Shown here: in pieces, positions 1 through 16,916 of the stretch
Position numbering within the stretch: the first letter of the stretch is position 1
How the letters are laid out: each line of letters opens with the position of its first letter
Virus genome (UHGV): UHGV-0071988
Length of the DNA stretch: 16,916 bases
From: a virus
Direction: 5' to 3' (one strand)
Notes under the pieces: generated by a model
The model's input: the letters and a program-made list of their open reading frames with translations, nothing else
Databases searched by the model: none
What the model was told of the DNA's origin: nothing
Translations under genes and position numbers: made by a program

Positions 1-465
1 TGTATGAGTCGACGGGGTAGCAACCCCCCCCCCCCACGGACCATACTTGATAACCAGTTCCGCTATGTTCTTTCGAACATATGCCATTTTCGCGCGCATA
101 TTGCCTGAGATCTGGCTTGCTGATACCTGAACAAAACCATGCTTATCTTCCAGACCGGACACCCTGCAACGCTCATCTCCGCTATCAAAATCCGTTCCGT
201 TATGCAGTTGGTTAAACCGTACTTCGTCGTATACCGTCGTTTCACAGGGCAACACATACACCGCAGCATGCGTTATTCCCAACTTACGTAGCGCCTTCGT
301 CCTTTGGTGTCCCGCCACCAGCAAATCGCCGCGCACTATCAATGGCTTCACAAGCCCCAGCTCCCTGACGCTTTCCGCCAGCCTCGCAAGATCATCCTCA
401 CCGATAAAACGCGGGTTATATTCCGCGCCGCGTAGGTGCGTTATGTCGTAATTGAGGTGAAGCAT
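1..465 (-). CDS. ParB-like nuclease domain protein, second tandem copy (3' end beyond window start)
   Basis: Minus-strand ORF with ATG at 465-463, open through position 1 (about 155 codons; absent from ORF track because it has no in-window stop). Translation MLHLNYDITHLRGAEYNPRFIGEDDLARLAESVRELGLVKPLIVRGDLLVAGHQRTKALRKLG fits the ParB N-terminal pattern. Its ATG overlaps the upstream stop (TGATG, 467-463). Confidence 0.55.
   Translation of the reverse strand, partial: MLHLNYDITHLRGAEYNPRFIGEDDLARLAESVRELGLVKPLIVRGDLLVAGHQRTKALRKLGITHAAVYVLPCETTVYDEVRFNQLHNGTDFDSGDERCRVSGLEDKHGFVQVSASQISGNMRAKMAYVRKNIAELVIKYGPWGGGVATPSTHT
24..35. repeat. Homopolymeric C12 tract (G12 on coding strand) inside the truncated ParB-like ORF
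   Basis: Twelve consecutive C at 24-35; encodes W-G-G-G-V in the minus-strand frame. Confidence 0.9.
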
Positions 466-1088
466 CAGCACACCTCCCCAGCCAGCAATGCGGATACAAA
501 TCCGATATAGCTGCCATTATCATCAACATAACGAGATACCGCGCAGTCAAAACGATCCGCTTCCTCATCCGTTGCCGGGATTTTATGGCTTCCAAATGAC
601 AGGTACTGAACTTTTACGCCTGATTTGGCCTCATCCTTCTCAAATGGGATATCCATACCCTCTGTGTCATCGCAGACCGCCGCACTCAATAAGTTATCCA
701 GTTCGCGCTGAGTAAAACCAATTGAGTCCAGAGCAAAATCATCGGCCGCAAGATCTGCAAGCTCCGCGCTTAACAACTCTTCATCCCAACCAGCATTCAA
801 CGGAATACGGTTGTCGGCCAGACGATATGCCTTCTTCTGATTCTCCGTTAGCCCTTCCAGAACAATGCAGGGAACATCATCCATCCCCAACTGAGTGGCC
901 GCAGCAATTCGACCATGACCAGCAATTACAACGTTGTTCTCGTCTATCAGGATCGGATTAGTCCATCCGTACTCCTGTATGCTGGCAACAATCTGATCTA
1001 CCTGCTCCACGGAGTGTGTGCGAGCGTTCTTTTCATAACCAATCAACACAGAAAGTGGTAAAGAAACCACATTAAGATGTTTTGTCAT
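465..1088 (-). CDS. ParB-like nuclease domain protein (207 aa)
   Basis: Complete ORF; segment ILIDENNVVIAGHGRIAAATQLGMDDVPCIVLEGLTENQKKAYRLADNRI matches the ParB N-terminal domain pattern (GxGR box). Acidic C-terminal half. Weak SD upstream. Confidence 0.75.
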   Translation of the reverse strand: MTKHLNVVSLPLSVLIGYEKNARTHSVEQVDQIVASIQEYGWTNPILIDENNVVIAGHGRIAAATQLGMDDVPCIVLEGLTENQKKAYRLADNRIPLNAGWDEELLSAELADLAADDFALDSIGFTQRELDNLLSAAVCDDTEGMDIPFEKDEAKSGVKVQYLSFGSHKIPATDEEADRFDCAVSRYVDDNGSYIGFVSALLAGEVC

Positions 1089-1330
1089 GCCGTTTATCCG
1101 CTAAAATCCCCTCGCTTGTGCAAGCAAGTGGGCCTCGGTTTGTATCCACGGCACCCTGTGGGTATGAATGACTGTCGTCAGGTCGCAACTGACGGCGGTC
1201 GCCCACCTTCCAGTAATAAAAAAGCCACCAGCATTAACTCCACAGCGATCTGGAGTTAATGAGGCAGCTTTGGTTTGCGCATTATCGCAGCCCCTGGTAA
1301 GCACAAGAGCTGCTGTAATGCTAAAAAACA

Positions 1331-1356
1331 AAACCACCCGCAGGTGGTTTTATAAA
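1331..1356 (-). terminator. Intrinsic terminator (hairpin AAACCACC-cgca-GGTGGTTT flanked by A/T runs; strongest on minus strand)
   Basis: Perfect 8-bp inverted repeat at 1331-1350; the minus-strand transcript has a U-run after the stem (reverse complement of ctaaaaaaca). Sits just downstream of the 1380-1787 gene. Confidence 0.6.
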
Positions 1357-1379
1357 TAAATAGCAAACAGGTATCTGCA

Positions 1380-1787
1380 CTAATCAGATAAACCAAACTT
1401 CTTCTTTGCCAATGACTTGAGAAGTTCTACACCAACATCCTTCATAACAGCCAATGGCTCATTGCTAATTTCTTTTAGTCTAGCGAAAACATCTTTGCTC
1501 TCTAGTGCACAGGCAAAATCCTGTCCCTCTGTAGTCAATCTAATATCTACATCAACAGTCCTCATTCCTGCCCAAAAATTAACATAGCCAAGACGCAGAG
1601 GATCACGCGTTTCCATCTTCATATTGCTGATAAAACCTTGCTCAATCAATTGCATATAATGAAACATGCCCTTTTCTGAGGCTATATCAAACCCCGCGTC
1701 TCTTAGTTGATTTACTGTTATGAACGTGCTTTCTGAATCCAAAAACACAGTCAGCATCTTTTTTAGATAATCCAGATCGGTGCGCAT
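1380..1787 (-). CDS. Hypothetical protein (135 aa), AT-rich
   Basis: ORF with strong SD (TAAGGAGGgtaaaATG) placing the start at MRTDLDYLKK (internal ATG of the track ORF 1380-1823). No family recognised. Confidence 0.65.
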   Translation of the reverse strand: MRTDLDYLKKMLTVFLDSESTFITVNQLRDAGFDIASEKGMFHYMQLIEQGFISNMKMETRDPLRLGYVNFWAGMRTVDVDIRLTTEGQDFACALESKDVFARLKEISNEPLAVMKDVGVELLKSLAKKKFGLSD

Positions 1788-1873
1788 TTTACCCTCCTTA
1801 AATGGAACGCAAATGTTACACAACCTTTAAAAAAGACACATTGTTTTATTTATGCCTCATTTTAATCGACCAA

Positions 1874-2026
1874 TTACTGCCCAAATTTATCAATAAATAA
1901 TTGCTCCCGCTTACGCCGAAAAGCTCTCTGCGCCACTAAGATGCGCCACAGGACACCAGCAATAACCACCAGCGAGAAACAAAACCACATGGCCATAATC
2001 ACCAGAAAAATGCCAAGACCATTCAT
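1874..2026 (-). CDS. Small hydrophobic protein (50 aa, one predicted TM segment, basic C-terminus)
   Basis: ORF below the track's 60-aa cutoff: MNGLGIFLVIMAMWFCFSLVVIAGVLWRILVAQRAFRRKREQLFIDKFGQ. ATG overlaps the stop of the upstream 68-aa ORF (TCATGA). No clear SD. Confidence 0.3.
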   Translation of the reverse strand: MNGLGIFLVIMAMWFCFSLVVIAGVLWRILVAQRAFRRKREQLFIDKFGQ

Positions 2027-2229
2027 GAAACTATCCATTCTTCAATGAATATCTCCATTAACATCAAGAGATACGCCGCACCCAGCGCGGTTCCTGTCGA
2101 TATAGCTAAGACAAACCTCAAAGATAACGAGGTGTCTTTCGCTTTTACCCATACACAAAAGCCTGCTAGAAATACCAATAAATTTCTTATTGGAGGAAGG
2201 AACCAGAACAAATCACTCGGCATAAGCAT
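2023..2229 (-). CDS. Small membrane protein (68 aa)
   Basis: Hydrophobic ORF (LFWFLPPIRNLLVFLAGFCVWV ... ALGAAYLLMLMEIFI). Start taken at the second ATG (GGAAG 6 nt upstream). Overlaps the 3' end of the 99-aa gene by 17 nt. Confidence 0.35.
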   Translation of the reverse strand: MLMPSDLFWFLPPIRNLLVFLAGFCVWVKAKDTSLSLRFVLAISTGTALGAAYLLMLMEIFIEEWIVS

Positions 2230-2512
2230 GATCATCTTCCGCTGCTGATTTACACGCCGCAGTTACTGATATATTGATAACCGGTGCGCTAATCGTGATG
2301 GACGACTCTGTCGGTTGACTCGATATAACTGAACGATGGCTATCAATGAAGTCCACAATCTCATTCAGGCACTCTTTAGCTGCCTCATCGTGACTTTTTC
2401 CGTATGCTTCATGGAGGACTTTCATCCTCATCATTGCTCCATCACACATCATCGAAAGCGCGTAAAGCACATCACTAATCGCCATTTCTTTTTTGGTGCT
2501 TGTCGAAGGCAT
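2213..2512 (-). CDS. Hypothetical protein (99 aa)
   Basis: ORF with SD AAGGAG 8 nt upstream of ATG (MPSTSTKK...). Start lies about 25 nt downstream of a strong terminator, so there is no room for its own promoter. Confidence 0.55.
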   Translation of the reverse strand: MPSTSTKKEMAISDVLYALSMMCDGAMMRMKVLHEAYGKSHDEAAKECLNEIVDFIDSHRSVISSQPTESSITISAPVINISVTAACKSAAEDDHAYAE

Positions 2513-2536
2513 CCCATGTTCTCCTTTGTCTGGATG

Positions 2537-2563
2537 TAAAAAAGCCTCGGCAATTGCCGAGGC
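2537..2563 (-). terminator. Intrinsic terminator (20-nt palindrome GCCTCGGCAATTGCCGAGGC plus U-run on minus strand)
   Basis: Palindrome at 2544-2563 followed, in the minus-strand direction, by a 7-nt U-run (plus-strand A-run 2537-2543). Located between the 73-aa gene and the 99-aa gene. Confidence 0.65.
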
Positions 2564-2586
2564 TCGTTGTTCGTTATCGTTACGGT

Positions 2587-2808
2587 TTAATGCTCGCGTC
2601 GTCCGGCGACAACTTCGGATTTGTATTTCAGGTCGCCCAGCAAGAATTGCAGTTTAAGCATCTTTGCCGCCGTGTAGTTCCCTGATTCCACAACCTCTTT
2701 CATGAGGTCATAAACGGCCGCTACATCATCAGCCAGGAACTCTTTGCGTTGCTGCTCTGTCGCACGTTTGAAGGAAATACGCATTACTTTACGGTCTTGT
2801 TCTTTCAT
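2587..2808 (-). CDS. Small basic protein (73 aa), possibly ribbon-helix-helix DNA-binding
   Basis: ORF with SD GGAGA 8 nt upstream. N-terminus KVMRISFKRATEQQRKEF resembles a beta-strand followed by a helix (RHH-like); this is tentative. First gene behind duplicated promoter copy A. Confidence 0.6.
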   Translation of the reverse strand: MKEQDRKVMRISFKRATEQQRKEFLADDVAAVYDLMKEVVESGNYTAAKMLKLQFLLGDLKYKSEVVAGRREH

Positions 2809-2815
2809 CGGGTTA

Positions 2816-2925
2816 TCTCCGGTTTAACCAGGGCGGGTATCGCTCGGTTTCGGGTATAACCTTAGGAAATTTTTTCCCACTTGTAAAGCGCTTTTTATAT
2901 AAATCTATAATTATATAATTCTATA
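2816..2925 (-). promoter_or_regulatory. Duplicated promoter/leader element, copy A (TTTACA-N17-TAAGGT plus upstream AT-rich palindromic site and shared 5' UTR)
   Basis: Near-identical (3-4 differences by eye) to 9538-9647. Minus-strand -35 TTTACA = 2882-2887, -10 TAAGGT = 2859-2864, 17-bp spacer. Leader ends in SD GGAGA before the 73-aa gene. Confidence 0.55.
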
Positions 2926-3532
2926 CCGCTTGCCAGAGAGCATCATGCAACTGGATACCTCCATTGCACTGGTTGCCCCAGCCATGCCAGCCATCAGGTA
3001 AATCACCGCGAGCAAACAGCTCAATACGAGGAACATCACCTAACAGCCTTACCAGCTTGTCACGAACCACATCAGGCTTCCGAGAATGCTCCAGACGAGG
3101 CGATGTAAACGACTGAATGATCCCCGCATCAAGGCGGGTCGGCAATTTGCCTTTTACCGCAAACAAGCAATCTTCACTGTTTGCACGAGTCATATGCCCC
3201 ATCCCCATCACCAGCTTATCTGGTTGTCGGCTACCACATTTGTTCCATGTGAAGCCCTTCATGGTCATCAGCCTGAATCCCCATGCTTTCACCACCAGCA
3301 ACGCTTCTTCTGGCTGAGTCGGAACCCACCACATGGCCAACAAACACGATTCAGGATTAGCAAGCTGCCAGACAGGAATACGAGCAATATCCTCAGCTTT
3401 CATCGTTGGATACTTAAAACCAGCGCCACGATTCCCATCCTTACACTTGTCTTTGTATTCCCAGGGGGGATCTGCATAAATCAGATTAAACAATGCAATT
3501 GCCTCCATGTTAGTTGTGTCTCCGGCAGTCAT
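2921..3532 (-). CDS. DNA N6-adenine methyltransferase, MT-A70 family
   Basis: Motif NLIYADPPWEY (DPPW catalytic motif) followed by YPTMKAEDIARIPV and LLAMWW, typical of MT-A70-type phage adenine MTases. Start is uncertain: ATG at 3532 (MTAGD) or 3508 (MEAIA); the track's 3643 start adds an implausible hydrophobic extension. Confidence 0.8.
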   Translation of the reverse strand: MTAGDTTNMEAIALFNLIYADPPWEYKDKCKDGNRGAGFKYPTMKAEDIARIPVWQLANPESCLLAMWWVPTQPEEALLVVKAWGFRLMTMKGFTWNKCGSRQPDKLVMGMGHMTRANSEDCLFAVKGKLPTRLDAGIIQSFTSPRLEHSRKPDVVRDKLVRLLGDVPRIELFARGDLPDGWHGWGNQCNGGIQLHDALWQAV

Positions 3533-3803
3533 AACTCTGGCCAGCTCTACAGCAAACACAACGAAAAGGGCACTAACCAGACTGATTAATGCCCTTGCCT
3601 GTTGTGTGCCGGATATCGCCCGACAACGCTGTTTTGGTAACACGGCTACAGTTCCGTGCCGCTCCAGCTTTTACCCCTTTGCGGATAACAGGCCCTGCCT
3701 GTAACTTAGCCCCACGTTCGCCCGAAATGCGCACCAGGCACGCATAAAGATGAGCACGAAGGAAGTAACTCCACCGCGCTTATCTTTATGTGTGAGAGTG
3801 AAT

Positions 3804-3879
3804 TGGTGGCCCCTACCGGATTTGAACCGATGACCGTGCGATTATGAGTCGCCTGCTCTAACCACTGAGCTAAGGGGCC
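3804..3879 (-). tRNA. tRNA with anticodon CAU, tRNA-Ile2 (lysidine-type)-like; 76 nt including encoded CCA
   Basis: Minus-strand sequence GGCCCCTTAGCTCAGTGGTTAGAGCAGGCGACTCATAATCGCACGGTCATCGGTTCAAATCCGGTAGGGGCCACCA folds as a cloverleaf (7-bp acceptor stem, D-arm GCTC/GAGC, anticodon loop CTCATAA, T-loop TTCAAAT). Acceptor stem and D-arm match E. coli ileX as recalled from memory; Met isotype not excluded. Confidence 0.85.
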
Positions 3880-4018
3880 ATATTTGATCTGTTTGTCTGG
3901 TGTGGCGCCGCGCACGAAAACCCCAGCCAATAAATTCAGGATTTTTGGGCGCGGCGGCATATCAGACAAACATGGTTGATGCGTGCGCTCATGAGAAAAG
4001 CGCATAGAATGTTGTAAC

Positions 4019-4052
4019 TATACATTTATATAATTATAGAAATATATATTAC
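4019..4052. repeat. AT-rich palindromic site C (member of the dispersed TATAGA/TTATATAA family)
   Basis: TACATTTATATAATTATAGAAATATATATT; shares TACATTTATATAA with site D and TTATATAATTATAGA modules with sites A, B, E, G. Confidence 0.5.
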
Positions 4053-4258
4053 TTTTGGCAGTTGATTTCCCATGCCCTGTTATGAGCCAGAATATCTTTC
4101 TTTGTCTGGCGGTCCATAACATCGATGTCGTGATCAGTCAGGTAGATGGGCTTTACCCAATCACAGGCGGTATCAACCACCACCGGGACGCTTCCACGAC
4201 TCCCGCAGCTCGCGATCAACATCGTCATCAGCCATATGGTTAACACTCTGCTGTACAT
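4049..4258 (-). CDS. o-spanin (Rz1-like outer-membrane lipoprotein), overlapping the i-spanin gene
   Basis: 69-aa ORF in a different frame over the 3' end of the i-spanin gene. Lipoprotein signal MYSRVLTIWLMTMLIAS|C with lipobox IASC, short mature part with a C-terminal Cys. SD GAGG 6 nt upstream. Confidence 0.5.
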   Translation of the reverse strand: MYSRVLTIWLMTMLIASCGSRGSVPVVVDTACDWVKPIYLTDHDIDVMDRQTKKDILAHNRAWEINCQK

Positions 4259-4451
4259 TCCCCACCTCTTTTGTCACTTCTATACGCCGCTCCGCAGTGG
4301 CTTTTACGGCGGCTGCATTCTCATTAATGCGCTGCTTTTCAGCTTCATCTTCGGCCTTTTCTCGCCCTTTCATACGACCAAAACCAAACGCGCCGAATGC
4401 AACCAATATAATTGTGCCAATAAATGACAACACGGCCTTCAAACCAGTCAT
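4173..4451 (-). CDS. i-spanin (Rz-like), N-terminal TM helix plus charged periplasmic domain
   Basis: 92 aa; TM segment AVLSFIGTIILVAFGAFGFG then a K/E/R-rich helical region. ATG overlaps the endolysin stop (ATGA at 4451-4448). Confidence 0.55.
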   Translation of the reverse strand: MTGLKAVLSFIGTIILVAFGAFGFGRMKGREKAEDEAEKQRINENAAAVKATAERRIEVTKEVGNVQQSVNHMADDDVDRELRESWKRPGGG

Positions 4452-4990
4452 ACCACCACTCGCTCTTTCATCCAGCCGTAGACAAACGACTCATTAGCCT
4501 CGCGCTTCTCCGCCAACTCCAGATAGCGTTCGCCCTGCGTACAGTTCAGCGACGTCAGCATCACCCGTTCGCCGTCTTTTCCCCGATTCCCAAGATAAGC
4601 ACGCAGCGCATTAATGGTACGTGGACCGATTCGTCCGTCTGCATCCAAATCGGGATACAGCTTCCCGCGCAGGTTGAACACATTCAGCCAGCGTTGAAGC
4701 ATTTTTGACGCCACTGTTGGCCCCATGTTCACCCCCGTGTCACACAGCTCTGCGGCAATATCAGAGGATAATGCGGCCACCTGATCAAAGCGTGGTCCGT
4801 ACCAGTAATCAGCCTCAAGGATTTCCAGTGCCTGTTCGCGAGTTAAATCGCGCATATCGCCACGGTATCCATGAGCACGGGCAGTGTTCTGAGTAATGCC
4901 CCACTTTGTTGGGCCTCCCTTGTCGTCAGGGTGATCCACATAGCCGCCCTCTTTTCCAAGAACGCTGTTAAAAATCTCATCTTTGGTCAT
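4448..4990 (-). CDS. Endolysin, glycoside hydrolase family 108-like N-terminal domain with C-terminal peptidoglycan-binding domain
   Basis: N-terminus MTKDEIFNSVLGKEGGYVDHPDDKGGPTKWGIT is the characteristic GH108 signature (EGGYV..DP.D.GG.T.WGIT). Lies between holin-like and spanin genes. Confidence 0.85.
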   Translation of the reverse strand: MTKDEIFNSVLGKEGGYVDHPDDKGGPTKWGITQNTARAHGYRGDMRDLTREQALEILEADYWYGPRFDQVAALSSDIAAELCDTGVNMGPTVASKMLQRWLNVFNLRGKLYPDLDADGRIGPRTINALRAYLGNRGKDGERVMLTSLNCTQGERYLELAEKREANESFVYGWMKERVVV

Positions 4991-5273
4991 GATTAAACCC
5001 TAATGCGTCAACTATCCGCGCCAGATTGCCCCTGAAATACAGAACAACGATGCAGATAATCAGATTTCCAATAACCACCAGCCAGTGGGATTCTTGATAA
5101 AGACCGAACACATAACGGAAGGGAACATTGGCGTATACAATGACGTAGATATAAGCCAGAAAGGAAACAAATGGACGATGCCTGGAGTCTTTCCGTCGAT
5201 AAAGCATCAGCGCCATTACTATTACTGTGCAAAGCACCGCATTAATCAGTGCTGACGGGTCACTGCTTACCAT
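4977..5273 (-). CDS. Holin/antiholin-like membrane protein (98 aa, about 3 TM segments)
   Basis: Start taken at MVSSDPS (strong SD GGAGGGGG 5 nt upstream). Three hydrophobic segments. Sits between the first membrane protein and the endolysin. Confidence 0.55.
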   Translation of the reverse strand: MVSSDPSALINAVLCTVIVMALMLYRRKDSRHRPFVSFLAYIYVIVYANVPFRYVFGLYQESHWLVVIGNLIICIVVLYFRGNLARIVDALGFNHDQR

Positions 5274-5655
5274 TTGAACCCCCTCCACGTAAGCGGGAAA
5301 GCATTCCAAAGATGCTACCGAGATCCTGGCTGTTTACGAACGTGAGGATTTTAATGGTCAATGCAGCCACAATAACCGCACCAAGCGCATCCAGAGGACG
5401 ATCGTTGTAGCTGGTCCATTTGGCAAGAAATGAGCCAACTAACGGCGCTCCAATCACTCCAACAATGAACGATGTAAAGAAATAGCCAATCAGCTTGAGA
5501 CGGCTAATATTCACCGCTGTAGCAACATAGAAAACAGCGCCAGCAAATGCCCCGAATACAACGCCGTAATCAATACCAGTTGCAATACCAAAAACGCTGG
5601 CACCCATCAGGCCACCAGCAGCAACGGCCGTACCGGAAATTGGTTCTGCTGACAT
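5260..5655 (-). CDS. Putative holin (131 aa, multi-TM, Gly/Ala-rich)
   Basis: Start at MSAEPISG with SD GAGGA 7 nt upstream. 3-4 hydrophobic helices. First gene of the lysis cassette, immediately after terminator 5669-5698. Confidence 0.6.
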   Translation of the reverse strand: MSAEPISGTAVAAGGLMGASVFGIATGIDYGVVFGAFAGAVFYVATAVNISRLKLIGYFFTSFIVGVIGAPLVGSFLAKWTSYNDRPLDALGAVIVAALTIKILTFVNSQDLGSIFGMLSRLRGGGSNGKQ

Positions 5656-5668
5656 TGAAATCCTCGTT

Positions 5669-5698
5669 AAAAAAAAAGCCCCGCCGAAAAGGCAGGGC
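5669..5698 (-). terminator. Intrinsic terminator directly upstream of the lysis cassette (tR'-like)
   Basis: Minus-strand RNA: stem GCCCUGCC / GGCGGGGC (one G-U pair), loop UUUUC, then a 9-nt U-run (plus-strand A-run 5669-5677). Ends about 14 nt before the holin start codon. Confidence 0.7.
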
Positions 5699-5843
5699 TT
5701 CATAAAGCAACAAATTACGCGGTAATCGCTTAACGCAGTTTTACTACGTTAAATGAAACACTACACCCAGTTACCACCTAAAACAAGGTTTTCCCATAAA
5801 AAACCTTCATATTGTGGTTAATCGATCAATAAAAAAACAATAC

Positions 5844-6023
5844 TTAACTTTTGACCAACCGAACATCCCGACCAGGACTTCCATAATATTCGCCGATATG
5901 CCACTGCTTAAGTTGAGTAATCTTCTCCAACTTAACGCCCATAGAGTCCAGTTTCTGCCATGTTTTCGGTTGTATGTGCTTCATTACCCGCTCTGAATAT
6001 CTGAATACTGCTCGTAAGCGCAT
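5844..6023 (-). CDS. Possible small basic protein (59 aa)
   Basis: ORF below track cutoff: MRLRAVFRYSERVMKHIQPKTWQKLDSMGVKLEKITQLKQWHIGEYYGSPGRDVRLVKS. Weak SD. Could be non-coding late-leader sequence instead. Confidence 0.2.
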   Translation of the reverse strand: MRLRAVFRYSERVMKHIQPKTWQKLDSMGVKLEKITQLKQWHIGEYYGSPGRDVRLVKS

Positions 6024-6032
6024 GGCTTCTCA

Positions 6033-6218
6033 CTACAGCTTATATAAGTGGTTTTTCCAGCGGTTTTGCGCCGCGCTGCGCTTATCTTTGACTCCCTCTC
6101 TGGCAATTCCAGAAAATGAGAACAACACCACACGGCGATTGCTAACTCTCAACCACTGGCTGGGATAGCAAAGTCTGTATACACGGGAGATAAGCATCTT
6201 AGCTTTACGGTTTTTCAT
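6033..6218 (-). CDS. Possible small basic protein (61 aa)
   Basis: Internal ATG of track ORF 6033-6311 with SD GGAGAG 6-8 nt upstream: MKNRKAKMLISRVYRL... Overlaps the stop of the 6205-6816 gene by 14 nt. Confidence 0.25.
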   Translation of the reverse strand: MKNRKAKMLISRVYRLCYPSQWLRVSNRRVVLFSFSGIAREGVKDKRSAAQNRWKNHLYKL

Positions 6219-6816
6219 CGCTTTGCTCTCCTGCATCTCCTTTGGTGCGAATTCCAGCGGCGCGTGGCACATTAACTTCCACGATGCGCACAGTTGGTTT
6301 GTACATCTCAATCGCAGTCAGCCAGTCAGCGCCAGTCATGCGCTTTTCTGCATCGCCATTAGTCCACTTAACCGGTACACCAATAGCCTTCATCGCGATT
6401 TCTATTTCCCCGGCAATGGCGCTTTTTCCGCAACCAGTAAAACCAGATACAACGACCAGAACTTCACCTTTGGCTGGTTTTATTTCCCGCGCTTCCAGTT
6501 CTGCTATGCGCTTACTTCCATCCGAGATAACACCTTCGTAATACTCACGCTGCTCGTTGAGTTTTGATTTTGCTTCCTCAAGCTCAACTCTCAGCTTCCC
6601 TACCGTTAGCGCAATATCCTCGTTCTCCTGGTCGCGGGATTTGATGTATTGCTGGTTCCTTTCCCGTTCATCCAGAAGCGCCAGCACAATGTGTGGCGTT
6701 ATCAAGGACTCAAATTCGGCAACAGCTTGCTCGCCTCGCTTATAATTCTTAATCCCACCTAAATCTTTCGCGTTCTGTGCCGCCTCACGCAGTGCCTGGT
6801 AATTAATTTCGCTCAT
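6205..6816 (-). CDS. Coiled-coil protein (203 aa) with a C-terminal GxxGxGKS motif
   Basis: Start at MSEINYQALREAAQ (SD AGGGGG 6 nt upstream). Charged heptad-like central region; motif SGFTGCGKS resembles a Walker A P-loop but is followed by only about 65 residues. Confidence 0.6.
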   Translation of the reverse strand: MSEINYQALREAAQNAKDLGGIKNYKRGEQAVAEFESLITPHIVLALLDERERNQQYIKSRDQENEDIALTVGKLRVELEEAKSKLNEQREYYEGVISDGSKRIAELEAREIKPAKGEVLVVVSGFTGCGKSAIAGEIEIAMKAIGVPVKWTNGDAEKRMTGADWLTAIEMYKPTVRIVEVNVPRAAGIRTKGDAGEQSDEKP

Positions 6817-7486
6817 TGGTTGCCCCCTGAATACGCTTAAACTCAATTACCCATACCCACGGGTTAGATAGCCAGTTCTCTTGCCCGTAAATACCGCGCC
6901 AGATATCACCAAAACCAACGCGATAAACCGCTTCCGGCGGTGTAATCTTGTACGTCGCCGGAGATGCGCCTTCCGCTTTAGCATCTGCCTCGCTCATGTC
7001 ATGCAGCCGTTCCACACGCACGTCGGTAATTTCTAGCAAAATACGCGAAGCCCAGCGCGGCATGTGAATTGATGGACACCACCCGCCATCAAACTTTTCA
7101 TTCACAGTGTGAGGTTTCCAGTCGGCATCATCGGGTATCGACCACAGGCCGTAATCACCAGGCTTTTGCTCGCAACTGGCCCGATAAATCCTTGCTGCGT
7201 TCTTCTCATCGCCACGACAAAGGTTGTCGTTCCAGTCCACACTGCAACCATCCTCATTGCCTAATATCGTCCACGCTTCACGGACCCATATGCGATCACC
7301 AACGTTACCGAACGGGCATAAACCATGTTCCGGTGCATCCATAACGTGGGTATAGACACCATTGCGTTTCTTTGTCGGTTTACGGATAACCAGGCAGTTA
7401 TCGGCCCTGACATTTTTTACAGGTCGGCGAGTCTGCGTTTTTCTTCCTTCGAGGATGGCCCGGACCATTTCATCGTTAAAAATCAT
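6803..7486 (-). CDS. ASCH (PUA-like) domain protein (227 aa)
   Basis: N-terminus MIFNDEMVRAILEGRKTQTRRP and C-terminal VWVIEFKRI match the ASCH pattern seen in E. coli YqfB (ILAGRKTITIR ... YVIEFK), as recalled from memory. SD GGAGGGAGAG upstream of the chosen ATG. Confidence 0.7.
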   Translation of the reverse strand: MIFNDEMVRAILEGRKTQTRRPVKNVRADNCLVIRKPTKKRNGVYTHVMDAPEHGLCPFGNVGDRIWVREAWTILGNEDGCSVDWNDNLCRGDEKNAARIYRASCEQKPGDYGLWSIPDDADWKPHTVNEKFDGGWCPSIHMPRWASRILLEITDVRVERLHDMSEADAKAEGASPATYKITPPEAVYRVGFGDIWRGIYGQENWLSNPWVWVIEFKRIQGATNERN

Positions 7487-7742
7487 GCCGCGCTCTTTCA
7501 CTCTCCCTCCCACGTTTTCAGACTTTCACCACAAAACGGGCAAAATGAGACTCGAATAGGTGATTTAGAAAACTCACCGGAACGCAACATCACCAAATCA
7601 GGTCCACGGGTTAAACTCTCATTCCAGATTTTGTATAGCAGTAAGCCTTTTCTTACTGAGCATTCAGCATCGTGCTCAAGAGACTTTGCCAATGCAGCAC
7701 ACGGCTCTATTCGATTGCCATTAATTCGACAATTTGATCCAC

Positions 7743-8108
7743 TCACTTCAACTCCTCCCGACGACGTTCCTGAAGCTCTAGCATTGCGGCTCGGAAATCC
7801 TGCCACCATTCCTCATCTGCAACGGGGGTGTTTCGCTCCAGCACCTTGTCCACATCAGCGATCAGGTTTGCCAGACTCTTGTCTGAAATCTTCGTTACCG
7901 GAGTCGTTGGTTGCTCAACCTGCCCGATAGGTTTTATCGTGCTCAAAAGGAGGCGACGGCTGGAAAGTGGCGACCCACAACGGCGCCCATCTTCCTTGCG
8001 ATATGTTTCTTTCGGACCAACACACCAGGTTGTCGGCGTTTCGCGTAACTTCACTTTTTTCTCACCATCAATGGTGATGATTATTCCGGTATGGGTTTTG
8101 ATGCTCAT
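7743..8108 (-). CDS. Hypothetical protein (121 aa)
   Basis: ORF with SD GAGAGGGG 7 nt upstream; ATG overlaps the stop of the PapI-like gene (ATGA). Charged C-terminal tail. No family recognised. Confidence 0.6.
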   Translation of the reverse strand: MSIKTHTGIIITIDGEKKVKLRETPTTWCVGPKETYRKEDGRRCGSPLSSRRLLLSTIKPIGQVEQPTTPVTKISDKSLANLIADVDKVLERNTPVADEEWWQDFRAAMLELQERRREELK

Positions 8109-8386
8109 GCCACAGCCCCTCTCAACGGCTTAACTTTGGCTAATAAGGTGTTAAACAACATGGAGTTAGGATTCATGCCAAATGGCAATTCCGGTTTAGC
8201 GGAGTAGTACAGGCAACCATTTATTTTCCTGGTTGTTATCTGTCCTTCGGCAACCATGCTTCTCAGTCTGCAACGCATAGAGTTCTGCGACACACCAATG
8301 TGCTCCGCGATTACGTCCACTTTTGAACATGGGTGATCGGTCAGGAAATTAATCACATCTTGGGGGTTAATAATTTTGCGTTTCAT
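8105..8386 (-). CDS. PapI/FaeA-like winged-helix DNA-binding protein (93 aa)
   Basis: Start at MKRKIINPQD (SD AAGGA). Segment VINFLTDHPCSKVDVIAEHIGVSQNSMRCRLRSMVAEGQITTR aligns by eye with the PapI core [43 protein letters not shown], recalled from memory. Confidence 0.55.
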   Translation of the reverse strand: MKRKIINPQDVINFLTDHPCSKVDVIAEHIGVSQNSMRCRLRSMVAEGQITTRKINGCLYYSAKPELPFGMNPNSMLFNTLLAKVKPLRGAVA

Positions 8387-8398
8387 TGTCGAGGCGTC

Positions 8399-8435
8399 CT
8401 TATACATTTATATAAATATATAATTCTATATACGG
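8399..8435. repeat. AT-rich palindromic site D (promoter-proximal, upstream of the PapI-like gene)
   Basis: CTTATACATTTATATAAATATATAATTCTATATAC; shares TACATTTATATAA with site C and TATATAATTCTATA with site A. Confidence 0.5.
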
Positions 8436-8463
8436 GGGGAGACATCCCGCCGTAGGCTTACTG

Positions 8464-9531
8464 TCAGGCTTTCAATAGCGATTCTTTCAGATATCGGGCA
8501 TCAGCCAGGGCGTTTGGAGTAATCTTGCGAACCCATGCATTACGGGTTGGACTCCACTTAAAGGCGCGTGATTTAAGCAGCGAACGAATGTTTGCCTCTG
8601 GTTTGCCAGGGAAATAAAACAGGATGCGGTTATCCTCTGGATCTACCTCCATAGAAAAGCCGTCGTATTCTTCGCGCTGTGATCCTGTTACAGACTTGAC
8701 CGATTCAAGCTCTTTAATACGGCTCTGTAGGCGTTTGATTTCGGCGTTATTGTTACTCAGTGAGTATGAAGGAAAGCCAATGTGCCCACAGAAATCTCCG
8801 GCGAGTAACTCTTTGGCTTCGCTTTCAGTAAACTCAAGGTCAATTAATGCGGAAAGCTGCTGTAATTGGTCTTTTTTGTATTTGCGAATAGCCTTATTTG
8901 CGGCCTTCATTTTGATGTGTGACTTCATGCAGCCTTGCAGCTTACGAAGCAACTTAAATAGCGCATCAGGATCATCAGACGAAACTCCATTACGGCCGAC
9001 ACCTGCGGCTTTGCTTTCGTAGTACGATGCTCTGCTTTCACACTCAACAAACGATTTTCTGAATAACGCATCAGCTTTAGACAAACGGCGGCGATGGCCT
9101 TTCGCGCTATAATGGTCAACTAAAATCGGCTGGCCTAACGGGATCACATCCAACAGTTCATGCGCTCGCTTATGCGCCACCGCACCTTCTTTTCTGGCTT
9201 TTTCTGCACGAGCAATATATCGGGCAAGACGCGCGTTCTGGCGTTCCTGATAGGTATTTACGTAATCATCTCCGCGCTGCTGCTGTTCAAGCCATGCTTT
9301 GCGCAGCTTTTCTGTTACGTCTACCAACTCCGCAGGGATACAACCTGTTTGGGATTCATAAGAGTGACCATCCTCATAAAGACGTCCATCGTCTTCAACA
9401 ACGAAAAAGGTTTCGTGCTCATCGCTTTTGACCATACGGCCATTAACATGACGTAATCTATAGCCAGTATCAGTGCTCAACAGGCTGTTAGGGTTGTTGA
9501 TCCAGTCAGAAATAATTACTTGTTTATTCAT
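8464..9531 (-). CDS. Conserved hypothetical protein (355 aa); possibly DUF3560-like
   Basis: Long ORF with SD GGAGA; first gene behind duplicated promoter copy B. C-terminal LFYFPGKPEANIRSLLKSRAFKWSPTRNAWVRK looks like a conserved motif; family assignment is from memory and uncertain. Confidence 0.75.
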   Translation of the reverse strand: MNKQVIISDWINNPNSLLSTDTGYRLRHVNGRMVKSDEHETFFVVEDDGRLYEDGHSYESQTGCIPAELVDVTEKLRKAWLEQQQRGDDYVNTYQERQNARLARYIARAEKARKEGAVAHKRAHELLDVIPLGQPILVDHYSAKGHRRRLSKADALFRKSFVECESRASYYESKAAGVGRNGVSSDDPDALFKLLRKLQGCMKSHIKMKAANKAIRKYKKDQLQQLSALIDLEFTESEAKELLAGDFCGHIGFPSYSLSNNNAEIKRLQSRIKELESVKSVTGSQREEYDGFSMEVDPEDNRILFYFPGKPEANIRSLLKSRAFKWSPTRNAWVRKITPNALADARYLKESLLKA

Positions 9532-9537
9532 CAGATT

Positions 9538-9647
9538 TCTCCGGTTTAACCAGGGCGGGTATCGCTCGGTTTCGGGTATAACCTTAGGAAAATTTTTCCC
9601 ACCTGTAAAGCACTTTTTATATAAATCTATAATTATATATTTATAGA
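9538..9647 (-). promoter_or_regulatory. Duplicated promoter/leader element, copy B (TTTACA-N17-TAAGGT), immediately downstream of the Q-like gene
   Basis: Near-identical to 2816-2925. Minus-strand -35 = 9604-9609, -10 = 9581-9586. Contains the near-perfect inverted repeat AAATCTATAA-ttatatat-TTATAGATTT (9623-9650). Confidence 0.55.
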
Positions 9648-9700
9648 TTTCCGATATTCCCGGTGCCTACAAATCACCAAAACAGCTCAAAATGACACTT

Positions 9701-10078
9701 TCACTCTCTTCTCTTTTTCAAGTAGTCGACAACATACGCCCTGGCTTTTGCCAGCTTCCGGCGATACTGTCTGAGACTAAGAGAAAGGGCGTGGGCTTTA
9801 TCAATATGCGGTGCATTTATGTCGAGGCCCCGAATCTCCCACGCCCCGTATTCAATTCGGACAACCAGCGCCGCAGTCTCATCAACTACCGTGAGGGCCG
9901 TCACCGCTCCCTCGATACTGGTTTCCAGTGAGTCATTTGGTGCGCCGCCCCCTCCGGTAAACTGGCAGCGCGTAACCATCATCATTTCTAACATCGACGC
10001 GAAACCGCTACGGGCGTTGCAGCCATTGCGCACCCACAGCGCCCATAGCTCAAACAAGCTATCCAGATCGCGTCTCAC
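9701..10078 (-). CDS. Antitermination protein Q-like (QuuD-type, 125 aa), GTG start
   Basis: N-terminus MRRDLDSLFELWALWVRNG resembles the MRDIQMVLERWGAWAANN start of the DLP12 QuuD protein, recalled from memory. Position after nin-type genes fits lambdoid order. GTG start with SD GGGAGA 8 nt upstream. Confidence 0.55.
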   Translation of the reverse strand: MRRDLDSLFELWALWVRNGCNARSGFASMLEMMMVTRCQFTGGGGAPNDSLETSIEGAVTALTVVDETAALVVRIEYGAWEIRGLDINAPHIDKAHALSLSLRQYRRKLAKARAYVVDYLKKRRE

Positions 10079-10081
10079 TGT

Positions 10082-10414
10082 TCAGATCTCCCGTATCGTG
10101 ACGGGATAAAGCGCCTCTACCTGCTTTTTCTTCATGATGTAGACGTCTGTTCGCACACCTTTAGTGTCGACACAATCAATCGTCCCATCGTCATAAAACA
10201 CCATGAAATCAAGTTTATAAACGACACCACCAGGCAGATGAAAAGGCACCTGCATAAGAAACGTCACAACGCGGCCAGCTTTTCTCAGTAGCTTCAGTTC
10301 GCAGTAGTAATCAGCCTCTTTTTTGCTATCAAAAGCGATGTCATCGACAACAGTTTTTTTATTGCCGTATTTGCTTTTCCTGGTCGCTGGTTTGCGAAAG
10401 CCGGTATATCTCAT
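10082..10414 (-). CDS. DUF1064-like phage protein (110 aa)
   Basis: Pattern KYGNKKTVVDDIAFDSKKEADYY ... KLDFMVFYDDGTIDCVDTKGVRTDVY matches my recollection of DUF1064. SD AGGGGA; ATG overlaps the upstream stop. Confidence 0.65.
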   Translation of the reverse strand: MRYTGFRKPATRKSKYGNKKTVVDDIAFDSKKEADYYCELKLLRKAGRVVTFLMQVPFHLPGGVVYKLDFMVFYDDGTIDCVDTKGVRTDVYIMKKKQVEALYPVTIREI

Positions 10415-10815
10415 TTGGTATCCCCTGGTACTTCACCAAGACTAAGATCAAACCCAATTTCGTCTTTAACTGACTGCGGCAACAGCTCCCACGTCTGCGC
10501 ACACAAAAATTCATCTGTGCCATAACGCTCAACAAAGCGAGCACAATTACTCAGGGGAGGGTGACGAACGGCAATATGCGGAGGCACACGCCCACCACCA
10601 GGCACAACACCGCGATGATGTGGTGCGCACAACCCAAAGCTATGGAAGTGGCAATTCTCATCAACGCTGCCGTAATCAGGATCGTGATGTAGCTCCGTCC
10701 ACAGCTCTGGATTCTCAATTTCACGGCCATCAATAATGCAAGCTATGCAACCCACGTGAGTGAGCACCGCTTGTATATAAAGTTTCTCTTTCTTCGTTGG
10801 TGTACGTCCGTTCAT
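10411..10815 (-). CDS. Cys/His-rich putative zinc-binding nuclease-like protein (DUF1364/YbcO-like, 134 aa)
   Basis: CxxC, ENPE, HH and CxHxxxxCxxHH motifs (VGCIACII ... IENPELWTELHH ... CHFHSFGLCAPHH). Loose resemblance to DLP12 YbcO. nin-region position. Confidence 0.6.
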   Translation of the reverse strand: MNGRTPTKKEKLYIQAVLTHVGCIACIIDGREIENPELWTELHHDPDYGSVDENCHFHSFGLCAPHHRGVVPGGGRVPPHIAVRHPPLSNCARFVERYGTDEFLCAQTWELLPQSVKDEIGFDLSLGEVPGDTK

Positions 10816-11048
10816 CAGCGCCCCTTACCATTGATAAAGAGGTTGAACTCGTTGATTAACTGGACATACATGCTTCTGGCCGCGTAGTTCTTTGCCAGTT
10901 CTTTACGGGATGAGATCCCGCAAAACTCACGCAGAATCACAGAGGCCTCAGAACTGTTTGAAACGTTCTTCCCTGTTTTACTGGTCAGAAAGCGCCAGAA
11001 TTGGGGATTCTGGCAATGCATCGCAGCACCGCGAACATAACTACTCAT
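10815..11048 (-). CDS. Hypothetical protein (77 aa)
   Basis: ORF with SD GGGGG 6 nt upstream; ATGA overlap with the upstream gene and TGATG overlap with the downstream gene. Confidence 0.55.
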   Translation of the reverse strand: MSSYVRGAAMHCQNPQFWRFLTSKTGKNVSNSSEASVILREFCGISSRKELAKNYAARSMYVQLINEFNLFINGKGR

Positions 11049-11560
11049 TGATGGCCCCCGTCATTTCTGGTGCTTTTCACCGTGCGGATTCTTAAAAACC
11101 TGCCATCACGAGCAACAGACACATCTCGTTTACTCAACCTCATTTCACGGCGGTAACATTCAGAAAATGCCTCGTCCGGCATCATATAAATGCGACGCTT
11201 CGCCTCCGTATCCAAAAGGGAACGGCTTGGGGTTACATATAAAAACGACTCATCAATAGGGACAAAACCACGAGCAAGAATTGCTGGCAGAATGCCAGGA
11301 AGAACGCAGAAAACAGCTCCACGATGCAGCAACATATGGTACTCCATGACCTCCGTTATCCCCGTGACTACTGTTACGGTGTCACGTCTGTTACGGCTGG
11401 CAACCAGTCGCTGCACACGTCCAATTTTCTGATCTACAGATAGATGTTTGCTATCGTTATCAATATGATCGATAACAAATCCTTTAATCGTTTGATCAAG
11501 GTAGTGCACCACCTGCGATTGAATCTGGTGATTATCACCAAAGAAGGCCAGAATCATCAT
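11045..11560 (-). CDS. Hypothetical protein (171 aa), early operon
   Basis: ORF with SD GGGAGG 8 nt upstream; ATGA overlap with the Cro-like gene. No family recognised. Confidence 0.6.
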   Translation of the reverse strand: MMILAFFGDNHQIQSQVVHYLDQTIKGFVIDHIDNDSKHLSVDQKIGRVQRLVASRNRRDTVTVVTGITEVMEYHMLLHRGAVFCVLPGILPAILARGFVPIDESFLYVTPSRSLLDTEAKRRIYMMPDEAFSECYRREMRLSKRDVSVARDGRFLRIRTVKSTRNDGGHQ

Positions 11561-12051
11561 TCCTCAAGCCTCCCAAGTGCTGAACGCCGGGCGTTGCTAA
11601 TCTCCTTATGAATCAGCTCGATATCGCTGGAATCTTTATTCTTAAGCTCCAGCACGGTAATCGCATCACGAACCTCTGAAACGGTTACGTGTGAGTGTTT
11701 CCAGCGAGCAATGAATCGCGGACCGCGTAGATTGCAACGCTCCGCAGGCATCCCCAGCTCAGAGAAAACCGCTTTCAGCCTTGATAAGCAGTTAACAGGG
11801 AGATTCCCTTTGATCTTGTTCTGCCGAACCGATGTGCCATCGCTACGCTGGCGCTGACGTTCGGCAAAATCTGCCGCCCATTGCTGGACGTTAATCCGGC
11901 CTTCCGAATACGCCACCAGCAGCGTCAGGTTATCCGCACGAGGGAATCTCTCGAAGCGATACCAGGCACCAATCAGTGATGACGTAAAGCCAAACTTTCT
12001 GGCAACACCAATTTGGCCTCCATTTTCGTCAACCCACTCCTGAAAGGTCAT
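11557..12051 (-). CDS. Cro/CII-like HTH DNA-binding regulator (164 aa), divergent from the CI-like repressor
   Basis: N-terminal GGQIGVARKFGFTSSLIGAWYRF resembles a Cro-type helix-turn-helix. First gene of the leftward operon from the operator region. SD CTGGAG 8 nt upstream. Confidence 0.6.
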   Translation of the reverse strand: MTFQEWVDENGGQIGVARKFGFTSSLIGAWYRFERFPRADNLTLLVAYSEGRINVQQWAADFAERQRQRSDGTSVRQNKIKGNLPVNCLSRLKAVFSELGMPAERCNLRGPRFIARWKHSHVTVSEVRDAITVLELKNKDSSDIELIHKEISNARRSALGRLEE

Positions 12052-12070
12052 TTAACGAACTCCAGTTAAA

Positions 12071-12114
12071 ACCACGATATGTGGTATTAAAACCACACAT
12101 CGTGAGTTTTTCAA
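12071..12114 (-). promoter_or_regulatory. PR-like promoter (-35 TTGAAA, 17-bp spacer, -10 TTTAAT) with operators O1 and O2
   Basis: Minus-strand -35 at 12109-12114 and -10 at 12086-12091. O2 (ACCACacatcGTGAG, 12092-12106) fills the spacer; O1 (ACCACgatatGTGGT, 12071-12085) covers the start region. Centres 21 bp apart. Confidence 0.5.
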
Positions 12115-12173
12115 TGGGCGAAACAAAAAATAACCTTCTATTTGTGGTCCACCTCTCGTCTTACCATGTGAAA

Positions 12174-12199
12174 ACCACTAAATGTGGTAATGTATAAAT
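12174..12199 (+). promoter_or_regulatory. Operator O3 (ACCACtaaatGTGGT) with putative extended -10 (TGtATAAAT) for the cI-like gene
   Basis: O3 at 12174-12188, followed by TG plus ATAAAT at 12191-12199, about 27 bp upstream of the CI start codon. Confidence 0.4.
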
Positions 12200-12225
12200 A
12201 ACCCACCATTCACGATTGATGAGAC

Positions 12226-12882
12226 ATGAAAAGCAACGACGAGAACATCAAGAAAGAAATAGGTCTGCGCATTCAGACTCTACGGAAACAATCCGGCATG
12301 ACTGCCGGAGATCTCCAGCAAGTCACTGGAATAGGCTTAAGCACCTTGCAGAACTATGAGGCCGGATTAAGACAACCATCTATACCTGCCATCAAGAAAA
12401 TCGCGCACGCCCTGAAAGCATCAGCGCCTTATATCGCGTGCTTAACAGATAACCCGTTCCCATCCCAGAATACTAACGCTCCTGTTATTCCTGGGCTTGT
12501 AGCTATAAAAAATGACATAGCATCGCACGCCGGAGAAAAGCCAGTGCTGGCGATAGAACAGGAGATTCTACGAAGCAAGAACATCAACCCATCGTCTCTG
12601 TTAGTTCTCCAGAGCAACGATGAGTTAATGTCACCAACAATATACCCTGGCTCCCAAGTCCTGATTAATACAGACGATACAGAGATTCATGAGGGGATCT
12701 ATGCCCTTGAAGACAGAAATGGCCTGGTTGTTTTGAGGCACTGTAGAGTCATACCGGGTGACAATGCTGTTATGCTGTCAACCGAAAGGGATGCTGAAAT
12801 GAACACTAAGCATCTGAATAACGAGGAATTTAAGCGTTATAAAGTTCTTGGCCGCGTAGTTAGTGTTGTCAACTGGTTATGA
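12226..12882 (+). CDS. CI-like phage repressor (N-terminal HTH_XRE, C-terminal S24 LexA-like peptidase domain)
   Basis: 218 aa. N-terminal IGLRIQTLRKQSGMTAGDLQQVTGIGLSTLQNYEAG is an XRE-type HTH. C-terminal half has LMSPTIYPGSQVLIN (candidate Ser nucleophile) and a later conserved Lys region, typical of autocleaving repressors. Divergent from the Cro-like gene across the operators. Confidence 0.85.
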   Translation: MKSNDENIKKEIGLRIQTLRKQSGMTAGDLQQVTGIGLSTLQNYEAGLRQPSIPAIKKIAHALKASAPYIACLTDNPFPSQNTNAPVIPGLVAIKNDIASHAGEKPVLAIEQEILRSKNINPSSLLVLQSNDELMSPTIYPGSQVLINTDDTEIHEGIYALEDRNGLVVLRHCRVIPGDNAVMLSTERDAEMNTKHLNNEEFKRYKVLGRVVSVVNWL

Positions 12883-12924
12883 TACACAGCACGGCGAAAG
12901 CCGTGCATTTCTACGCTCAAAAAA

Positions 12925-12939
12925 ACCACATTTTGTGGT
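12925..12939. promoter_or_regulatory. Operator O4: ACCACatttt-GTGGT within the perfect palindrome AAAACCACAtttTGTGGTTTT
   Basis: Same 15-bp half-site arrangement as O1-O3; lies between the cI stop and the 12975 gene, overlapping a TTGACA hexamer. Confidence 0.5.
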
Positions 12940-12974
12940 TTTGACAACATGTAAAAGTATAAAAGAGGCTACGC

Positions 12975-13349
12975 ATGGAATTACATACAGCCAATAAAAA
13001 CGAAACTCTGATCACTGCTGGAATCGAAATCCAAGCGTTGAACATAGCGATTGAGTGTATGTTATGCCAAATCATTGATAATGAGAAAGATATCGACTGG
13101 ATAGAATCTATCCTTCATCTGGCATCAGAACAAAAAATCTGCCTCAAAACGGCCTTACAATACGATGTGCCAGCGGTATCGAAGCTGTGCCAGCCATTGA
13201 TGGCATATAACAGAGCTATTATTTCTGTATGCCTCATGATTCTCGATGAAAACACCCCTCTTAGCGACCGCTCAGAAGCTGCTCTAACCCTCTCACGTAA
13301 ACAGCGACAGCTAGCAAATCAACTGATATCAACGATAGCTGACCTCTGA
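12975..13349 (+). CDS. Hypothetical protein (124 aa), downstream of cI
   Basis: ORF with SD AAGAGG 7 nt upstream; AT-rich; predicted helical, no TM segment. Followed by hairpin 13364-13383. Confidence 0.6.
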   Translation: MELHTANKNETLITAGIEIQALNIAIECMLCQIIDNEKDIDWIESILHLASEQKICLKTALQYDVPAVSKLCQPLMAYNRAIISVCLMILDENTPLSDRSEAALTLSRKQRQLANQLISTIADL

Positions 13350-13363
13350 CTGCAAGCGGGCTA

Positions 13364-13383
13364 ACGCCCGCTTACATGATTAT
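13364..13383 (+). terminator. GC-rich hairpin AAGCGGGC-taac-GCCCGCTT (possible terminator of the cI operon)
   Basis: Perfect 8-bp stem 15 nt after the stop of the 124-aa gene; the downstream U-run is poor. Confidence 0.4.
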
Positions 13384-13385
13384 AG

Positions 13386-13475
13386 ATTTATATAATTATA
13401 TAAAACGCTTTTCATCCGTAAAAAAGTTGGTTATGCTTACCTCGTTCTATAAATATAGATTTATAGAATTATATA
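13386..13475. promoter_or_regulatory. parA upstream region with two AT-rich palindromic sites (E: 13386-13414; F: 13445-13468)
   Basis: Site E is gaTTATAGATTTATATAATTATATAAAA. Site F is a perfect 10-bp inverted repeat TTCTATAAAT-atag-ATTTATAGAA. Both lie within 110 bp upstream of the ParA start. Confidence 0.55.
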
Positions 13476-13499
13476 ATCAAACACATGGAGTCTCGACAA

Positions 13500-14153
13500 A
13501 TGACTATCTCTGTAGGTATTTTCAACGGAAAAGGCGGCGTAACCAAATCAACAATTGCCCGTGCTTTAGCAGTTGCTTATGCAAAGGCTGGCTGGAATGT
13601 ATGCCTGATCGATATGGATGTGCTTAACGGAACGGTAACGCGTTGGGTACAACGCAGAATGGCCAACAATATCGAACCAGCAATCGCGGCGCAGCCGTGC
13701 GGCACACCATCACAAGTCCAGAAAATCATCGAATCAGAAGTATACGACCTGGTTATCGTCGATGGCGGTGCCTACGCATCTGAATCAGTACCGAAGCTCT
13801 CTGAATTTCTGGATATGGTTATTTTGCCAACCAGATTCTCTACCGATGACCTGGAAACCACCGTTAACACAGCTCACGGCATCGTTAAAAAGGGTGTACC
13901 AATCAAGAAAATTTGCATGGTGTTTTCCGGCGCGGCTGAAAACGAAGCTGACTATATTGAAGCCCAAGAGTACCTGGCTAATACGCCATACTTTGTTGTC
14001 GATAAGTACATTCCCCACAAGCCAGCTCTGAGCAAAGCTCAGGATAAGGGCTTAAGCCTCATTGAGTGCTCATACGTTGCGCCACGCAAAAAGGCAGACG
14101 ACGTTATTCAGGGGATTATCAACCAGATTGAGGCTCTGACTACTGCCGCGTAA
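13500..14153 (+). CDS. ParA-family partition ATPase, small type Ib (ParF-like)
   Basis: 217 aa from the second ATG (SD GGAG 9 nt upstream). Deviant Walker A GKGGVTKST near the N-terminus; LIDMD and VIVDGG motifs. Followed by a small RHH-like gene. Confidence 0.85.
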   Translation: MTISVGIFNGKGGVTKSTIARALAVAYAKAGWNVCLIDMDVLNGTVTRWVQRRMANNIEPAIAAQPCGTPSQVQKIIESEVYDLVIVDGGAYASESVPKLSEFLDMVILPTRFSTDDLETTVNTAHGIVKKGVPIKKICMVFSGAAENEADYIEAQEYLANTPYFVVDKYIPHKPALSKAQDKGLSLIECSYVAPRKKADDVIQGIINQIEALTTAA

Positions 14154-14186
14154 TATATAATTATAGTTTTATAGATTTATATAAGA
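14151..14186. repeat. AT-rich site G between parA and the RHH gene
   Basis: TAATATATAATTATAGTTTTATAGATTTATATAAGA; contains the core TATAGATTTATATAA (14170-14184) shared with sites A, B and E. Confidence 0.5.
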
Positions 14187-14196
14187 GGTGATACAC

Positions 14197-14445
14197 ATGG
14201 CCGCACCATCAAAACCACCAAAGAAGAACAGCAAAGGCGTACCGCCATCGATCGAACAACCGCAGGTTTTCGACCCGACTGAAACGCCAACCAGAACCAA
14301 ATCAGGTGGGGCACAAATGGCGTTTAACGTCGACCCTGAATTTAAACGCGAGTACAAAACGTTCGCCAGCTCAATGGATATGTCATTGAAAGAAGTGCTG
14401 ACAAAATCTTTTGAGTTACTCAAGGCTCAATACAACCAGAAGTAA
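14197..14445 (+). CDS. ParG-like ribbon-helix-helix partition/centromere-binding protein (82 aa)
   Basis: Start at ATG 14197 (SD AAGAGG 9 nt upstream). Lys/Pro-rich disordered N-terminal tail, then a beta-strand (MAFNVD) and two helices, as in ParG-type type Ib proteins. Confidence 0.55.
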   Translation: MAAPSKPPKKNSKGVPPSIEQPQVFDPTETPTRTKSGGAQMAFNVDPEFKREYKTFASSMDMSLKEVLTKSFELLKAQYNQK

Positions 14446-14507
14446 GAGAAGGTGACGGCCTCCAGCGCCAACTGTTGGCCGTCGCGACACAACAAGGGGA
14501 ATTTGTT

Positions 14508-14657
14508 ATGTCCGAGCAACAATATACACGGTTACTGAAAACTCGTCTAACCGACCTCAAACGGCTGCAAGCTGGTCGCTTATTTGCCCTGCTATCCACC
14601 AGGCCAGAATGGGTACGTGAAGCAGTTCTGAAAGGCTTAATGCGCTCCAGCGTTTAA
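14508..14657 (+). CDS. Possible small protein (49 aa)
   Basis: Internal ATG of track ORF 14475-14657 with SD AGGGGA 8 nt upstream: MSEQQYTRLLKTRLTDLKRL... Ends 10 nt before a strong hairpin. Confidence 0.35.
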   Translation: MSEQQYTRLLKTRLTDLKRLQAGRLFALLSTRPEWVREAVLKGLMRSSV

Positions 14658-14667
14658 ATTCAACCAT

Positions 14668-14689
14668 AAAAAAGGCCCCCGAAGGGGCC
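14668..14689 (-). terminator. Intrinsic terminator, minus-strand oriented (GGCCCC-cgaa-GGGGCC plus U-run)
   Basis: Hairpin at 14674-14689 with A6 on the plus strand at 14668-14673, giving a U-run after the stem for a minus-strand transcript. No U-run in the plus direction. Confidence 0.55.
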
Positions 14690-15204
14690 TAATCGCTACT
14701 TGCTGCTAATGTTTATCGTCACATTCAGAGCGTTATCAGTAATCTTCCAACCCTCTCCATGTGGCGTAAACAAAGCTCCAGTAACAACGATCAAAATACA
14801 TACGTATTTCCTCATTGTATTGGCCCTCGCAGGCCGTTTCACGGCATCTCCACCGACGAAAATGACGCGAGAGCAAGCACACCGCTTGTGCTTGCGTGTA
14901 CGGCAAGTGGATGATCCTTTCCTTAAAGTCGGTGCCCGGGTGCGAATCGGCGAAAAGGCCCCAAGCCATATTACACGTCCTCGCCTTCATAATGAAGGAA
15001 TAACAAATGCTTTTATTACATGTAATTACATCCGAAGAAGTTAAAAAACTTCATTCTGCATGAACTAAGGAACTAAATTTCTTTATATGAATAGTGGACT
15101 ATTCACCTCAGTTGAGTAAGAATAGATACGCCGCTTGTGCTTGCGTGGTTGTTTATACAACGACGTTATGCTGAAAGGACCGCGAATCCGATCAGCACGA
15201 AAGA

Positions 15205-15231
15205 ACCGTCCTCAAAAGGACGGTTTTTTTG
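15205..15231 (+). terminator. Intrinsic terminator, plus-strand oriented (ACCGTCC-tcaaaa-GGACGGT plus T7)
   Basis: Stem 15205-15211 / 15218-15224 followed by TTTTTTT (15224-15230). The stop codon of the minus-strand regulator gene (15212-15214) lies in its loop. Confidence 0.6.
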
Positions 15232-15784
15232 TTTCTTCACTCATTAAAAACCGTCCAAGACCTGTTGATGACTCCAGATAATCTCGATTATCCATATCAG
15301 CACCGTTATCGACCCAATGTCTATATGCTTCATTGCAACAATACATTACAGCAGTTGGAGTAACAGGGAAGCCGCCCCCAAATGAGAATCCCATTGAGCT
15401 AATGCTAATTCTTTCGAATGGCCTATTTCTCAATGCTTCAAACCCCTTACTGTTGAAGTAACTCAGCATCAGAGGCAAAAGGTTATCCTCGTCCTGATCG
15501 ATTGTTCCCGGGAAAAAGTAGTAACCACAGCGATTAAATTCGGGAATCAGTTTTTCTACCAACAACATGAAATTCATTGGGCTAATATTAAGGGCAGAGC
15601 AAGCACCAAAAAGAGCATCAACCGTTAATACAGACTGCCCGTTCTCTATCTTTGTCCATGCGTTTGGTGTTTTTCCGGCAGCTTGAGCCAGTACTCCTTG
15701 ATGCACACCTCTTTCAAGCCTAAGTTCTTTTATGATCATTAGGTGAATTGTTGAAAAACATGAATTTTTTGATGTTTCAGTCAT
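15212..15784 (-). CDS. XRE-family HTH transcriptional regulator with uncharacterised C-terminal domain (190 aa), AT-rich
   Basis: Strong SD GAGGAGG 6 nt upstream. N-terminal IIKELRLERGVHQGVLAQAAGKTPNAWTKIENGQSVLTVDALFGACSALNISP is a Cro/C1-type HTH. Divergent from the antirepressor-like operon. Confidence 0.7.
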   Translation of the reverse strand: MTETSKNSCFSTIHLMIIKELRLERGVHQGVLAQAAGKTPNAWTKIENGQSVLTVDALFGACSALNISPMNFMLLVEKLIPEFNRCGYYFFPGTIDQDEDNLLPLMLSYFNSKGFEALRNRPFERISISSMGFSFGGGFPVTPTAVMYCCNEAYRHWVDNGADMDNRDYLESSTGLGRFLMSEETKKPSF

Positions 15785-15854
15785 TTTTTACCTCCTCTGC
15801 ATTAAATTCACTACCAATTTCCAATCTCAAAAGAAACCACAATCAATACCATCT

Positions 15855-15981
15855 AGTTCCCTACATTCACAGCATACCCAAAAAACTGGATATGAAGCAA
15901 ATTTTTTCGCAAATAAATCACAACAAGTTCCTTATACTCATATATAAGTTCCCTACATTCATATAATGTTCCCAACAATCC
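15855..15981. repeat. Four direct repeats (consensus AGTTCCCTACATTCA), three of them phased at 20-21 bp
   Basis: Identical 15-mers at 15855-15869 and 15947-15961; variants at 15926-15940 (12/15) and 15967-15981 (about 10/15). Located between the XRE regulator gene and the rightward operon. Confidence 0.6.
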
Positions 15982-16358
15982 AGTGTCAAACAAATTTGAT
16001 TGGTCAAATCATGCGCTTAATGAGCAGAAAATTCCGTTTTTCAAACCCACGCTATGTGGTTGTCTCTGTTAAAATCTCGCCGTATTGACATGAATGCGCC
16101 ATTGGTGGACACTTTCCGAGCCGTAGCAAAATCTACGGCCGGGATTGGAACCCCGTAGACACAATGGCGCATACCGCGTTAGCGGTTTTTTTATGCGTAA
16201 AGCACTGCTACACCCAAATTATGGTGGGGCGTGCGGGGGAGTCGTAAGACTCGCCGGTTCGTCATTGTGTCCGGTAGTTCCAACCCTGCACGTCTCACCA
16301 CCCAATGATTGGAACCTGACGGTGGTGAGTATCCTTAACCTTTAAGGGAATCATCACA

Positions 16359-16550
16359 ATGACAAACCTACCCCATGACTATTACGTCAACCTCGTAAAG
16401 ATCCTTCTCAAGAAAGCCTCATACGCCGATAAATTCCGCCTGGCTGAAATAATCGAGCGCGAAGCTATGCGCATCGCCAGCAACGATAACGCTGTTTCTG
16501 ACGCAAAAATCTCCCTCGTAACCAAAGTAGTTATGGGAGGTGCAAAATGA
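16359..16550 (+). CDS. Hypothetical small protein (63 aa)
   Basis: ORF with SD AAGGGAA; stop overlaps the start of the next gene (ATGA). Confidence 0.5.
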   Translation: MTNLPHDYYVNLVKILLKKASYADKFRLAEIIEREAMRIASNDNAVSDAKISLVTKVVMGGAK

Positions 16551-16864
16551 AAACGCTTCCGACCGTTAACACCCTACAGCCTATCCTGCATAACCAAATC
16601 CCTGTCATTACTACCGAGTTACTGGCACAGCTTTACGGCGTATCTCCTGTACGCATTCGACAAAATCATCATGAGAATAAGGAACGCTTCATTGAAGGTA
16701 AGCACTACTTCAAAATTGAAGGTAACGAACTTCGAGAGTTAAAGCACAAAGTGACTCAAGATAATGATGTGAAGAACAAAAACTCTTTAAGAGATTCAGT
16801 TAATGACGCCCCCTCTAAAAGAGAGAGCGTCGAGCACAGAGTAGTTTTAAACTACTCTGTTTGA
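16547..16864 (+). CDS. ORF6N/KilA-N-like domain protein (antirepressor-like N-terminal domain, 105 aa)
   Basis: SD GGGAGG 6 nt upstream. Segment ITTELLAQLYGVSPVRIRQNHHENKERFIEGKHYFKIEGNELRELK matches my recollection of the ORF6N/Bro-N-type domain found at the N-terminus of phage antirepressors. Confidence 0.55.
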   Translation: MKTLPTVNTLQPILHNQIPVITTELLAQLYGVSPVRIRQNHHENKERFIEGKHYFKIEGNELRELKHKVTQDNDVKNKNSLRDSVNDAPSKRESVEHRVVLNYSV

Positions 16865-16916
16865 AGTGGCACACTGAATTTGGCCACCTGAACAGAGGTG
16901 ATATGCTCACCTCAGA

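Follow-up and report, generated by a model that had tools for sequence, protein, structure and literature searches.

What are five small genes doing between the lysis and packaging genes of a temperate phage-plasmid, and do they belong together as one functional module? The question is raised by a cluster in the virus genome UHGV-0071988, of which a stretch of 16,916 nucleotides (the window) was analysed, and for which an earlier note had suggested a likeness to abortive-infection (Abi) and toxin-like modules. All five genes were confirmed where the note had placed them, on the minus strand. The slot that they occupy is lineage-restricted accessory cargo, bracketed by terminators where the lysis and packaging genes of a common E. 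coli phage-plasmid meet. In the direction of transcription, its features are:

2896-2926, minus strand: TATA-rich array of 8-nt-phased repeats, just upstream of the promoter-like site and overlapping the end of the MT-A70 gene
2859-2887, minus strand: promoter-like site (copy A), with -35 TTTACA at 2887-2882, a 17-nt spacer and -10 TAAGGT at 2864-2859
2587-2808, minus strand: o73, a 65-aa conserved core from ATG 2784 plus 8 N-terminal codons; PHROG 6621
2536-2565, minus strand: T1, predicted intrinsic terminator (stem 2565-2542, U6 2541-2536), followed about 30 nt later by the start of o99
2213-2512, minus strand: o99, acidic soluble protein with the RBS AAGGAG; PHROG 8319
2023-2229, minus strand: o68, two-segment membrane protein, its start overlapping the o99 stop and its stop the o50 start
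1874-2038, minus strand: o50/o54, single-pass membrane microprotein, 54 aa from ATG 2038 or 50 aa from ATG 2026
1827-1865, minus strand: weak hairpin plus U6, in the spacer (31% GC) that separates o50 from o135
1380-1787, minus strand: o135, DUF2513-like protein of PHROG 585, with its own strong RBS
1322-1353, minus strand: T2, predicted intrinsic terminator (stem 1353-1328 plus U-run) at the end of the DUF2513 cassette
1215-1271, minus strand: T3, terminator-like long hairpin plus U6 of the backbone, lying outside the region covered by the earlier note (1380-2808)

The element is carried by 74 of 5426 complete E. coli genomes (about 1.4%), almost always as a plasmid of ~48 kb. The Yersinia phages vB_YpM_39/41/44 are the same ~48-kb temperate phage-plasmid, and the family also has relatives in Salmonella, Klebsiella and Yokenella. 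The carriers, among them 62 plasmid records, include the E. coli reference strain ATCC 25922, on whose 48-kb plasmid o65, o99, o68 and o50 are present. A search of the literature on DUF2513, the Yersinia phage name and the 48-kb phage-like ATCC 25922 plasmids found no paper on the family. The gene order in the relatives runs from holins, endolysin, spanins and tRNA through MT-A70, the cluster and the ParB-like genes to terminase and portal. The cluster is flanked by the MT-A70 methyltransferase on one side and by ParB-N/methyltransferase genes (fusions) on the other, and has the strand and transcriptional direction of the lysis cassette. The two holins, endolysin and spanins of the phage lie about 2-3 kb upstream, with a tRNA gene, a terminator, the methyltransferase and the promoter-like site in between. 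A ryfA-family locus is found elsewhere in the window, at 14668-14963.

Transcription of the first gene would be driven by the promoter-like site with its upstream TATA array, giving a 65-aa helical-hairpin protein, here in the form of a 73-aa fusion. The array belongs to repeat family D1, with other copies at 4019, 8401, 9610, 13373, 13446 and 14154; it is kept in the Yokenella relative L017, and the same arrays stand before parA and a replication-type gene. An 85-aa protein is encoded after parA, and the element also has a CI-like repressor. Copy A lies within a 108-nt repeat (2816-2923) whose counterpart at 9538-9645 shares 95% identity with it, and the second copy of the promoter block (95% identity) precedes a DUF3560/primase-like gene. 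The promoter named in the earlier note is the TTTACA-17-TAAGGT site; its -10 element is poor, and in the window its score was too low for the scan to call it. A homologous site in the distant relatives L014 and L017, TTTACA-17-TATGGT, was called by the promoter scan.

The product of this gene had been taken for a possible RHH protein. It is small, and its basic N-terminus MRISFKR resembles an RHH strand in raw sequence. RHH regulators (Arc/MetJ/CopG/ParG) have a beta-alpha-alpha arrangement of about 45 residues, whereas the AlphaFold model of the o73 core (pLDDT 90.2) consists of two long helices (10-34 and 39-59) without an N-terminal strand; the model is of a monomer, whereas RHH strands form in dimers. 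No Pfam match was found for o73 at E up to 0.1, and Foldseek against the PDB gave nothing for the core at E < 0.6, with no RHH entry among the 50 matches listed. The RHH identity was rejected on these grounds, and the core models as a helical-hairpin protein. The 8 N-terminal codons are the first codons of an upstream 89-aa gene, otherwise deleted, fused in frame to the 65-aa core; both genes are kept in most relatives, and o73 is a natural deletion form. The 65-aa core (o65) has a pN/pS of 0.05, and its family comprises 13 clusters in all among 5.8 billion proteins. A paralogous relationship between o65 and the N-terminal hairpin of o99 was also considered and rejected (hhalign probability 0.3%). 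Foldseek against the PDB with the AlphaFold models of o65 and o99 returned only generic helical-hairpin matches, and PDB sequence searches with o135, o65 and o99 returned nothing below E = 0.2.

The strong terminator reported behind the 73-aa gene is T1, with a 10-bp G+C-rich stem and U6 (-19.7 to -20.3 kcal/mol, z = -5.0), a stability reached by 0 of 200 shuffles. T2, at the end of the cluster, likewise agrees with the terminator described there (-22.6 kcal/mol, z = -5.0). Both combine a G+C-rich hairpin with a U-run and a stability above that of shuffled sequence, and are predicted to be active as intrinsic terminators. The T1 hairpin, U-run, RBS and start codon are kept in the examined E. 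coli, Klebsiella, Yokenella and Salmonella relatives and in one other, the stem being conserved across the compared lineages with G-U/G-C variation, and the hairpin-RBS-ATG block is kept even where the coding DNA is only about 45-50% identical. T1 cuts the 73-aa gene off from the membrane genes, and the single module of a DNA-binding protein and membrane proteins envisaged earlier is not supported. Several relatives have a further ~240-300 nt and a second terminator between the 65-aa gene and the membrane genes. At the position of the weak hairpin, relatives have a clear terminator (L017 6052-6070; L014 5994-6012; L021). T3 (-27.5 kcal/mol, z = -3.2) shows compensatory changes at three pairs across relatives, and is the conserved boundary of the cargo slot on the ParB-gene side. 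Rfam searches at a permissive threshold found nothing in 1000-3000 other than one chance-level hit, and nothing credible in the T1a-T1b spacer of one relative.

Behind T1, the genes o99, o68 and o50 form a translationally coupled trio that is conserved in the family and has no promoter of its own. No promoter-like site was called on either strand of 1000-3800, and the gap between T1 and o99 is only 30 nt. The stop/start overlaps described for the cluster are present at o99/o68 and o68/o50 (ATGA), but not at o135, which lies 86 nt away from o50. The o99 protein combines an N-terminal helical hairpin with a beta-rich tail. It belongs, as an internally shortened member, to a modular 97-251-aa family; length forms of 67, 97, 99, 123, 151 and ~251 aa occur. 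Its N-terminal part has a pN/pS of 0.27, and its family yielded 16 clusters in a large-database search and 20 with a profile. Scans of GTDB species genomes with o99 and with an o50 profile found nothing.

Hydropathy bears out the two tiny membrane proteins, with two hydrophobic segments (1.7-1.9) either side of a K/R loop in o68 and one segment in o50, whose best 19-residue window reaches 2.73. The C-terminal tail of o50/54 is basic and cytosolic, and the protein has an invariant F-x2-KREQ motif. Its start is more probably ATG 2038, giving 54 aa, because distant homologues keep an 'MD' N-terminus and the same overlap with o68. The o50 family comprises 5 clusters among 1.84 billion representatives, and no Pfam or PHROG family was found for o68 or o50. 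The o68 gene is called by some annotators only, and is unannotated in the examined RefSeq relatives. Given its composition, 68 codons in a row would be free of stops with P of about 0.011. In the 21 relatives that have the o68-o50 stretch at essentially full length, it aligns gap-free and the o68 frame has no stop in any of them; among 59 matching plasmids, 57 have this frame open over 80% or more of its length. A homologue with 41% identity in a Salmonella plasmid (pN/pS 0.35 versus the window) led to rejection of the idea that o68 is confined to the E. coli lineage, and the Salmonella homologues retain the coupling overlaps; L024 and the relatives from Klebsiella and Yokenella have no o68. 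Also rejected was its origin as a frame-shifted remnant of a longer o99, its DNA being unlike the 151- and 251-aa forms in any frame.

The comparative check of the small ORFs proposed in the earlier note found conservation as coding sequence, with pN/pS of 0.24 for o50 (two diverged relatives, L017 versus L014), alongside the values given above for o68 and o65; distant homologues of the trio confirm coding selection (0.24-0.35). Within the close E. coli lineage pN/pS is 0.59 for o68 and about 1.0 for o50, and constraint on these two genes is taken to be weak or relaxed there because of these high values.

The gene o135 is a swappable, recently acquired AT-rich cassette with its own terminator, T2, and a minority allele. 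It matches DUF2513 (PF10711) below threshold (18.9 bits, cut-off 29.6) and PHROG 585 at E = 1.3e-25, and a RefSeq protein 98.5% identical to it bears the name 'DUF2513 domain-containing'. A DUF2513 gene is present in at most 7 of about 60-70 plasmids, its place otherwise being taken by a gene for an unrelated 136-aa protein of PHROG 1935; that the two are diverged alleles was rejected, as they show no similarity. In the Klebsiella phage ST846-OXA48phi9.2, a DUF2513 gene likewise lies between lysis and terminase genes. Searches of Pfam, NCBIfam, PHROGs and PADLOC with all five proteins of the cluster returned only unnamed PHROG families and the sub-threshold DUF2513 match.

The cargo between T1 and T2 has 41.1% GC, compared with 50.0% for the methyltransferase, 47.9% for ParB and 46.7% for the whole window, confirming that the cluster is more AT-rich than its flanks. 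Only 2% of windows of equal size are as AT-rich, all others of these lying at about 14.8-16.2 kb. The slots of distant relatives are not AT-rich (49.5-51% GC). Across the compared loci (L001-L042), the 89-aa gene, the o99 modules, o68, o50 and o135 are present, absent or swapped; L005, L012, L018 and L020 have lost part or all of the slot, and the trio is dispensable in several otherwise intact relatives. Presence/absence in collinear relatives and deviant base composition are features of morons, a concept reportedly defined by Hendrix, Juhala and colleagues, with HK97 gp15 and lambda bor/lom as examples. The region shares with the morons of lambdoid phages extra genes that vary in collinear relatives, the deviant composition, an end terminator and a late-region position with lysis genes on one side and head genes on the other. 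As predicted for the membrane members of the trio, HK97 gp15 is a small protein of the inner membrane. By contrast with lambdoid morons, no sigma-70 promoter was detected for the trio or the DUF2513 cassette, the only promoter-like site being upstream of o73 and the strong terminators being T2 and, for the o73 unit, T1. The trio moreover sits behind a terminator, goes back a long way in the family instead of having been inserted once and recently, and has no sequence similarity to any described moron product. The region is built of three evolutionary units, namely the backbone (promoter-like site, o65 core and T1), the membrane trio and the DUF2513 cassette. We tentatively favour reading it as a moron-type accessory cargo slot, a reading that may well need revision.

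How the trio might be expressed and what it might do can be outlined as follows. We infer promoter activity, T1 efficiency and the timing of expression from sequence. Transcripts from the promoter would mostly stop at T1, and for this reason the trio would be made only at a low level, by read-through of T1 or by terminator-resistant transcription; such low expression would be appropriate for small membrane proteins whose overproduction does harm. The o68 and o50/54 proteins would insert in the inner membrane, with o99 docking on its cytosolic face. The trio does not seem to belong to the core machinery for lysis or packaging, and its most likely role would be a dispensable one in protecting the carrier state at the membrane, through superinfection exclusion or as a defence pairing a sensor with a membrane effector. 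Expression in the carrier state is weakly hinted at by the TATA arrays before parA and the replication-type gene and by the 95% repeat of the promoter block. If the arrays are prophage-repressor operators, the unit would be expressed in the lytic phase only, contrary to a carrier-state role, and the frequent slot deletions could equally mean that the genes are near-neutral. No homology to known exclusion, defence or lysis proteins was found in Pfam, NCBIfam, PHROGs, PADLOC, the PDB or Foldseek searches. In large-database searches the o73, o99 and o50 families are confined to this phage-plasmid lineage, and there is therefore no annotated distant relative to lend them a function.

A specific form of protection, which we consider unlikely, is an undescribed defence or exclusion system private to the family, in which o99 would act as a modular soluble sensor (its helical hairpin, with or without a winged-helix-like domain) controlling o68 and o50, which would permeabilise or seal the inner membrane, and the terminator before the RBS would be a safety catch holding the effectors at sub-toxic levels. 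T4 Imm/Sp and P22 SieA/SieB are likewise tiny phage inner-membrane proteins, dispensable for growth and variable between relatives; they differ in having no homology to the trio. Lambda RexA/RexB is also a soluble protein with a small integral membrane partner, the two being encoded next to each other by a temperate phage and possibly expressed at a low level. However, RexB has four membrane segments, as against two microproteins with two and one segments here, the trio lies in the late rather than the immunity region, its partners do not strictly co-occur, and it has no sequence or profile similarity to the Rex proteins (PADLOC negative). The same resemblance to the RexA/RexB layout can be cited for an abortive-infection or toxin-antitoxin module, in which o50 and/or o68 would depolarise the membrane, checked by o99 or by low expression, and would kill the cell at phage attack or plasmid loss. 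Small hydrophobic proteins with a basic tail have the general shape of type I toxins, a strong terminator would throttle their expression, and the element has small-toxin biology elsewhere (the ryfA-family locus at 14668-14963). The short hydrophobic peptide, basic tail and tight expression limit recall type I systems (Hok/Sok, ryfA family), but the cluster has neither an antisense promoter-like site nor a credible Rfam match, and its peptides share an operon with an upstream protein gene, to which their translation is coupled, and are kept or lost without regard to neighbouring genes. In a toxin-antitoxin pair toxin and neutraliser must occur together, a rule broken by L012, with an intact o50 and an o99 truncated at codon 36, and by L005, with o99 and no o50; several lineages are without o68, nor is the 73-aa protein a regulator of the RHH antitoxin type. 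In PADLOC-DB v2 none of the five proteins of the cluster had a match at E up to 0.1, and none of eight alternative cargo proteins had one at E up to 0.01. Nothing tested supports an abortive-infection or toxin reading of the cluster, which is judged improbable.

The position of the trio between lysis and packaging genes, on the strand and in the direction of the lysis cassette, invites the suggestion that it modulates holins or spanins in the manner of T4 RI/RIII or antiholins, being expressed only by terminator-resistant late transcription. The lack of a promoter of its own and the mix of membrane and soluble small proteins fit this suggestion, as does the presence of T1, T2, T3 and the weak hairpin within 1.5 kb, which implies that late transcription crosses terminators or restarts. 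Yet a tRNA gene, a terminator, a methyltransferase and a promoter-like site separate the trio from the lysis genes, no antiterminator was identified, o68 and o50 belong to no holin or antiholin family in Pfam or PHROG, and the dispensability of the trio in otherwise intact relatives also speaks against a role in lysis timing, which is quite unlikely. Also rather doubtful is a counter-defence island of small, fast-evolving and mostly acidic proteins that would help incoming DNA to escape host immunity. The methyltransferase and ParB-N/methyltransferase genes flanking the cluster, the acidity of o99 (15 D+E versus 8 K+R), that of the alternative 87- and 89-aa cargo proteins (judged by eye, uncounted) and the high turnover and sequence divergence are consistent with such an island, but known anti-restriction proteins are not typically integral membrane microproteins, as two of the three members of the trio are, and no similarity to any named family was found. 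The internal deletions in o99, the whole-slot deletions in relatives, the high pN/pS of o50 and o68 in the close E. coli lineage and the failure of PGAP to call o68 would all be expected of neutral or decaying passenger DNA, with ORF remnants kept open by recent common ancestry and no current function. Against this, frames, lengths, overlaps, hydropathy and motif are kept at about 50% nucleotide identity with pN/pS of 0.24-0.35, o68 has kept its start codon and Shine-Dalgarno sequence in both of two differing upstream contexts, and the o99 leader is more conserved than the coding DNA; neutral passage is very improbable.

For the accessory genes of this common phage-plasmid family, the analysis fixes the gene models, including a two-segment membrane gene omitted by RefSeq in every relative examined, tells the backbone and cargo parts of the region apart, and singles out a three-gene membrane module together with the arrangement of a terminator in front of an RBS. 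Should the trio turn out to serve in exclusion or defence, it would be a new system of very small size and would exemplify membrane effectors whose expression is limited by a terminator; otherwise the region is variable phage cargo of an ordinary kind.

The window belongs to a temperate phage-plasmid, as indicated by the occurrence of its DNA in plasmids and phages and by the terminase and portal genes that come after the ParB genes in relatives; the cluster lies at the lysis/packaging junction. Near-identical DNA is present in 74 of 5426 complete E. coli genomes, where 214 of the 217 matching places are plasmid-borne (plasmids mostly of ~47-49 kb), in 62 PLSDB plasmids (59 typed as non-mobilizable, 3 as conjugative), and in the Yersinia phages vB_YpM_39/41/44. 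The window also encodes a CI-like repressor, ParA, a DUF3560/primase-like gene, a Ref-like nuclease, an Ea22-like gene, two holins, an endolysin and spanins, and a tRNA and MT-A70 methyltransferase followed by the cluster and the ParB-N genes. The tRNA (3804-3879, minus strand, anticodon CAT) is called tRNA-Met by ARAGORN and tRNA-Ile by RefSeq in E. coli plasmid relatives, and may be of the lysidine-modified type; a TATA array of its own precedes it, and a terminator-like hairpin (3596-3566) follows. Bases 1-36, including 13 consecutive C, are unlike any of the 22 relatives compared, which read ...GCAACACAACCACCCCACGG at this position within the ParB-methyltransferase gene. The likeliest explanation is an artefact of the contig end or of sequencing, not a true homopolymer tract.

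Two further regions match RNA families. Matches to isrK (70 bits) and C4 antisense RNA (77.8 bits) at 16120-16305 (plus strand) lie directly upstream of an anti-repressor-like ORF (16547-16864), which gives this 48-kb phage-plasmid an immunity layout of the P1/P7 immI type. The ryfA family is matched over its full length (132.9 bits, against a gathering score of 80) at 14668-14963 (minus strand). We take ryfA to be the TimP/TimR locus of Salmonella, comprising a small membrane toxin and its antisense RNA; if so, the phage-plasmid would already have a candidate type I toxin-antitoxin beside its partition genes.

An AT-rich cluster of five small genes with two terminators, as described in the earlier note, was borne out by ORF positions, folding and GC content, with four corrections. 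The genes, named by length in amino acids, lie on the minus strand:

2926-2896, minus strand: TATA-rich repeat array
2887-2882 (-35) and 2864-2859 (-10), minus strand: promoter-like site, TTTACA-17-TAAGGT
2808-2587, minus strand: o73, ribosome-binding site GGAG
2565-2542, minus strand: stem of terminator T1, followed by U6
2512-2213, minus strand: o99, ribosome-binding site AAGGAG, start ~30 nt past T1
2229-2023, minus strand: o68, start overlapping the o99 stop
2026-1874 (or 2038-1874 as 54 aa), minus strand: o50, ATGA overlap with the o68 stop
86 nt between o50 and o135: spacer of 31% GC with a weak hairpin and U-run
1787-1380, minus strand: o135, ribosome-binding site AAGGAGG
1353-1328, minus strand: terminator T2

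T1 and T2 each fold with z = -5.0 relative to shuffled sequence. The DNA between them has 41.1% GC; the methyltransferase gene has 50.0%, ParB 47.9% and the window as a whole 46.7%. Just 2% of windows of the same size reach this AT content. The stop/start overlaps ascribed to the ORFs hold at two of the three junctions and fail at the third. o50 is probably 54 aa long. Hydropathy agrees with two tiny membrane proteins, o50 having one strong segment and a basic tail, and o68 two moderate segments separated by a K/R loop.

The small ORFs are conserved as coding sequence in relatives, and the evidence argues that they are genes. Among close relatives, pN/pS is 0.05 for o65 (the 65-aa core of o73), 0.27 for the N-terminal part of o99 and 0.26 for o135. 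Within the E. coli lineage it is 0.59 for o68 and about 1.0 for o50, and these close relatives are uninformative on selection for both; the deeper comparisons give 0.24 for o50 (pS 0.37, pN 0.09; the diverged loci L017, from Yokenella, and L014) and 0.35 for o68 (window against Salmonella). Across 21 loci both frames stay open with no insertion or deletion. Members of the o50 family, at 24-29% identity, retain a common length and the invariant residues F7, L8, W14, L19, V20, F36, K39, R40, E41 and Q42. For o68, stops interrupt the other two frames, the start codon and Shine-Dalgarno sequence are kept in both upstream contexts (behind the 99-aa and the 151-aa form of o99), 57 of 59 matching plasmids have the frame open over 80% or more of its length, and the composition gives a stop-free stretch this long a P of ~0.01. 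PGAP does not call o68 in the related RefSeq plasmids examined, leaving a ~190-nt gap between annotated neighbours, and other callers do annotate it; its omission is a recurrent annotation gap in this phage-plasmid family.

Comparison of 40-odd loci (E. coli plasmids, IMG/VR and metagenome contigs, Klebsiella aerogenes, Yokenella and Salmonella contigs) reveals a conserved skeleton enclosing a variable slot. It starts with MT-A70, the promoter-like site, a first gene that varies (76-98 aa), the 65-aa gene and a terminator; beyond the slot follow the long terminator-like hairpin T3, a leader of very high conservation and the ParB-N gene of 207 aa. The window and L008 have lost the first gene except for 8 codons, which are fused to the 65-aa core; o73 is a fusion form, and this form is common (hundreds of contigs). 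Several relatives carry near-identical terminator hairpins, T1a and T1b, ~240 nt apart, and in the window and most E. coli copies the sole remaining T1 hairpin is the one adjoining o99. Two hairpins follow the 65-aa gene in L017 (5239-5482), L014 (near-identical), L010 and NZ_LN890526 (L042/L041), and the non-coding, apparently structured spacer between them has no credible Rfam match in a relative. Its absence from the window suggests loss by recombination between the hairpins. The usual occupant of the last position is a protein of PHROG 1935 (136 or 89 aa), in some loci accompanied by one of PHROG 2100; o135, the DUF2513 gene at this place in the window, is a minority occupant (at most 7 plasmids). 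The deletion derivatives L005, L012, L018 and L020 show that the phage-plasmid can do without the slot. The ~200 nt preceding the ParB-N gene (1089-1271, minus strand) are conserved beyond the flanking coding DNA in E. coli, Klebsiella, Yokenella and other relatives. This region contains T3 (1271-1221 plus U6, -27.5 kcal/mol), shows compensatory changes at five base pairs (e.g. CGTCAG/CTGACG to TACCAG/CTGGTA) and yielded no sigma-70 promoter; it may be a packaging-operon regulatory leader, or a DNA site.

The cluster proteins are uncharacterised and lineage-private, and no named relative was found for o65, o99, o50 or o135. o65 has 13 clusters among 5.8 billion proteins, all within the phage-plasmid lineage. 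The RHH fold suggested for the 73-aa protein is not supported, since the AlphaFold model of o65 (pLDDT 90) is a two-helix hairpin for which Foldseek returned generic hairpins only (E > 0.6). o99, with 20 clusters even by profile search, belongs to a family of 67-, 97-, 99-, 123-, 151- and ~251-aa forms that share an N-terminal domain of ~65 aa; the long forms also possess a central domain (PHROG 14707) and a 'SITIxAPxIxI' tail, and the window form consists of the N-terminal domain and the tail. Its N-terminal hairpin is modelled confidently and its tail with low confidence; the model has no fold match. o50 (5 clusters among 1.84 billion representatives) has homologues directly behind the o99 family, coupled to it through stop and start codons that overlap or adjoin, in Klebsiella, Yokenella, Salmonella and L024. 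The E. coli lineage carries o68, and a 41%-identical homologue has the same position and overlaps in a Salmonella Weltevreden plasmid; Klebsiella relatives, Yokenella relatives and L024 lack it. o135 matches PHROG 585 and, below threshold, DUF2513, a distant homologue of which lies between lysis and terminase genes in a Klebsiella prophage, the same kind of position.

A promoter copy had been placed before o73; the site is present, but the window copy is sub-threshold for the promoter scan, which found no promoter-like site on either strand of 1000-3800. The gap from T1 to the o99 ribosome-binding site is too short to hold a promoter, and the block 'hairpin, U-run, ACATCCAGACAAAGGAG, N5-6, ATG' is kept in every lineage, with the coding DNA behind it down to ~45-50% identity. 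Transcription of the trio (o99-o68-o50) would come solely from RNA polymerase passing T1, at a level that would then be a small fraction of that of o73, unless lytic growth makes transcription terminator-resistant. The three cistrons are probably translationally coupled, o68 and o50/54 would enter the inner membrane, and o99, which is acidic, could plausibly pair with the basic KREQ tail. The promoter block of o73 is 95% identical to that before a replication-type gene, and parA, whose expression is required in the plasmid state, is preceded by the same TATA arrays as o73; these likenesses weakly favour some carrier-state expression. The arrays (8-nt phased TATAnnnT units at 2896-2926, 4019-4049, 8401-8431, 9610-9648, 13373-13411, 13446-13484 and 14154-14184) precede o73, the tRNA, a 100-aa ORF, the DUF3560/primase-like gene, parA (twice) and an 85-aa ORF after parA. 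Their layout resembles the centromere/operator arrays of small partition proteins (parH/ParG-like; pSM19035 omega protein), and suggests that one protein may co-regulate several operons.

By the features tested, the cluster belongs to no RHH, holin, PADLOC-defence or toxin-antitoxin family, and PADLOC matched neither the window cargo proteins nor the alternative cargo proteins. A true toxin or abortive module, as the earlier note suggested, has no positive evidence in its favour, and the co-occurrence of the genes is broken in L012 and L005. Near-neutral passenger DNA is contradicted by the deep conservation. A counter-defence island among DNA-modification genes and a lysis-timing accessory are rivals to a protective role. 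The specific form in which a private membrane defence system is held in check by the terminator before the ribosome-binding site seems improbable to us.

Variable accessory genes at the lysis/packaging junction of temperate phages are a well-known kind of object, and the cluster appears to work like a cargo slot of the moron type (an accessory gene unit of temperate phages), sharing with morons a patchy distribution, deviant composition and terminal terminator, but differing in that no promoter of their own was detected for the trio and o135. Given the hint of carrier-state expression and the high turnover, our best guess, held with modest confidence, is that the cluster provides the phage-plasmid with a dispensable protective membrane function (superinfection exclusion or sensor-plus-membrane-effector defence), possibly Rex-like or Imm/Sp-like.

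Follow-up and report, generated by a model that had tools for sequence, protein, structure and literature searches.

How can a holin gene be expressed when a transcription terminator lies directly against its ribosome-binding site? The question arises in a 16,916-nt stretch of viral DNA, UHGV virus genome UHGV-0071988 (hereafter the window, meaning this whole stretch), in which an earlier reading made from the sequence alone had placed a terminator about 14 nt before the holin start codon, with only a Shine-Dalgarno (SD) sequence between them, and had proposed obligate antitermination. All of the genes relevant to this terminator and to lysis lie on the minus strand, and the parts around the lysis cassette are the following.

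5669..5701, minus strand: T1, predicted intrinsic terminator, GAAGCCCTGCC-TTTTC-GGCGGGGCTTT followed by a U-tract
5665..5661 and 5655..5653, minus strand: SD sequence GAGGA and, after a 5-nt spacer, the holin ATG, by direct sequence reading
5260..5655, minus strand: holin of 131 aa, Phage_holin_8 (Pfam E 1.7e-37; PHROG 198, holin)
5273..4977, minus strand: second holin
4990..4448, minus strand: GH108 endolysin, named from the RefSeq annotation
4451..4173 and 4258..4049, minus strand: spanin candidates, assigned by reading the translations

The stem of T1 (5701..5675) has 11 pairs, 7 of them G-C, with a loop of 5 nt and nine T's at 5677..5669, so that a G+C-rich stem-loop is directly followed by a U-tract, the sequence pattern of an intrinsic terminator. 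Its RNA fold (-20.2 kcal/mol, z = -3.7) was equalled by none of 200 shuffles. From the last T (5669) to the holin ATG there are 13 nt, AACGAGGATTTCA, and this start codon is also the RefSeq start for an identical 131-aa protein. The holin is the first gene of the lysis cassette, and the close approach of T1 to its start, with only the SD between, is thus confirmed at 13 nt. Further hairpins stand on the same strand downstream.

2538..2565, minus strand: T2, predicted intrinsic terminator, 25 nt 5' of the ATG (2512) of a 99-aa gene
1353..1328, minus strand: T3, 11 pairs and a U-rich tail, -15.4 kcal/mol
1271..1221 plus six U's (to 1218), minus strand: T3b, -27.5 kcal/mol, about 60 nt downstream of T3
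3558..3596, minus strand: strong hairpin with a weak U-tract, -24.2 kcal/mol, 55 nt before the methyltransferase start
3508, minus strand: start of the MT-A70 methyltransferase gene
1088, minus strand: ATG of the ParB-like nuclease gene

T2 has a stem of 10 pairs (2564..2543) and six U's, with its T-run ending at 2538 (-19.7 kcal/mol, z = -6.2), and the SD of the 99-aa gene, AAGGAG at 2526..2521, lies within the 25-nt gap, as the earlier reading had it. The fold z-scores of T1, T2 and T3 range from -3.7 to -6.2, and by their sequence all three, which lie on the coding strand, appear to be canonical intrinsic terminators. A sigma-70 promoter does not fit into gaps of 13 and 25 nt and none is predicted there, which bears out the claim that neither downstream gene has room for one of its own. 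The general statement that terminators sit directly against ribosome-binding sites holds for T1 and T2 and fails for T3, which is followed by T3b and then by the next clear gene only at 1088 (the ParB-like nuclease); because T3b follows T3, the genes on the packaging side stand behind tandem terminators. Just ahead of the ParB-like nuclease start, a hairpin at 1132..1108 was not significant (z -1.6). When strict terminator-like sites were defined as hairpins of -14 kcal/mol or stronger abutting a T-rich run, the window contained seven on the minus strand and none on the plus strand, against 0.22 +/- 0.41 (maximum 1) in 60 dinucleotide shuffles; two of the seven, those whose T-runs are at 12400 and 5594, fall within ORFs and are probably spurious. 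A lenient scan gave 34 sites where 16.5 +/- 4.4 were expected.

The setting of these terminators is a plasmid. About 1.2 kb around T1 is 96-99% identical to circular E. coli plasmids of 47-50 kb, and the same stretch also matches three 49-kb genomes named 'Yersinia phage vB_YpM'. Because these plasmid and phage records encode ParA partition, an XRE-type repressor, a Rha antirepressor and both terminase and portal, and because the window carries C4 and isrK RNAs, the window is part of a ~48-kb circular E. coli phage-plasmid with ParA and P1-type C4/isrK RNAs. It is not an integrated lambdoid prophage, although the sequence-only reading had spoken of lambdoid late control. Above the Rfam gathering scores, the window contains ryfA at 14668-14963 (minus strand) and, on the plus strand, isrK and C4 antisense RNA at 16120-16192 and 16217-16305; since these two lie 5' of ORFs matching the ORF6N and Rha antirepressor genes of relatives, their arrangement suggests a P1-type antisense immunity module. 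The genes upstream of the lysis cassette are arranged as follows.

12226-12882, plus strand: repressor gene, divergent from the early operon starting at 12051
First ATG 12051, minus strand: early operon, with a Ref-like nuclease, a DUF1064 protein and the 125-aa ORF 10078..9701
9701..10078, minus strand: 125-aa distant homologue of phage 21 Q (Q21/PA0613 superfamily), candidate processive antiterminator
Between the Q-like gene and the lysis cassette, minus strand: variable block, with DUF3560, an HTH protein, ASCH-like and Ea22-like genes and small ORFs

Transcription would run from the early operon through the variable block and a non-coding gap into the lysis cassette and then the tRNA-Met, 3' of which come the MT-A70 methyltransferase, several small genes and the ParB-like nuclease, with packaging genes next in relatives. 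The tRNA (3804-3879, minus strand) is called tRNA-Met with a CAT anticodon by ARAGORN and tRNA-Ile in one RefSeq relative, and a 34-nt inverted repeat immediately upstream has arms at 3890-3923 and 3939-3972 that are 82% complementary and 15 nt apart. At the head of the early operon, 16 nt before the ATG at 12051, a perfect 13-bp palindrome (12072-12105, minus strand; -24.9 kcal/mol) is followed by TTTT and contains TGTGGT/ACCACA half-sites; because these half-sites recur around the early promoter, the palindrome may be an operator, a terminator or both.

If polymerase is to pass these terminators, is there a factor that could let it do so? A Q-like gene had been placed about 4 kb upstream of the lysis genes with five cargo genes between them. 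The distance from the 125-aa gene to the holin start is indeed 4.05 kb; the count of five does not hold, as there are six to eight ORFs in between and the block differs between relatives. In relatives the Q-like gene is always the last of a conserved early operon. The protein itself matched no family in Pfam and no Q family even at E 10, falls in PHROG 5285 ('unknown'), and has close homologues that are all without names; neither phmmer with the single protein nor a profile of its close homologues (A1) found anything useful in the PDB. Its best named relative is the NCBIfam family PA0613_fam (NF051483), after PA0613 of the P. aeruginosa R/F-pyocin locus, which it matches end to end (E 2.5e-4, 21 bits, against a cut-off of 100). 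A profile search of 1.84 billion representatives recovered at least 130 clusters at 50% identity, mostly of 105-165 aa, and a broad profile of 109 members (A2) reached phage 21 Q in the PDB at E 2.5e-5, the only profile to do so, aligning its positions 5-91 with Q21 residues 12-95, including the LELWG/ARW motif. PF06530 was matched by 10 of the 109 members and PA0613_fam by 63, and hhalign to the Q-like protein of phage mEp390 gave E 1.9e-5. In Foldseek the top four hits were Q21, the best whole-length fold matches, at a non-significant E of ~0.3. The gene contexts of the distant family members L062 and L063 were uninformative. Q21 and Q933W define PF06530, and Q21 resembles ECF sigma region 4 (Yin et al., bioRxiv 10.1101/651190). 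The window protein thus scores below the Pfam gathering threshold of PF06530 while showing remote homology to Q21 and a shared fold, and on these grounds we conclude that it is a distant member of the Q21 superfamily and may act as an antiterminator. The label 'Q-like' is retained here in that sense, as one that profile and fold comparison support and that no Pfam Q family supports for the protein itself.

The placement of a terminator before the first lysis gene recurs in relatives. Positional equivalents of T1 are present in L003, L006, L016, L017, L022 and L023, and across relatives with unrelated hairpins and even other lysis cassettes the terminator stands 13-48 nt before the first lysis gene. 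In L003 (Salmonella plasmid pAR-0407-1), L016 and L017, the leader upstream of T1 is kept, the hairpin differs (AAGCCTCGC...GCGGGGCTTTTTTT), and a different lysis cassette begins 48 nt past the terminator. The corresponding gap of L006 contains three terminators, the last of them 24 nt ahead of a GH19-like gene, and L023, with a Q-like protein of 54% identity, has an unrelated hairpin (AAAAGCCCGCgcatGTGGGCTTTTT) 19 nt ahead of a homologous holin. Canonical terminators also stand 15-26 nt ahead of the next co-directional start codon in L019, L020, L021 and L026, and L003 has an unrelated hairpin at the place equivalent to T2, 24 nt before the next start. Because at least seven diverged relatives show this arrangement with hairpins of unrelated sequence, these comparisons argue for selection as opposed to chance.

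From the hairpins, their spacing, their conserved position and the homology to Q21, we infer termination, read-through, a loading site and a promoter, and arrive at an explanation that we hold to be somewhat favoured: T1, T2 and T3/T3b punctuate one long co-directional lytic array, and polymerase under the control of a Q21-like antiterminator reads through them. In the plasmid (lysogenic) state, the terminators would act as insulators, keeping transcription that comes from the variable cargo or from the short conserved leader out of the holin and packaging genes. During lytic growth, the early operon would supply the 125-aa protein (10078..9701), which would load on RNA polymerase at a promoter-proximal site and confer resistance to terminators, and the modified polymerase would pass T1 into the lysis cassette and go on through T2 and T3. 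If the downstream genes are promoter-free and served by read-through, each terminator can abut the next ribosome-binding site, and antitermination would then be obligate, as the sequence-only reading had supposed. Among the alternatives, the one that survives best, and that we nonetheless consider unlikely, is that the hairpins are leaky insulators and no antiterminator is involved: they would merely attenuate, strong lytic promoters would push polymerase through, and the 125-aa protein, resembling sigma region 4, would bind DNA as an activator or repressor of those promoters and would be no elongation factor. Its resemblance to sigma region 4 does not favour an activator, since the same is true of Q21 (bioRxiv 10.1101/651190). 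The profile homology, moreover, lies outside the helix-turn-helix and takes in the N-terminal two thirds of Q21, and the perfect 11-bp stem and nine U's of T1 are the anatomy of an efficient terminator, as tandem terminators before key genes are also at odds with mere attenuation.

How closely does read-through by a Q21-like factor at this locus resemble known late-gene switches? A Q cassette comprises the Q gene, PR', a pause element, a terminator and the late genes (bioRxiv 10.1101/651190). As in the cassettes of phages 21 and 933W, the protein in the window is small and helical and resembles Q21 by profile and fold, the holin is separated from a conserved promoter-proximal region by a strong intrinsic terminator, and the late array contains more terminators. 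Unlike in those cassettes, the protein falls below Pfam detection when searched alone, 4 kb of variable cargo separates its gene from the lysis genes, no terminator follows the promoter-like module beside the Q-like gene, and the host is a plasmid-prophage. An adjacent series of Q, PR', pause element and terminator is therefore absent, whereas a terminator between the promoter-proximal region and the lysis genes is present: the next strong minus-strand terminator after the Q-like gene is T1 itself, 3.9 kb downstream, and no canonical PR'-terminator unit directly follows the Q-like gene in L023, L025 or L026. Lambdoid Q-type late control, as first proposed for this DNA, thus finds support in the placement and recurrence of the terminators and in the homology to Q21, and departs from the model in being set in a phage-plasmid and in its missing Q-PR'-terminator adjacency. 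In lambda, several hundred nucleotides lie between tR' and S, whereas T1 touches the SD. Phage mEp390 comes close to the window: it has a homologous Phage_holin_8 holin with terminators a short way ahead of the gene, a 127-aa annotated Q-like protein, and an insert that separates Q from the holin; unlike the window, it is an integrated-type lambdoid phage, its Q lies 1.1 kb away across a reverse-oriented insert, and its two tandem terminators stand ~45-85 nt before the holin start, compared with 13 nt here. In P. aeruginosa, AlpA loads at a promoter and bypasses terminators immediately 5' of the lysis gene alpB and of PA0807 (PMC7969949), although it belongs, unlike the present system, to a chromosomal programmed-lysis system (PMC7969949, PMC9371919). 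A review groups PA0612-PA0613 as regulatory genes beside the lytic gene PA0614 (PMC11871291); our literature searches returned no published function for PA0613 and no functional study of this plasmid family.

Where would such a factor load? The non-coding sequence immediately upstream of T1 is one candidate, and its parts are listed here.

5702..5843, minus strand: conserved non-coding leader upstream of T1, with hairpin 1, an invariant block and stem-loop 2
5807..5785, minus strand: hairpin 1
5751..5731, minus strand: stem-loop 2, TAACGTAG-TAAAA-CTGCGTTA
5758..5786, minus strand: P2, candidate weak promoter, -35 TTGTTT (5786..5781), 17-nt spacer, -10 TAGTGT (5763..5758)

Together with T1 the module comprises ~190 nt of non-coding DNA (5843..5656). 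It travels with the lysis cassette, also precedes the different lysis cassette of the Salmonella plasmids (L003, L016) and L017, and in L004 (plasmid pMB9880_3) follows another upstream gene, with a recombination breakpoint exactly at its 5' edge. A comparison of 30 distinct module versions shows T1 to differ in no more than loop length, T-run length and one change of G-C to G-U, and the parts of the leader that vary freely are the 5 nt between AACCAC and GAAGG and the loop of hairpin 1. An exact-pattern scan of genome contigs for the leader core gave no match, and scans of viral and metagenome sequences returned only three lineages that were already known. Bordering the module upstream is a 59-aa ORF (5844-6023, minus strand) with no annotation in the RefSeq records inspected; by tblastn it is 61-69% identical and stop-free in Salmonella-type lineages, a large-database search found it in this plasmid family only, and in some relatives another gene replaces it.

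The sequence-only reading had proposed a search of 5700-5900 for an additional local late promoter. A promoter scan of the coding strand over 5656-6033 called no candidate; P2 (5786..5758) is a weak one that matches the consensus at 6 of 12 positions. Its pattern of conservation is suggestive: the invariant block opens at the -35 of P2, and the -35/-10 spacing is kept in three lineages. Transcription from P2 may start at ~5751 and yield a leader RNA of ~82 nt ending at T1, a layout like pR'-tR' of lambda, and if the module does hold its own weak promoter, T1 would be an ordinary tR' equivalent. Upstream of T1 there is also a -10-like TAACGT at 5751..5746, and a second promoter candidate (TGGTCA, 18 nt, TTTATT) would start near 5821, with a -35 that is not conserved. 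We identified neither a Q-binding element nor a sigma-dependent pause element with any confidence. Patterns considered for the former were set aside as chosen post hoc and inconsistent across lineages: GGTGGTAA and GGGTGTAG, which are separated by 10 bp within the spacer of P2, and AGGTGGKAA, which recurs in D2a, one of two modules that offer another possible place of loading.

9538..9645, minus strand: D2a, promoter-like module, TTTACA, 17 nt, TAAGGT, ~45-nt 5' UTR
2816..2923, minus strand: D2b, second copy, upstream of a 73-aa gene (ATG 2808)
2896-2926, 4019-4049, 8401-8431, 9610-9648, 13373-13411, 13446-13484 and 14154-14184: iterons of the window
16300-16316 and 10520-10545 of L023: examples of its iterons

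D2a stands between the Q-like gene, which it directly follows, and the DUF3560 gene, and T2 lies ~290 nt downstream of D2b. The two copies form a 108-nt direct repeat, 95% identical, with the consensus TTTACA, 17-18 nt, TA[AT]GGT; the spacer contains an inverted repeat, GGAAAAATTTTCC, and the 45-nt 5' UTR is conserved. Relatives have two or three D2 copies per genome, each before a different gene and each preceded by AT-rich 8-bp iterons. Such AT-rich iterons of 8-bp period (TATAGATT / TATATAAT / TATATAAA) flank parA and precede several promoter-like regions of the lytic strand, and L022 and L023 have their own version (TTAAATAA / ATATTTAA) at equivalent places, including directly before the holin terminator. 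The iterons could be dispersed partition or operator sites, or sites for another regulator, and lineage-specific iterons might tie partition proteins to the silencing of lytic genes. Dispersed partition sites are known from N15, in its sopC sites.

For read-through by the Q21-like protein, then, the candidate loading site would be the module just 5' of T1 (P2, 5786..5758), with T1 as the equivalent of lambda tR', and the D2 modules (9645..9538 and 2923..2816) would be the alternative; whichever is used, polymerase would have to cross T1. Loading at the local site cannot hold in every lineage, because L023 lacks space for a promoter before its holin terminator: its upstream gene ends ~30 nt before that terminator, which leaves no room for a local promoter, and read-through in L023 must therefore come from upstream.

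The conservation of the leader admits another use of T1, compatible with read-through by the Q21-like protein, namely that T1 is chiefly the 3' end of a trans-acting sRNA of ~80-155 nt, like the short pR'-tR' transcripts that lambda and Stx phages make, and that its place before the holin is secondary. In the E. coli lineage the ~120 nt from ~5788 to T1 are invariant and the sequence just upstream is variable, which speaks for an sRNA, although protein-binding DNA could explain this conservation equally well. Rfam at its gathering thresholds found no match in the leader; below them, the best match of positions 5670-5825 (minus strand) is GcvB (RF00022; 33 bits, E 1e-5), in an alignment that spans the 5' hairpin, a G/U-rich single-stranded stretch, two hairpins and the terminator, and GcvB is also the best match of the L003 leader (6193-6356; 22.9 bits), yet neither leader attains the 42 bits of the GcvB gathering score. 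P2, which would have to serve as the sRNA promoter, is a weak candidate, and relatives such as L023 have a holin terminator without the leader module. We consider an sRNA as the chief role of T1 doubtful, if not by much more so than leakiness of the hairpins. A composite of the two ideas, which we offer as speculation and rate a little lower again, is that the leader RNA, made in the plasmid state and ended at T1, is an Hfq-type sRNA with a GcvB-like G/U-rich seed through which it tunes the expression of host genes, and that T1 also serves as a lysis gate opened by the Q21-like branch that includes PA0613.

Instead, a cis-acting RNA or an N-like factor might establish antitermination at the early promoter, working through a motif shared by the early and lysis leaders, in which case the 125-aa protein would not be the factor. 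The 15-nt motif ACCACRAWWWGAAGG occurs only in these two places, at 12148..12134 and 5818..5804 on the minus strand, where chance predicts 0.04 matches for a pattern that was derived after both copies were known. An analogous pair of motif sites is present in L006. But the inner 5 nt of the motif are hypervariable in close relatives, which fits the spacer of a protein site better than an RNA signal, many ACCAC/GTGGT half-sites surround the early promoter and resemble operators for a repressor, and no N-like protein appeared among the proteins scanned; we regard this early loading as improbable. A leader-peptide or alternative-structure attenuator controlling T1 is disfavoured most strongly, for although a 10-codon leader ORF (ATG 5810 to TAG 5778) always has ATG, TTG or GTG as its first codon in the variants, it has no SD, its peptide is not conserved because variation in T-run length shifts the frame between close relatives, and no helix that would compete with the terminator forms in the minimum-energy or centroid fold.

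The principle of a Q-type switch is itself textbook, and what is new here is modest: a widespread and unannotated Q21-like branch linked to PA0613, a gene of this branch that is set apart from its likely target by variable cargo, and terminators abutting ribosome-binding sites that recur across the family. If the 125-aa protein does bring about read-through of T1, a family that is widespread (at least 130 clusters at 50% identity) and bears the annotation 'hypothetical' would gain a testable function; given its link to PA0613 of the R/F-pyocin locus, the release of pyocins may be under the same switch. A terminator that abuts the next ribosome-binding site is a simple signature, and could flag operons under processive antitermination in unannotated phage genomes. 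The element is found in dozens of E. coli plasmid records, one of them NZ_CP009073.1, a 48.5-kb plasmid of the reference strain ATCC 25922 with a leader region 98% identical to that of the window, and the arrangement would explain how lethal lysis genes stay silent in a common phage-plasmid when the cargo next to them is expressed.

Follow-up and report, generated by a model that had tools for sequence, protein, structure and literature searches.

A probable composite accessory region next to the lysis genes of an E. coli phage-plasmid

The exo-xis, or early-left, region of lambdoid phages (ea22, orf61, orf63 and others) and the C1-controlled pmgT-U-V genes of P1 consist of small, packed, overlapping genes that are reshuffled between phages. 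Ea22-family proteins are described as developmental factors that favour lysogeny (PMC7093339, PMC10834534). In phage 933W, Q and pR'/qut share sequence at the end of the gene, and stx follows pR' and its terminators. E. coli YqfB is an ac4C amidohydrolase (PDB 9KYF/1TE7), and F-like plasmids and pO157 encode YdbA, a DUF3560 protein whose family is over-represented in the leading regions of plasmids (PMC11541004, supplement 3) and is leading-region family 28 of Samuel et al. 2024 (FDR p = 0; median gene position 12 from oriT). Relatives of several of these meet in the locus described here.

The window, a stretch of 16,916 nucleotides of virus genome UHGV-0071988, belongs to a circular E. coli phage-plasmid of ~48-50 kb, and in it eight minus-strand genes separate a Q-like gene from the lysis cassette (Table 1). 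A sequence-only reading had seen a block of five genes there, at 6205-9531; all five are real minus-strand ORFs with those coordinates, but orf82, orf61 and orf59 were overlooked. The lysis cassette it placed downstream is present, with two holins, endolysin and spanin. Half of the interval is conserved backbone and the other half shuffled accessory genes, a composite of an ordinary kind; that it has several parts and forms no single functional module is the best overall explanation, to which we give a probability of roughly 0.6. As in the lambdoid and P1 regions there is an Ead/Ea22-family protein (lambdoid-like) and a PmgT homologue (P1-like), and pieces of the block are common to hundreds of Stx and other prophages. 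The lambdoid genes, however, lie between exo and xis, whereas the present block, in a circular plasmid-prophage, is flanked by the Q-like gene and the lysis cassette.

Table 1. Features of the interval and its boundaries, in the order in which the minus strand is read
Feature	Position	Strand	Remarks
'Q-like' gene, 125 aa, upstream boundary	9701..10078	-	phrog_5285; sigma-region-4-like C-terminal HTH
Intergenic promoter/operator-like element, 5' of DUF3560	9532..9700	-	AT-rich palindromes AATCTATAAATATATAATTATAGATT, ATTTATATAA; inverted repeat GGAAAAATTTTCC
DUF3560/YdbA-family protein, 355 aa	8464..9531	-	Pfam PF12083, 108 bits (cutoff 27)
Hairpin and second AT-rich palindromic element, upstream of wHTH gene	8387..8463	-	intergenic; TATAGAATTATATATTTATATAAATGTATA
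Winged-helix (wHTH) DNA-binding protein	8105..8407	-	phrog_1687 'MarR family', 5e-32
p121, two-part protein, 121 aa	7743..8108	-	phrog_7520
orf82, small Cys-containing protein	7498..7746	-	identical to RefSeq WP_071533725.1
ASCH-domain protein, P1 PmgT family	6803..7513	-	likely true start GTG at 7501
Ead/Ea22-like coiled-coil protein	6205..6846	-	Pfam PF13935, 97 bits over aa 12-118
orf61, small basic protein	6033..6218	-	phrog_1380, 1e-31
orf59, conserved small protein, last gene ahead of leader	5844..6023	-	phrog_9594, 9e-46
Conserved leader upstream of holin	5656..5843	-	~106-nt conserved element, conserved 11-bp hairpin, then strong intrinsic terminator
Lysis cassette, downstream boundary	4173..5655	-	Phage_holin_8, 3TM holin, GH108+PG_binding_3 endolysin, Rz-like spanin

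The division into backbone and cargo comes from gene-by-gene comparison with seven E. coli/Yersinia relatives and one Enterobacter relative (L008, ~30% diverged), and from a survey of 5426 complete E. coli genomes. DUF3560, wHTH and p121 are kept in all eight compared family members, and the three were found with at least 80% coverage in 69 of the surveyed genomes; L008 likewise retains DUF3560 and wHTH, but only the N-terminal half of p121. The wHTH protein is 99-100% identical in the seven closer relatives and 49% in L008. Distally, orf82, ASCH, Ea22 and orf61 are different in each relative examined: L004 and L007 have an identical orf82, which the other relatives lack, and identity of orf61 among relatives ranges from 34 to 98%. 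The orf82-ASCH arrangement of the window occurs in four records and that of Ea22-orf61-orf59 in three, while pieces of them match 862 and 2579 genomes respectively, mostly chromosomal. Of the proposal that the block is variable cargo, what stands is the distal half, orf82 to orf61; judged from these alignments, that tail is cargo shuffled by recombination. After it comes orf59, with 96-100% identity in six of the seven relatives compared (it was not detected in L007) and a 54%-identical homologue at the same place in L008.

Three parts may be envisaged: a family backbone (9700-7743) of DUF3560, the second AT-rich element, the winged-helix protein and p121; shuffled genes (7746-6033) that would be drawn from the stock of early accessory genes shared among enterobacterial phages, of which the exo-xis (early-left) region of lambdoid phages and the C1-controlled operons of P1 are examples; and orf59 followed by the leader (6023-5656). 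Homologues of the cargo genes are found among the early-left accessory genes of an Stx2k phage and also behind a C1 operator in P1. The block is co-oriented with the early genes and gene ends within it overlap, which indicates translational coupling inside a long operon: the start of p121 overlaps the stop codon of the wHTH gene, orf82 starts, with GTG, across the p121 stop and ends across the ASCH start, the likely true start of the Ea22-like protein (ATG at 6816) overlaps the ASCH stop, and orf61, annotated in relatives as WP_096159343.1, begins in an overlap with the Ea22 stop.

For the winged-helix protein, which starts at 8386 in RefSeq relatives (93 aa), the suggested PapI/FaeA-like label has to give way to a generic wHTH, as the match (16.9 bits) is below the cutoff of 20.7; it weakly resembles wHTH structures of ArsR-type NolR and of GntR. 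The halves of p121 have separate affinities, the N-terminal one with phrog_1226/5148 and the C-terminal one with phrog_14672. An ASCH (PUA-like) fold had been proposed for the PmgT homologue and a fold search confirms it, though the direct Pfam match is sub-threshold (17 versus 21.2 bits) and the confidence of the model is low overall (pLDDT 58). It shares with YqfB the octapeptide GxKxxTxR (here GRKTQTRR, aa 23-30) and a Glu; in the family as found in phages the Lys, Thr, Arg and the Glu aligned to YqfB E74 are all invariant, the hhalign probability of that Glu alignment being low (10%). Since these YqfB-type catalytic residues are kept, the protein is more likely an amidohydrolase acting on N4-acylcytosine (ac4C), as nucleoside or in tRNA, than a sensor of modified nucleic acids, as had been suggested, or a reader of modified DNA. 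The predicted enzyme differs from YqfB in being phage-borne and below the Pfam cutoff and in being roughly double its size, a ~75-aa insertion splitting the barrel (some homologues have a shorter alternative insertion), and its activity is putative.

The GxxGxGKS motif noted earlier in the coiled-coil protein is real. It reads GFTGCGKS, is more than chance because it is invariant in relatives of 33-49% identity, and lies in a C-terminal mini P-loop domain of ~70 aa in what is an Ead/Ea22-family protein. This domain is common to the Ea22-like proteins of phiV10 and D6 and to proteins of Burkholderia phage BcepC6B and of Ralstonia jumbo phages, with GxxGxGKSA and IVE invariant. Comparison with the solved structure of the lambda Ea22 C-terminal domain gave no match, and the two domains are unrelated. 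By its family, the protein with its conserved mini P-loop domain probably modulates the lysis-lysogeny decision.

A wider proposal was that the block, together with MT-A70 and ParB-like genes of the element, forms a modification-sensing defence or anti-defence module. These genes are present (MT-A70, ParB/Srx) but are backbone genes located elsewhere, with the lysis cassette and a tRNA between them and the block; PADLOC gave no significant match to the block proteins, with two marginal ones at E~0.006. With ASCH probably an amidohydrolase and Ea22 developmental, the idea is weak, and what speaks for such a module comes through DUF3560, the sole real hint of anti-defence in the block. Like plasmid YdbA proteins this has the PF12083 domain, a ~265-aa core, invariant loops and a C-terminal FKWSP..W motif. 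Its N-terminal beta domain is family-specific, long coiled-coil hairpins bear the loops and the C-terminal domain is alpha/beta (AF2 model, pLDDT 90.9); a fold search against PDB gave no informative match and no functional clue. In place of the N-terminal beta domain some plasmid homologues have the ArdC N-terminal domain, and in contrast to plasmid YdbA the gene is on a phage-plasmid that is non-mobilizable (as typed in a relative) and has no adjoining oriT. DUF3560, perhaps with wHTH and p121, could shield incoming or replicating DNA from restriction or other host immunity, much as leading-region genes serve conjugative plasmids, the tail adding counter-defence. Consistent with this are the leading-region enrichment of the family, the fusion of some homologues to the ssDNA-binding ArdC domain and the name 'antirestriction protein' given to one, the occurrence of homologues in conjugative elements with ArdA (immediately upstream of the DUF3560 gene in a Xenorhabdus element), DndB inserted beside DUF3560 in L008, the gene's own promoter-like element, and K. 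pneumoniae CRISPR spacers against plasmid-borne DUF3560 genes in general. Yet this is guilt by association throughout, no DUF3560 protein has a known activity, the fold is uninformative, substitutions between the two E. coli alleles (30 synonymous versus 16 non-synonymous) suggest purifying selection and carry no arms-race signal, and for ASCH and Ea22 the other readings are better supported, so that an anti-defence or establishment module seems an unlikely description of the block.

The likely pattern of transcription is a further distinction. The Q-like protein, 100% identical in the seven relatives and 90% in Enterobacter, has no direct Pfam family match, but a profile of 68 sequences can be aligned from one end to the other with 933W Q, a PF06530 member (111 columns; hhalign probability 65%, E 5.9e-5); seven of these 68 distant relatives match PF06530 and five Sigma70_ECF, all weakly. 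The label Q-like is to that extent upheld, and from the profile match the protein is probably a late regulator, a remote relative of the PF06530 antiterminator. Among non-coding stretches with a terminator, conservation is highest in the leader directly 5' of the holin, which is 86% identical to L008 over 106 nt even though the lysis genes of L008 are non-homologous, with an RNA fold of -40.5 kcal/mol (z -4.26). Its terminator (5701..5675; 11-bp stem and T9) ends ~10 nt ahead of the holin SD and ATG; in L008 the stem sequence differs and the hairpin is kept. As the terminator adjoins the holin ribosome-binding site, the lysis genes would be expressed only by read-through, for which the Q-like protein is a candidate antiterminator. 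A consensus scan of the coding strand of the leader revealed no canonical sigma-70 promoter, the best manual candidate, TTGTTT-17-TAGTGT, being weak. The leader is a probable late-control (qut/tR'-like) region, and with a strong terminator at the holin start behind it, the late control point most likely comes downstream of the block, which, unlike stx, would be expressed as early or delayed-early units.

Likeness to 933W extends to the remotely Q-like regulator, the need for read-through ahead of the lysis genes and an ileZ-like tRNA in the late region; here, however, the leader and terminator are ~4 kb away from the Q-like gene, with genes filling the distance, and the tRNA follows the lysis genes. 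The stx analogy holds for position only; the conserved leader, and with it the sole strong terminator, is downstream of the block. If the AT-rich element beside the Q-like gene were a Q-dependent promoter, the whole block would be inside the late transcript, its eight genes carried on antiterminated RNA into the holin. Within the window that element does lie next to the Q-like gene, like pR' next to Q in 933W, the coding strand from 9700 to 5701 has no strong intrinsic terminator, and a copy of the element (~105 nt, 94-99% identity) heads the gene set after MT-A70 in relatives. But in L008 an inserted gene of 152 aa parts the element from the Q-like gene, and the element stays directly upstream of DUF3560; it is also one of many dispersed sites (24 occurrences of its motif versus 1.3 expected), those of the par operon included. 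Given as well the conservation of the leader at the holin and the early position of cargo-gene homologues in lambda, Stx phages and P1, late transcription after the manner of stx is distinctly improbable. The AT-rich elements stand at the boundaries of putative transcription units, and the second one, in L008, is still 3' of DUF3560 but now ahead of DndB; DUF3560 may well be behind its own promoter/operator-like element. A role of the variable genes in shielding the host from other phages, with expression from the plasmid prophage, is very hard to credit: the mosaic position is typical of morons, units are preceded by their own promoter-like elements and the mini P-loop is conserved, but PADLOC found nothing significant, the overlaps indicate translational coupling in a long operon co-oriented with early genes, Ea22 proteins work on the phage's own development, and the P1 homologue is under C1 repression in lysogens.

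The interval, then, is a composite accessory region and not a coherent defence module, and two of its genes yield testable leads. DUF3560 may be the phage-plasmid version of a protein found in the leading region of conjugative plasmids, and would then work soon after the DNA has entered or been induced, helping the element to establish itself or to take over the host.

Comparison gene by gene with seven close relatives and with one in Enterobacter cloacae shows the interval that separates the Q-like gene from the lysis cassette to be a mosaic, of known kind, of backbone and cargo genes. Among the seven, the Q-like protein and the holins are 100% identical to those of the window, the winged-helix (wHTH) protein 99-100% and the 121-residue protein, p121, 96-99%; a DUF3560 protein is present in all the relatives compared, the E. 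cloacae one being ~70% identical. Downstream of p121 all the elements differ: some have an ASCH gene and others lack it, the Ea22-like genes number one or two and are of different kinds, and small ORFs, DUF7446 among them, vary in their presence. The order in E. cloacae is the Q-like gene, an inserted 152-aa gene, DUF3560, an inserted DndB gene (PF14072), wHTH, the N-terminal half of p121, unrelated small ORFs, orf59, the leader and lysis genes that are non-homologous to those of the window. So the backbone consists of DUF3560, wHTH, p121 (or at the least its N-terminal part) and, with a single relative as the exception, orf59, and orf82, ASCH, Ea22 and orf61 are shuffled cargo; the sequence-only reading, which named the block cargo, holds only for its distal half. 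A search of 5426 complete E. coli genomes recovered the backbone segment (7743-9700) with coverage of ≥80% in 69, nearly always from plasmids. In that set, fragments of orf82-ASCH turn up in 862 genomes, with the window's arrangement in only 4 records; for Ea22-orf61-orf59 the fragments are in 2579 genomes, the copies being mostly chromosomal and hence in prophages, with the window's arrangement in only 3. The full 6000-9700 stretch is in no database record, the best record covering 90%.

The window matches circular plasmids of ~48-50 kb from E. coli, E. fergusonii and E. albertii at 96-98% identity in database searches, including the 48,488-bp plasmid of E. coli ATCC 25922, and also three Yersinia pestis phages, vB_YpM_39, 41 and 44, on which a literature search found nothing. 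The relatives encode holins, an endolysin, a tail-fibre remnant, ParA and an XRE repressor, together with a P1-like c4 antisense RNA and an ORF6N/Rha antirepressor; the element is therefore a phage-plasmid.

The five ORFs reported earlier are real, with products of 355, 100, 121, 236 and 213 aa, and the lysis cassette downstream does comprise two holins, a GH108 endolysin and an Rz-like spanin. Three more genes had been overlooked (orf82, orf61 and orf59). All genes of the region are on the minus strand. Over most of the array a gene's stop codon overlaps the start codon of the next, as is typical of one translationally coupled operon. The PapI/FaeA label for the wHTH protein has to be dropped: PF04703 scores 16.9 bits against the Pfam cutoff of 20.7, and no stretch passes on its own. 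Sequence searches of the PDB with the wHTH, DUF3560 and ASCH proteins (the last both as single sequence and as profile) and with the Q-like profile gave no significant relatives, nor did that with the Ea22-like protein, which returned no Ea22 entry, and an NCBIfam scan gave no match for the block proteins. The earlier observation is thus confirmed in part, and its interpretation likewise has partial support; the proposal of a defence or anti-defence module is weak. With PADLOC-DB 2.0 the five block proteins yield nothing better than E 0.006, two marginal matches at about that value being wHTH with SoFic and Ea22 with PDC-M51B; when neighbours are scanned as well, the only real hits are of MTase_II models to the ParB/Srx and MT-A70 genes, both outside the block. 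Taken together, this is an accessory region of ordinary mosaic make-up, and so no new defence or counter-defence system is revealed.

Coordinates of features in the window
Feature	Position	Strand	Remarks
C4 antisense RNA, a1/b1 target-like sequence, isrK-like RNA	16107-16305	+	Rfam; P1-type C4, 77.8 bits; isrK-like, 70 bits
ryfA RNA	14668-14963	-	Rfam; full-length match, 132.9 bits, E 2e-34
Hairpin, 14 bp, with TTTTAA	12072-12105	-	just upstream of p164 start (12051)
Ref-family nuclease and DUF1064 protein	10082-10815	-	immediately upstream of Q-like gene
DUF3560, 355 aa	8464-9531	-	PF12083, 108.2 bits (gathering cutoff 27.2)
wHTH, 100 aa	8105..8407; likely true start 8386	-	phrog_1687, 5e-32; generic winged-helix only
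p121, 121 aa	7743..8108	-	phrog_7520
orf82	7746..7498	-	GTG start overlaps p121 stop; identical to RefSeq WP_071533725.1
ASCH, 236 aa	6803..7513; likely true start 7501	-	homologues begin MKERGM
Ea22-like, 213 aa	6205..6846; likely true start 6816	-	PF13935, 97.4 bits (cutoff 27), aa 12-118
Mini P-loop domain of Ea22-like protein	6205-6480	-	C-terminal ~70 aa
orf61	6218..6033	-	phrog_1380, 1e-31
orf59	6023..5844	-	phrog_9594, 9e-46
Intrinsic terminator	5701..5675	-	11-bp stem and nine Ts
tRNA, anticodon CAU	3804-3879	-	ARAGORN label tRNA-Met
AT-rich motif sites	2893-2920, 4024-4043, 8406-8417, 9615-9626, 13386-13476, 14175-14184		intergenic

A palindromic motif, ATTTATATAA/TTATATAAAT, is dispersed through the window; with one mismatch allowed, ATTTATATAA occurs 24 times where 1.3 are expected. 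Its clusters lie at unit boundaries: ahead of DUF3560 and of wHTH, behind Rz and MT-A70, and around parA. A stretch of ~105 nt upstream of DUF3560, with the ribosome-binding site of that gene, is duplicated after MT-A70 in the relatives, that of E. cloacae included, and the element 3′ of DUF3560 is kept in E. cloacae, there before DndB. From the position of these AT-rich elements at unit boundaries and from their duplication and retention, the block probably consists of at least two transcription units. As dispersed sites they could serve as operators, promoters or centromere-like elements, with repressor operators like those of P1 and dispersed centromeres like those of N15 as two possibilities.

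The 125-aa product of the Q-like gene has no direct match to a Pfam family, and NCBIfam gives it a weak match to the PA0613 family, on which the literature was uninformative. A full-library profile search found 130 relatives. Among 68 distant ones, 7 weakly hit PF06530 (≥1.8e-4) and 5 hit ECF sigma models, and the profile built from the 68 aligns end to end with 933W Q (probability 65%, E 5.9e-5). As this alignment is remote and comes without a direct family match, the name 'Q-like', and with it kinship to the PF06530-type (82/933W) antiterminators, is plausible, not proven.

What follows the block suggests where such a protein would act: the one strong terminator is found there, and so is the most highly conserved non-coding element. 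On the coding strand, the terminator is the only strong intrinsic one from position 12.0 kb to the lysis genes, and it ends ~10 nt before the Shine-Dalgarno sequence and ATG of the holin. There is no room for a promoter after it, so the lysis genes require read-through. The 106 nt upstream of it are 86% identical between the window and E. cloacae, despite the unrelated lysis genes, and the two terminator stems differ in sequence while both form hairpins. The leader RNA is well folded (z -4.26). The terminator, the conserved leader and the RNA fold together point to the leader as a late-control site that would act downstream of the block. Late control in lambda runs through pR'-6S-tR', to which the leader may be likened. 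The block would then be placed upstream of the late-control site, unlike stx in 933W. Two things weaken this placement: a scan of the leader found no good sigma-70 promoter, and Q may act instead at the AT-rich promoter-like element directly after the Q-like gene; that element adjoins the gene, but lacks a terminator, whereas the conserved leader and terminator are 4 kb further downstream. A GcvB-like Rfam match on the leader (33 bits against a threshold of 42) was treated as chance.

Several features elsewhere in the window merit mention. The C4 and isrK-like stretch, which in the relatives sits upstream of the ORF6N/Rha antirepressor, is an immI-like secondary immunity region. The ryfA match falls between the par genes and a helix-turn-helix gene. 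The RecA-dependent nuclease of the Ref family (PF16786) and the DUF1064 protein, a Holliday-junction resolvase by its PHROGs label, form a pair before the Q-like gene that resembles the nin region preceding Q in lambdoid phages. The long early operon opens with p164, and the hairpin preceding this gene may serve as terminator, attenuator or nut-like element. RefSeq names a relative's copy of the tRNA(CAU) tRNA-Ile. The element's own copy closely resembles 933W ileZ (tRNA-Ile2, lysidine) and is nearly identical to E. coli ileX; it is therefore taken as tRNA-Ile2 reading AUA.

The window's DUF3560 allele is ~5% diverged from that of all seven close relatives and the flanking genes are 99-100% identical. 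Two allele classes are found in the database, one homologue (P0001) being 99% and another (P0002) 95% identical to it. The substitutions (30 synonymous, 16 non-synonymous) have a purifying look, on which ground positive selection was rejected; the divergence reads as a recombination patch in which the allele was exchanged, and not as the mark of an arms race. The AF2 model (pLDDT 90.9) has a small N-terminal beta domain, long antiparallel coiled coils, the loops of which are invariant, and a C-terminal alpha/beta domain. A core of ~265 aa is common to the homologues, some of which have the ArdC N-terminal ssDNA-binding domain in place of the N-terminal domain, one such fusion being named 'antirestriction protein'. 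Some conjugative elements carry distant homologues, with genes for relaxase and coupling protein nearby and, in one of them, ArdA immediately before, and the pO157 leading region also carries a DUF3560 gene. As DUF3560/YdbA, it is the uncharacterised leading-region family 28 of Samuel et al. 2024 (1913 members; FDR p = 0), lying at the median 12 genes from oriT. Here the gene is not in a leading region beside oriT but within the early gene array of a phage-plasmid, and one relative of the element is typed non-mobilizable. The DndB-family gene of E. cloacae (9145-10203 of that locus) directly follows DUF3560, behind the same AT-rich element that precedes wHTH in the window, and a Xenorhabdus conjugative element also has DndB near DUF3560.

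In the Ea22-like protein the Pfam Ead/Ea22 domain is the N-terminal coiled coil, and the C-terminal residues form a separate mini P-loop domain that E. coli Ea22-like proteins share with proteins from Burkholderia phage BcepC6B and from jumbo phages of Ralstonia and Burkholderia. The GxxGxGKS motif pointed out earlier is borne out: within the pattern VVVxGxxGxGKSA...IVE, GxxGxGKSA and the strand-end Glu do not vary among relatives that are 33-49% identical, and by its length the domain appears too small for a canonical NTPase. The solved C-terminal domain of lambda Ea22 is not matched by this mini P-loop, and the lambda gene is in the exo-xis region, whereas the gene here is between the Q-like and lysis genes of a plasmid-prophage. 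In lambda and in Stx phages Ea22 promotes lysogeny, and the proteins of the two are known to have differing C-terminal domains (PMC7093339, PMC10834534).

The ASCH protein has the ASCH beta-barrel fold and RefSeq calls its relatives 'ASCH domain-containing', but its direct PF04266 score, 17.0 bits, is below the gathering cutoff of 21.2. The AF2 model is poor overall (pLDDT 58) because of an insertion of ~75 aa. The family, with >8000 hits in enterobacterial phages and phage-plasmids, includes PmgT of P1, which sits behind a C1 operator. Residues 23-30, GRKTQTRR, match the YqfB-type octapeptide GxKxxTxR, and K25, T28, R30 and E181 are invariant in 30 homologues; hhalign sets E181 opposite YqfB E74 with an alignment probability of only 10%. 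YqfB K21A, T24A and R26A are inactive, and Glu74Ala lowers turnover ~1000-fold with ac4C and 100-fold with N4-acetylcytosine (PMC6972931). According to a 2026 preprint, ac4C in tRNA is deacetylated by diverse ASCH proteins. The PmgT-family ASCH protein may be an N4-acetylcytidine amidohydrolase of YqfB type with which the phage, in lytic growth, removes ac4C from the RNA of its host, for instance ac4C34 of elongator tRNA-Met, with DUF3560/YdbA in parallel an entry-phase establishment factor common to conjugative plasmids and phage-plasmids; we would give this combined reading about one chance in eight. A tie between the enzyme and the element's own tRNA(CAU) was rejected, that tRNA resembling ileX and ileZ (tRNA-Ile2) and not elongator tRNA-Met.

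Two leads deserve follow-up: the YqfB-type signature of the PmgT family, and the place of DUF3560 in a phage-plasmid backbone. DUF3560/YdbA, an uncharacterised leading-region family, also belongs to the conserved backbone of a common E. coli phage-plasmid, and with a member of that phage-plasmid family carried by E. coli ATCC 25922 there is a tractable system for its function. The terminator abutting the holin start and the remote Q homologue offer a simple, testable late-gene control model for a little-studied phage-plasmid family. P1 PmgT is still labelled 'putative morphogenetic', yet its family is very widespread and has an apparent YqfB-type catalytic signature; if the proposed activity is true, erasure of ac4C would be a so far undescribed phage way to reprogram or protect translation.

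What the first reader, a model, noticed from the sequence alone, without database searches (positions are those of the whole stretch)
13386..14186. A family of AT-rich palindromic sites marks the par operon and four other promoters
Seven sites are built from the same modules (TATAGATTTATATAA, TACATTTATATAA, TTATATAATTCTATA). Three lie in the par operon: E 13386-13414, F 13445-13468 (perfect 10-bp inverted repeat with 4-bp spacer) and G 14151-14186. Four lie elsewhere, each directly upstream of a minus-strand promoter or RBS: A 2891-2927, C 4019-4052, D 8399-8435 and B 9613-9652 (near-perfect inverted repeat). The 15-mer TATAGATTTATATAA recurs exactly in A, B, E and G. Type Ib partition systems use a small RHH protein that binds repeats upstream of parA as both centromere and operator. 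The dispersed copies suggest the ParG-like protein (or another AT-hook-type regulator) also touches late and cargo promoters, as the dispersed SopB sites do in phage N15. Plain AT-rich promoter composition cannot explain exact 13-15-mer reuse.
Basis: partly seen in the sequence, partly recalled or inferred. Interest (0 to 1): 0.7.

Follow-up and report, generated by a model that had tools for sequence, protein, structure and literature searches.

The report
Partition repressor sites across a phage-plasmid
A ~48-kb E. coli phage-plasmid carries eight identical-style 32-bp DNA arrays (seven in this window), three at its plasmid-partition operon and five in front of other genes. Comparative evidence indicates that the small ribbon-helix-helix partition protein binds all of them, so the protein that segregates the plasmid probably also controls several accessory genes.

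Summary
The window holds exactly seven 32-bp arrays. Each is four phased 8-bp units, (T/A)TATA(G/T)A(A/T), in direct or inverted orientation. They score 36-46 bits with a PWM built from the par-locus units alone; locally shuffled sequence reaches at most about 21. The complete element (96% identical to the 48.5-kb plasmid of E. coli ATCC 25922) has an eighth array and none in its structural genes.

The 82-aa product of 14197-14445 is a ribbon-helix-helix protein with a disordered N-tail, distantly ParG-like, encoded directly after a 217-aa ParA. In seven other replicons examined, homologous ParA-RHH pairs carry 8-bp-unit arrays upstream of parA and/or just before the two ribosome-binding sites. 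The unit sequence changes with the residues of the RHH ribbon.

In four phage-plasmid lineages with different units, the dispersed arrays always use the unit of their own par locus. CI, the 124-aa ORF and the HTH proteins do not track the motif.

Best reading: a type Ib centromere-binding protein that autoregulates par and also controls three single-gene 'moron' promoters, a tRNA-Met promoter and one operon junction. This resembles omega of pSM19035. No array lies near late genes. Binding and repression are inferred, not shown.

The parts
13372..13403 (+). Array E: four 8-bp units (TTACATGA TTATAGAT TTATATAA TTATATAA). It ends 5 nt upstream of the par promoter -35.
   Evidence: PWM 38.4 bits; position read from the sequence
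13409..13437 (+). Putative par promoter: -35 TTTTCA (13409-13414), 17-bp spacer, -10 TATGCT (13432-13437).
   Evidence: Read. The hexamers occupy the same position behind the array as in cassettes A, B and H; the alignment is only loose here. No TSS data.
13445..13476 (+). Array F: TTCTATAA ATATAGAT TTATAGAA TTATATAA. It lies from about +1 to +32 of the par transcript and is followed by the RBS block GGAGTCTCGACAAATG.
   Evidence: PWM 45.2 bits; perfect 10-bp inverted repeat with 4-bp spacer
13500..14153 (+). parA: a 217-aa Walker-type partition ATPase with no N-terminal HTH (type Ib).
   Evidence: Pfam CbiA 1.5e-12; NF041546 ParA_partition over its full length, 4.3e-22; PDB ParF 4dzz 3e-4
14153..14184 (+). 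Array G: ATATATAA TTATAGTT TTATAGAT TTATATAA. It lies between the parA stop and the RBS (GAGG) of the RHH gene.
   Evidence: PWM 43.0 bits. The same position is occupied by arrays in L019, L018, L022, L023 and L024.
14197..14445 (+). 82-aa centromere-binding protein. Residues 1-39 are disordered, 40-46 form the ribbon (QMAFNVD), and helices span 47-59 and 64-80.
   Evidence: AF2 model with pLDDT >90 over residues 41-80; top Foldseek PDB hits are nearly all RHH proteins (PutA, CdbA, CopG, AmrZ, Arc); family profile against ParG 1P94, prob 77%, E 2e-5; RHH_10 in 32/61 relatives
9617..9648 (-). Array B, in front of type-1 cassette B.
   Evidence: PWM 45.7 bits
9529..9616 (-). Cassette B: -35 TTTACA (9609-9604), spacer with palindrome AGGAAAATTTTTCC, -10 TAAGGT (9586-9581), ~50-nt conserved leader, RBS AACCGGAGA (9546-9538), ATG 9531. 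It drives the DUF3560 gene (8464-9531).
   Evidence: DUF3560 Pfam 3.8e-31
8400..8431 (-). Array D (type-2 cassette). It is followed directly by AAGGACGCCTCGACAATG, the RBS and start of the 93-aa wHTH/MarR-like gene (8105-8386). No recognisable promoter lies between it and the DUF3560 stop.
   Evidence: PWM 40.5 bits; sequence; phrog_1687
4018..4049 (-). Array C. It overlaps the -10 (TATAAT, 4038-4033) and spacer of a sigma-70-like promoter (-35 CTGCCA, 4061-4056) that reads into tRNA-Met (3804-3879).
   Evidence: PWM 36.3 bits; promoter scan; tRNA
2895..2926 (-). Array A, in front of type-1 cassette A.
   Evidence: PWM 43.2 bits
2806..2894 (-). Cassette A: -35 TTTACA (2887-2882), palindrome TGGGAAAAAATTTCC in the spacer, -10 TAAGGT (2864-2859), leader, RBS AACCGGAGA (2824-2816), ATG 2808. 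It drives a 73-aa gene (2587-2808), which is followed by an intrinsic terminator (2565-2542).

Best explanation
**What it is.** The window is part of a ~48.5-kb myovirus-type phage-plasmid. Its type Ib partition operon encodes a small ParA and an 82-aa ribbon-helix-helix centromere-binding protein (CBP).

**Proposed binding mode.**
- The CBP binds as dimers to 8-bp units, (T/A)TATA(G/T)A(A/T), that always occur as four contiguous units (32 bp).
- I infer one dimer per unit, coating the DNA cooperatively. ParG does this on ACTC boxes spaced 8 bp apart, and omega does it on 7-bp heptads.

**At the par locus.**
- Arrays E and F bracket the core promoter, at about -39 to -70 and +1 to +32. They give negative autoregulation and serve as the centromere.
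- Array G sits just before the CBP's own RBS.

**Elsewhere on the element.** The same arrays have been copied to five other places:
- Arrays A, B and H each lie upstream of the -35 of one of three copies of a portable promoter-leader-RBS cassette. Each copy drives a single accessory gene. H lies outside the window.
- Array C lies over the core of the tRNA-Met promoter.
- Array D lies directly before the RBS of the gene that follows DUF3560.

**Consequence.** Because the units are the same, the CBP must occupy these sites whenever it occupies the centromere. The most likely effect is repression that scales with CBP level, that is, with plasmid copy number. That would give a burst of expression on entry into a naive cell and low expression in the established plasmid state. 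The dispersed arrays may also act as auxiliary centromeres.

**Shown here.** The arrays, their exclusivity, their positions, the RHH fold, the synteny and the co-variation.

**Inferred.** Binding, stoichiometry, repression and centromere activity.
For: **1. The arrays are discrete and specific.**
- There are 7 in the window and 8 per genome.
- They score 27-46 bits, against at most 22 in local shuffles.
- Nothing else in the 48.5 kb exceeds the local-shuffle maximum.

**2. The 82-aa protein is an RHH protein with a ParG-like flexible tail**. It is encoded directly after a 217-aa ParA.

**3. Synteny and architecture are conserved.**
- In seven other loci with different neighbours, the RHH homologue always follows a 212-217-aa ParA.
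- Arrays of 8-bp units lie upstream of parA and/or just before the two RBSs.
- Halomonas plasmid L019 is the clearest case.

**4. Ribbon residues track the unit sequence.** Residues are given at window positions 40/42/44.

| Ribbon (40/42/44) | Unit |
|---|---|
| Q, A/S, N | TTATA(G/T)A |
| P/L/A, N, N | TTAAA(T/G)A |
| P, N, K | TAACGA |
| P, N, R | TAACGC |
| Q, K, G | GGTAYAAA |

The ribbon is the known specificity determinant of RHH proteins (PMC3413123).

**5. Dispersed arrays match their own par locus.**
- This holds in four phage-plasmid lineages.
- Their 7-mers are 73-92% shared with their own par arrays.
- Sharing with other specificity groups is only 4-56%.

**6. The motif tracks par, not the other regulators.**
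- Salmonella pAR-0407-1 has the same motif as the window.
- It keeps the RHH at 93% and ParA at 96% identity.
- CI is 65%, the 124-aa ORF 60%, the wHTH 62% and HTH90 71% identical.
- The 190-aa HTH is absent.

**7. CI has its own, different operators**, ACCAC-N5-GTGGT.

**8. There is direct precedent.**
- Omega arrays lie upstream of three promoters and act as both operators and centromeres, and at least 4 contiguous repeats are needed (PMC3074150, PMC9499535).
- ParG uses 8-bp spaced boxes with one dimer per box (PMC3130281).
Against: - There is no experimental binding, expression or stability data for this element. Literature searches found none.
- The query protein itself hits no Pfam RHH model. 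It reaches ParG only through a family profile, at moderate confidence.
- Arrays A, B and H lie upstream of the -35, not over the core promoter. Those promoters also carry a separate conserved palindrome in the spacer, which may be the real repressor site. The arrays there could therefore be neutral, activating, or purely centromeric.
- Arrays D and G have no adjacent promoter, so their role is unclear.
- The ribbon/unit correlation rests on about 10 loci and 5 specificity classes. It also assumes which ribbon residues face the DNA.
Confidence: 0.72

Rival explanations
1. The dispersed arrays are bound by the RHH protein but act only as extra centromeres, like the four scattered sopC sites of N15. 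They would have no meaningful effect on transcription.
For: - Arrays A, B and H lie outside the core promoter.
- Arrays D and G have no promoter.
- Every array has exactly four units, which is the minimum that activates the ParA ATPase in pSM19035 (PMC9499535).
- In TP228 and pSM19035 the operator arrays are themselves competent centromeres (PMC3130281, PMC3074150).
Against: - Every dispersed array sits at a precise, conserved distance from a -35, a -10 or an RBS, and travels as part of promoter/RBS cassettes.
- Array C overlaps a -10.
- Pure centromeres would not need such placement.
- In the omega precedent the same sites do both jobs.
Confidence: 0.15
2. A different element-encoded regulator binds the arrays, and the RHH protein uses some other centromere. 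Candidates are CI, the 124-aa ORF upstream of parA, the 93-aa wHTH after array D, or one of the HTH proteins.
For: - The phage-plasmids encode several HTH proteins.
- The 124-aa ORF sits directly upstream of array E and has no assigned function.
Against: - Arrays accompany ParA-RHH pairs in replicons that lack all of these proteins.
- The motif is unchanged in Salmonella, where CI, the 124-aa ORF and the HTH proteins have diverged to 60-71% or are absent.
- CI has its own operator family.
- No other repeats near par could serve as a centromere.
Confidence: 0.06
3. The arrays are AT-rich UP elements or sites for host nucleoid proteins (H-NS, Fis, IHF), or simply copies of a duplicated promoter cassette with no dedicated binder.
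For: - Arrays A, B, E and H occupy the UP-element position.
- The A and B cassettes are 95% identical over 108 nt, so some exact k-mer reuse is paralogy.
Against: - Arrays are strictly phased 8-bp units with sharp 32-bp borders.
- Arrays F, G, D and C are not at UP positions.
- The unit sequence differs between elements living in closely related hosts and even becomes GC-containing (TAACGC, GGTAC). It always matches the element's own par locus and the RHH ribbon.
- Host factors are conserved across these hosts (established knowledge).
Confidence: 0.05

Closest known systems
Omega (ParB) / delta (ParA) of Streptococcus pyogenes plasmid pSM19035 (type Ib; omega is called a global regulator)
   Same: - The RHH centromere-binding protein has a disordered N-tail.
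- It binds contiguous short repeats in direct and inverted orientation.
- The arrays lie in the upstream region of several promoters. They serve as both operators and centromeres.
- Four contiguous repeats are the functional minimum (PMC3074150, PMC9499535).
- Here every array has exactly four units, and arrays sit upstream of the par promoter and other promoters.
   Different: - The unit is 8 bp, not 7 bp.
- No detectable sequence homology to omega was found (no Omega_Repress hit).
- The host is a Gram-negative phage-plasmid.
- There are eight arrays, five of them outside par.
- The targets are accessory 'moron' genes and a tRNA, not copy control or toxin-antitoxin genes.
- There are additional arrays placed directly before RBSs (F, G, D).
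ParF/ParG/parH-OF of plasmid TP228 (type Ib)
   Same: - The fold and domain layout match (flexible tail plus RHH). The family profile aligns to the whole ParG RHH domain.
- A small ParA gene lies upstream.
- Binding boxes have 8-bp periodicity, with one dimer per box and mixed orientation.
- The operator doubles as a centromere (PMC3130281).
   Different: - The relationship is only distant. The query does not reach Pfam ParG.
- TP228 has one long array of 20 boxes at the par locus only. Here there are discrete 4-unit arrays in an E/F/G arrangement plus dispersed copies.
- The unit core is TATA(G/T)A rather than ACTC.
Dispersed sopC centromeres of linear phage-plasmid N15 (type Ia SopAB), and KorB OB sites scattered on IncP-1 RK2
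   Same: - Sites for a partition protein are scattered over a mobile element and placed near promoters.
- Segregation is thereby linked to gene expression (cited in PMC5016525; details from my own knowledge).
   Different: - Those proteins are large HTH ParB/KorB proteins that bind single palindromes and spread.
- Here a small RHH protein binds 4-unit arrays.
- There is no homology.

Membership tests
Type Ib plasmid partition system | Small Walker-type ParA (~200-230 aa) without an N-terminal HTH domain | tested here: met
   The protein is 217 aa. The CbiA domain starts at residue 7. NF041546 ParA_partition matches positions 2-200 of 203 at E 4.3e-22, below the equivalog cut-off. ParF 4dzz matches at E 3e-4.
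Type Ib plasmid partition system | Small centromere-binding protein with an RHH fold, encoded directly downstream of parA | tested here: met
   The AF2 model shows a ribbon at 40-46 and two helices. The top 50 Foldseek PDB hits are almost all RHH proteins, with target TM-scores mostly 0.6-0.85. hhalign against ParG gives prob 77%, E 2e-5. RHH_10 is found in 32/61 relatives. Synteny holds in 7 other loci.
Type Ib plasmid partition system | Repeated binding sites next to the operon that act as centromere and operator | tested here: inconclusive
   Arrays E, F and G are present and conserved in architecture. Centromere and operator activity cannot be tested in silico.
Type Ib plasmid partition system | The CBP binds the repeats, stimulates the ParA ATPase and stabilises the plasmid | not testable with these tools
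   This needs EMSA or footprinting, ATPase assays and stability assays.
ParG family (Pfam PF09274, TP228 ParG) | Sequence matches the ParG profile at its curated threshold | tested here: not met
   The query has no Pfam hit even at E<=10. Only 5 of 61 relatives touch PF09274, best E 2.7e-4. The PDB profile search puts ParG first but at E 0.17. I therefore treat it as a distant relative, not a member.
Omega-type global regulator (pSM19035) | Arrays of at least 4 contiguous short repeats in the upstream regions of several promoters besides par | tested here: met
   There are eight 4-unit arrays. A, B, H and E end 5-7 nt upstream of a -35, and C overlaps a -10.
Omega-type global regulator (pSM19035) | Homology to omega (Omega_Repress) | tested here: not met
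   No Omega_Repress family appears among the Pfam hits of the query or its 61 relatives.
Omega-type global regulator (pSM19035) | The protein represses the array-bearing promoters | not testable with these tools
   This needs reporter fusions or RNA-seq with and without the RHH gene.
N15-type dispersed centromeres (type Ia) | Large HTH ParB/SopB protein and palindromic sopC-type sites | tested here: not met
   The CBP is an 82-aa RHH protein. The sites are 4 x 8-bp arrays.

The most novel reading that the evidence does not exclude
The RHH partition protein is the master 'plasmid-state' regulator of a widespread family of enterobacterial phage-plasmids.

- Its 32-bp arrays are built into portable operator-promoter-leader-RBS cassettes that are pasted in front of accessory or anti-defence genes. 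Examples are DUF3560, a tRNA-Met and, in Serratia, Lar restriction alleviation.
- These genes would fire in a burst when the phage-plasmid enters a CBP-free cell. They would then be throttled in proportion to copy number.
- When the ribbon changes specificity, the whole set of arrays on the element is re-written in concert. This would expose a simple, readable RHH ribbon-to-DNA code: position 42 A/S vs N corresponds to T vs A at unit position 4, and position 44 N vs K vs R corresponds to AT/AG vs CGA vs CGC.
Probability: 0.35. Interest if true: 0.75.

Novelty: new variant of a known kind. Interest (0 to 1): 0.6.

Why it matters
- **Known principle, new setting.** A centromere-binding protein that doubles as a global regulator is known from omega, KorB and N15 SopB. 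It has not been described for this ParA-RHH family or for these phage-plasmids. Relatives occur in at least 63 PLSDB plasmids, including the plasmid of the reference strain ATCC 25922.
- **Biological consequence.** If confirmed, plasmid segregation, copy number and expression of accessory genes on a phage-plasmid would be linked through one 82-aa protein.
- **A modular regulon.** The operator-promoter cassettes appear to evolve in concert with the par locus.
- **A specificity series.** The natural series of ribbon/unit pairs could be used to read or engineer RHH DNA specificity.
- **Easy to test.** All of this can be tested with simple experiments in E. coli.

Tried and rejected
**Searches that gave little or nothing**
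- phmmer of the 82-aa protein against PDB, and a profile of close homologues, found no ParG. The 61-sequence family profile was needed.
- The word-indexed protein search with the single query found only close relatives of 79% identity or more.
- The search for related loci with the broad alignment failed because it had no conserved stretch. With the narrow alignment, genome contigs gave a single locus.
- Literature searches for this phage-plasmid, its accession or the Yersinia phages found nothing on its regulation.

**Hypotheses considered and rejected**
- CI as the binder. It has its own ACCAC-N5-GTGGT operators.
- RepA iterons. No arrays lie near repA, and arrays follow par in replicons with unrelated Rep proteins.
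- ParA as the binder. It has no HTH domain.
- Phage late promoters. No arrays lie in the structural region.
- The ORF at 3706-4005(-) as the target of array C. A tRNA-Met gene lies there instead.

**Not attempted.** I did not try to resolve the binder of the spacer palindrome or the structure of the leader.
Full report
**1. Where the window comes from**

Bases 12000-16916 are 96% identical to a 48,488-bp circular plasmid of E. coli ATCC 25922 (NZ_CP009073, L001). They are also about 96% identical to Yersinia phages vB_YpM_39/41/44. The annotated records show a myovirus-type structural module, RepA, HigBA, a CI-like repressor, ParA plus a small ORF, an early operon, lysis genes and ParB/Srx-like genes. 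This is a phage-plasmid. The window is inverted relative to L001 and covers the non-structural half.

**2. The observation**

- The 15-mer TATAGATTTATATAA occurs exactly four times. With up to 3 mismatches there are 25 hits against 0.55 expected.
- TTATATAA occurs 10 times against 0.33 expected.
- Read in the direction of the downstream genes, the sites are four contiguous 8-bp units, (T/A)TATA(G/T)A(A/T), in either orientation.
- I built a PWM from the 11 par-locus units only, so that the test is not circular. Scored over four phased units, it finds exactly seven arrays in the window:

| Array | Coordinates |
|---|---|
| A | 2895-2926 |
| C | 4018-4049 |
| D | 8400-8431 |
| B | 9617-9648 |
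| E | 13372-13403 |
| F | 13445-13476 |
| G | 14153-14184 |

- The scores are 36-46 bits, and the neighbouring 'fifth' units score negative (-0.7 to -17.1 bits).
- In the complete genomes L001, L002 and the Salmonella relative L004, the PWM finds exactly eight arrays each (27-44 bits). The maximum in 50 shuffles that preserve local composition is 20-22 bits.
- No array lies in the structural genes.
- The eighth array (H, L001 16204-16235) lies just outside the window, after the HigBA genes.
- Part of the exact k-mer reuse is paralogy. A and B belong to a 108-nt repeat that is 95% identical.

**3. Anatomy of the sites**

*Type-1 cassette (A, B, H).* The order is array, then 7 nt, then -35 TTTACA, then a 17-bp spacer holding a palindrome (GGAAA..TTTCC), then -10 TAAGGT, then a conserved leader of about 50 nt, then RBS AACCGGAGA, then ATG.
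- A drives a 73-aa gene followed by a strong terminator.
- B drives a DUF3560 gene.
- H drives a 124-aa gene.
- These look like single-gene 'morons'.

*The par promoter.* E has the same hexamer layout behind its array (-35 TTTTCA, 17 bp, -10 TATGCT) but lacks the palindrome. F replaces the leader, at about +1 to +32.

*Type-2 cassette (F, D).* The array is followed directly by an RBS block, GGAnnC(T)CGACAA(A)TG. The same block recurs in Serratia and in L016.

*G.* It abuts the RBS of the small gene.

*C.* It overlaps the -10 (TATAAT) of a promoter-like site that reads into a tRNA-Met gene at 3804-3879. The ORF at 3706-4005 there is spurious.

**4. The proteins**

- The product of 13500-14153 is a 217-aa Walker-type ParA without an HTH domain.
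- The 82-aa product of 14197-14445 has no Pfam hit itself.
- It belongs to a family of 92 representative clusters of small proteins.
- With a 61-sequence alignment, AlphaFold gives a disordered tail (1-39), an extended ribbon (40-46) and two helices (47-59, 64-80), with pLDDT above 90 over the folded part.
- The top Foldseek PDB hits are almost all RHH proteins, including the PutA DNA-binding domain, CdbA, CopG, AmrZ, Arc and ParD. RMSD is typically 1.1-2.6 Å over about 43 residues.
- The family profile aligns to the entire RHH domain of TP228 ParG, whose sequence I verified as 1P94. The alignment has probability 77% and E 2e-5.
- Of the 61 relatives, 32 hit RHH_10, 18 hit Antitox_RHH and 5 hit ParG.
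- It is thus a ParG-like RHH centromere-binding protein by fold and layout. It is not a member of the ParG Pfam family.

**5. Who binds the arrays**

*(a) Architecture follows the gene pair.*
- In seven other loci the RHH homologue always follows a 212-217-aa ParA. These loci include a Halomonas plasmid, Rep3 plasmids and a phage-like contig, all with different neighbouring genes.
- Halomonas L019 shows the complete layout: four GCGTTAWW units upstream of the promoter, four inverted units abutting the parA RBS, and four abutting the RHH RBS.
- The other loci show 8-bp-unit arrays at one or more of these positions.

*(b) The unit co-varies with the ribbon*. Residues are given at window positions 40/42/44.

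| Ribbon (40/42/44) | Loci | Unit |
|---|---|---|
| Q, A/S, N | E. coli, Salmonella | TTATA(G/T)A |
| P/L/A, N, N | Serratia, L016, Pantoea | TTAAA(T/G)A |
| P, N, K | L020, L022, L023 | TAACGA |
| P, N, R | L018, L019, L021 | TAACGC |
| Q, K, G | L024 | GGTAYAAA |

In RHH proteins the ribbon is the principal and transplantable specificity determinant (PMC3413123).

*(c) Dispersed arrays match their own par locus.*
- This was checked in four phage-plasmid lineages that share the cI-par-early-gene backbone.
- They share 73-92% of their 7-mers with their own par arrays. Sharing with other specificity groups is 4-56% (sequences).

*(d) The motif tracks par, not the other regulators.* Salmonella pAR-0407-1 has the same motif as the window.

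| Protein | Identity in pAR-0407-1 |
|---|---|
| RHH | 93% |
| ParA | 96% |
| CI | 65% |
| 124-aa ORF | 60% |
| 93-aa wHTH | 62% |
| HTH90 | 71% |
| 190-aa HTH | absent |

*(e) CI has a distinct operator family.* ACCAC-N5-GTGGT occurs at 12071, 12174 and 12925.

Host factors cannot explain element-specific units in closely related hosts. I conclude that the RHH protein is the binder (about 85% confidence).

**6. Mechanism**

Two well-studied type Ib systems serve as analogies.
- In TP228, one ParG dimer binds per ACTC box. The boxes are spaced 8 bp apart, the operator doubles as a centromere, and parFG is repressed (PMC3130281).
- In pSM19035, omega binds 7-10 contiguous heptads in the upstream regions of the copS, delta and omega promoters. 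These sites are both operators and centromeres, and at least four contiguous repeats are needed to activate ParA (PMC3074150, PMC9499535).

The proposal for this element:
- E and F give autoregulation of par and form the centromere.
- The five extra arrays place three moron promoters, the tRNA-Met promoter and the junction after DUF3560 under the same protein.
- Repression proportional to CBP level is the most likely outcome.
- It is strongest for C, where the array lies over the core promoter. It is plausible for A, B and H, where the array occupies the position used by omega. It is unclear for D and G, which may act as roadblocks or pure centromeres.
- An auxiliary centromere role is not excluded.

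All functional steps are inferred.

**7.

- Right: the site family, the type Ib assignment, the RHH guess, and the idea of a shared binder reaching beyond par.
- Wrong or imprecise: there are no late promoters among the targets, the coordinates of E are shifted, the sites are unit arrays rather than palindromes, and N15 is a looser precedent than omega.

**8. Extent of dispersal**

- Within the roughly 13-20 kb held for ordinary plasmid loci (L018, L019, L021, L024), I found arrays only at par.
- One extra array occurs in phage-like L022 and one in the Bacteroidota plasmid L023.
- Extensive dispersal (4-5 extra arrays) is so far a feature of the enterobacterial phage-plasmids. Only partial contigs were available for the other elements.

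**9. Novelty**

The principle is known. This ParA-RHH family, its E/F/G architecture, the portable array-promoter cassettes and the ribbon/unit series are not described in the searchable literature. I rate it a new variant of a known kind, with interest 0.6.

Noticed in passing
window 2859-2887 and 9581-9609; similar 15896-15911; L003/L004/L016 cassettes: The 17-bp spacer of every type-1 cassette promoter holds a palindrome. Its arms co-vary between lineages: GGAAA..TTTCC in E. coli and Salmonella, TAGGA..TCCTA in Serratia, ATAGGTC..GACCTAT in L016. It does not track the RHH specificity and is absent from the par promoter. It looks like the operator of a second, unidentified repressor.
   Followed up: partly
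window 2806-2858 and 9529-9580; L001 16250-16330: A conserved leader of about 50 nt ends in RBS AACCGGAGA-N6-7-ATG and is shared by unrelated genes. Between E. coli (AACC..GGTT) and Serratia/L016 (GGCC..GGCC / GACC..GGTC) there is an apparent compensatory change that suggests a small hairpin next to the RBS. This was not analysed further.
   Followed up: no
window 13487-13502 and 8387-8399(-); L003 ~22100 and ~27710; L016 ~9335 and ~3260: A second portable block, GGAnnC(T)CGACAA(A)TG (RBS plus start), follows type-2 arrays at parA and at an unrelated downstream gene in three lineages. It may be a module-exchange boundary or a translational signal.
   Followed up: partly
window 3804-3879 (-): A tRNA-Met (CAT) gene has its own promoter (overlapped by array C) and a terminator-like hairpin at 3596-3566. 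The 99-aa ORF at 3706-4005(-) that covers it is probably not a gene. A 34-nt inverted repeat (3890-3923 / 3939-3972) lies just upstream of the tRNA.
   Followed up: partly
window 12071-12085, 12092-12106, 12174-12188, 12925-12939: ACCAC-N5-GTGGT palindromes occur 5 times at up to 1 mismatch, against 0.27 expected. Two exact copies plus a degenerate third lie in the divergent cI/early-operon region, and one lies between cI and the 124-aa ORF. These are likely CI/Cro operators.
   Followed up: partly
window 16120-16192 and 16217-16305 (+): Rfam finds IsrK (70 bits) and C4 antisense RNA (78 bits) side by side. An ORF6N antirepressor gene is annotated just beyond this region in L001. This is a P1/P7/P22-type immI antirepressor control module in this phage-plasmid.
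   Followed up: no
window 14668-14963 (-): There is a full-length match to the ryfA sRNA family (133 bits, E 2e-34), immediately downstream of and convergent with the RHH gene. The region is unannotated in the reference plasmid.
   Followed up: no
window 16860-16916: The last ~57 bases match IS911 as annotated in Shigella phage Sf6 (100% identity). The many (>2500) plasmid hits to the query are probably due to this. This copy of the phage-plasmid seems to carry an IS insertion that ATCC 25922 lacks.
   Followed up: no
L023 13832-13853; L022 3132-3153: Single off-par arrays of the local unit type also occur elsewhere. One lies in a Bacteroidota Rep3 plasmid, just upstream of a TonB-dependent receptor gene. 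One lies in a phage-like contig, just before the RBS of a small gene. Recruitment of extra genes by this RHH family may therefore be more general.
   Followed up: partly
window 6040-6047 and 15940-15947: These are the only two isolated single units (TTATATAA, ATATATAA) outside arrays. The second lies near the palindrome-like site at 15896-15911, upstream of the 190-aa HTH gene. They are probably not functional on their own.
   Followed up: no

What the first reader, a model, noticed from the sequence alone, without database searches (positions are those of the whole stretch)
13500..14445. Type Ib-like partition module (small ParA plus RHH protein) next to the lambdoid immunity region
A 217-aa deviant-Walker-A ATPase followed by an 82-aa protein with a disordered basic tail and RHH-like core is the ParF/ParG plasmid-partition architecture, flanked by centromere-like repeats. 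No integrase is visible in the window. This argues the element may be maintained as an extrachromosomal phage-plasmid, or that the Par proteins have been co-opted for regulation (see the AT-rich site finding).
Basis: partly seen in the sequence, partly recalled or inferred. Interest (0 to 1): 0.5.

Follow-up and report, generated by a model that had tools for sequence, protein, structure and literature searches.

The report
Phage-plasmid partition cassette with dispersed binding sites
This is a genuine small ParA ATPase plus ribbon-helix-helix partner of the plasmid-partition type, carried by a ~48-kb virus that lives as a plasmid in E. coli and its relatives, and the partner's short repeated DNA sites lie at four other places in the window as well as around the cassette.

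Summary

- **Genes.** 13500-14153 encodes a 217-aa ParA-type ATPase with a deviant Walker A motif (KGGVTKS). [quoted passage not shown]
- **Repeats.** Three arrays, each of four 8-bp boxes (TTATAKAW), lie around the cassette. Two bracket the predicted parA promoter. One sits between parA and the RHH gene.
- **Replicon.** Near-identical cassettes sit on ~47-50-kb circular plasmid records that carry an IncFII-family RepA, a complete myovirus gene set and no integrase. That covers 71 of 5,426 complete E. coli genomes, including ATCC 25922. They also occur in three virion-derived Yersinia phage genomes. The element is therefore a phage-plasmid.
- **Family.** The RHH protein belongs to a large family with no functional annotation. 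All nine members examined sit directly downstream of a ParA-type gene. Eight-bp arrays of a different, replicon-specific sequence bracket the promoter in the five relatives with a diverged RHH partner that were read there.
- **New angle.** Four further arrays in this window, and more in two relatives, are dispersed through phage genes and always use the replicon's own box sequence. This recalls omega of pSM19035 and the dispersed centromeres of N15.

Mechanistically it is a new member of type Ib partition. No DNA binding or plasmid stabilisation has been tested.

The parts
13351..13376 (+). GC-rich hairpin after the upstream 124-aa gene; probable terminator that insulates the par operon
   Evidence: Inverted repeat I16, 11-nt arms, 91% complementary. 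Read from the sequence. Its function is inferred.
13372..13403 (+). Array A: four 8-bp boxes (TTACATGA TTATAGAT TTATATAA TTATATAA) ending 5 bp upstream of the predicted -35
   Evidence: Kept in relatives L011 and L012, where the promoter spacer has diverged.
13409..13437 (+). Predicted par promoter: -35 TTTTCA (13409-13414), 17-bp spacer, -10 TATGCT (13432-13437)
   Evidence: Read from the sequence and from comparison with L011 and L012 (-10 TATCAT at the matching place). The consensus scanner did not call it. Prediction only.
13445..13476 (+). Array B: four 8-bp boxes (TTCTATAA ATATAGAT TTATAGAA TTATATAA) covering about +1 to +32 of the predicted transcript; presumed operator
   Evidence: The same position is occupied in relatives L003, L005, L010 and L014.
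13500..14153 (+). parA: 217-aa type Ib ParA/MinD-superfamily ATPase with a deviant Walker A motif and no N-terminal DNA-binding domain
14153..14184 (+). Array C: four 8-bp boxes (ATATATAA TTATAGTT TTATAGAT TTATATAA) between the parA stop and the Shine-Dalgarno sequence (GAGG) of the RHH gene
   Evidence: An equivalent intergenic array is present in L003, L005, L011, L012 and L014.
14197..14445 (+). Gene for the 82-aa centromere-binding-protein candidate: basic, proline-rich disordered tail (1-38) plus an RHH domain (39-82)
14454..14483 (+). Hairpin without a T-run just after the RHH gene; comparable hairpins follow the RHH gene in L005 and in the Vibrio phage
   Evidence: Inverted repeat I19. 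Sequences. Function unknown.
14508..14657 (+). 49-aa ORF, a possible third gene of the operon; small ORFs occupy the same position in relatives, but homology is weak
   Evidence: PHROG 22022, E 7e-4. Alignment shows only 21-29% identity. ORFs of 45-55 aa in L003, L005 and L013.
9617..9648 (-). Dispersed array directly upstream of a promoter-leader cassette (TTTACA-17-TAAGGT) that drives the DUF3560 gene (9531-8464)
8400..8431 (-). Dispersed array between the DUF3560 stop codon and the ribosome-binding site of the next gene (8386-8105)
4018..4049 (-). Dispersed array immediately after the stop codon of gene 4258-4049, upstream of the tRNA-Met and MT-A70 methylase segment
2895..2926 (-). Dispersed array directly upstream of a second copy of the same promoter-leader cassette, driving the 73-aa ORF (2808-2587) and downstream genes

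Best explanation
The cassette is the active-partition (type Ib ParABS-like) system of a low-copy circular phage-plasmid of about 48 kb that replicates with an IncFII-family RepA.

Proposed mechanism, all steps inferred:
- Dimers of the 82-aa protein insert their RHH beta-ribbon into the major groove of each 8-bp box, one dimer per box. They coat each four-box array cooperatively.
- Arrays A and B sandwich the par promoter, so the same complexes repress parA and the RHH gene (autoregulation) and also serve as the centromere.
- The conserved basic N-terminal tail (MA..KPPKK..KG.PP) contacts nucleoid-bound ParA-ATP and stimulates its ATPase. Plasmid copies then move apart along the ParA gradient.
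- The four further arrays in the window, and a fifth elsewhere on the replicon, are extra loading sites for the same protein. They add centromere strength, and because several abut promoters or ribosome-binding sites they probably tie expression of a few phage-plasmid genes to the level of the RHH protein.

Shown here: the gene identities, the predicted fold, the repeat architecture, its conservation and co-variation in relatives, and the plasmid state of related replicons.

Inferred: DNA binding, autoregulation, ATPase stimulation and partition itself.
For: 1. ParA identity is established. ParF of TP228 is the closest solved partition ATPase (4dzz, E 3e-4).
3. Conserved gene pair. All nine family members examined lie directly downstream of a ParA-type gene. 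Eight of those genes encode 213-216 aa. The ninth was called as a 119-aa ParA C-terminal fragment.
4. Conserved site architecture with co-varying sequence. Arrays of 8-bp period bracket the promoter, and usually fill the parA-RHH gap, in L003, L005, L010, L013 and L014. Each replicon has its own box: GAWWTAAA, CGAWWTAA, GCACGAAA, GTTATTCC.
5. Closer relatives keep the TTATAKAW arrays while the promoter spacer between them has diverged.
6. Dispersed arrays use only the replicon's own box (cross-test).
7. Plasmid state and replication gene.
8. Precedent. ParG binds one dimer per tetramer box, with boxes spaced by 4 bp (an 8-bp period), at an operator plus centromere upstream of parFG (PMC3130281). 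Omega needs at least four contiguous repeats for full ParA activation, and its sites overlap promoters (PMC9499535). Every array here has exactly four boxes.
Against: - There is no experimental evidence of binding, repression or stabilisation.
- The window protein itself hits no Pfam, NCBIfam or PDB sequence. The fold rests on a monomer AlphaFold model of a domain that is an obligate dimer.
- ParA scores 78.6 bits against NCBIfam ParA_partition, below its equivalog cut-off of 180.
- The par promoter is my own reading and the consensus scan did not call it.
- The window-type boxes are 91-94% A+T and contain TATAAT-like strings, so they could also act as promoter elements or as targets of nucleoid proteins.
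- Two relatives (L009, L010) carry a tyrosine recombinase annotated as an integrase.
- The tool counts one 'chromosome' place among the E. coli hits, which I could not identify.
Confidence: 0.78

Rival explanations
1. The pair is mainly a regulatory device. The RHH protein is a global repressor of the omega type, or a transcriptional roadblock, that sets expression of par, the DUF3560 gene, the methylase segment and other phage-plasmid genes. Partition is secondary or absent. This overlaps with the best explanation rather than excluding it.
For: - Three array-plus-promoter-plus-leader cassettes with near-identical sequence drive unrelated genes. Two are in the window and one is at L002 14078-14180.
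- Other arrays sit exactly between a stop codon and the next ribosome-binding site.
- In the Vibrio phage-plasmid, arrays lie in front of late structural genes.
- Omega of pSM19035 is a precedent for an RHH partition protein that doubles as a regulator (PMC9499535).
Against: - The partner is a full-length ParA ATPase with intact motifs, kept next to the RHH gene in 9 of 9 cases. A pure repressor would not need it.
- The replicon is a low-copy-type plasmid with no other partition system recognised.
Confidence: 0.4
2. The repeats are not sites for the 82-aa protein. They are intrinsic AT-rich promoter or UP elements, curved DNA bound by H-NS or IHF, iterons for RepA, or operators of the CI-like repressor.
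For: - The window-type boxes are 91-94% A+T and contain TATAAT-like strings.
- The scanner calls minus-strand promoter-like sites inside them.
- The CI-like gene lies only about 500 bp away.
Against: - Relatives have the same 8-bp-period architecture with boxes richer in G+C that cannot be -10 elements (GCACGAAA, GTTATTCC).
- The arrays travel with the ParA-RHH pair in loci where no CI-like or replication-initiator gene was called among the neighbouring genes (L003, L014).
- Box sequence changes together with the RHH protein.
- No array lies next to repA in L002.
Confidence: 0.08
3. The element is an integrated prophage, and the ParA-RHH pair is a remnant or has a role unrelated to maintenance, such as a toxin-antitoxin-like pair or cargo positioning.
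For: - Some family members lie on very large contigs (L007, 500 kb) in non-phage surroundings.
- Eleven of 52 relatives weakly hit Pfam Antitox_RHH.
- One 'chromosome' place is counted among the E. coli hits.
Against: - 71 of 72 places in complete E. coli genomes are on plasmids. Every listed record is 31-94 kb, and all 61 PLSDB records with the cassette are plasmids.
- repA is present and no integrase is found.
- The downstream 49-aa ORF matches no toxin family.
Confidence: 0.04

Closest known systems
ParF-ParG-parH/OF of plasmid TP228 (type Ib)
   Same: - A small ParA without an N-terminal DNA-binding domain (ParF is the best solved partition match).
- A partner of about 80 aa with a flexible N-terminal tail and a C-terminal RHH domain.
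- Sites with an 8-bp period: in TP228, tetramer boxes with 4-bp AT-rich spacers, one dimer per box, in direct and inverted orientation, upstream of the operon, serving as both operator and centromere (PMC3130281).
   Different: - There is no sequence-level membership of Pfam ParG (1 of 52 relatives at E 0.018).
- The box sequence is TTATAKAW, not ACTC.
- Arrays come as discrete sets of four rather than one run of 20 boxes.
- An extra array lies between parA and the RHH gene.
- Further arrays are dispersed over the replicon.
- The tail is Lys/Pro-rich. No equivalent of the ParG arginine finger has been identified.
Delta-omega-parS of pSM19035 (Inc18)
   Same: - Short non-palindromic repeats in direct and inverted orientation.
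- Several separate sites that overlap promoters of different genes, so that partition and global regulation are combined.
- At least four contiguous repeats are needed for full ParA activation (PMC9499535), and every array here has four boxes.
   Different: - Repeats are 7 bp there against 8 bp here.
- There are 7-10 repeats per site there against 4 here.
- Delta is larger than this 217-aa ParA (my own knowledge).
- The host is a Firmicute plasmid, not a phage-plasmid.
- Some arrays here lie inside operons, directly before ribosome-binding sites.
SopA-SopB with four dispersed IR centromere sites of phage-plasmid N15 (type Ia)
   Same: A temperate phage kept as a plasmid. Its centromere consists of several separate sites (IR1-4; PMC7205306). 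From my own knowledge (Grigoriev and Lobocka 2001; Ravin, Rech and Lane 2008) these sites lie among phage genes and influence phage gene expression.
   Different: N15 uses a type Ia system: a large ParA and an HTH-type ParB binding palindromic sites. It is a linear replicon and a siphovirus. The proteins are unrelated to the RHH partner here.
ParA-ParB-parC1/parC2 (par2) of pB171 (type Ib)
   Same: A small ParA plus a small centromere-binding protein, with arrays of short repeats at more than one site flanking the operon, the upstream one being also the operator (my own knowledge; not checked here).
   Different: In pB171 the second site lies downstream of parB, not between the two genes. No dispersal over the replicon is known.

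Membership tests
ParA/MinD superfamily, small (type Ib) partition ATPase | Deviant Walker A motif xKGGxxK[ST] with the signature lysine, plus Walker A' and Walker B motifs | tested here: met
   KGGVTKS at 11-17, LIDMD at 36-40, LVIVDG at 84-89. Pfam CbiA 48 bits against a cut-off of 25.4.
ParA/MinD superfamily, small (type Ib) partition ATPase | Length of about 200-230 aa with no N-terminal HTH domain (distinguishes type Ib from type Ia) | tested here: met
   217 aa. The Walker A motif starts at residue 11. The NCBIfam ParA_partition profile (203 positions) aligns over positions 2-200.
NCBIfam NF041546 ParA_partition (equivalog) | Score at or above the curated cut-off of 180 bits | tested here: not met
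   78.6 bits, E 4e-22. It is a relative of the family, not an equivalog.
Type Ib partition system | A small centromere-binding protein with an RHH fold, encoded directly downstream of parA | tested here: met
   Gene order. RHH fold from the model and fold searches. The pair is conserved in 9 of 9 relatives.
Type Ib partition system | A cis-acting centromere of iterated short repeats next to the operon, bound by the partner protein | tested here: inconclusive
   The repeats are present, non-random and co-vary with the protein. Binding cannot be tested with these tools.
Type Ib partition system | The partner's N-terminal tail stimulates the ParA ATPase, and the cassette stabilises a plasmid | not testable with these tools
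   Only a conserved basic N-terminal motif, MA..KPPKK..KG.PP, is seen.
Pfam ParG (PF09274) | A significant match to the family profile | tested here: not met
   The window protein gives no hit. One of 52 relatives hits at E 0.018. A profile search of PDB finds 1p94 at E 0.62. hhalign gives 53% probability.
Ribbon-helix-helix superfamily | A beta-strand, helix, helix domain of about 45 aa that matches solved RHH domains | tested here: met
   [not shown]
Phage-plasmid | A plasmid replication initiator and a complete phage structural and lysis gene set on one extrachromosomal replicon, which is also found as virions | tested here: met
   Met for near-identical complete relatives, not within the window itself. 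pEA32_4 has repA, a toxin-antitoxin pair, myovirus genes and no integrase. There are 61 PLSDB plasmids and 71 E. coli genomes with the cassette. Yersinia phages vB_YpM_39/41/44 carry IncFII RepA.

The most novel reading that the evidence does not exclude
In this family of phage-plasmids the RHH partition protein acts as a genome-wide organiser. Arrays of three to four 8-bp boxes, matched to each replicon's own RHH protein, are planted at promoters and directly in front of ribosome-binding sites across early, maintenance and (in the Vibrio relative) late structural operons. One small protein would then couple plasmid segregation to silencing or timing of phage genes in the plasmid-prophage state. 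That would be a type Ib counterpart of what N15 does with SopB, conserved across Enterobacteriaceae and Vibrio elements.
Probability: 0.35. Interest if true: 0.65.

Novelty: new member of a known kind. Interest (0 to 1): 0.45.

Why it matters
- **An uncharacterised phage-plasmid group.** The cassette explains how a widespread group is inherited: about 1.3% of complete E. coli genomes, including the quality-control strain ATCC 25922.
- **A function for an unannotated family.** It assigns a testable role to a family that is labelled only 'hypothetical protein' wherever a source names it and has no precomputed Pfam domain. The family has 497 hits at E 0.001 or better.
- **A compact recognition system.** Each array has four 8-bp boxes, and natural variants pair different RHH beta-strands (QMAFNV, PLNFKV, PMNFLV) with different boxes (TTATAKAW, CGAAA-type, GAAWTAAA). 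This could be used to study the RHH recognition code or to build orthogonal partition and repressor parts.
- **Dispersed arrays.** If they are bound in vivo, they would show that coupling of partition to phage gene control is not peculiar to N15.

Tried and rejected
- Sequence searches of the 82-aa protein against PDB, Pfam and NCBIfam found nothing, whether as a single sequence or as a shallow profile.
- The full-length AlphaFold model built on a shallow alignment (pLDDT 67) gave meaningless Foldseek matches. Trimming to the C-terminal 46 aa and using a 114-sequence alignment solved this.
I used the look-up of encoding contigs instead.
- Literature searches for the Yersinia phages, for accession numbers and for ATCC 25922 with 'phage-plasmid' found no study of this element. 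The Ravin and Lane N15 paper (PMC94163) is not held.
- I tested whether L001:18786-19928 is an integrase. It is an ORF6N plus Rha antirepressor.
- The unannotated gaps of L002 hold the antirepressor and a tail-fibre ORF, not a recombinase.
- The conserved leader after the array-promoter cassettes does not fold better than shuffled sequence (z -1.2).
- The 49-aa ORF downstream shows only weak similarity to the small ORFs at the same position in relatives, so I do not claim it as a conserved third component.
- The one 'chromosome' place reported among the E. coli hits could not be located in either listing.
Full report
**Observation**

The two ORFs are as described. parA runs from ATG 13500 to the stop at 14153 (217 aa). 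The small ORF runs from ATG 14197 to the stop at 14445 (82 aa).

ParA carries the deviant Walker A motif KGGVTKS (residues 11-17), LIDMD (36-40) and LVIVDG (84-89). Its database matches are:
- Pfam CbiA at 48 bits against a cut-off of 25.4, plus MipZ and AAA_31.
- NCBIfam ParA_partition over the whole 203-position profile, E 4e-22 and 78.6 bits. This is below the 180-bit equivalog cut-off.
- PHROG 164, 'ParA-like partition protein', E 4e-39.
- ParF of TP228 (4dzz), E 3e-4, as the closest solved partition ATPase.

With the Walker A motif at residue 11 there is no room for an N-terminal DNA-binding domain. It is therefore of the small, type Ib kind.

**The 82-aa protein**

By sequence alone it matches nothing in Pfam, NCBIfam or PDB. 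PHROGs places it only in a family of unknown function. The word-indexed search found only close relatives of at least 79% identity.

An exhaustive HMMER scan of 1.8 billion representative proteins found 62 hits. Apart from a few giant low-complexity proteins, these form a family of 73-97-aa proteins at 33-48% identity. Their alignment shows two conserved parts:
- an N-terminal motif, MA..KPPKK..KG.PP;
- a C-terminal block, LNFKVxxEFxRExKxFAxxxDxSMxELLxxxFELYK.

Of 52 members, 18 hit Pfam RHH_10 (best E 9e-6), 11 hit Antitox_RHH, 4 hit 56B_RHH and 1 hits ParG. The family profile finds ParG (1p94) in PDB only at E 0.62, but in register. hhalign against the ParG sequence gives 53% probability over the whole RHH domain. 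I supplied that ParG sequence from memory. It agrees with the 1p94 fragment shown.

A full-length AlphaFold model on a shallow alignment was poor (pLDDT 67) and showed residues 1-40 as disordered. Its Foldseek search was uninformative. I then modelled the C-terminal 46 aa with a 114-sequence alignment. That model has pLDDT 88 and consists of an extended segment followed by helices at 11-23 and 28-45.
- Almost all of its best Foldseek matches are RHH domains. They include the PutA DNA-binding domain (probability 0.96, TM 0.77), StnY, CdbA, AmrZ, CopG, ParD and ParG (TM 0.74).

I conclude that the protein has a disordered basic tail and an RHH domain. It is not a sequence-level member of the ParG family.

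**The repeats**

The flanking repeats have an 8-bp period and the consensus TTATAKAW. A 16-mer of two boxes with up to two mismatches matches 36 times in the window, against 0.13 expected. The matches resolve into seven arrays, each of exactly four boxes.

Three arrays are at the cassette:
- Array A (13372-13403) ends 5 bp upstream of a predicted -35.
- Array B (13445-13476) starts just after a predicted -10.
- Array C (14153-14184) fills the gap between the parA stop and the Shine-Dalgarno sequence of the RHH gene.

The promoter is TTTTCA-17-TATGCT at 13409-13437. This is my reading of the sequence, and the consensus scanner did not call it. Comparison with two relatives supports it, because they have TATCAT at the matching place. 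In those relatives (RHH protein 79% and 90% identical) the arrays are kept while the spacer between them has diverged. That argues for selection acting on the arrays.

**The replicon**

The 1.4-kb cassette is widely distributed:
- It is 98.9% identical to three Yersinia myophage genomes of 49 kb.
- It is 97.5-99.9% identical to 58 of the 61 PLSDB plasmids that carry it, most of them about 47-52 kb. All 61 are predicted non-mobilizable, and 57 are from Escherichia.
- It is present in 71 of 5,426 complete E. coli genomes. The tool counts 71 places on plasmids and one on a 'chromosome'. Every record listed in either output is 31-94 kb, and I could not find the chromosomal one.
- E. coli ATCC 25922 carries it on its 48,488-bp plasmid.

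Plasmid pEA32_4 (49.5 kb, 99.9% identical over the cassette), read in full, carries repA, a RelE/ParE toxin-antitoxin pair, a complete myovirus head, tail and lysis set, and no recombinase. Its unannotated gaps hold an antirepressor and a tail-fibre ORF. The RepA of the phage record belongs to the IncFII RepA family (E 1e-43). No larger ORF in the window has an integrase domain.

The element is therefore a phage-plasmid. I found no paper on it.

**Relatives**

All nine family members whose surroundings I read sit directly downstream of a ParA-type gene. In eight that gene encodes 213-216 aa. In the ninth it was called as a 119-aa ORF that reads as the C-terminal part of a ParA. Several also have a CI-like repressor a few genes upstream, as here.

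In the five relatives with a diverged RHH partner that I read there, the par promoter is bracketed by arrays of 8-bp period. Each replicon has its own box:

| Replicon | Box |
|---|---|
| L005/L009 | CGAWWTAA |
| L003 and L014 | GAWWTAAA-type |
| Vibrio phage-plasmid PE002A (L010) | GCACGAAA |
| L013 | GTTATTCC |

L003, L005, L011, L012 and L014 also have an array between parA and the RHH gene.

The beta-strand of the RHH domain differs in parallel with the box:
- QMAFNV goes with the TATA-type boxes.
- PLNFKV and PLNFRV go with CGAAA-containing boxes.
- PMNFLV goes with GAAWTAAA.

This pairing of strand and box is suggestive. It is an inference only.

**Dispersed arrays**

The window has four further arrays, all intergenic on the minus-strand early operon.
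- Arrays 9617-9648 and 2895-2926 each abut a near-identical promoter-leader cassette of about 95 bp (TTTACA-17-TAAGGT). These cassettes drive the DUF3560 gene and a 73-aa ORF.
- A third copy of the array plus cassette lies outside the window, at L002 14078-14180.
- Arrays 8400-8431 and 4018-4049 sit between a stop codon and the next gene.

The complete plasmid has eight arrays, all within the early and maintenance part of the genome.

The relatives show the same thing with their own boxes. L009 has one dispersed array in its early operon. The Vibrio phage-plasmid has six, several of them directly in front of late structural genes.

A cross-test shows that each replicon contains only its own box type. 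The one exception is the overlap between the related L003 and L009 box patterns. This makes it likely that the protein binding the par arrays also binds the dispersed ones.

**Mechanism**

The best-supported reading is a type Ib partition system. RHH dimers coat the four-box arrays. Arrays A and B act both as operator and as centromere. The basic tail activates ParA.

Two studied systems are the guides:
- In TP228, one ParG dimer binds each tetramer box. Boxes are spaced by 4 bp, in direct or inverted orientation. Eight boxes form the operator and twelve form the centromere, all upstream of parFG (PMC3130281).
- In pSM19035, omega binds heptads that overlap three promoters. At least four contiguous repeats are needed for full ParA activation (PMC9499535).

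The exact four-box size of every array here fits the second point. The dispersed sites recall omega's several promoter sites and the four IR centromeres of N15 (PMC7205306). That the N15 sites lie among phage genes and affect late expression is my own recollection of Grigoriev and Lobocka 2001 and of Ravin, Rech and Lane 2008.

Binding, repression, ATPase stimulation and stabilisation are all inferred.

**Rivals**

- A mainly regulatory role is compatible with the evidence and probably holds in addition to partition.
- Sites for another factor, or intrinsic AT-rich elements, are unlikely. Relatives have boxes richer in G+C, and the arrays travel with the pair in loci where no CI-like or replication-initiator gene was called nearby.
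- An integrated prophage is contradicted by the plasmid records and by the lack of an integrase. However, two relatives carry a tyrosine recombinase alongside RepA and ParA. That enzyme could be a dimer resolvase.

**Verdict**

The cassette is a new, uncharacterised member of a known kind of system. The dispersed arrays that co-vary with the RHH protein are the part worth an experiment.

Noticed in passing
window 14668-14963 (-): There is a full-length Rfam ryfA RNA match (133 bits against a gathering score of 80) immediately downstream of the par operon, convergent with it. It ends at the strong hairpin plus T-run at 14690-14673. In enterobacterial chromosomes ryfA is, from my own knowledge, linked to a small toxic peptide (TimP/TimR), so this may be a type I toxin-antitoxin-like stabiliser next to par.
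   Followed up: no
window 16120-16305 (+) and 16547-16864 (+): Rfam isrK (70 bits) and C4 antisense RNA (78 bits) lie in tandem upstream of an ORF6N-domain gene. This is a P1 immI-like antirepressor control module. In the window the ORF6N gene stops after 105 aa, whereas the relatives encode a 380-aa ORF6N plus Rha protein.
   Followed up: partly
window 9531-9616 (-), 2809-2894 (-); L002 14078-14151 (-): There are three near-identical copies of a promoter-plus-leader cassette of about 85-95 bp (GCTTTACA..TAAGGTTATACCCGAAACCGAGCGATACCCGCCCTGGTTAAACCGGAGA). Each lies directly after a four-box array and drives a different gene. The leader does not fold better than shuffled sequence.
   Followed up: partly
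window 3804-3879 (-): A tRNA-Met (CAT) gene lies between a dispersed array and the MT-A70 methyltransferase gene.
   Followed up: no
window 465-1088 (-); L001 880-2876: ParB_N/Srx-domain proteins, one fused to a methyltransferase in relatives, are encoded far from parA. They score just below the Pfam cut-off and are probably phage DNA-modification or nuclease-type proteins, not the partner of this ParA.
   Followed up: partly
window 15212-15784 (-): A second HTH_3 repressor-like protein (190 aa) is encoded divergently from the isrK/C4 region. The intergenic region 15800-16100 differs from the Yersinia phage by insertions and deletions, which looks like an immunity-type swap.
   Followed up: no
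window 14454-14483; L005 about 4265-4300; L010 about 38250-38295 (-): A GC-rich hairpin without a T-run follows the RHH gene in the window and in two distant relatives. Its function is unknown.
   Followed up: no
L009 1195-2433 (-); L010 7187-8470 (+): Two phage-plasmid relatives that have the ParA-RHH pair (and, in L010, RepA) also encode a tyrosine recombinase annotated as an integrase. It could be a dimer resolvase or a true integrase. The window-type element has none.
   Followed up: no
NZ_CP009073.1 and other ATCC 25922 records: The antibiotic-susceptibility quality-control strain E. coli ATCC 25922 (Seattle 1946) carries this phage-plasmid as its 48,488-bp plasmid. One assembly (CP032086, 94,204 bp) contains two copies, which looks like a dimer or an assembly artefact.
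   Followed up: partly

What the first reader, a model, noticed from the sequence alone, without database searches (positions are those of the whole stretch)
14658..15211. Non-coding block bracketed by two outward-facing terminators, with hairpins and a 17-nt direct repeat
No convincing ORF lies in this 550-bp block. It is bounded by a minus-oriented terminator (14668-14689) and a plus-oriented terminator (15205-15231), consistent with two short divergent transcripts. Inside are a 17-nt exact direct repeat CCGCTTGTGCTTGCGTG (14882-14898 and 15131-15147), a 9-bp-stem hairpin (14873-14895) that includes the first repeat, the palindrome CCTTCATaATGAAGG (14983-14997) sequestering the SD of an 18-codon ORF (15007-15063), and the hairpin GAATAGTggACTATTC (15089-15104). 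This could be an sRNA locus, a replication or incompatibility determinant, or a type I toxin-antitoxin-like arrangement.
Basis: seen in the sequence. Interest (0 to 1): 0.5.

Follow-up and report, generated by a model that had tools for sequence, protein, structure and literature searches.

The report
Phage-plasmid timP/timR toxin-antitoxin locus
The supposedly non-coding block is an unannotated, divergent copy of the known enterobacterial timP/timR type I toxin-antitoxin system, a small membrane-toxin mRNA plus a divergently transcribed antisense RNA, and it sits next to the partition genes of a ~48-kb phage-plasmid.

Summary
[quoted passage not shown] It carries a 39-codon ORF (14815-14696) that is 49% identical to a RefSeq-annotated plasmid TimP.

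The plus strand about 15130-15232 encodes a TimR-like sRNA. Its central hairpin and terminator are homologous to E. coli K-12 TimR.

The two copies change together across plasmid haplotypes. The pseudoknot needed for timP translation is also kept, by compensatory changes relative to K-12.

The 18-codon ORF and the longer ORFs are not conserved, and the RNAI resemblance is below threshold.

The block is found in 59 PLSDB plasmids, 72 of 5426 complete E. coli genomes and three Yersinia phages. It lies between the par operon and an isrK/C4 immunity region, and is absent from Salmonella relatives.

Verdict: a new, unannotated member of a known family. A plasmid-addiction role is inferred, not shown.

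The parts
14668..14963 (-). timP mRNA (= ryfA RNA), about 296 nt. The 5' end is probably G14962 +/-1.
   Evidence: Rfam RF00126 match, 132.9 bits (gathering score 80), E 2.4e-34, model positions 1-296. All plasmid haplogroups score 129-143 bits. The 5' end is placed by alignment to the annotated K-12 ryfA 5' end and by the spacing from the -10 box.
14968..14996 (-). Predicted timP promoter: -35 TTCATT (14996-14991), 17-nt spacer, -10 TAATAT (14973-14968).
   Evidence: Read from the sequence. The -10 box (TAATAT/TAACAT/TAAAAT) keeps a fixed distance from the conserved 5' end in all haplogroups. It falls below the 9/12 threshold of the promoter scan. This is an inference.
14881..14898 (-). TimR-binding site in the timP 5'UTR: the 5' arm and loop of stem-loop SL2 (hairpin 14895-14873).
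   Evidence: It is complementary to 15130-15147. All 10 family haplotypes pair at every position, with two compensatory positions. It lies 53 nt upstream of the SD and 66 nt upstream of the AUG, matching the published arrangement.
14928..14934 (-). Pseudoknot site 1 (CACCGAC) in the upper part of SL1.
   Evidence: It gives a perfect 7-bp match to site 3. The helix is 100% paired in 11 sequences, with two compensatory changes relative to K-12 (helix 3). The site definitions come from PMC11228461 and PMC13000454.
14851..14857 (-). Pseudoknot site 3 (GUCGGUG) in the SL3 loop.
14900..14904 (-). Site 2 (GCCGU), complementary to the 5' flank of SL4 (site 4).
   Evidence: 5-bp pairing, 100% paired in 11 sequences (helix 1).
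14833..14837 (-). Site 4 (ACGGC), the 5' flank of SL4.
14822..14835 (-). SL4 stem-loop, which contains the Shine-Dalgarno sequence GAGGG (14828-14824).
   Evidence: ryfA model alignment. The 4-bp stem is paired in all 11 sequences, with one compensatory change (helix 6). The SD lies 8 nt upstream of the AUG.
14696..14815 (-). timP coding sequence: 39 codons plus stop, MRKYVCILIVVTGALFTPHGEGWKITDNALNVTINISSK.
   Evidence: It is the only frame conserved in all relatives, and its one indel is an in-frame 3-nt indel. It is 49% identical (E 4e-15) to the RefSeq-annotated TimP of plasmid pGDT4 and 31% identical to K-12 TimP. It aligns end to end with NCBIfam NF040796, E 3e-4, but below that model's cutoff. 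The N-terminal half is hydrophobic.
14668..14690 (-). Intrinsic terminator of timP.
   Evidence: Terminator scan; 3' end of the ryfA model.
14964..15129 (.). Divergent-promoter spacer. It is hypervariable among relatives and contains the non-conserved 18-codon ORF 15007-15063.
   Evidence: The alignment shows many substitutions and indels here, while both RNAs are conserved. The ORF is absent outside the window and L004.
15095..15123 (+). Predicted timR promoter: -35 TGGACT (15095-15100), 17-nt spacer, -10 AAGAAT (15118-15123).
   Evidence: Both boxes are conserved in every haplogroup although their flanks have diverged. Sequence conservation begins sharply at G15130. This is an inference.
15130..15232 (+). 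TimR-like antitoxin sRNA, about 100 nt: single-stranded 5' seed, variable hairpin, conserved central hairpin, terminator.
   Evidence: The fold has z = -6.4. The central hairpin and terminator align with K-12, Citrobacter and another Escherichia TimR, with compensatory pairs. K-12 timR is annotated. The gene arrangement matches PMC7667032.
15130..15147 (+). It forms an 18-bp duplex with 14898-14881, with G15130 pairing as G.U.
15197..15232 (+). TimR intrinsic terminator. It is bidirectional and shared with the convergent HTH gene.
   Evidence: (I1). Homology between relatives with different downstream genes ends here.
15088..15105 (.). 8+8 palindrome TGAATAGT-GG-ACTATTCA over the timR -35 box. 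Possible operator; function unknown.
   Evidence: It is kept by symmetric changes (ATAATAGT-GG-ACTATTAT) in the L009 haplogroup and is absent in the L006-8 group. It is unique in the window.
14984..14998 (.). Palindrome CCTTCAT-a-ATGAAGG over the timP -35 box. Possible operator; function unknown.
   Evidence: It is conserved in 3 of 4 haplogroups. There is no other good copy in the window.

Best explanation
The block is a timPR-family type I toxin-antitoxin module carried as cargo on a ~48-kb phage-plasmid.

The toxin side. The minus strand gives a ~296-nt timP mRNA (14963 to 14668). Its 148-nt leader folds into stem-loops SL1-SL4, and SL4 holds the Shine-Dalgarno sequence. As shown for Salmonella timP, translation of the 39-aa hydrophobic TimP (14815-14696) should require two long-range contacts: the site 1/site 3 pseudoknot (14934-14928 with 14857-14851) and the site 2/site 4 contact that opens SL4.

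The antitoxin side. From a promoter 167 bp away on the other strand, a ~100-nt TimR RNA (15130-15232) is made. Its first 18 nt pair with SL2 (14898-14881), which is expected to destabilise the active fold and block translation.

What is shown and what is inferred.
- Shown here: homology of both RNAs and of the peptide, conservation and co-variation of the duplex and the pseudoknot, and the gene arrangement.
- Inferred from the Salmonella work: toxicity, membrane targeting and translational repression.
- Inferred from position only: that on this element the module acts as a post-segregational-killing (addiction) device beside the par operon. I put about 0.4 on that role. Phage exclusion, or a role independent of toxicity, remain open.
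For: - Rfam ryfA hit at 132.9 bits against a gathering score of 80, over the full model. All haplogroups score 129-143 bits.
- MG1655 now annotates ryfA, timP and timR in the same divergent arrangement.
- The TimP ORF is the only conserved frame. It is 49% identical (E 4e-15) to the RefSeq TimP of plasmid pGDT4 and aligns end to end with the NCBIfam TimP model.
- The central hairpin and terminator of TimR are homologous to K-12 and Citrobacter TimR, with compensatory pairs.
- The 17-nt repeat has a chance expectation of 0.00.
- The TimR:timP duplex is 100% paired in 10 haplotypes. Two positions change on both sides, and the one-sided changes give G.U pairs. Sliding the partner by 1-3 columns drops pairing to 24-47%.
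- The pseudoknot is 7/7 paired in all 11 sequences, with two compensatory changes relative to K-12. The site 2/site 4 helix is 100% paired.
- The geometry matches the published rule: the sRNA lies upstream on the opposite strand, its 5' end is complementary to the leader about 60 nt before the RBS, and a terminator follows.
- The plasmid TimR is orthogonal to the K-12 timP leader, -21 against -38 kcal/mol. A plasmid addiction module in an E. coli host would need this insulation.
- The block lies directly downstream of the ParA operon. It is present in the Escherichia and Klebsiella family plasmids in PLSDB (59 records with the block, against 58 Escherichia/Klebsiella records with the par genes).
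Against: - No expression, toxicity or stability data exist for this copy.
- The peptide scores only 20.8 bits on NCBIfam NF040796 (cutoff 45), so it is a divergent member.
- The site 1/site 2 'inactive' pairing described for Salmonella is weak here: I could find only about 4 bp by eye.
- In Salmonella, deleting timR is not lethal and no plasmid- or phage-related phenotype was found, so killing after plasmid loss is not assured.
- Salmonella relatives of the phage-plasmid lack the block, so it is dispensable for the element.
- The co-variation rests on only three duplex haplotypes plus K-12. Gene conversion between the two repeat copies could in principle mimic it.
- Both promoters are below the threshold of the promoter scan.
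Confidence: 0.88

Rival explanations
1. The locus is the same timPR homolog, but on this element it serves phage defence or superinfection exclusion, or a membrane function independent of toxicity, rather than post-segregational killing.
For: The element is a phage: three infectious Yersinia myoviruses carry the block. The block lies next to the isrK/C4 immunity region. The timPR literature cites hok/sok excluding T4 as a role of type I systems. Native-level TimP is not growth-inhibitory in Salmonella. Palindromes over both promoters hint at regulated rather than constitutive expression.
Against: The Salmonella timPR deletion had no effect on P22 infection. The block directly follows the par operon, and the element already carries a RelE/ParE type II module, which fits a cluster of maintenance genes. 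No regulator has been identified for the palindromes.
Confidence: 0.3
2. The two RNAs act only as regulatory non-coding RNAs: RyfA as a trans-acting sRNA and TimR as its sponge or partner. The small ORF is not translated to any functional effect.
For: RyfA was long treated as an sRNA, and phenotypes in UPEC and APEC are ascribed to the RNA (papers listed). The C-terminal two-thirds of the ORF is invariant at the nucleotide level within the family, so no synonymous-versus-nonsynonymous signal is available there.
Against: Between the window, the pGDT4 and Serratia plasmids and K-12, the ORF keeps its frame, length (39-41 aa), start position and hydrophobic N-terminus while the nucleotide sequence diverges to about 70%. 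The only indel inside the ORF is an in-frame codon. Translation and toxicity of TimP were shown experimentally for Salmonella.
Confidence: 0.07
3. The plus-strand RNA is a replication-control or incompatibility antisense RNA of the RNAI/CopA type, and the repeat marks its target in a replication leader.
For: There is a sub-threshold Rfam RNAI match at 15136-15231 (28.4 bits, E 0.0037 in a 701-nt search). The element is a plasmid.
Against: The RNAI score is far below the gathering score of 47, and the match was not listed in the whole-window gathering-threshold search. The antisense target lies in an RNA that matches ryfA over its full length and encodes TimP, not a Rep protein or a primer. The body of the RNA is homologous to chromosomal TimR. 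Salmonella relatives replicate without the block.
Confidence: 0.02
4. The block is a decaying remnant or a chance assembly of hairpins and repeats with no present function.
For: It is unannotated in every record examined. The peptide is almost never called as a gene, with 2 clusters among 5.8 billion. The spacer is hypervariable.
Against: Both RNAs, both terminators, both promoter boxes, the ORF, the duplex and the pseudoknot are conserved or co-vary, while the spacer between them diverges freely. That is the signature of purifying selection on exactly the functional parts.
Confidence: 0.03

Closest known systems
Chromosomal timP/timR (ryfA/ryfB, STnc2070) of Salmonella Typhimurium and E. coli K-12 (PMC7667032, PMC11228461, PMC13000454; MG1655 b4440/b4812/b4811)
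   Same: - Divergent gene pair.
- ~300-nt mRNA with a four-stem-loop leader.
- SD held in SL4.
- Site 1/site 3 pseudoknot and site 2/site 4 contact.
- A 38-41-aa hydrophobic peptide at the same position.
- A ~100-nt sRNA whose 5' 18-20 nt pair with SL2, followed by a conserved central hairpin and a terminator.
   Different: - Only about 68-70% nucleotide identity over the leader.
- Peptide 31% identical to K-12 TimP and below the NCBIfam cutoff.
- The seed/target sequence is unrelated, so the two systems should not cross-talk.
- The spacer between the 5' ends is 167 bp here against about 400 bp in K-12.
- The location is a phage-plasmid beside par, not the sseA-sseB chromosomal site.
Plasmid-borne timP of Yersinia pseudotuberculosis pGDT4 (NC_011759; RefSeq 'small toxic inner membrane protein TimP') and of Serratia conjugative plasmids
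   Same: These are the closest peptide relatives: 39 aa, 49% identity, no gaps. They have the same divergent TimR with a complementary 5' end, and they are also plasmid cargo.
   Different: Those are 90-118-kb conjugative plasmids of Yersiniaceae, where the locus sits among transfer genes. Their RNAs score 214-235 bits on ryfA against 133 bits here. Their peptide is recognised by annotation pipelines and this one is not.
hok/sok of plasmid R1 (a type I post-segregational-killing system)
   Same: A small membrane toxin, antisense-RNA antitoxin, plasmid location next to maintenance functions, and an SD sequestered by mRNA structure.
   Different: There is no sequence or family relationship. Sok overlaps its target in cis and acts through the mok reading frame and 3' processing of the mRNA. 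timP is reported to need no processing, and TimR is encoded separately from its target. Post-segregational killing is proven for hok/sok and untested here.
tisB/istR-1, zorO/orzO, shoB/ohsC, dinQ/agrB (divergently encoded type I systems of E. coli)
   Same: The antitoxin gene lies beside the toxin gene on the opposite strand, rather than overlapping it, and has a limited 18-20-nt complementarity to the toxin 5'UTR far upstream of the RBS.
   Different: These are unrelated sequences. They rely on mRNA processing and ribosome standby sites rather than on a pseudoknot switch.

Membership tests
timPR / ryfA (Rfam RF00126) | The RNA matches the ryfA covariance model at or above the gathering score. 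| tested here: met
   132.9 bits against 80, model positions 1-296 of 296. Eight fetched relatives covering all haplogroups score 129-143 bits.
timPR / ryfA (Rfam RF00126) | A small ORF (about 38-41 codons) at the conserved position downstream of SL4, encoding a TimP-like peptide with a hydrophobic N-terminus. | tested here: met
   39 codons, AUG at mRNA nt 149, SD 8 nt upstream. It is 49% identical (E 4e-15) to the annotated TimP of pGDT4 and 31% identical to K-12 TimP. The hydropathy peak covers residues 4-16.
timPR / ryfA (Rfam RF00126) | The peptide reaches the curated cutoff of NCBIfam NF040796 (toxic_TimP). | tested here: not met
   20.8 bits (22.2 for the 40-aa variant) against a cutoff of 45. 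The alignment covers nearly the whole model (positions 4-40 of 40; 1-40 for the variant), with E 1e-4 to 3e-4. K-12 TimP scores 86.8 bits. The peptide is therefore a divergent subfamily member. This explains the missing annotation, and I do not take it as grounds for excluding the locus from the family.
timPR / ryfA (Rfam RF00126) | An sRNA gene upstream of timP on the opposite strand, whose 5' end is complementary (about 18 nt) to SL2 of the leader more than 50-60 nt before the RBS, followed by an intrinsic terminator. | tested here: met
   18-bp duplex between 15130-15147 and 14898-14881, 53 nt before the SD. The terminator lies at 15197-15232. The criterion is taken from PMC7667032.
timPR / ryfA (Rfam RF00126) | The body of the sRNA is homologous to TimR. 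| tested here: met
   The central hairpin UGCUG-AAAGG-CCGCGAA-...-CAGCA and the terminator align with K-12, Citrobacter and a second Escherichia TimR, with 3 compensatory pairs. There is no Rfam model for TimR.
timPR / ryfA (Rfam RF00126) | The structural switch in the leader: the site 1/site 3 pseudoknot and the site 2/site 4 pairing that frees the SD from SL4. | tested here: met
   Sites 1/3 give 7 of 7 bp, paired in all 11 sequences with 2 compensatory changes. Sites 2/4 give 5 bp, 100% paired. The inhibitory site 1/site 2 pairing is only about 4 bp here by inspection, so that part is inconclusive.
timPR / ryfA (Rfam RF00126) | TimP is toxic on over-expression and targets the inner membrane, and TimR represses its translation. 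| not testable with these tools
   This needs experiments. It was shown only for the Salmonella system.
Plasmid addiction (post-segregational killing) type I systems, hok/sok-like | The antitoxin RNA is less stable than the toxin mRNA, the module stabilises a plasmid, and plasmid-free segregants are killed. | not testable with these tools
   Only positional evidence is available: the block is adjacent to the par operon and present in 59 PLSDB plasmids of the family against 58 Escherichia/Klebsiella records carrying the par genes. [quoted passage not shown]
Plasmid addiction (post-segregational killing) type I systems, hok/sok-like | A 5'-3' fold-back of the full-length mRNA that keeps it inactive until 3' processing. 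| tested here: not met
   The window has a 13-nt, 85% complementarity between the 5' end and the terminator region (I3). However, the 5' arm changes in the L009 haplogroup without any compensation in the invariant 3' arm. timP is reported to be unprocessed.
ColE1 RNAI (Rfam RF00106) replication-control RNA | A match at or above the gathering score. | tested here: not met
   28.4 bits against 47.

The most novel reading that the evidence does not exclude
On this phage-plasmid, timPR is a working addiction or exclusion module that is wired into the element's own regulation. Perfect palindromes sit over the -35 boxes of both the timR and the timP promoters. The one at timR is preserved by symmetric substitutions in a diverged haplogroup. 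A plasmid- or phage-encoded DNA-binding protein could therefore tip the TimR/TimP balance, for example at induction or on superinfection.

That would give the timPR family, which has no clear phenotype on chromosomes, its first physiological role. It would also be a case of a type I system moving horizontally on a phage.
Probability: 0.15. Interest if true: 0.55.

Novelty: new member of a known kind. Interest (0 to 1): 0.33.

Why it matters
- Physiological role. The timPR system is mechanistically well studied, through its pseudoknot-based translational switch, but it has no established physiological role on chromosomes. A divergent copy sits beside the partition operon of a widespread 46-52-kb phage-plasmid: 72 of 5426 complete E. 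coli genomes, 59 PLSDB plasmids and three infectious Yersinia phages. It is predicted not to cross-talk with the host's own TimR. This is a natural setting in which to test whether the family can do post-segregational killing or phage exclusion.
- Natural test of the structural model. The seed/target duplex and the pseudoknot are rebuilt with different sequences in this copy.
- Annotation gap. Neither RNA nor the peptide is annotated in any of the records examined. The curated TimP protein model misses the peptide, while the Rfam ryfA model finds the RNA easily.
- Limits on the novelty. The family itself is known, and plasmid-borne timP is already annotated in RefSeq (pGDT4). This is an incremental finding, not a new kind of system.

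Tried and rejected
- **Long ORFs across the block.** The 84-aa minus-strand ORF 14736-14990 and the 114-aa plus-strand ORF 14700-15044 change length, frame and ends between relatives because of 1-nt indels. The 84-aa ORF also starts upstream of the mRNA 5' end. Both are rejected as genes.
The ORF is intact only in the window and L004. The palindrome sits on the timP -35 box instead.
- **Internal promoter-like site from the scan.** The site GTGAAA-17-TACAAT (14842-14814) lies inside SL3/SL4 and overlaps the AUG. I treat it as a by-product of the conserved leader sequence.
- **Whole-length RNAduplex energy as a statistic.** TimR against timP compared with shuffles was uninformative: 399 of 500 shuffles scored at least as well, because long sequences form loop-rich duplexes. 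I replaced it with exact-repeat statistics, pair counting and seed-restricted duplex energies.
- **Collection scans with too short a pattern.** Local BLAST rescued six IMG/VR family members, one Escherichia-like chromosome and one Citrobacter contig.
- **RNAI / replication control.** The match is below threshold.
- **hok-like 5'-3' fold-back.** It is not conserved.
- **Literature search.** I found no paper on timPR or ryfA in phage-plasmids, and none on the Yersinia phages. This shows only that nothing is in the searchable library.
- **Extra copies of either palindrome in the window.** None were found.
Full report
**Observation**

- The 17-nt repeat CCGCTTGTGCTTGCGTG occurs exactly twice, at 14882-14898 and 15131-15147. 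No shuffle of the window gave a match, even with two mismatches allowed. It extends to 20 nt with one mismatch.
- The minus-strand terminator (stem 14690-14673 plus T-run) was found by the scan.
- The plus-strand hairpin plus T-run at 15197-15232 appears as an inverted repeat and as the terminal stem of the folded RNA.
- The 9-bp hairpin 14873-14895 is in the minimum-free-energy fold.
- GAATAGTggACTATTC is at 15089-15104.
- The 18-codon ORF 15007-15063 exists.

The description is therefore accurate. The exception is the statement that no convincing ORF lies in the block.

**What it is**

A gathering-threshold Rfam scan of the whole window put the minus strand 14963-14668 in RF00126 (ryfA). The score is 132.9 bits against a threshold of 80, with E 2.4e-34, over all 296 model positions.

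ryfA is no longer regarded as a non-coding RNA. Andresen et al. 2020 (PMC7667032) showed that it is the mRNA of the small toxic inner-membrane protein TimP, which is repressed by the divergently encoded sRNA TimR. MG1655 now annotates ryfA (b4440), timP (b4812) and timR (b4811) in that arrangement.

In the window the homologous ORF starts at AUG 14815 and stops at 14698-14696. It encodes 39 aa: MRKYVCILIVVTGALFTPHGEGWKITDNALNVTINISSK. GAGGG lies 8 nt upstream of the start. The evidence that this is a TimP homolog:
- It is 31% identical to K-12 TimP.
- It is 49% identical, without gaps (E 4e-15), to the RefSeq-annotated TimP of the Yersinia pseudotuberculosis conjugative plasmid pGDT4.
- It aligns end to end with the NCBIfam TimP model, but at only 20.8 bits against a cutoff of 45.

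That low score explains why annotation pipelines skip it. The peptide is essentially never called: there are two unnamed clusters among 5.8 billion.

**The antitoxin and the 'direct repeat'**

The published rule for the family has three parts:
- That sequence forms the 5' end of an sRNA and is followed by an intrinsic terminator.
- The target lies about 60 nt upstream of the RBS.

Repeat copy 2 plus the plus-strand terminator fits this exactly. An RNA starting at G15130 would pair its first 18 nt with 14898-14881 of the mRNA. That target is the 5' arm and loop of SL2, 53 nt before the SD and 66 nt before the AUG.

The ~100-nt RNA folds well, with z = -6.4. It has a free 5' end, two hairpins and the terminator. 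The central hairpin (UGCUGAAAGGACCGCGAAUCCGAUCAGCA) and the terminator align with TimR of K-12, Citrobacter and a second Escherichia genome, with compensatory pairs. Rfam has no TimR model. The only sub-threshold match there is RNAI, at 28.4 bits against 47.

**Relatives and co-variation**

The block occurs at 78-98% identity in several collections:
- 59 PLSDB plasmids (58 Escherichia, 1 Klebsiella aerogenes), all but one partial 32-kb record 46-52 kb (one apparent 94-kb dimer), all non-mobilizable.
- 72 of 5426 complete E. coli genomes.
- Three Yersinia myophages.
- Several IMG/VR contigs.

An alignment of 14 loci shows the pattern expected of two functional RNAs separated by filler. The mRNA and the TimR body are nearly invariant, and the spacer 14964-15129 is full of substitutions and indels.

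The two repeat copies change together. The motif is ..AAGCGG.. in both copies in the window and L004, ..AAACAG.. in both in the L001 and L006 groups, and ..AAGCAG.. in both in the L009 group. The remaining one-sided changes give G.U pairs.

I counted pairs formally on 11 distinct constructs. Within the family the duplex is 100% paired, with two positions changed on both sides. Every unpaired cell comes from the mis-registered K-12 row. Sliding the partner by 1-3 columns drops pairing to 24-47%.

Other leader elements are also kept (site definitions from PMC11228461 and PMC13000454):
- The pseudoknot that Eleftheraki and Holmqvist showed to be essential for timP translation is present as CACCGAC (14934-14928) with GUCGGUG (14857-14851). 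It is paired in all 11 sequences, with two compensatory changes relative to K-12's CGCUGGC/GCCAGUG.
- The site 2/site 4 contact (14904-14900 with 14837-14833) is also fully paired.
- SL1, SL2, SL3 and SL4 are each 92-100% paired.

**Promoters**

Neither promoter passes the 9/12 scan threshold, but both are conserved in position.
- timR: TGGACT-17-AAGAAT (15095-15123), or TGGACT-16-TAAAAT in the L009 group. It sits in front of a sharp onset of conservation at G15130.
- timP: TTCATT-17-TAATAT (14996-14968). Its -10 box has the same spacing from the 5' end as in K-12 ryfA if transcription starts at G14962.

**What was rejected**

- The 18-codon ORF is intact only in the window and a 98%-identical plasmid.
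- The 84- and 114-aa ORFs change frame and length between relatives. The TimP frame is the only constant one, and the one indel inside it is a whole codon.
- A hok-like 5'-3' fold-back exists in the window (I3) but is not maintained in the L009 group.

**Context and likely role**

The window belongs to a phage-plasmid. The evidence is circular ~48-kb plasmids such as that of E. coli ATCC 25922, and infectious Yersinia phages vB_YpM_39, 41 and 44.

The block follows a ParA gene and two small ORFs. It precedes either an HTH gene or, in other haplogroups, directly the isrK/C4 immunity region.

The par genes are 97-99.8% identical among Escherichia and Klebsiella plasmids whose timPR blocks are only 78-98% identical. 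Salmonella relatives of the element carry an unrelated ORF in this slot and have no ryfA match. The block is therefore accessory cargo bounded by its two terminators.

Seed-restricted duplex energies:

| TimR paired with | Energy (kcal/mol) |
|---|---|
| Cognate plasmid leader | -36 to -40 |
| Other plasmid haplotype | -31 to -35.5 |
| K-12 chromosomal leader | -19 to -22 |

The plasmid system should be insulated from the host's own timPR. The plasmid variants probably cross-react with one another.

From position and insulation, I infer a maintenance (post-segregational killing) role as most likely, at roughly 0.4. This is not shown. In Salmonella, loss of TimR is tolerated, and no persister or P22 phenotype was seen. 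Phage exclusion, or a role independent of toxicity, remain real alternatives.

**Novelty**

The family, its mechanism and even plasmid-borne copies are known: pGDT4 is annotated in RefSeq, and Serratia plasmids carry it too. I found no paper on timPR or ryfA in phage-plasmids, and none of the records I examined for this phage-plasmid family annotates the locus.

The finding is a new, divergent, unannotated member of a known kind. I score its interest as modest (0.33). Its main uses are as a natural context in which to test what timPR is for, and as independent co-variation support for the published RNA switch.

Noticed in passing
window 16120-16305 (+), with ORFs 16359-16550 and 16547-16864: isrK (70 bits) and C4 antisense RNA (77.8 bits) lie in tandem, followed by a small ORF and an ORF6N-domain protein. 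This is a P1/P7 immI-like (c4-icd-ant) immunity region about 0.9 kb from the timPR block. In other haplogroups it lies directly after the TimR terminator.
   Followed up: partly
window 15088-15105: A perfect 8+8 palindrome TGAATAGT-GG-ACTATTCA covers the predicted -35 box of the timR promoter. In the L009/L035 haplogroup the outer two bases of both arms change symmetrically (ATAATAGT-GG-ACTATTAT). The palindrome is missing in the L006-L008 group. It may be an operator; no binding protein was identified and there is no second copy in the window.
   Followed up: partly
window 14984-14998: The palindrome CCTTCAT-a-ATGAAGG covers the predicted -35 box of the timP promoter. It is conserved in three of four haplogroups (extended to 8+8 in L006/L007) and replaced by unrelated sequence in the L009 group.
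   Followed up: partly
window 15197-15256: The TimR terminator is shared with the convergent 190-aa HTH gene (15212-15784, minus strand), whose stop codon lies in the hairpin loop. The arm GGACGGTTTTT (15218-15228) can pair either with 15201-15211 or with a second copy, AAAAACCGTCC, at 15246-15256 inside that gene. This gives alternative hairpins on the minus-strand mRNA, resembling an attenuator.
   Followed up: no
window 14668-14696 and 14950-14963: The first 10 nt after the 5'-terminal U of the timP mRNA (GGGGCCUUUU) repeat the 3' arm of its own terminator. As a result the 5' end is 85% complementary over 13 nt to the terminator's 5' arm region. This looks like hok-style fold-back, but it is not maintained in the L009 haplogroup.
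   Followed up: partly
L258 2980-3250 (Salmonella Weltevreden plasmid NZ_LN890526): A Salmonella relative of the phage-plasmid (par genes 81% identical) has an unrelated ~88-codon ORF in place of timPR, between the par operon and the isrK/C4 region. This slot is therefore a variable cargo site.
   Followed up: partly
window 13485-14657 compared with 14658-15232, across plasmids: The par genes are 97-99.8% identical among Escherichia and Klebsiella plasmids whose adjacent timPR blocks are only 78-98% identical. Divergence is concentrated in the inter-promoter spacer and the seed/target. This suggests recombination or faster evolution of the module.
   Followed up: partly
L226 3214-3313 and 3539-3603; L256 (pGDT4) upstream of timP: An Escherichia-like chromosome carries two TimR-like genes next to one ryfA, and only the nearer copy is complementary to that ryfA. 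pGDT4 also has a second TimR-like hairpin-terminator unit. Spare or orphan antitoxin copies seem to be common.
   Followed up: no
window 3807-3879 (-): A tRNA gene (67 bits) lies in the phage-plasmid's early region.
   Followed up: no
L001 11283-11630 (ATCC 25922 plasmid), outside the window: The same phage-plasmid family also carries a RelE/ParE type II toxin with an HTH antitoxin, so timPR would be one of at least two toxin-antitoxin modules on the element.
   Followed up: no

Follow-up and report, generated by a model that had tools for sequence, protein, structure and literature searches.

Putative operator repeats of an optional XRE-family regulator in an Escherichia coli/Yersinia phage-plasmid family

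ClgR and the controller proteins of R-M systems bind paired, adjacent operators over their own promoters, and the controller-type proteins can activate as well as repress. Directly repeated operator half-sites are also known from phage P2, where they flank the Pe promoter and are the sites of the C repressor. The immI region of phage P1 has a c4 RNA-icd-ant architecture, and its antirepressor operon is controlled by C1. For the Gifsy-1 isrK-orf45-anrP operon, the architecture has been described and the ATGA coupling shown experimentally (PMC4825925). Small transcription factors (TFs) similar to C proteins have been described on plasmid-like phages as activators of small antirepressor genes that lie near par and diverge from the TF gene (Silpe et al., 2023; PMC10432266).

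The locus described here shares features with all of these systems. The window, i.e., the whole stretch of DNA that was analyzed, consists of 16,916 nt from the UHGV virus genome UHGV-0071988 and contains four short repeats between the gene for an XRE-family regulator and a divergent antirepressor operon (Table 1). Judged from comparisons with related elements and with distant homologues of the regulator, the repeats are probably operators through which this accessory HTH regulator represses its own promoter.

Table 1. Features of the regulator locus and of the neighbouring operon (positions in the window; a dot marks features without strand).
Feature	Position	Strand	Description
CI-like HTH-S24 primary repressor	12226-12882		Own operators, unlike the repeats
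Likely bidirectional terminator	15197..15232	.	Inverted repeat, hairpin then T-run; left edge of the module; sequence kept in class C
XRE-family regulator	15212..15784	-	190 aa; HTH at residues 18-69 and conserved C-terminal extension
Optional accessory module	15237..16042	.	806-bp segment with regulator, promoter and operators; missing in most relatives
O1	15855..15869	-	Promoter-proximal copy; + strand AGTTCCCTACATTCA, gene direction TGAATGTAGGGAACT; exact copy
Proximal candidate promoter	15871..15900	-	Predicted, weak; TTGCTT 15900-15895, 18-nt spacer, TATGCT 15876-15871
O2	15926..15940	-	+ strand AGTTCCTTATACTCA; GGAAC at ~+23 of the distal candidate promoter
O3	15947..15961	-	+ strand AGTTCCCTACATTCA; GGAAC at ~+2 of the distal candidate promoter
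Distal candidate sigma-70 promoter	15961..15989	-	Predicted (PWM scan); -35 TTGACA 15989-15984, 17-nt spacer, -10 TTATAT 15966-15961
O4	15967..15981	-	+ strand TGTTCCCAACAATCC; degenerate, 4 mismatches; GGAAC at ~-18 of the distal candidate promoter
CI-type operator-like palindrome	16043..16061	.	AAACCCACGCTATGTGGTT; outside the module; kept in all classes
isrK operon promoter	16085..16113	+	Predicted; TTGACA, 17-nt spacer, GACACT; best + strand PWM match
IsrK-like leader sRNA with terminator	16120-16192	+	Rfam RF01394, 70.0 bits, above gathering score
C4 antisense RNA	16217-16305	+	Rfam RF01695, 77.8 bits, above gathering score
Small ORF	16359-16550	+	63 aa; ATGA overlap with the antirepressor gene
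ORF6N antirepressor gene	16547-16864	+	Shortened here

The regulator and the neighbouring operon

The N-terminal part of the regulator has the five-helix HTH fold of XRE / Cro-CI regulators, and the HTH_3 profile (PF01381) matches residues 18-69 with 30.2 bits (Pfam gathering cutoff 23). According to a fold search, this HTH is closest to ClgR and to the R-M controller proteins C.Esp1396I, C.BclI, and C.AhdI. The C-terminal ~100 residues gave no match in Pfam, PHROGs, NCBIfam, or PADLOC, where the HTH alone was matched, and the same was seen in fold searches against solved structures. In a full structure model the extension is predicted with confidence and packs against the HTH. The pLDDT drops below 50 for residues ~170-190, and the homologues stop near residue 165-175. 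The last ~8 codons of the open reading frame (15212-15236) extend into a conserved flanking terminator outside the 806-bp insert described below, and this tail looks like a read-through made by the insertion junction.

The regulator gene is divergent from the antirepressor operon, which begins at ~16120. The predicted operon promoter is found directly 5' of the Rfam isrK start at 16120, and the isrK leader is followed by the C4 RNA, a 63-aa ORF and the ORF6N gene, so that the term "antirepressor-like operon" used in the first-pass annotation was correct. The antirepressor gene of the window has only 105 codons, as opposed to the 380-aa ORF6N proteins found in relatives, including E. coli ATCC 25922. 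The last ~50 bases of the window (about 16866-16916) match thousands of E. coli sites and represent the end of an IS911-family (IS3-like) element, and the antirepressor has therefore been insertionally truncated in the window element.

About 25 bp upstream of the -35 hexamer of the operon, right where the XRE insert stops, there is a palindrome that matches the AAAACCAC-N5-GTGGT palindromes at 12068-12086 and 12171-12189 in the CI/Cro-type divergent region beside the gene of the CI-like repressor. Half-like copies of this palindrome are also found in the region 12052-12225. The shared palindrome suggests that the primary CI-like repressor may control the antirepressor operon.

An optional module in a phage-plasmid family

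The window is part of a ~48-kb circular E. coli/Yersinia phage-plasmid family. Its members include the E. coli ATCC 25922 plasmid NZ_CP009073, many plasmids of E. coli, E. albertii, and E. fergusonii, and the Yersinia phages vB_YpM_39, 41 and 44. Besides myovirus tail genes, these elements have genes for ParA and RepA and for a CI-like repressor of the HTH-S24 type. Yersinia phage HQ103 was also considered as a relative and was rejected, as it is an unrelated 32-kb phage. RNA genes found elsewhere in the window are a tRNA gene (3807-3879, minus strand, 67 bits; tRNA-Ile in the ATCC 25922 annotation) among lysis and methyltransferase genes, and ryfA (14668-14963, minus strand; full-length Rfam match, 132.9 bits) between the par region and the XRE module. 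The latter is kept in relatives that have no module. Loci of the ryfA type code for a small toxic peptide and an sRNA as its partner, and this copy may be a plasmid-maintenance element.

Sequence comparison sorted the relatives into three classes. Class A, the ATCC 25922 lineage, aligns over the entire region with about 94% identity. In class B the regulator gene is found with about 88-91% DNA identity, and positions 15790-16040 are exchanged for an unrelated segment that is ~125 bp shorter. In class C, which makes up the majority, 15236 is joined to 16043 via a 10-bp filler and both the gene and the repeats are missing. Class C consists of complete circular plasmids, 47.5-48.5 kb in size, with the same ParA and the same isrK promoter. 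The module could be identified in 20 of the 84 E. coli records that match the 15100-16400 query, all 20 of them plasmids; the other 64 include some chromosomal flank matches outside the plasmid family. As classes A and B have the same insert boundaries, the adjacency of regulator and operon goes back to a single insertion event.

The first-pass annotation had proposed that the regulator and its intergenic region were acquired as a module, and the presence/absence polymorphism of 806 bp (15237-16042) supports this. The AT-richness that had pointed in this direction is clear for the intergenic DNA (35% GC) and modest for the gene (40.7%), relative to 46.7% for the window. The same annotation had suggested an immI-like second immunity region. 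This description fits the neighbouring operon, where Rfam C4 and isrK precede the ORF6N gene, but it does not extend to the XRE regulator as an integral part. The regulator and the repeats were rejected as a constant immI component because the operon keeps its promoter and CI-type operator in relatives without the module. Judged from this distribution, the module is needed neither by the antirepressor operon nor for plasmid replication.

The E. coli plasmid pE200086_49 has two copies of the isrK-orf63-ant region (locus L047, 1860-2165). The second copy follows the right end of a class A module, with a recombination junction at ~O4 and no XRE gene. This plasmid was considered as a module carrier and rejected, as only the right end of the module was matched and the segment is a rearranged duplicate of the antirepressor region.

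The repeat array and its motif upstream of homologues

The repeats are located where the first-pass annotation had placed them, in four copies of which two are identical (O1 and O3, the same 15-mer) and three are 20-21 bp apart. The start-to-start spacing from O1 to O4 is 71, 21, and 20 bp, and the three closely spaced copies, being two helical turns apart, lie on one face of the DNA. Tandem Repeats Finder reports the same region as a 21-bp-period array of 2.6 copies (15925-15977). When the 15-mer was searched with ≤3 mismatches, four matches were found in the 16.9-kb window, three of them in the array, compared to a shuffle expectation of 0.47 for the whole window (0 of 200 shuffles reached four). 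With a PWM made from the repeats, no strong site was found beyond them, either in the window or across the 48.5 kb of the ATCC 25922 plasmid. A search for structured RNA in 15750-16130 gave no Rfam match up to E = 1.

In ATCC 25922 (93-94% identical) all four copies are kept with unchanged spacing (71, 21, 20). The AGTTCC and TCA positions are the same in both elements, substitutions pile up between the cores, and O1 shows no change at all. The 58 bp from O4 to the right edge of the module (15985-16042) are 100% identical between the window and ATCC 25922, next to the diverged repeat zone, and hold an imperfect palindrome of the TCAAACAAATTTGA type. A divergent small ORF (15966-16088, 40 aa) was discarded, as its frame ends after 11 codons in ATCC 25922 owing to a 1-bp difference.

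Two candidate promoters of the regulator were found in the window. The GGAAC cores are located at -18, +2, and +23 of the distal candidate (TTGACA-17-TTATAT), with O4 occupying the 17-nt spacer that separates its -35 and -10 hexamers. O1 is found directly 3' of the weak proximal candidate (TTGCTT-18-TATGCT), which reads TTGCTT-18-TATGAT in ATCC 25922. This proximal candidate lies 86 nt from the ATG, which agrees with the 83 nt found for the strong promoter of class B. The PWM scores are 9.4 and 7.7 for the regulator promoters of the window versus about 14-15 in class B, and a stricter promoter scan of 15100-16400 found no promoter. Half-sites at -18/-8 and +2/+12 of the best predicted sigma-70 promoter are seen in class B and in several unrelated lineages. 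A putative overlap between the sites and the gene's own promoter in the -18/+2 register recurs in many lineages, with promoters that are all predicted and that are weak in the window. For the window element, where the promoters are candidates, this overlap of operator and promoter is the least secure step.

The regulator belongs to a small protein family (108 representatives at E ≤ 1e-10 among 1.84 billion), and the homologues match over the full length, C-terminal extension included. Loci of homologues whose proteins are 43-57% identical to that of the window were collected from Vibrio, Photobacterium, Deefgea, Pandoraea, Advenella, and metagenomes. The GGAAC core, read in the direction of the gene, recurs 5' of homologues in Vibrio, Deefgea, Pandoraea, Advenella, and the metagenomes. 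In the distant homologues it is usually part of a GGAAN-N5-NTTCC palindrome that overlaps the -10/+1 region of a predicted promoter. GGAA-N7-TTCC with at least 7 of 8 matches was found ≤200 nt upstream of the gene in 11 of the 18 loci; with random 200-nt windows from the same loci the mean was 1.8 loci and the maximum 8 in 2000 trials. The palindrome density is 4.2 per kb upstream of the genes and 0.36 per kb elsewhere in the loci (about 12 times lower). The other seven distant loci have no palindrome at this threshold, and some of them have direct GGAAC repeats and some have uncertain start codons. From this enrichment upstream of the homologues, the regulator may bind short repeated operators in a sequence-specific manner.

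The phasing of the sites also recurs. Where a locus has two sites, the distance between them is exactly 20 bp (three loci) or 40 bp (one locus). In an Advenella sp. MAG (L039, 3737-3865), 6.4 perfect tandem 20-bp units (TATCTTTTCAGGAACATGCA), each with a GGAAC, are found 5' of a homologue with 51% identity that adjoins an IS66 element. This is an extreme form of the phased direct repeats in the window. Another locus (L044) has two GGAAC cores 20 bp apart, and direct two-turn-phased arrays thus recur in the regulator family. The class B protein is identical to that of the window across the predicted recognition-helix region, and the non-homologous DNA upstream of its gene carries GGAAT-N5-GTTCC-N5-GGAAT over a strong TTGATA-17-TATAGT promoter, with an additional GGGAAC closer to the gene. 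IMG/VR was searched for double palindromes; the strict pattern gave no matches, and the single match to a relaxed pattern, on a GC-rich contig with no related gene, was judged to be due to chance.

As would be expected of an autoregulatory array, motif and regulator gene are found together in lineages that are far apart. Of the relatives, in which the first-pass annotation had named a search for homologous repeat arrays as a check, ATCC 25922 has the array, class B has the core in non-homologous DNA, and class C lacks the module; the core is also found with distant homologues. Its proposal that the repeats are operators of the XRE regulator is very probably right, given that the GGAAC/GTTCC core recurs 5' of distant homologues.

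The GGAAC half-site would then belong to a family-wide palindromic operator, GGAAN-N5-NTTCC. Each 15-mer in the window retains one strong half-site, i.e., GGAAC read towards the gene, and the second half-site of the family palindrome is missing from all four copies, so that binding may be weaker or may require cooperativity. Regulator dimers might sit side by side on O4, O3, and O2, on one helix face and probably cooperatively. These three sites would span the spacer, the -10 hexamer, the start site, and the early transcribed region of the distal predicted promoter, with O1 directly 3' of the second, weaker promoter closer to the gene. Bound dimers would block RNA polymerase and keep the regulator at a low steady level, i.e., negative autoregulation. 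Gene, promoter, and operators would thus form a self-contained 806-bp insert between a terminator and a presumably CI-controlled antirepressor promoter. We infer from the sequence that the regulator binds the repeats, that it does so cooperatively, that it represses, and where its promoters are; as R-M controller-type proteins can also activate, repression is the probable sign rather than a given one.

The position of the array also allows a reading in which the XRE protein is a sensor or activator of a TF-antirepressor lysis module, and the bound repeats switch on or de-silence isrK-C4-orf63-ant. The regulator gene is divergent from the antirepressor operon and near parA, and its conserved C-terminal extension could be the signal-sensing part. 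The small TFs of plasmid-like phages that resemble C proteins and ClgR activate divergent antirepressors near par (PMC10432266), and the HTH of the window has the same closest structures, ClgR, C.Esp1396I, C.BclI, and C.AhdI. If this were true, it would represent an SOS-independent induction route. We nevertheless find it unlikely. A gap of 103 bp, in which the CI-type operator is found, separates the nearest repeat from the -35 hexamer of the isrK promoter, which is further downstream, and in class B it is about 86 bp from the start of the nearest half-site to this hexamer; the half-sites instead map onto the predicted promoter of the regulator itself. In addition, the operon is found with an identical promoter in the majority of relatives, where the XRE gene is missing, the common insert boundaries of classes A and B reduce the adjacency to one insertion event, and homologues elsewhere do not adjoin antirepressor operons.

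Non-functional remnants of a local duplication in a fast-evolving AT-rich spacer, with only some or none of the copies bound, would explain why O1 and O3 are identical, why all four copies lack the second half of the palindrome and why the promoter predictions are weak in the window element. Yet the substitutions that distinguish the window from ATCC 25922 spare AGTTCC and TCA and leave the spacing exact, the register of GGAAC to the promoter is the same as in independent lineages, and direct 20-bp GGAAC arrays are also found 5' of the Advenella and L044 homologues, which makes this origin quite improbable. It is hardly conceivable that the repeats are iterons of a replication origin, as the first-pass annotation had offered as its other option, or parS-like centromere repeats for the nearby ParA (gene at 13485-14153). 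Complete circular family plasmids of 47.5-48.5 kb keep the same ParA without the segment, and the motif also accompanies the XRE gene in chromosomal prophages and in unrelated surroundings, although phased direct repeats in AT-rich DNA of a plasmid-type element would suit such a role. As the class C plasmids show, the repeats are not required for replication. Nor do they adjoin an initiator gene: RepA is about 5.7 kb away in ATCC 25922 (repA 13069-14049, repeats 19555-19681), and no Rep gene adjoins them in the window.

Possible role and comparison with known systems

Autorepression through the four repeats, the reading we prefer, concerns how the regulator gene is controlled; what the protein does beyond this may be reflected in where its homologues are found. 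As a rule, they are found singly at accessory sites of mobile elements. In Vibrio P2-like prophages they occupy either the interval from ogr to the portal gene or the prophage end, next to the integrase, and some stand alone with long non-coding flanks (L040 3513-5042, a Vibrio P2-like prophage; L011/L012 4390-5705). Homologues also occur in the lambdoid nin region, on plasmids and, in one case, adjoining a TIR-domain gene. Of these positions, the two in P2-like phages usually house accessory, often defence, genes. The accessory placement suggests a moron-type function, e.g., exclusion, anti-defence, or sensing.

A two-part protein may also be envisaged, in which the HTH serves self-control only and the C-terminal half is the cargo, either an anti-defence or exclusion effector or a lysis-lysogeny sensor. 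AcrIIA1 is an HTH autorepressor fused to an anti-Cas9 domain. We put this forward tentatively, as a possibility with a rather small chance of being right; if true, it would explain a solitary self-regulated gene in the moron positions of P2-like and lambdoid phages, phage-plasmids, and plasmids.

The comparisons provide a concrete putative operator for an uncharacterised phage/plasmid regulator family, i.e., GGAAN-N5-NTTCC with 20-bp phasing, present here as direct GGAAC repeats. Three layers of control, which had run together when the sequence alone was read, can also be told apart at this locus: the primary CI-type repressor (operators ACCAC-N5-GTGGT), an RNA-controlled antirepressor operon, and an optional inserted regulator. 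For a common E. coli phage-plasmid family, the ATCC 25922 plasmid included, the core and accessory parts of the region can now be marked in the annotation. The mechanism itself would be a textbook one, in which an HTH repressor controls its own gene through phased operators, here in a family that is uncharacterised and borne by mobile elements.

Like the TF-smORF modules of Silpe et al., the locus has an XRE/C-protein-like TF on a phage-plasmid, near par and divergent from an antirepressor gene. Here, however, the TF sites are located on the predicted promoter of the TF itself, >100 bp from the antirepressor promoter, the operon is under its own RNA-based and CI-type control, and the linkage between TF and antirepressor is not conserved among homologues. 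The neighbouring operon resembles P1 immI and Gifsy-1 in having an IsrK-like leader with a terminator, a C4 RNA, and a small ORF with ATGA overlap to the antirepressor. In contrast to both, the antirepressor of the window is cut by the IS911-family element, and the XRE regulator and its repeats belong to neither known system.

The resemblance to ClgR and the C proteins C.Esp1396I, C.BclI, and C.AhdI is confined to the fold and to the logic of the operators. Neither in the window nor in relatives is the regulator gene flanked by R-M genes, the members of the regulator family are 165-190 aa long with a conserved ~100-residue C-terminal extension that is absent from C proteins, and the palindromes are reduced to direct half-site repeats in the window. 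The P2 C repressor differs in being the primary immunity repressor, a role that in the window belongs to the separate CI-like HTH-S24 protein with its different operators. Yet it is also a temperate-phage repressor whose sites over a promoter are direct repeats, not inverted ones, with a spacing of about two helical turns, and homologues of the window regulator do occur in P2-like prophages.

Follow-up and report, generated by a model that had tools for sequence, protein, structure and literature searches.

A C4 antisense RNA module of the P1 immI type, with an IsrK-like leader, in an Escherichia coli phage-plasmid

The window analyzed here (the whole of a 16,916-nucleotide stretch, UHGV virus genome UHGV-0071988) contains, upstream of a broken ORF6N antirepressor gene, a C4 antisense RNA that is preceded on the same strand by an IsrK-like leader. 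The family membership of this C4/immI module, its structure, the complementarity of its recognition segments and their covariation are established by covariance-model matches, folding and comparison with related loci. Taken as a whole, and together with the mechanism proposed below, the region is very probably a member of the P1-type C4/immI switches, carried by a ~48-kb E. coli phage-plasmid. The C4/immI system itself is ordinary and already well described. The window copy is a new, unannotated member with particulars of its own: a b' sequence absent from the sample of related regions, a b2 site located on a start codon, a leader ORF other than Icd, and a broken ORF6N antirepressor.

In P1 and P7, immI comprises the c4 antisense RNA, icd and ant1/ant2 (Citron & Schuster 1990; RF01695), and the annotated P1 genome gives the order a1, b1, c4, a2, b2, icd and ant1, with an overlap between icd and ant1. 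The order of the parts in the window, a1-b1-C4(b',a')-a2-b2-small ORF-ant with an ATGA overlap, is the same.

Components of the module

Scanning with Rfam models at their curated thresholds yields two matches on one strand, separated by 24 nt. The C4 model (RF01695) is matched over its full length (model positions 1-87) at 16217-16305 on the + strand, with 77.8 bits against a gathering score of 45; the corresponding scores are 68.8 bits in P1 and 69 bits in Gifsy-1. The isrK model (RF01394) is matched over positions 1-77 at 16120-16192, also on the + strand, with 70 bits against a cut-off of 50. In a permissive scan, a third model, RF03163, covers part of the leader at 16107-16159 with 39.8 bits, below its cut-off of 46.7. 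This model describes two hairpins bearing a1, is labelled 'c4-a1b1, a1, b1 targets of C4 antisense RNA', and is grouped with C4 in clan CL00128; both the c4 and the c4-a1b1 motifs were described by Weinberg et al. 2010 (PMC2864571). It overlaps the isrK match in P1, Gifsy-1 and the window, and isrK is placed outside clan CL00128 although the two models cover one element. The P1 leader scores 51 bits with c4-a1b1 and 35.1 bits, below threshold, with isrK; in Gifsy-1, c4-a1b1 scores 48.1 bits and overlaps isrK.

A sequence-only reading of this stretch had proposed c4-type control of an antirepressor operon by way of loop motifs and their complement, and had suggested a covariance-model scan. That proposal is borne out by the C4 and isrK matches, both above their gathering thresholds at the exact site, by the P1 order of the parts and by motif covariation across about 100 loci. 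The parts are listed here in order.

16085..16113, + strand: candidate promoter, read from the sequence (-35 TTGACA at 16085-16090, 17-nt spacer, weak -10 GACACT at 16108-16113)
16120..16192, + strand: IsrK-like leader sRNA (RF01394), equivalent to the P1 a1/b1 leader and to Rfam c4-a1b1
16120-16126 / 16133-16139, + strand: leader hairpin 1, with 6 of 7 pairs changed on both sides
16140-16143 / 16152-16155, + strand: leader hairpin 2, with a1 in its loop
16143..16152, + strand: a1 target/decoy site GAUUGGAACC, with the core UUGGAAC at 16145-16151, a 7-nt Watson-Crick complement of a'
16159..16169, + strand: b1 target/decoy site ACACAAUGGCG, 11 bp with b' including one G-U, -18.9 kcal/mol
16173-16186 plus T7 to 16192, + strand: intrinsic terminator, from a terminator scan
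16217..16305, + strand: C4 antisense RNA (RF01695), with the 3' end ...CACCACCCA
16222-16238 / 16284-16300, + strand: C4 closing stem, 17 bp
16239-16243 / 16248-16252, + strand: C4 hairpin 1
16253-16257 / 16271-16275, + strand: C4 hairpin 2
16258..16270, + strand: b' recognition loop UUCGUCAUUGUGU, the loop of C4 hairpin 2, complement of b1 and b2
16277..16283, + strand: a' recognition segment GUUCCAA, in the single-stranded joint between hairpin 2 and the closing stem
16294-16302 / 16321-16329 (16294..16329), + strand: conserved a2-presenting hairpin, 9 bp, with arms CTCACCACC and GGTGGTGAG
16307..16316, + strand: a2 target site GAUUGGAACC, core at 16309-16315, directly 3' of C4, a 7-nt complement of a' (-8.8 kcal/mol)
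16321..16357, + strand: predicted hairpin, present in all minimum-energy folds, that would sequester the Shine-Dalgarno GGGA (16346-16349) and the bases 5' of the AUG
16355..16363, + strand: b2 target site CACAAUGAC, over the AUG (16359-16361) of the 63-aa ORF, a 9-nt complement of b' (-13.2 kcal/mol)
16359..16550, + strand: 63-aa leader ORF in the icd position (phrog_7886)
16547..16864, + strand: N-terminal fragment of the ORF6N antirepressor gene (PF10543), 105 codons, with its own Shine-Dalgarno GGGAGG at 16535-16540
16862..16916, + strand: IS911 end, 100% identical to the IS911 of Sf6

The motifs on which the sequence-only reading drew are present in the sequence: CCGTAG at 16121-16126 and 16153-16158, CTACGG at 16133-16138, TTGACA at 16085-16090, GATTGGAACC at 16143-16152, GTTCCAA at 16277-16283, and the two arms of the 9-bp hairpin at 16294-16302 and 16321-16329, which are perfect complements. 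The hairpin plus T7 at 16173-16192 was recovered independently by the terminator scan. The second copy of GATTGGAACC, which had been assigned to 16308-16317, is located at 16307-16316.

The transcript would start at G16120, downstream of the candidate promoter TTGACA-17-GACACT, and the isrK model starts at this same nucleotide. The candidate promoter aligns column for column with the better TTTACA-17-CATAGT and CTATAT(T) promoters of relatives. It was not detected by a consensus promoter scan, because its -10 element GACACT matches at only three of six positions. C4 is on the same strand as its target, and the scan found no intervening promoter. The 3' end of C4, ...CACCACC(C)A, is conserved among relatives.

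Folding and covariation of the recognition sites

Folding of the region, which the sequence-only reading had also suggested, finds it to be strongly structured: 16095-16362 folds at -110.3 kcal/mol, compared with -84.0 +/- 4.9 kcal/mol for dinucleotide shuffles (z = -5.4; 0 of 200 as good). Conservation was examined in a panel of 12 loci consisting of the window, three Yersinia phages, Klebsiella and Enterobacter phages, several lambdoid E. coli phages, P1 and Gifsy-1. The C4 fold is identical across this panel, hairpin 2 holding b' in its loop and a' being unpaired. When the leader hairpins, the terminator and the three C4 helices are considered together in the 12-sequence alignment, 97.7% of cells are paired and 19 pairs are changed on both sides, a result reached by 0 of 500 shuffles; controls in which the helices were slid attain at most 43%. 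For the three C4 helices alone, 100% of cells are paired in the 12 sequences, and the 13 pairs changed on both sides include covariation in all three helices. The 9-bp hairpin presenting a2 is likewise conserved across the 12 loci (92.6% of cells paired, 3 pairs changed on both sides; slid controls 30-66%). This hairpin and the C4 fold are mutually exclusive, because 16294-16302 serves as the 5' arm of the former and as one side, the 3' strand, of the closing stem in the latter.

The leader had also been proposed to form two mutually exclusive hairpins, with 16133-16138 pairing either with 16121-16126 or with 16153-16158. The second of these options does not survive comparison. It is paired in 45% of cells across the 12 loci, with 1 pair changed on both sides, which equals the shuffled and slid controls, and it is specific to the window.

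The complementary motifs are restricted in their occurrence. TTGGAAC is found twice in the 16.9-kb window, both times inside the region, and GTTCCAA once. The sequence-only reading had recognized this pair, in which UUGGAAC corresponds to a1 and a2 and GUUCCAA to a', and to that extent it stands; it overlooked the second pair, b' with b1 and b2, which is the one that touches the start codon. Matches between these sites were scored by an alignment-free search for the longest complement, since MAFFT loses the register of the short and variable a and b motifs. Across the 12-locus panel, which includes 9 distinct a' sequences, a' has a complement of at least 7 nt in both a1 and a2 in 12 of 12 loci, compared with a mean of 3.6 nt for non-cognate a' combinations. 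The b' segment tracks b1 and b2 in the same way. Within the clade of the window, the b2 sequence CACAATGAC is accompanied by the b' sequence GTCATTGTG, CACCATG by CCATGGTG, and CATCATGA by TCATGATG; the vB_YpM_41 type has a' CGCCAA and b' UCAUGAUG.

A wider sample came from scanning IMG/VR for a pattern anchored at the conserved ends of C4; at least 120 stretches were returned, and 88 unique regions among the matches listed were analyzed. These 88 regions contain 17 a' types and 34 b' types in 46 combinations, and the b' sequence of the window is not among the 34. Cognate complements of at least 7 nt are found for a2 in 98.9% of the 88 regions, a1 in 90.9%, b2 in 88.6% and b1 in 63.6%, whereas non-cognate pairs with different motifs reach this length in 10-11% of cases for a and 2-3% for b. 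The position of b2 also varies. In 63 of 78 other loci it covers the Shine-Dalgarno sequence and ends 7-12 nt before the ATG; the window and its two Yersinia-phage relatives have a b2 that overlaps the AUG.

Pairing energies were calculated with RNAduplex on the exposed segments, because algorithms limited to nested structures cannot represent loop-loop contacts; RNAcofold, which belongs to that class and is blind to kissing contacts, gives a gain of -2 to -3 kcal/mol for mature C4 with either the leader or the 5' UTR. The b'-a' segment of C4 pairs with the leader at -31.8 kcal/mol, a value equalled by 0 of 500 shuffles. The gap between a1 and b1 is 7 nt and that between b' and a' is 6 nt, and the leader and C4 are thus able to form a single long duplex. 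Treated as one duplex with the downstream region, C4 pairs at -20.2 kcal/mol, which is not significant (61 of 500 shuffles are equally good) because a2 and b2 sit 39 nt apart, and the claim that C4 pairs downstream therefore rests on covariation. The difference between the continuous leader duplex (-31.8 kcal/mol) and the split downstream sites (-8.8 and -13.2 kcal/mol) favors a leader that acts as a decoy, whether in cis or in trans.

In the unconstrained minimum-energy fold of 16120-16375, a1:a' and b1:b' are paired in cis with pair probabilities of 0.94-0.98. For the readthrough RNA starting at 16120, this cis-paired fold is preferred over the C4 fold by only 2.8-4.4 kcal/mol, and the positive control for the calculation, Gifsy-1, comes out 2.9 kcal/mol in the wrong direction relative to published gels. 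Since the margin is small and the control is mispredicted, the claim is confined to the two folds of the readthrough RNA being close in energy in this model.

Proposed mechanism and the interrupted antirepressor gene

The 63-aa ORF that begins at b2 matches phrog_7886, a PHROG of unknown function, over its full length (E = 2e-47); it has no Pfam family and no similarity to P1 Icd. Its stop codon overlaps the start of the ORF6N gene in an ATGA at 16547-16550. The ORF6N fragment matches PF10543 (E = 4e-16) as well as antirepressor PHROGs, and is 60% identical over 68 aa to the N-terminal part of Gifsy-1 AnrP. An intact homologue is 380 aa long, with ORF6N and Rha domains. The window retains the first 105 codons, the gene being cut at 16861/16862, and homology to relatives without the insertion ends at 16861. 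Beyond this point is one end of IS911, which is identical to the annotated IS911 of Shigella phage Sf6 and provides the stop codon. The sequence-only reading was thus right about an ORF6N antirepressor gene downstream of the RNA, and did not notice that IS911 cuts it.

The window encodes ParA and a cI-like repressor of the S24 type (12226-12882) and also has a divergent HTH gene; an HTH protein is encoded at 15212-15784. Its kin form a common family of ~48-kb circular E. coli plasmids that have also been isolated as phages, including the 48.5-kb plasmid of E. coli ATCC 25922 and the Yersinia phages vB_YpM_39, 41 and 44. This gene content and these relatives identify it as a phage-plasmid, like P1.

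The resemblance to P1 extends through the whole locus. In both, one strand carries in succession a promoter (a candidate one in the window), a leader with a1 and b1, and a C4 whose loop holds b' and whose 3' joint holds a'; a2 comes immediately next, b2 falls at the ribosome-binding site of the leader ORF, and this ORF overlaps the antirepressor gene in an ATGA. The C4 fold, the logic of heteroimmunity by a/b variation and the lifestyle of a plasmid prophage are also shared. However, a' is GUUCCAA in the window and CUGUCAA in P1, b2 covers the AUG rather than the Shine-Dalgarno sequence, and the window leader passes the isrK threshold, which the P1 leader (35.1 bits) does not. The leader ORF and antirepressor gene have the layout of P1 icd-ant but encode different proteins: a phrog_7886 protein unrelated to Icd, and an ORF6N(-Rha) antirepressor in place of Ant1, which is of the KilAC/ANT family. 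In P1 and P7, C4 is a substrate of RNase P (Hartmann et al. 1995, as cited in PMC11143913).

The promoter, the readthrough of the terminator, the processing, the direction of regulation and the decoy role are all putative in the following scheme. A single + strand transcript would begin at about 16120. Most transcripts would probably stop at the terminator (16173-16192), giving a 73-nt IsrK-like sRNA that contains a1 and b1. Those that read through would include C4 (16217-16305), which, by analogy with P1, may be released by RNase P. The released RNA would show b' in its hairpin loop and a' in its single-stranded joint, and these could pair with b2 (16355-16363), over the AUG, and a2 (16309-16315) on the mRNA. 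Such pairing would block translation of the 63-aa ORF, and expression of the ORF6N antirepressor would then be lost through the ATGA coupling and probably through polarity as well; with the antirepressor blocked, the primary repressor of the prophage would stay active. The a1/b1 leader could bind the b'-a' segment as one long duplex, either in cis in the readthrough RNA or in trans as an sRNA, and is most likely a decoy that sets the level of free C4, by analogy with the activation of anrP by IsrK in Gifsy-1. Since a and b would together form a two-part specificity code, only a cognate C4 should repress a given ant operon.

The destruction of the antirepressor by IS911 leaves the switch unable to induce its own element, and suggests that the window copy is not inducible by the antirepressor route. 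It may be, then, that the RNA module has been released from selection and is an inactive, decaying relic. The truncation at codon 105 of about 380 is in keeping with such an explanation, and in the closest relatives, which are 99.3% identical, the gene is already an incomplete pseudogene in RefSeq. On the other hand, the helices and the six recognition sites are all intact, and the C4 model scores higher than in P1 (77.8 versus 68.8 bits). The IS insertion may be very recent, and related phages entering the cell could still be targets of C4 and the leader in trans. Decay is a possibility to be taken seriously, if on the unlikely side. In a functional P1-type switch, an incoming relative of the same type could still have its ant operon repressed by C4 despite IS911.

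Relation to IsrK of Gifsy-1 and to other immunity RNAs

The pairing between leader and C4 has a counterpart in the Salmonella prophage Gifsy-1, in which compensatory mutation established that IsrK pairs with a downstream 'orf45' segment through G28/C162 and G31/C159 (Hershko-Shalev et al. 2016, PMC4825925). According to the same study, the cis helix renders the readthrough mRNA translationally silent, and this fold, structure A, was shown by native gels and compensatory mutants; short IsrK supplied in trans raises anrP translation more than 100-fold; and a stable processed RNA, STnc1160, occurs downstream of IsrK in Salmonella. If the Gifsy-1 numbering is taken from the Rfam isrK start, G28 and G31 lie within a1 (UUGGCGU, nt 26-32) and C159 and C162 within a' (ACGCCAA, nt 158-164), and the a1 and a' of the window are homologous to these two segments. 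Because the proven pairs are inside a1 and a' and a C4 is present in Gifsy-1, IsrK is the a1/b1 leader of a C4 operon. Judged by its place in the sequence, STnc1160 has the position of C4.

Further features are shared with Gifsy-1: a homologous leader sRNA with three hairpins including a terminator, a downstream C4 homologue, an ORF6N antirepressor and the homologous a1:a' pairing. The feature corresponding to isrK helix b-I, pairing of the middle of the leader with a downstream segment, is found in the window at -31.8 kcal/mol and forms part of the minimum-energy fold. The two loci differ in their translation. In Gifsy-1, orf45 runs for 45 codons from the AUG of the conserved UUAUGGUGGG, at the 5' edge of C4, through C4 to the start of anrP. 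There is no such frame, translated through C4 and coupled to the antirepressor, in the window, where the frame of this AUG has 8 codons; in P1 it has 14. Conversely, Gifsy-1 has no separate leader ORF, its b2 covers the Shine-Dalgarno sequence, and the prophage is integrated and lambdoid, with the module beside antQ.

A model closer to Gifsy-1 could be applied to the window, in which the C4 segment would act only in cis, within a silent readthrough mRNA, and an IsrK-like sRNA would be the sole trans regulator, as an activator. This model overlaps with the preferred explanation. The minimum-energy fold, with a1:a' and b1:b' paired in cis at probabilities of 0.94-0.98, resembles Gifsy-1 structure A, and the more than 100-fold activation of anrP translation by trans IsrK (PMC4825925) is what such a model describes. 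Several observations nonetheless make it unlikely. The Gifsy-1 mechanism requires translation of orf45 through C4, a frame that in the window ends after 8 codons. Covariation with a' and b' is at least as tight for a2 and b2 (98.9% and 88.6% in the 88 regions among the matches listed) as for a1 and b1, and this has no explanation if C4 does not pair downstream as well. Salmonella has a stable processed RNA, STnc1160, downstream of IsrK, and the energy gap that favors the cis fold is small, in a calculation that fails its Gifsy-1 control. The logic of P1 thus fits the window best, because the orf45 frame is closed and a discrete leader ORF begins at b2, as icd does.

Far less probable is a small protein of the orf45 or Pfam 'Ash' type, with conservation of the RNA as a secondary effect. 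PF10554 does match conceptual translations over the leader-C4-a2/b2 stretch in a related contig, and the orf45-like frame is open through C4 in Gifsy-1 and in 57 of the 88 IMG/VR regions among the matches listed. In the window, however, a TAA at 16245-16247 ends this frame after 8 codons and three other stops precede 16359, in P1 it closes after 14 codons, and the substitutions are compensatory for base pairing. The two ORFs at 16145-16345 and 16193-16345 match no Pfam family, and a protein-coding reading of 16145-16345 was rejected on these grounds, in agreement with the earlier view of the leader as non-coding. Least probable of all, and scarcely credible, is the sar-type alternative raised by the sequence-only reading, which would mean a minus-strand cis-antisense RNA across the ant ribosome-binding site, P22 sar being a true cis-antisense transcript from the opposite strand: the two systems share the general theme of a small RNA limiting antirepressor synthesis in an immI region, but the window has no Rfam sar match at E<=1 in 15780-16916 and no minus-strand promoter-like site in 15750-16600 in the promoter scan, and the complementary segments are all on one strand, with C4 made from that of its target.

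The P4 CI RNA with seqA and seqC provides another parallel to the P1-type switch, as cited in PMC4825925. It is likewise a processed immunity RNA on the same strand with copies of its target on both sides, but it acts by premature transcription termination. The Gifsy-1 authors called IsrK a structural homologue of SeqA and compared the locus with P4 seqA/CI (PMC4825925), and a 2025 review lists IsrK and c4 separately. That IsrK is the leader of a C4 operon is stated in neither publication; both present IsrK and c4 as systems unrelated to each other. The literature on P1 c4 and that on Salmonella IsrK, usually cited apart, are linked by the finding that the pairing proven for IsrK is the a1:a' helix of a C4 system. 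A broader proposal, for which the case is evenly balanced, is that IsrK, the 'putative' a1/b1 of P1 and c4-a1b1 are one element, a general C4 decoy, which would make immI a three-RNA switch composed of a decoy (an anti-antisense RNA), an antisense RNA and an mRNA, with a combinatorially reshuffled a/b code.

The a/b code is diverse and modular in enterobacterial temperate phages, and it bears on the prediction of cross-immunity and cross-induction between prophages. Copies of this RNA module with 71-94% identity are found in 187 phage records, many of them from Stx-converting phages. At the level of the window, the value of the result is mainly in annotation, as the RNAs are missing from the records of the phage-plasmid family. 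The GenBank and RefSeq records of relatives carry no RNA annotation at the locus, only hypothetical proteins. In the record of one relative, a CDS is drawn over C4.

Module boundaries and tandem units

A mosaic junction lies at about position 16040 of the window, near a terminator-like hairpin upstream of the immI module (the P1-type RNA switch of leader sRNA, C4 antisense RNA, a2 and b2).

16047-16059, terminator-like hairpin

Similarity to Yersinia phage vB_YpM_39 and to five E. coli plasmids (94-99% identity) begins only at 16040-16043 and runs rightwards, whereas the match to ATCC 25922-type plasmids spans 15800 to 16618. From these differing limits, the immI module behaves as an exchangeable cassette. 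In the single IMG/VR contig L045 (9289-11266, - strand), units of about 656 nt occur three in tandem, and in each of them a separate leader and C4 precede a Rha-like ORF. The specificities of the C4 recognition segments a'/b' differ in each unit (ACUGCGAA/UUUCCUUGAUCG, UACGCCAA/GUUCUAUGUUGA and AGUUCCAA/UUUCCGUAUGCG). Two such leader-C4 units are present in a second contig, L092 (7843-8578), and the tandem units in both could represent an array of immunity cassettes.

Protein-coding annotation across the RNA region

No annotation of C4 or the leader sRNA appears in the GenBank and RefSeq records examined. In Yersinia phage vB_YpM_41 (L002), a 'hypothetical protein' CDS (L002 880-1167) has been deposited that starts inside C4 and extends into the 63-aa ORF. 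Mechanical ORFs in L045 9289-9951 (- strand), which are conceptual translations of the leader-C4-a2/b2 region, match Pfam PF10554 (Phage_ASH) over residues 15-107. The matching frame is that of Gifsy-1 orf45, which is translated through C4, and its equivalent in the window lies at 16221-16358. Among the matches listed, this frame runs across C4 without a stop in 57 of the 88 regions recovered from IMG/VR with a pattern anchored on the conserved C4 ends; it is closed in the window, in its two Yersinia-phage relatives and in P1. Either some phages have an RNA region that codes for protein as well (dual coding), or PF10554 was partly built from translations of an RNA gene.

The interrupted antirepressor gene

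The ORF6N antirepressor gene is broken after codon 105 by an IS911 end, which supplies its TGA stop.

16862-16916, end of IS911, matching the annotated Shigella phage Sf6 copy at 100% identity

In insertion-free relatives, homology runs on beyond 16861, and the uninterrupted gene encodes 380 aa (ORF6N plus Rha). The closest E. coli relatives share 99.3% identity, and in them RefSeq already labels the gene an incomplete pseudogene.

Repeats, a ryfA match and a tRNA gene

Between the immI module and the divergent 190-aa HTH gene (15212-15784, - strand) sit direct repeats that are candidate operators or iterons.

15855-15961, three copies of the 15-nt direct repeat AGTTCCCTACATTCA, starting at 15855, 15926 and 15947

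Two of the three copies are spaced 21 nt, and by eye a further degenerate copy can be seen shortly downstream. The phage-plasmid also carries a ryfA match and a tRNA gene.

14668-14963, - strand, ryfA (RF00126), full-length Rfam match (132.9 bits versus a cut-off of 80)
3804-3879, - strand, tRNA-Met gene, anticodon CAU

The ryfA match adjoins the partition genes of the phage-plasmid, and is possibly a plasmid-borne copy acting as a type I toxin-antitoxin or addiction element.
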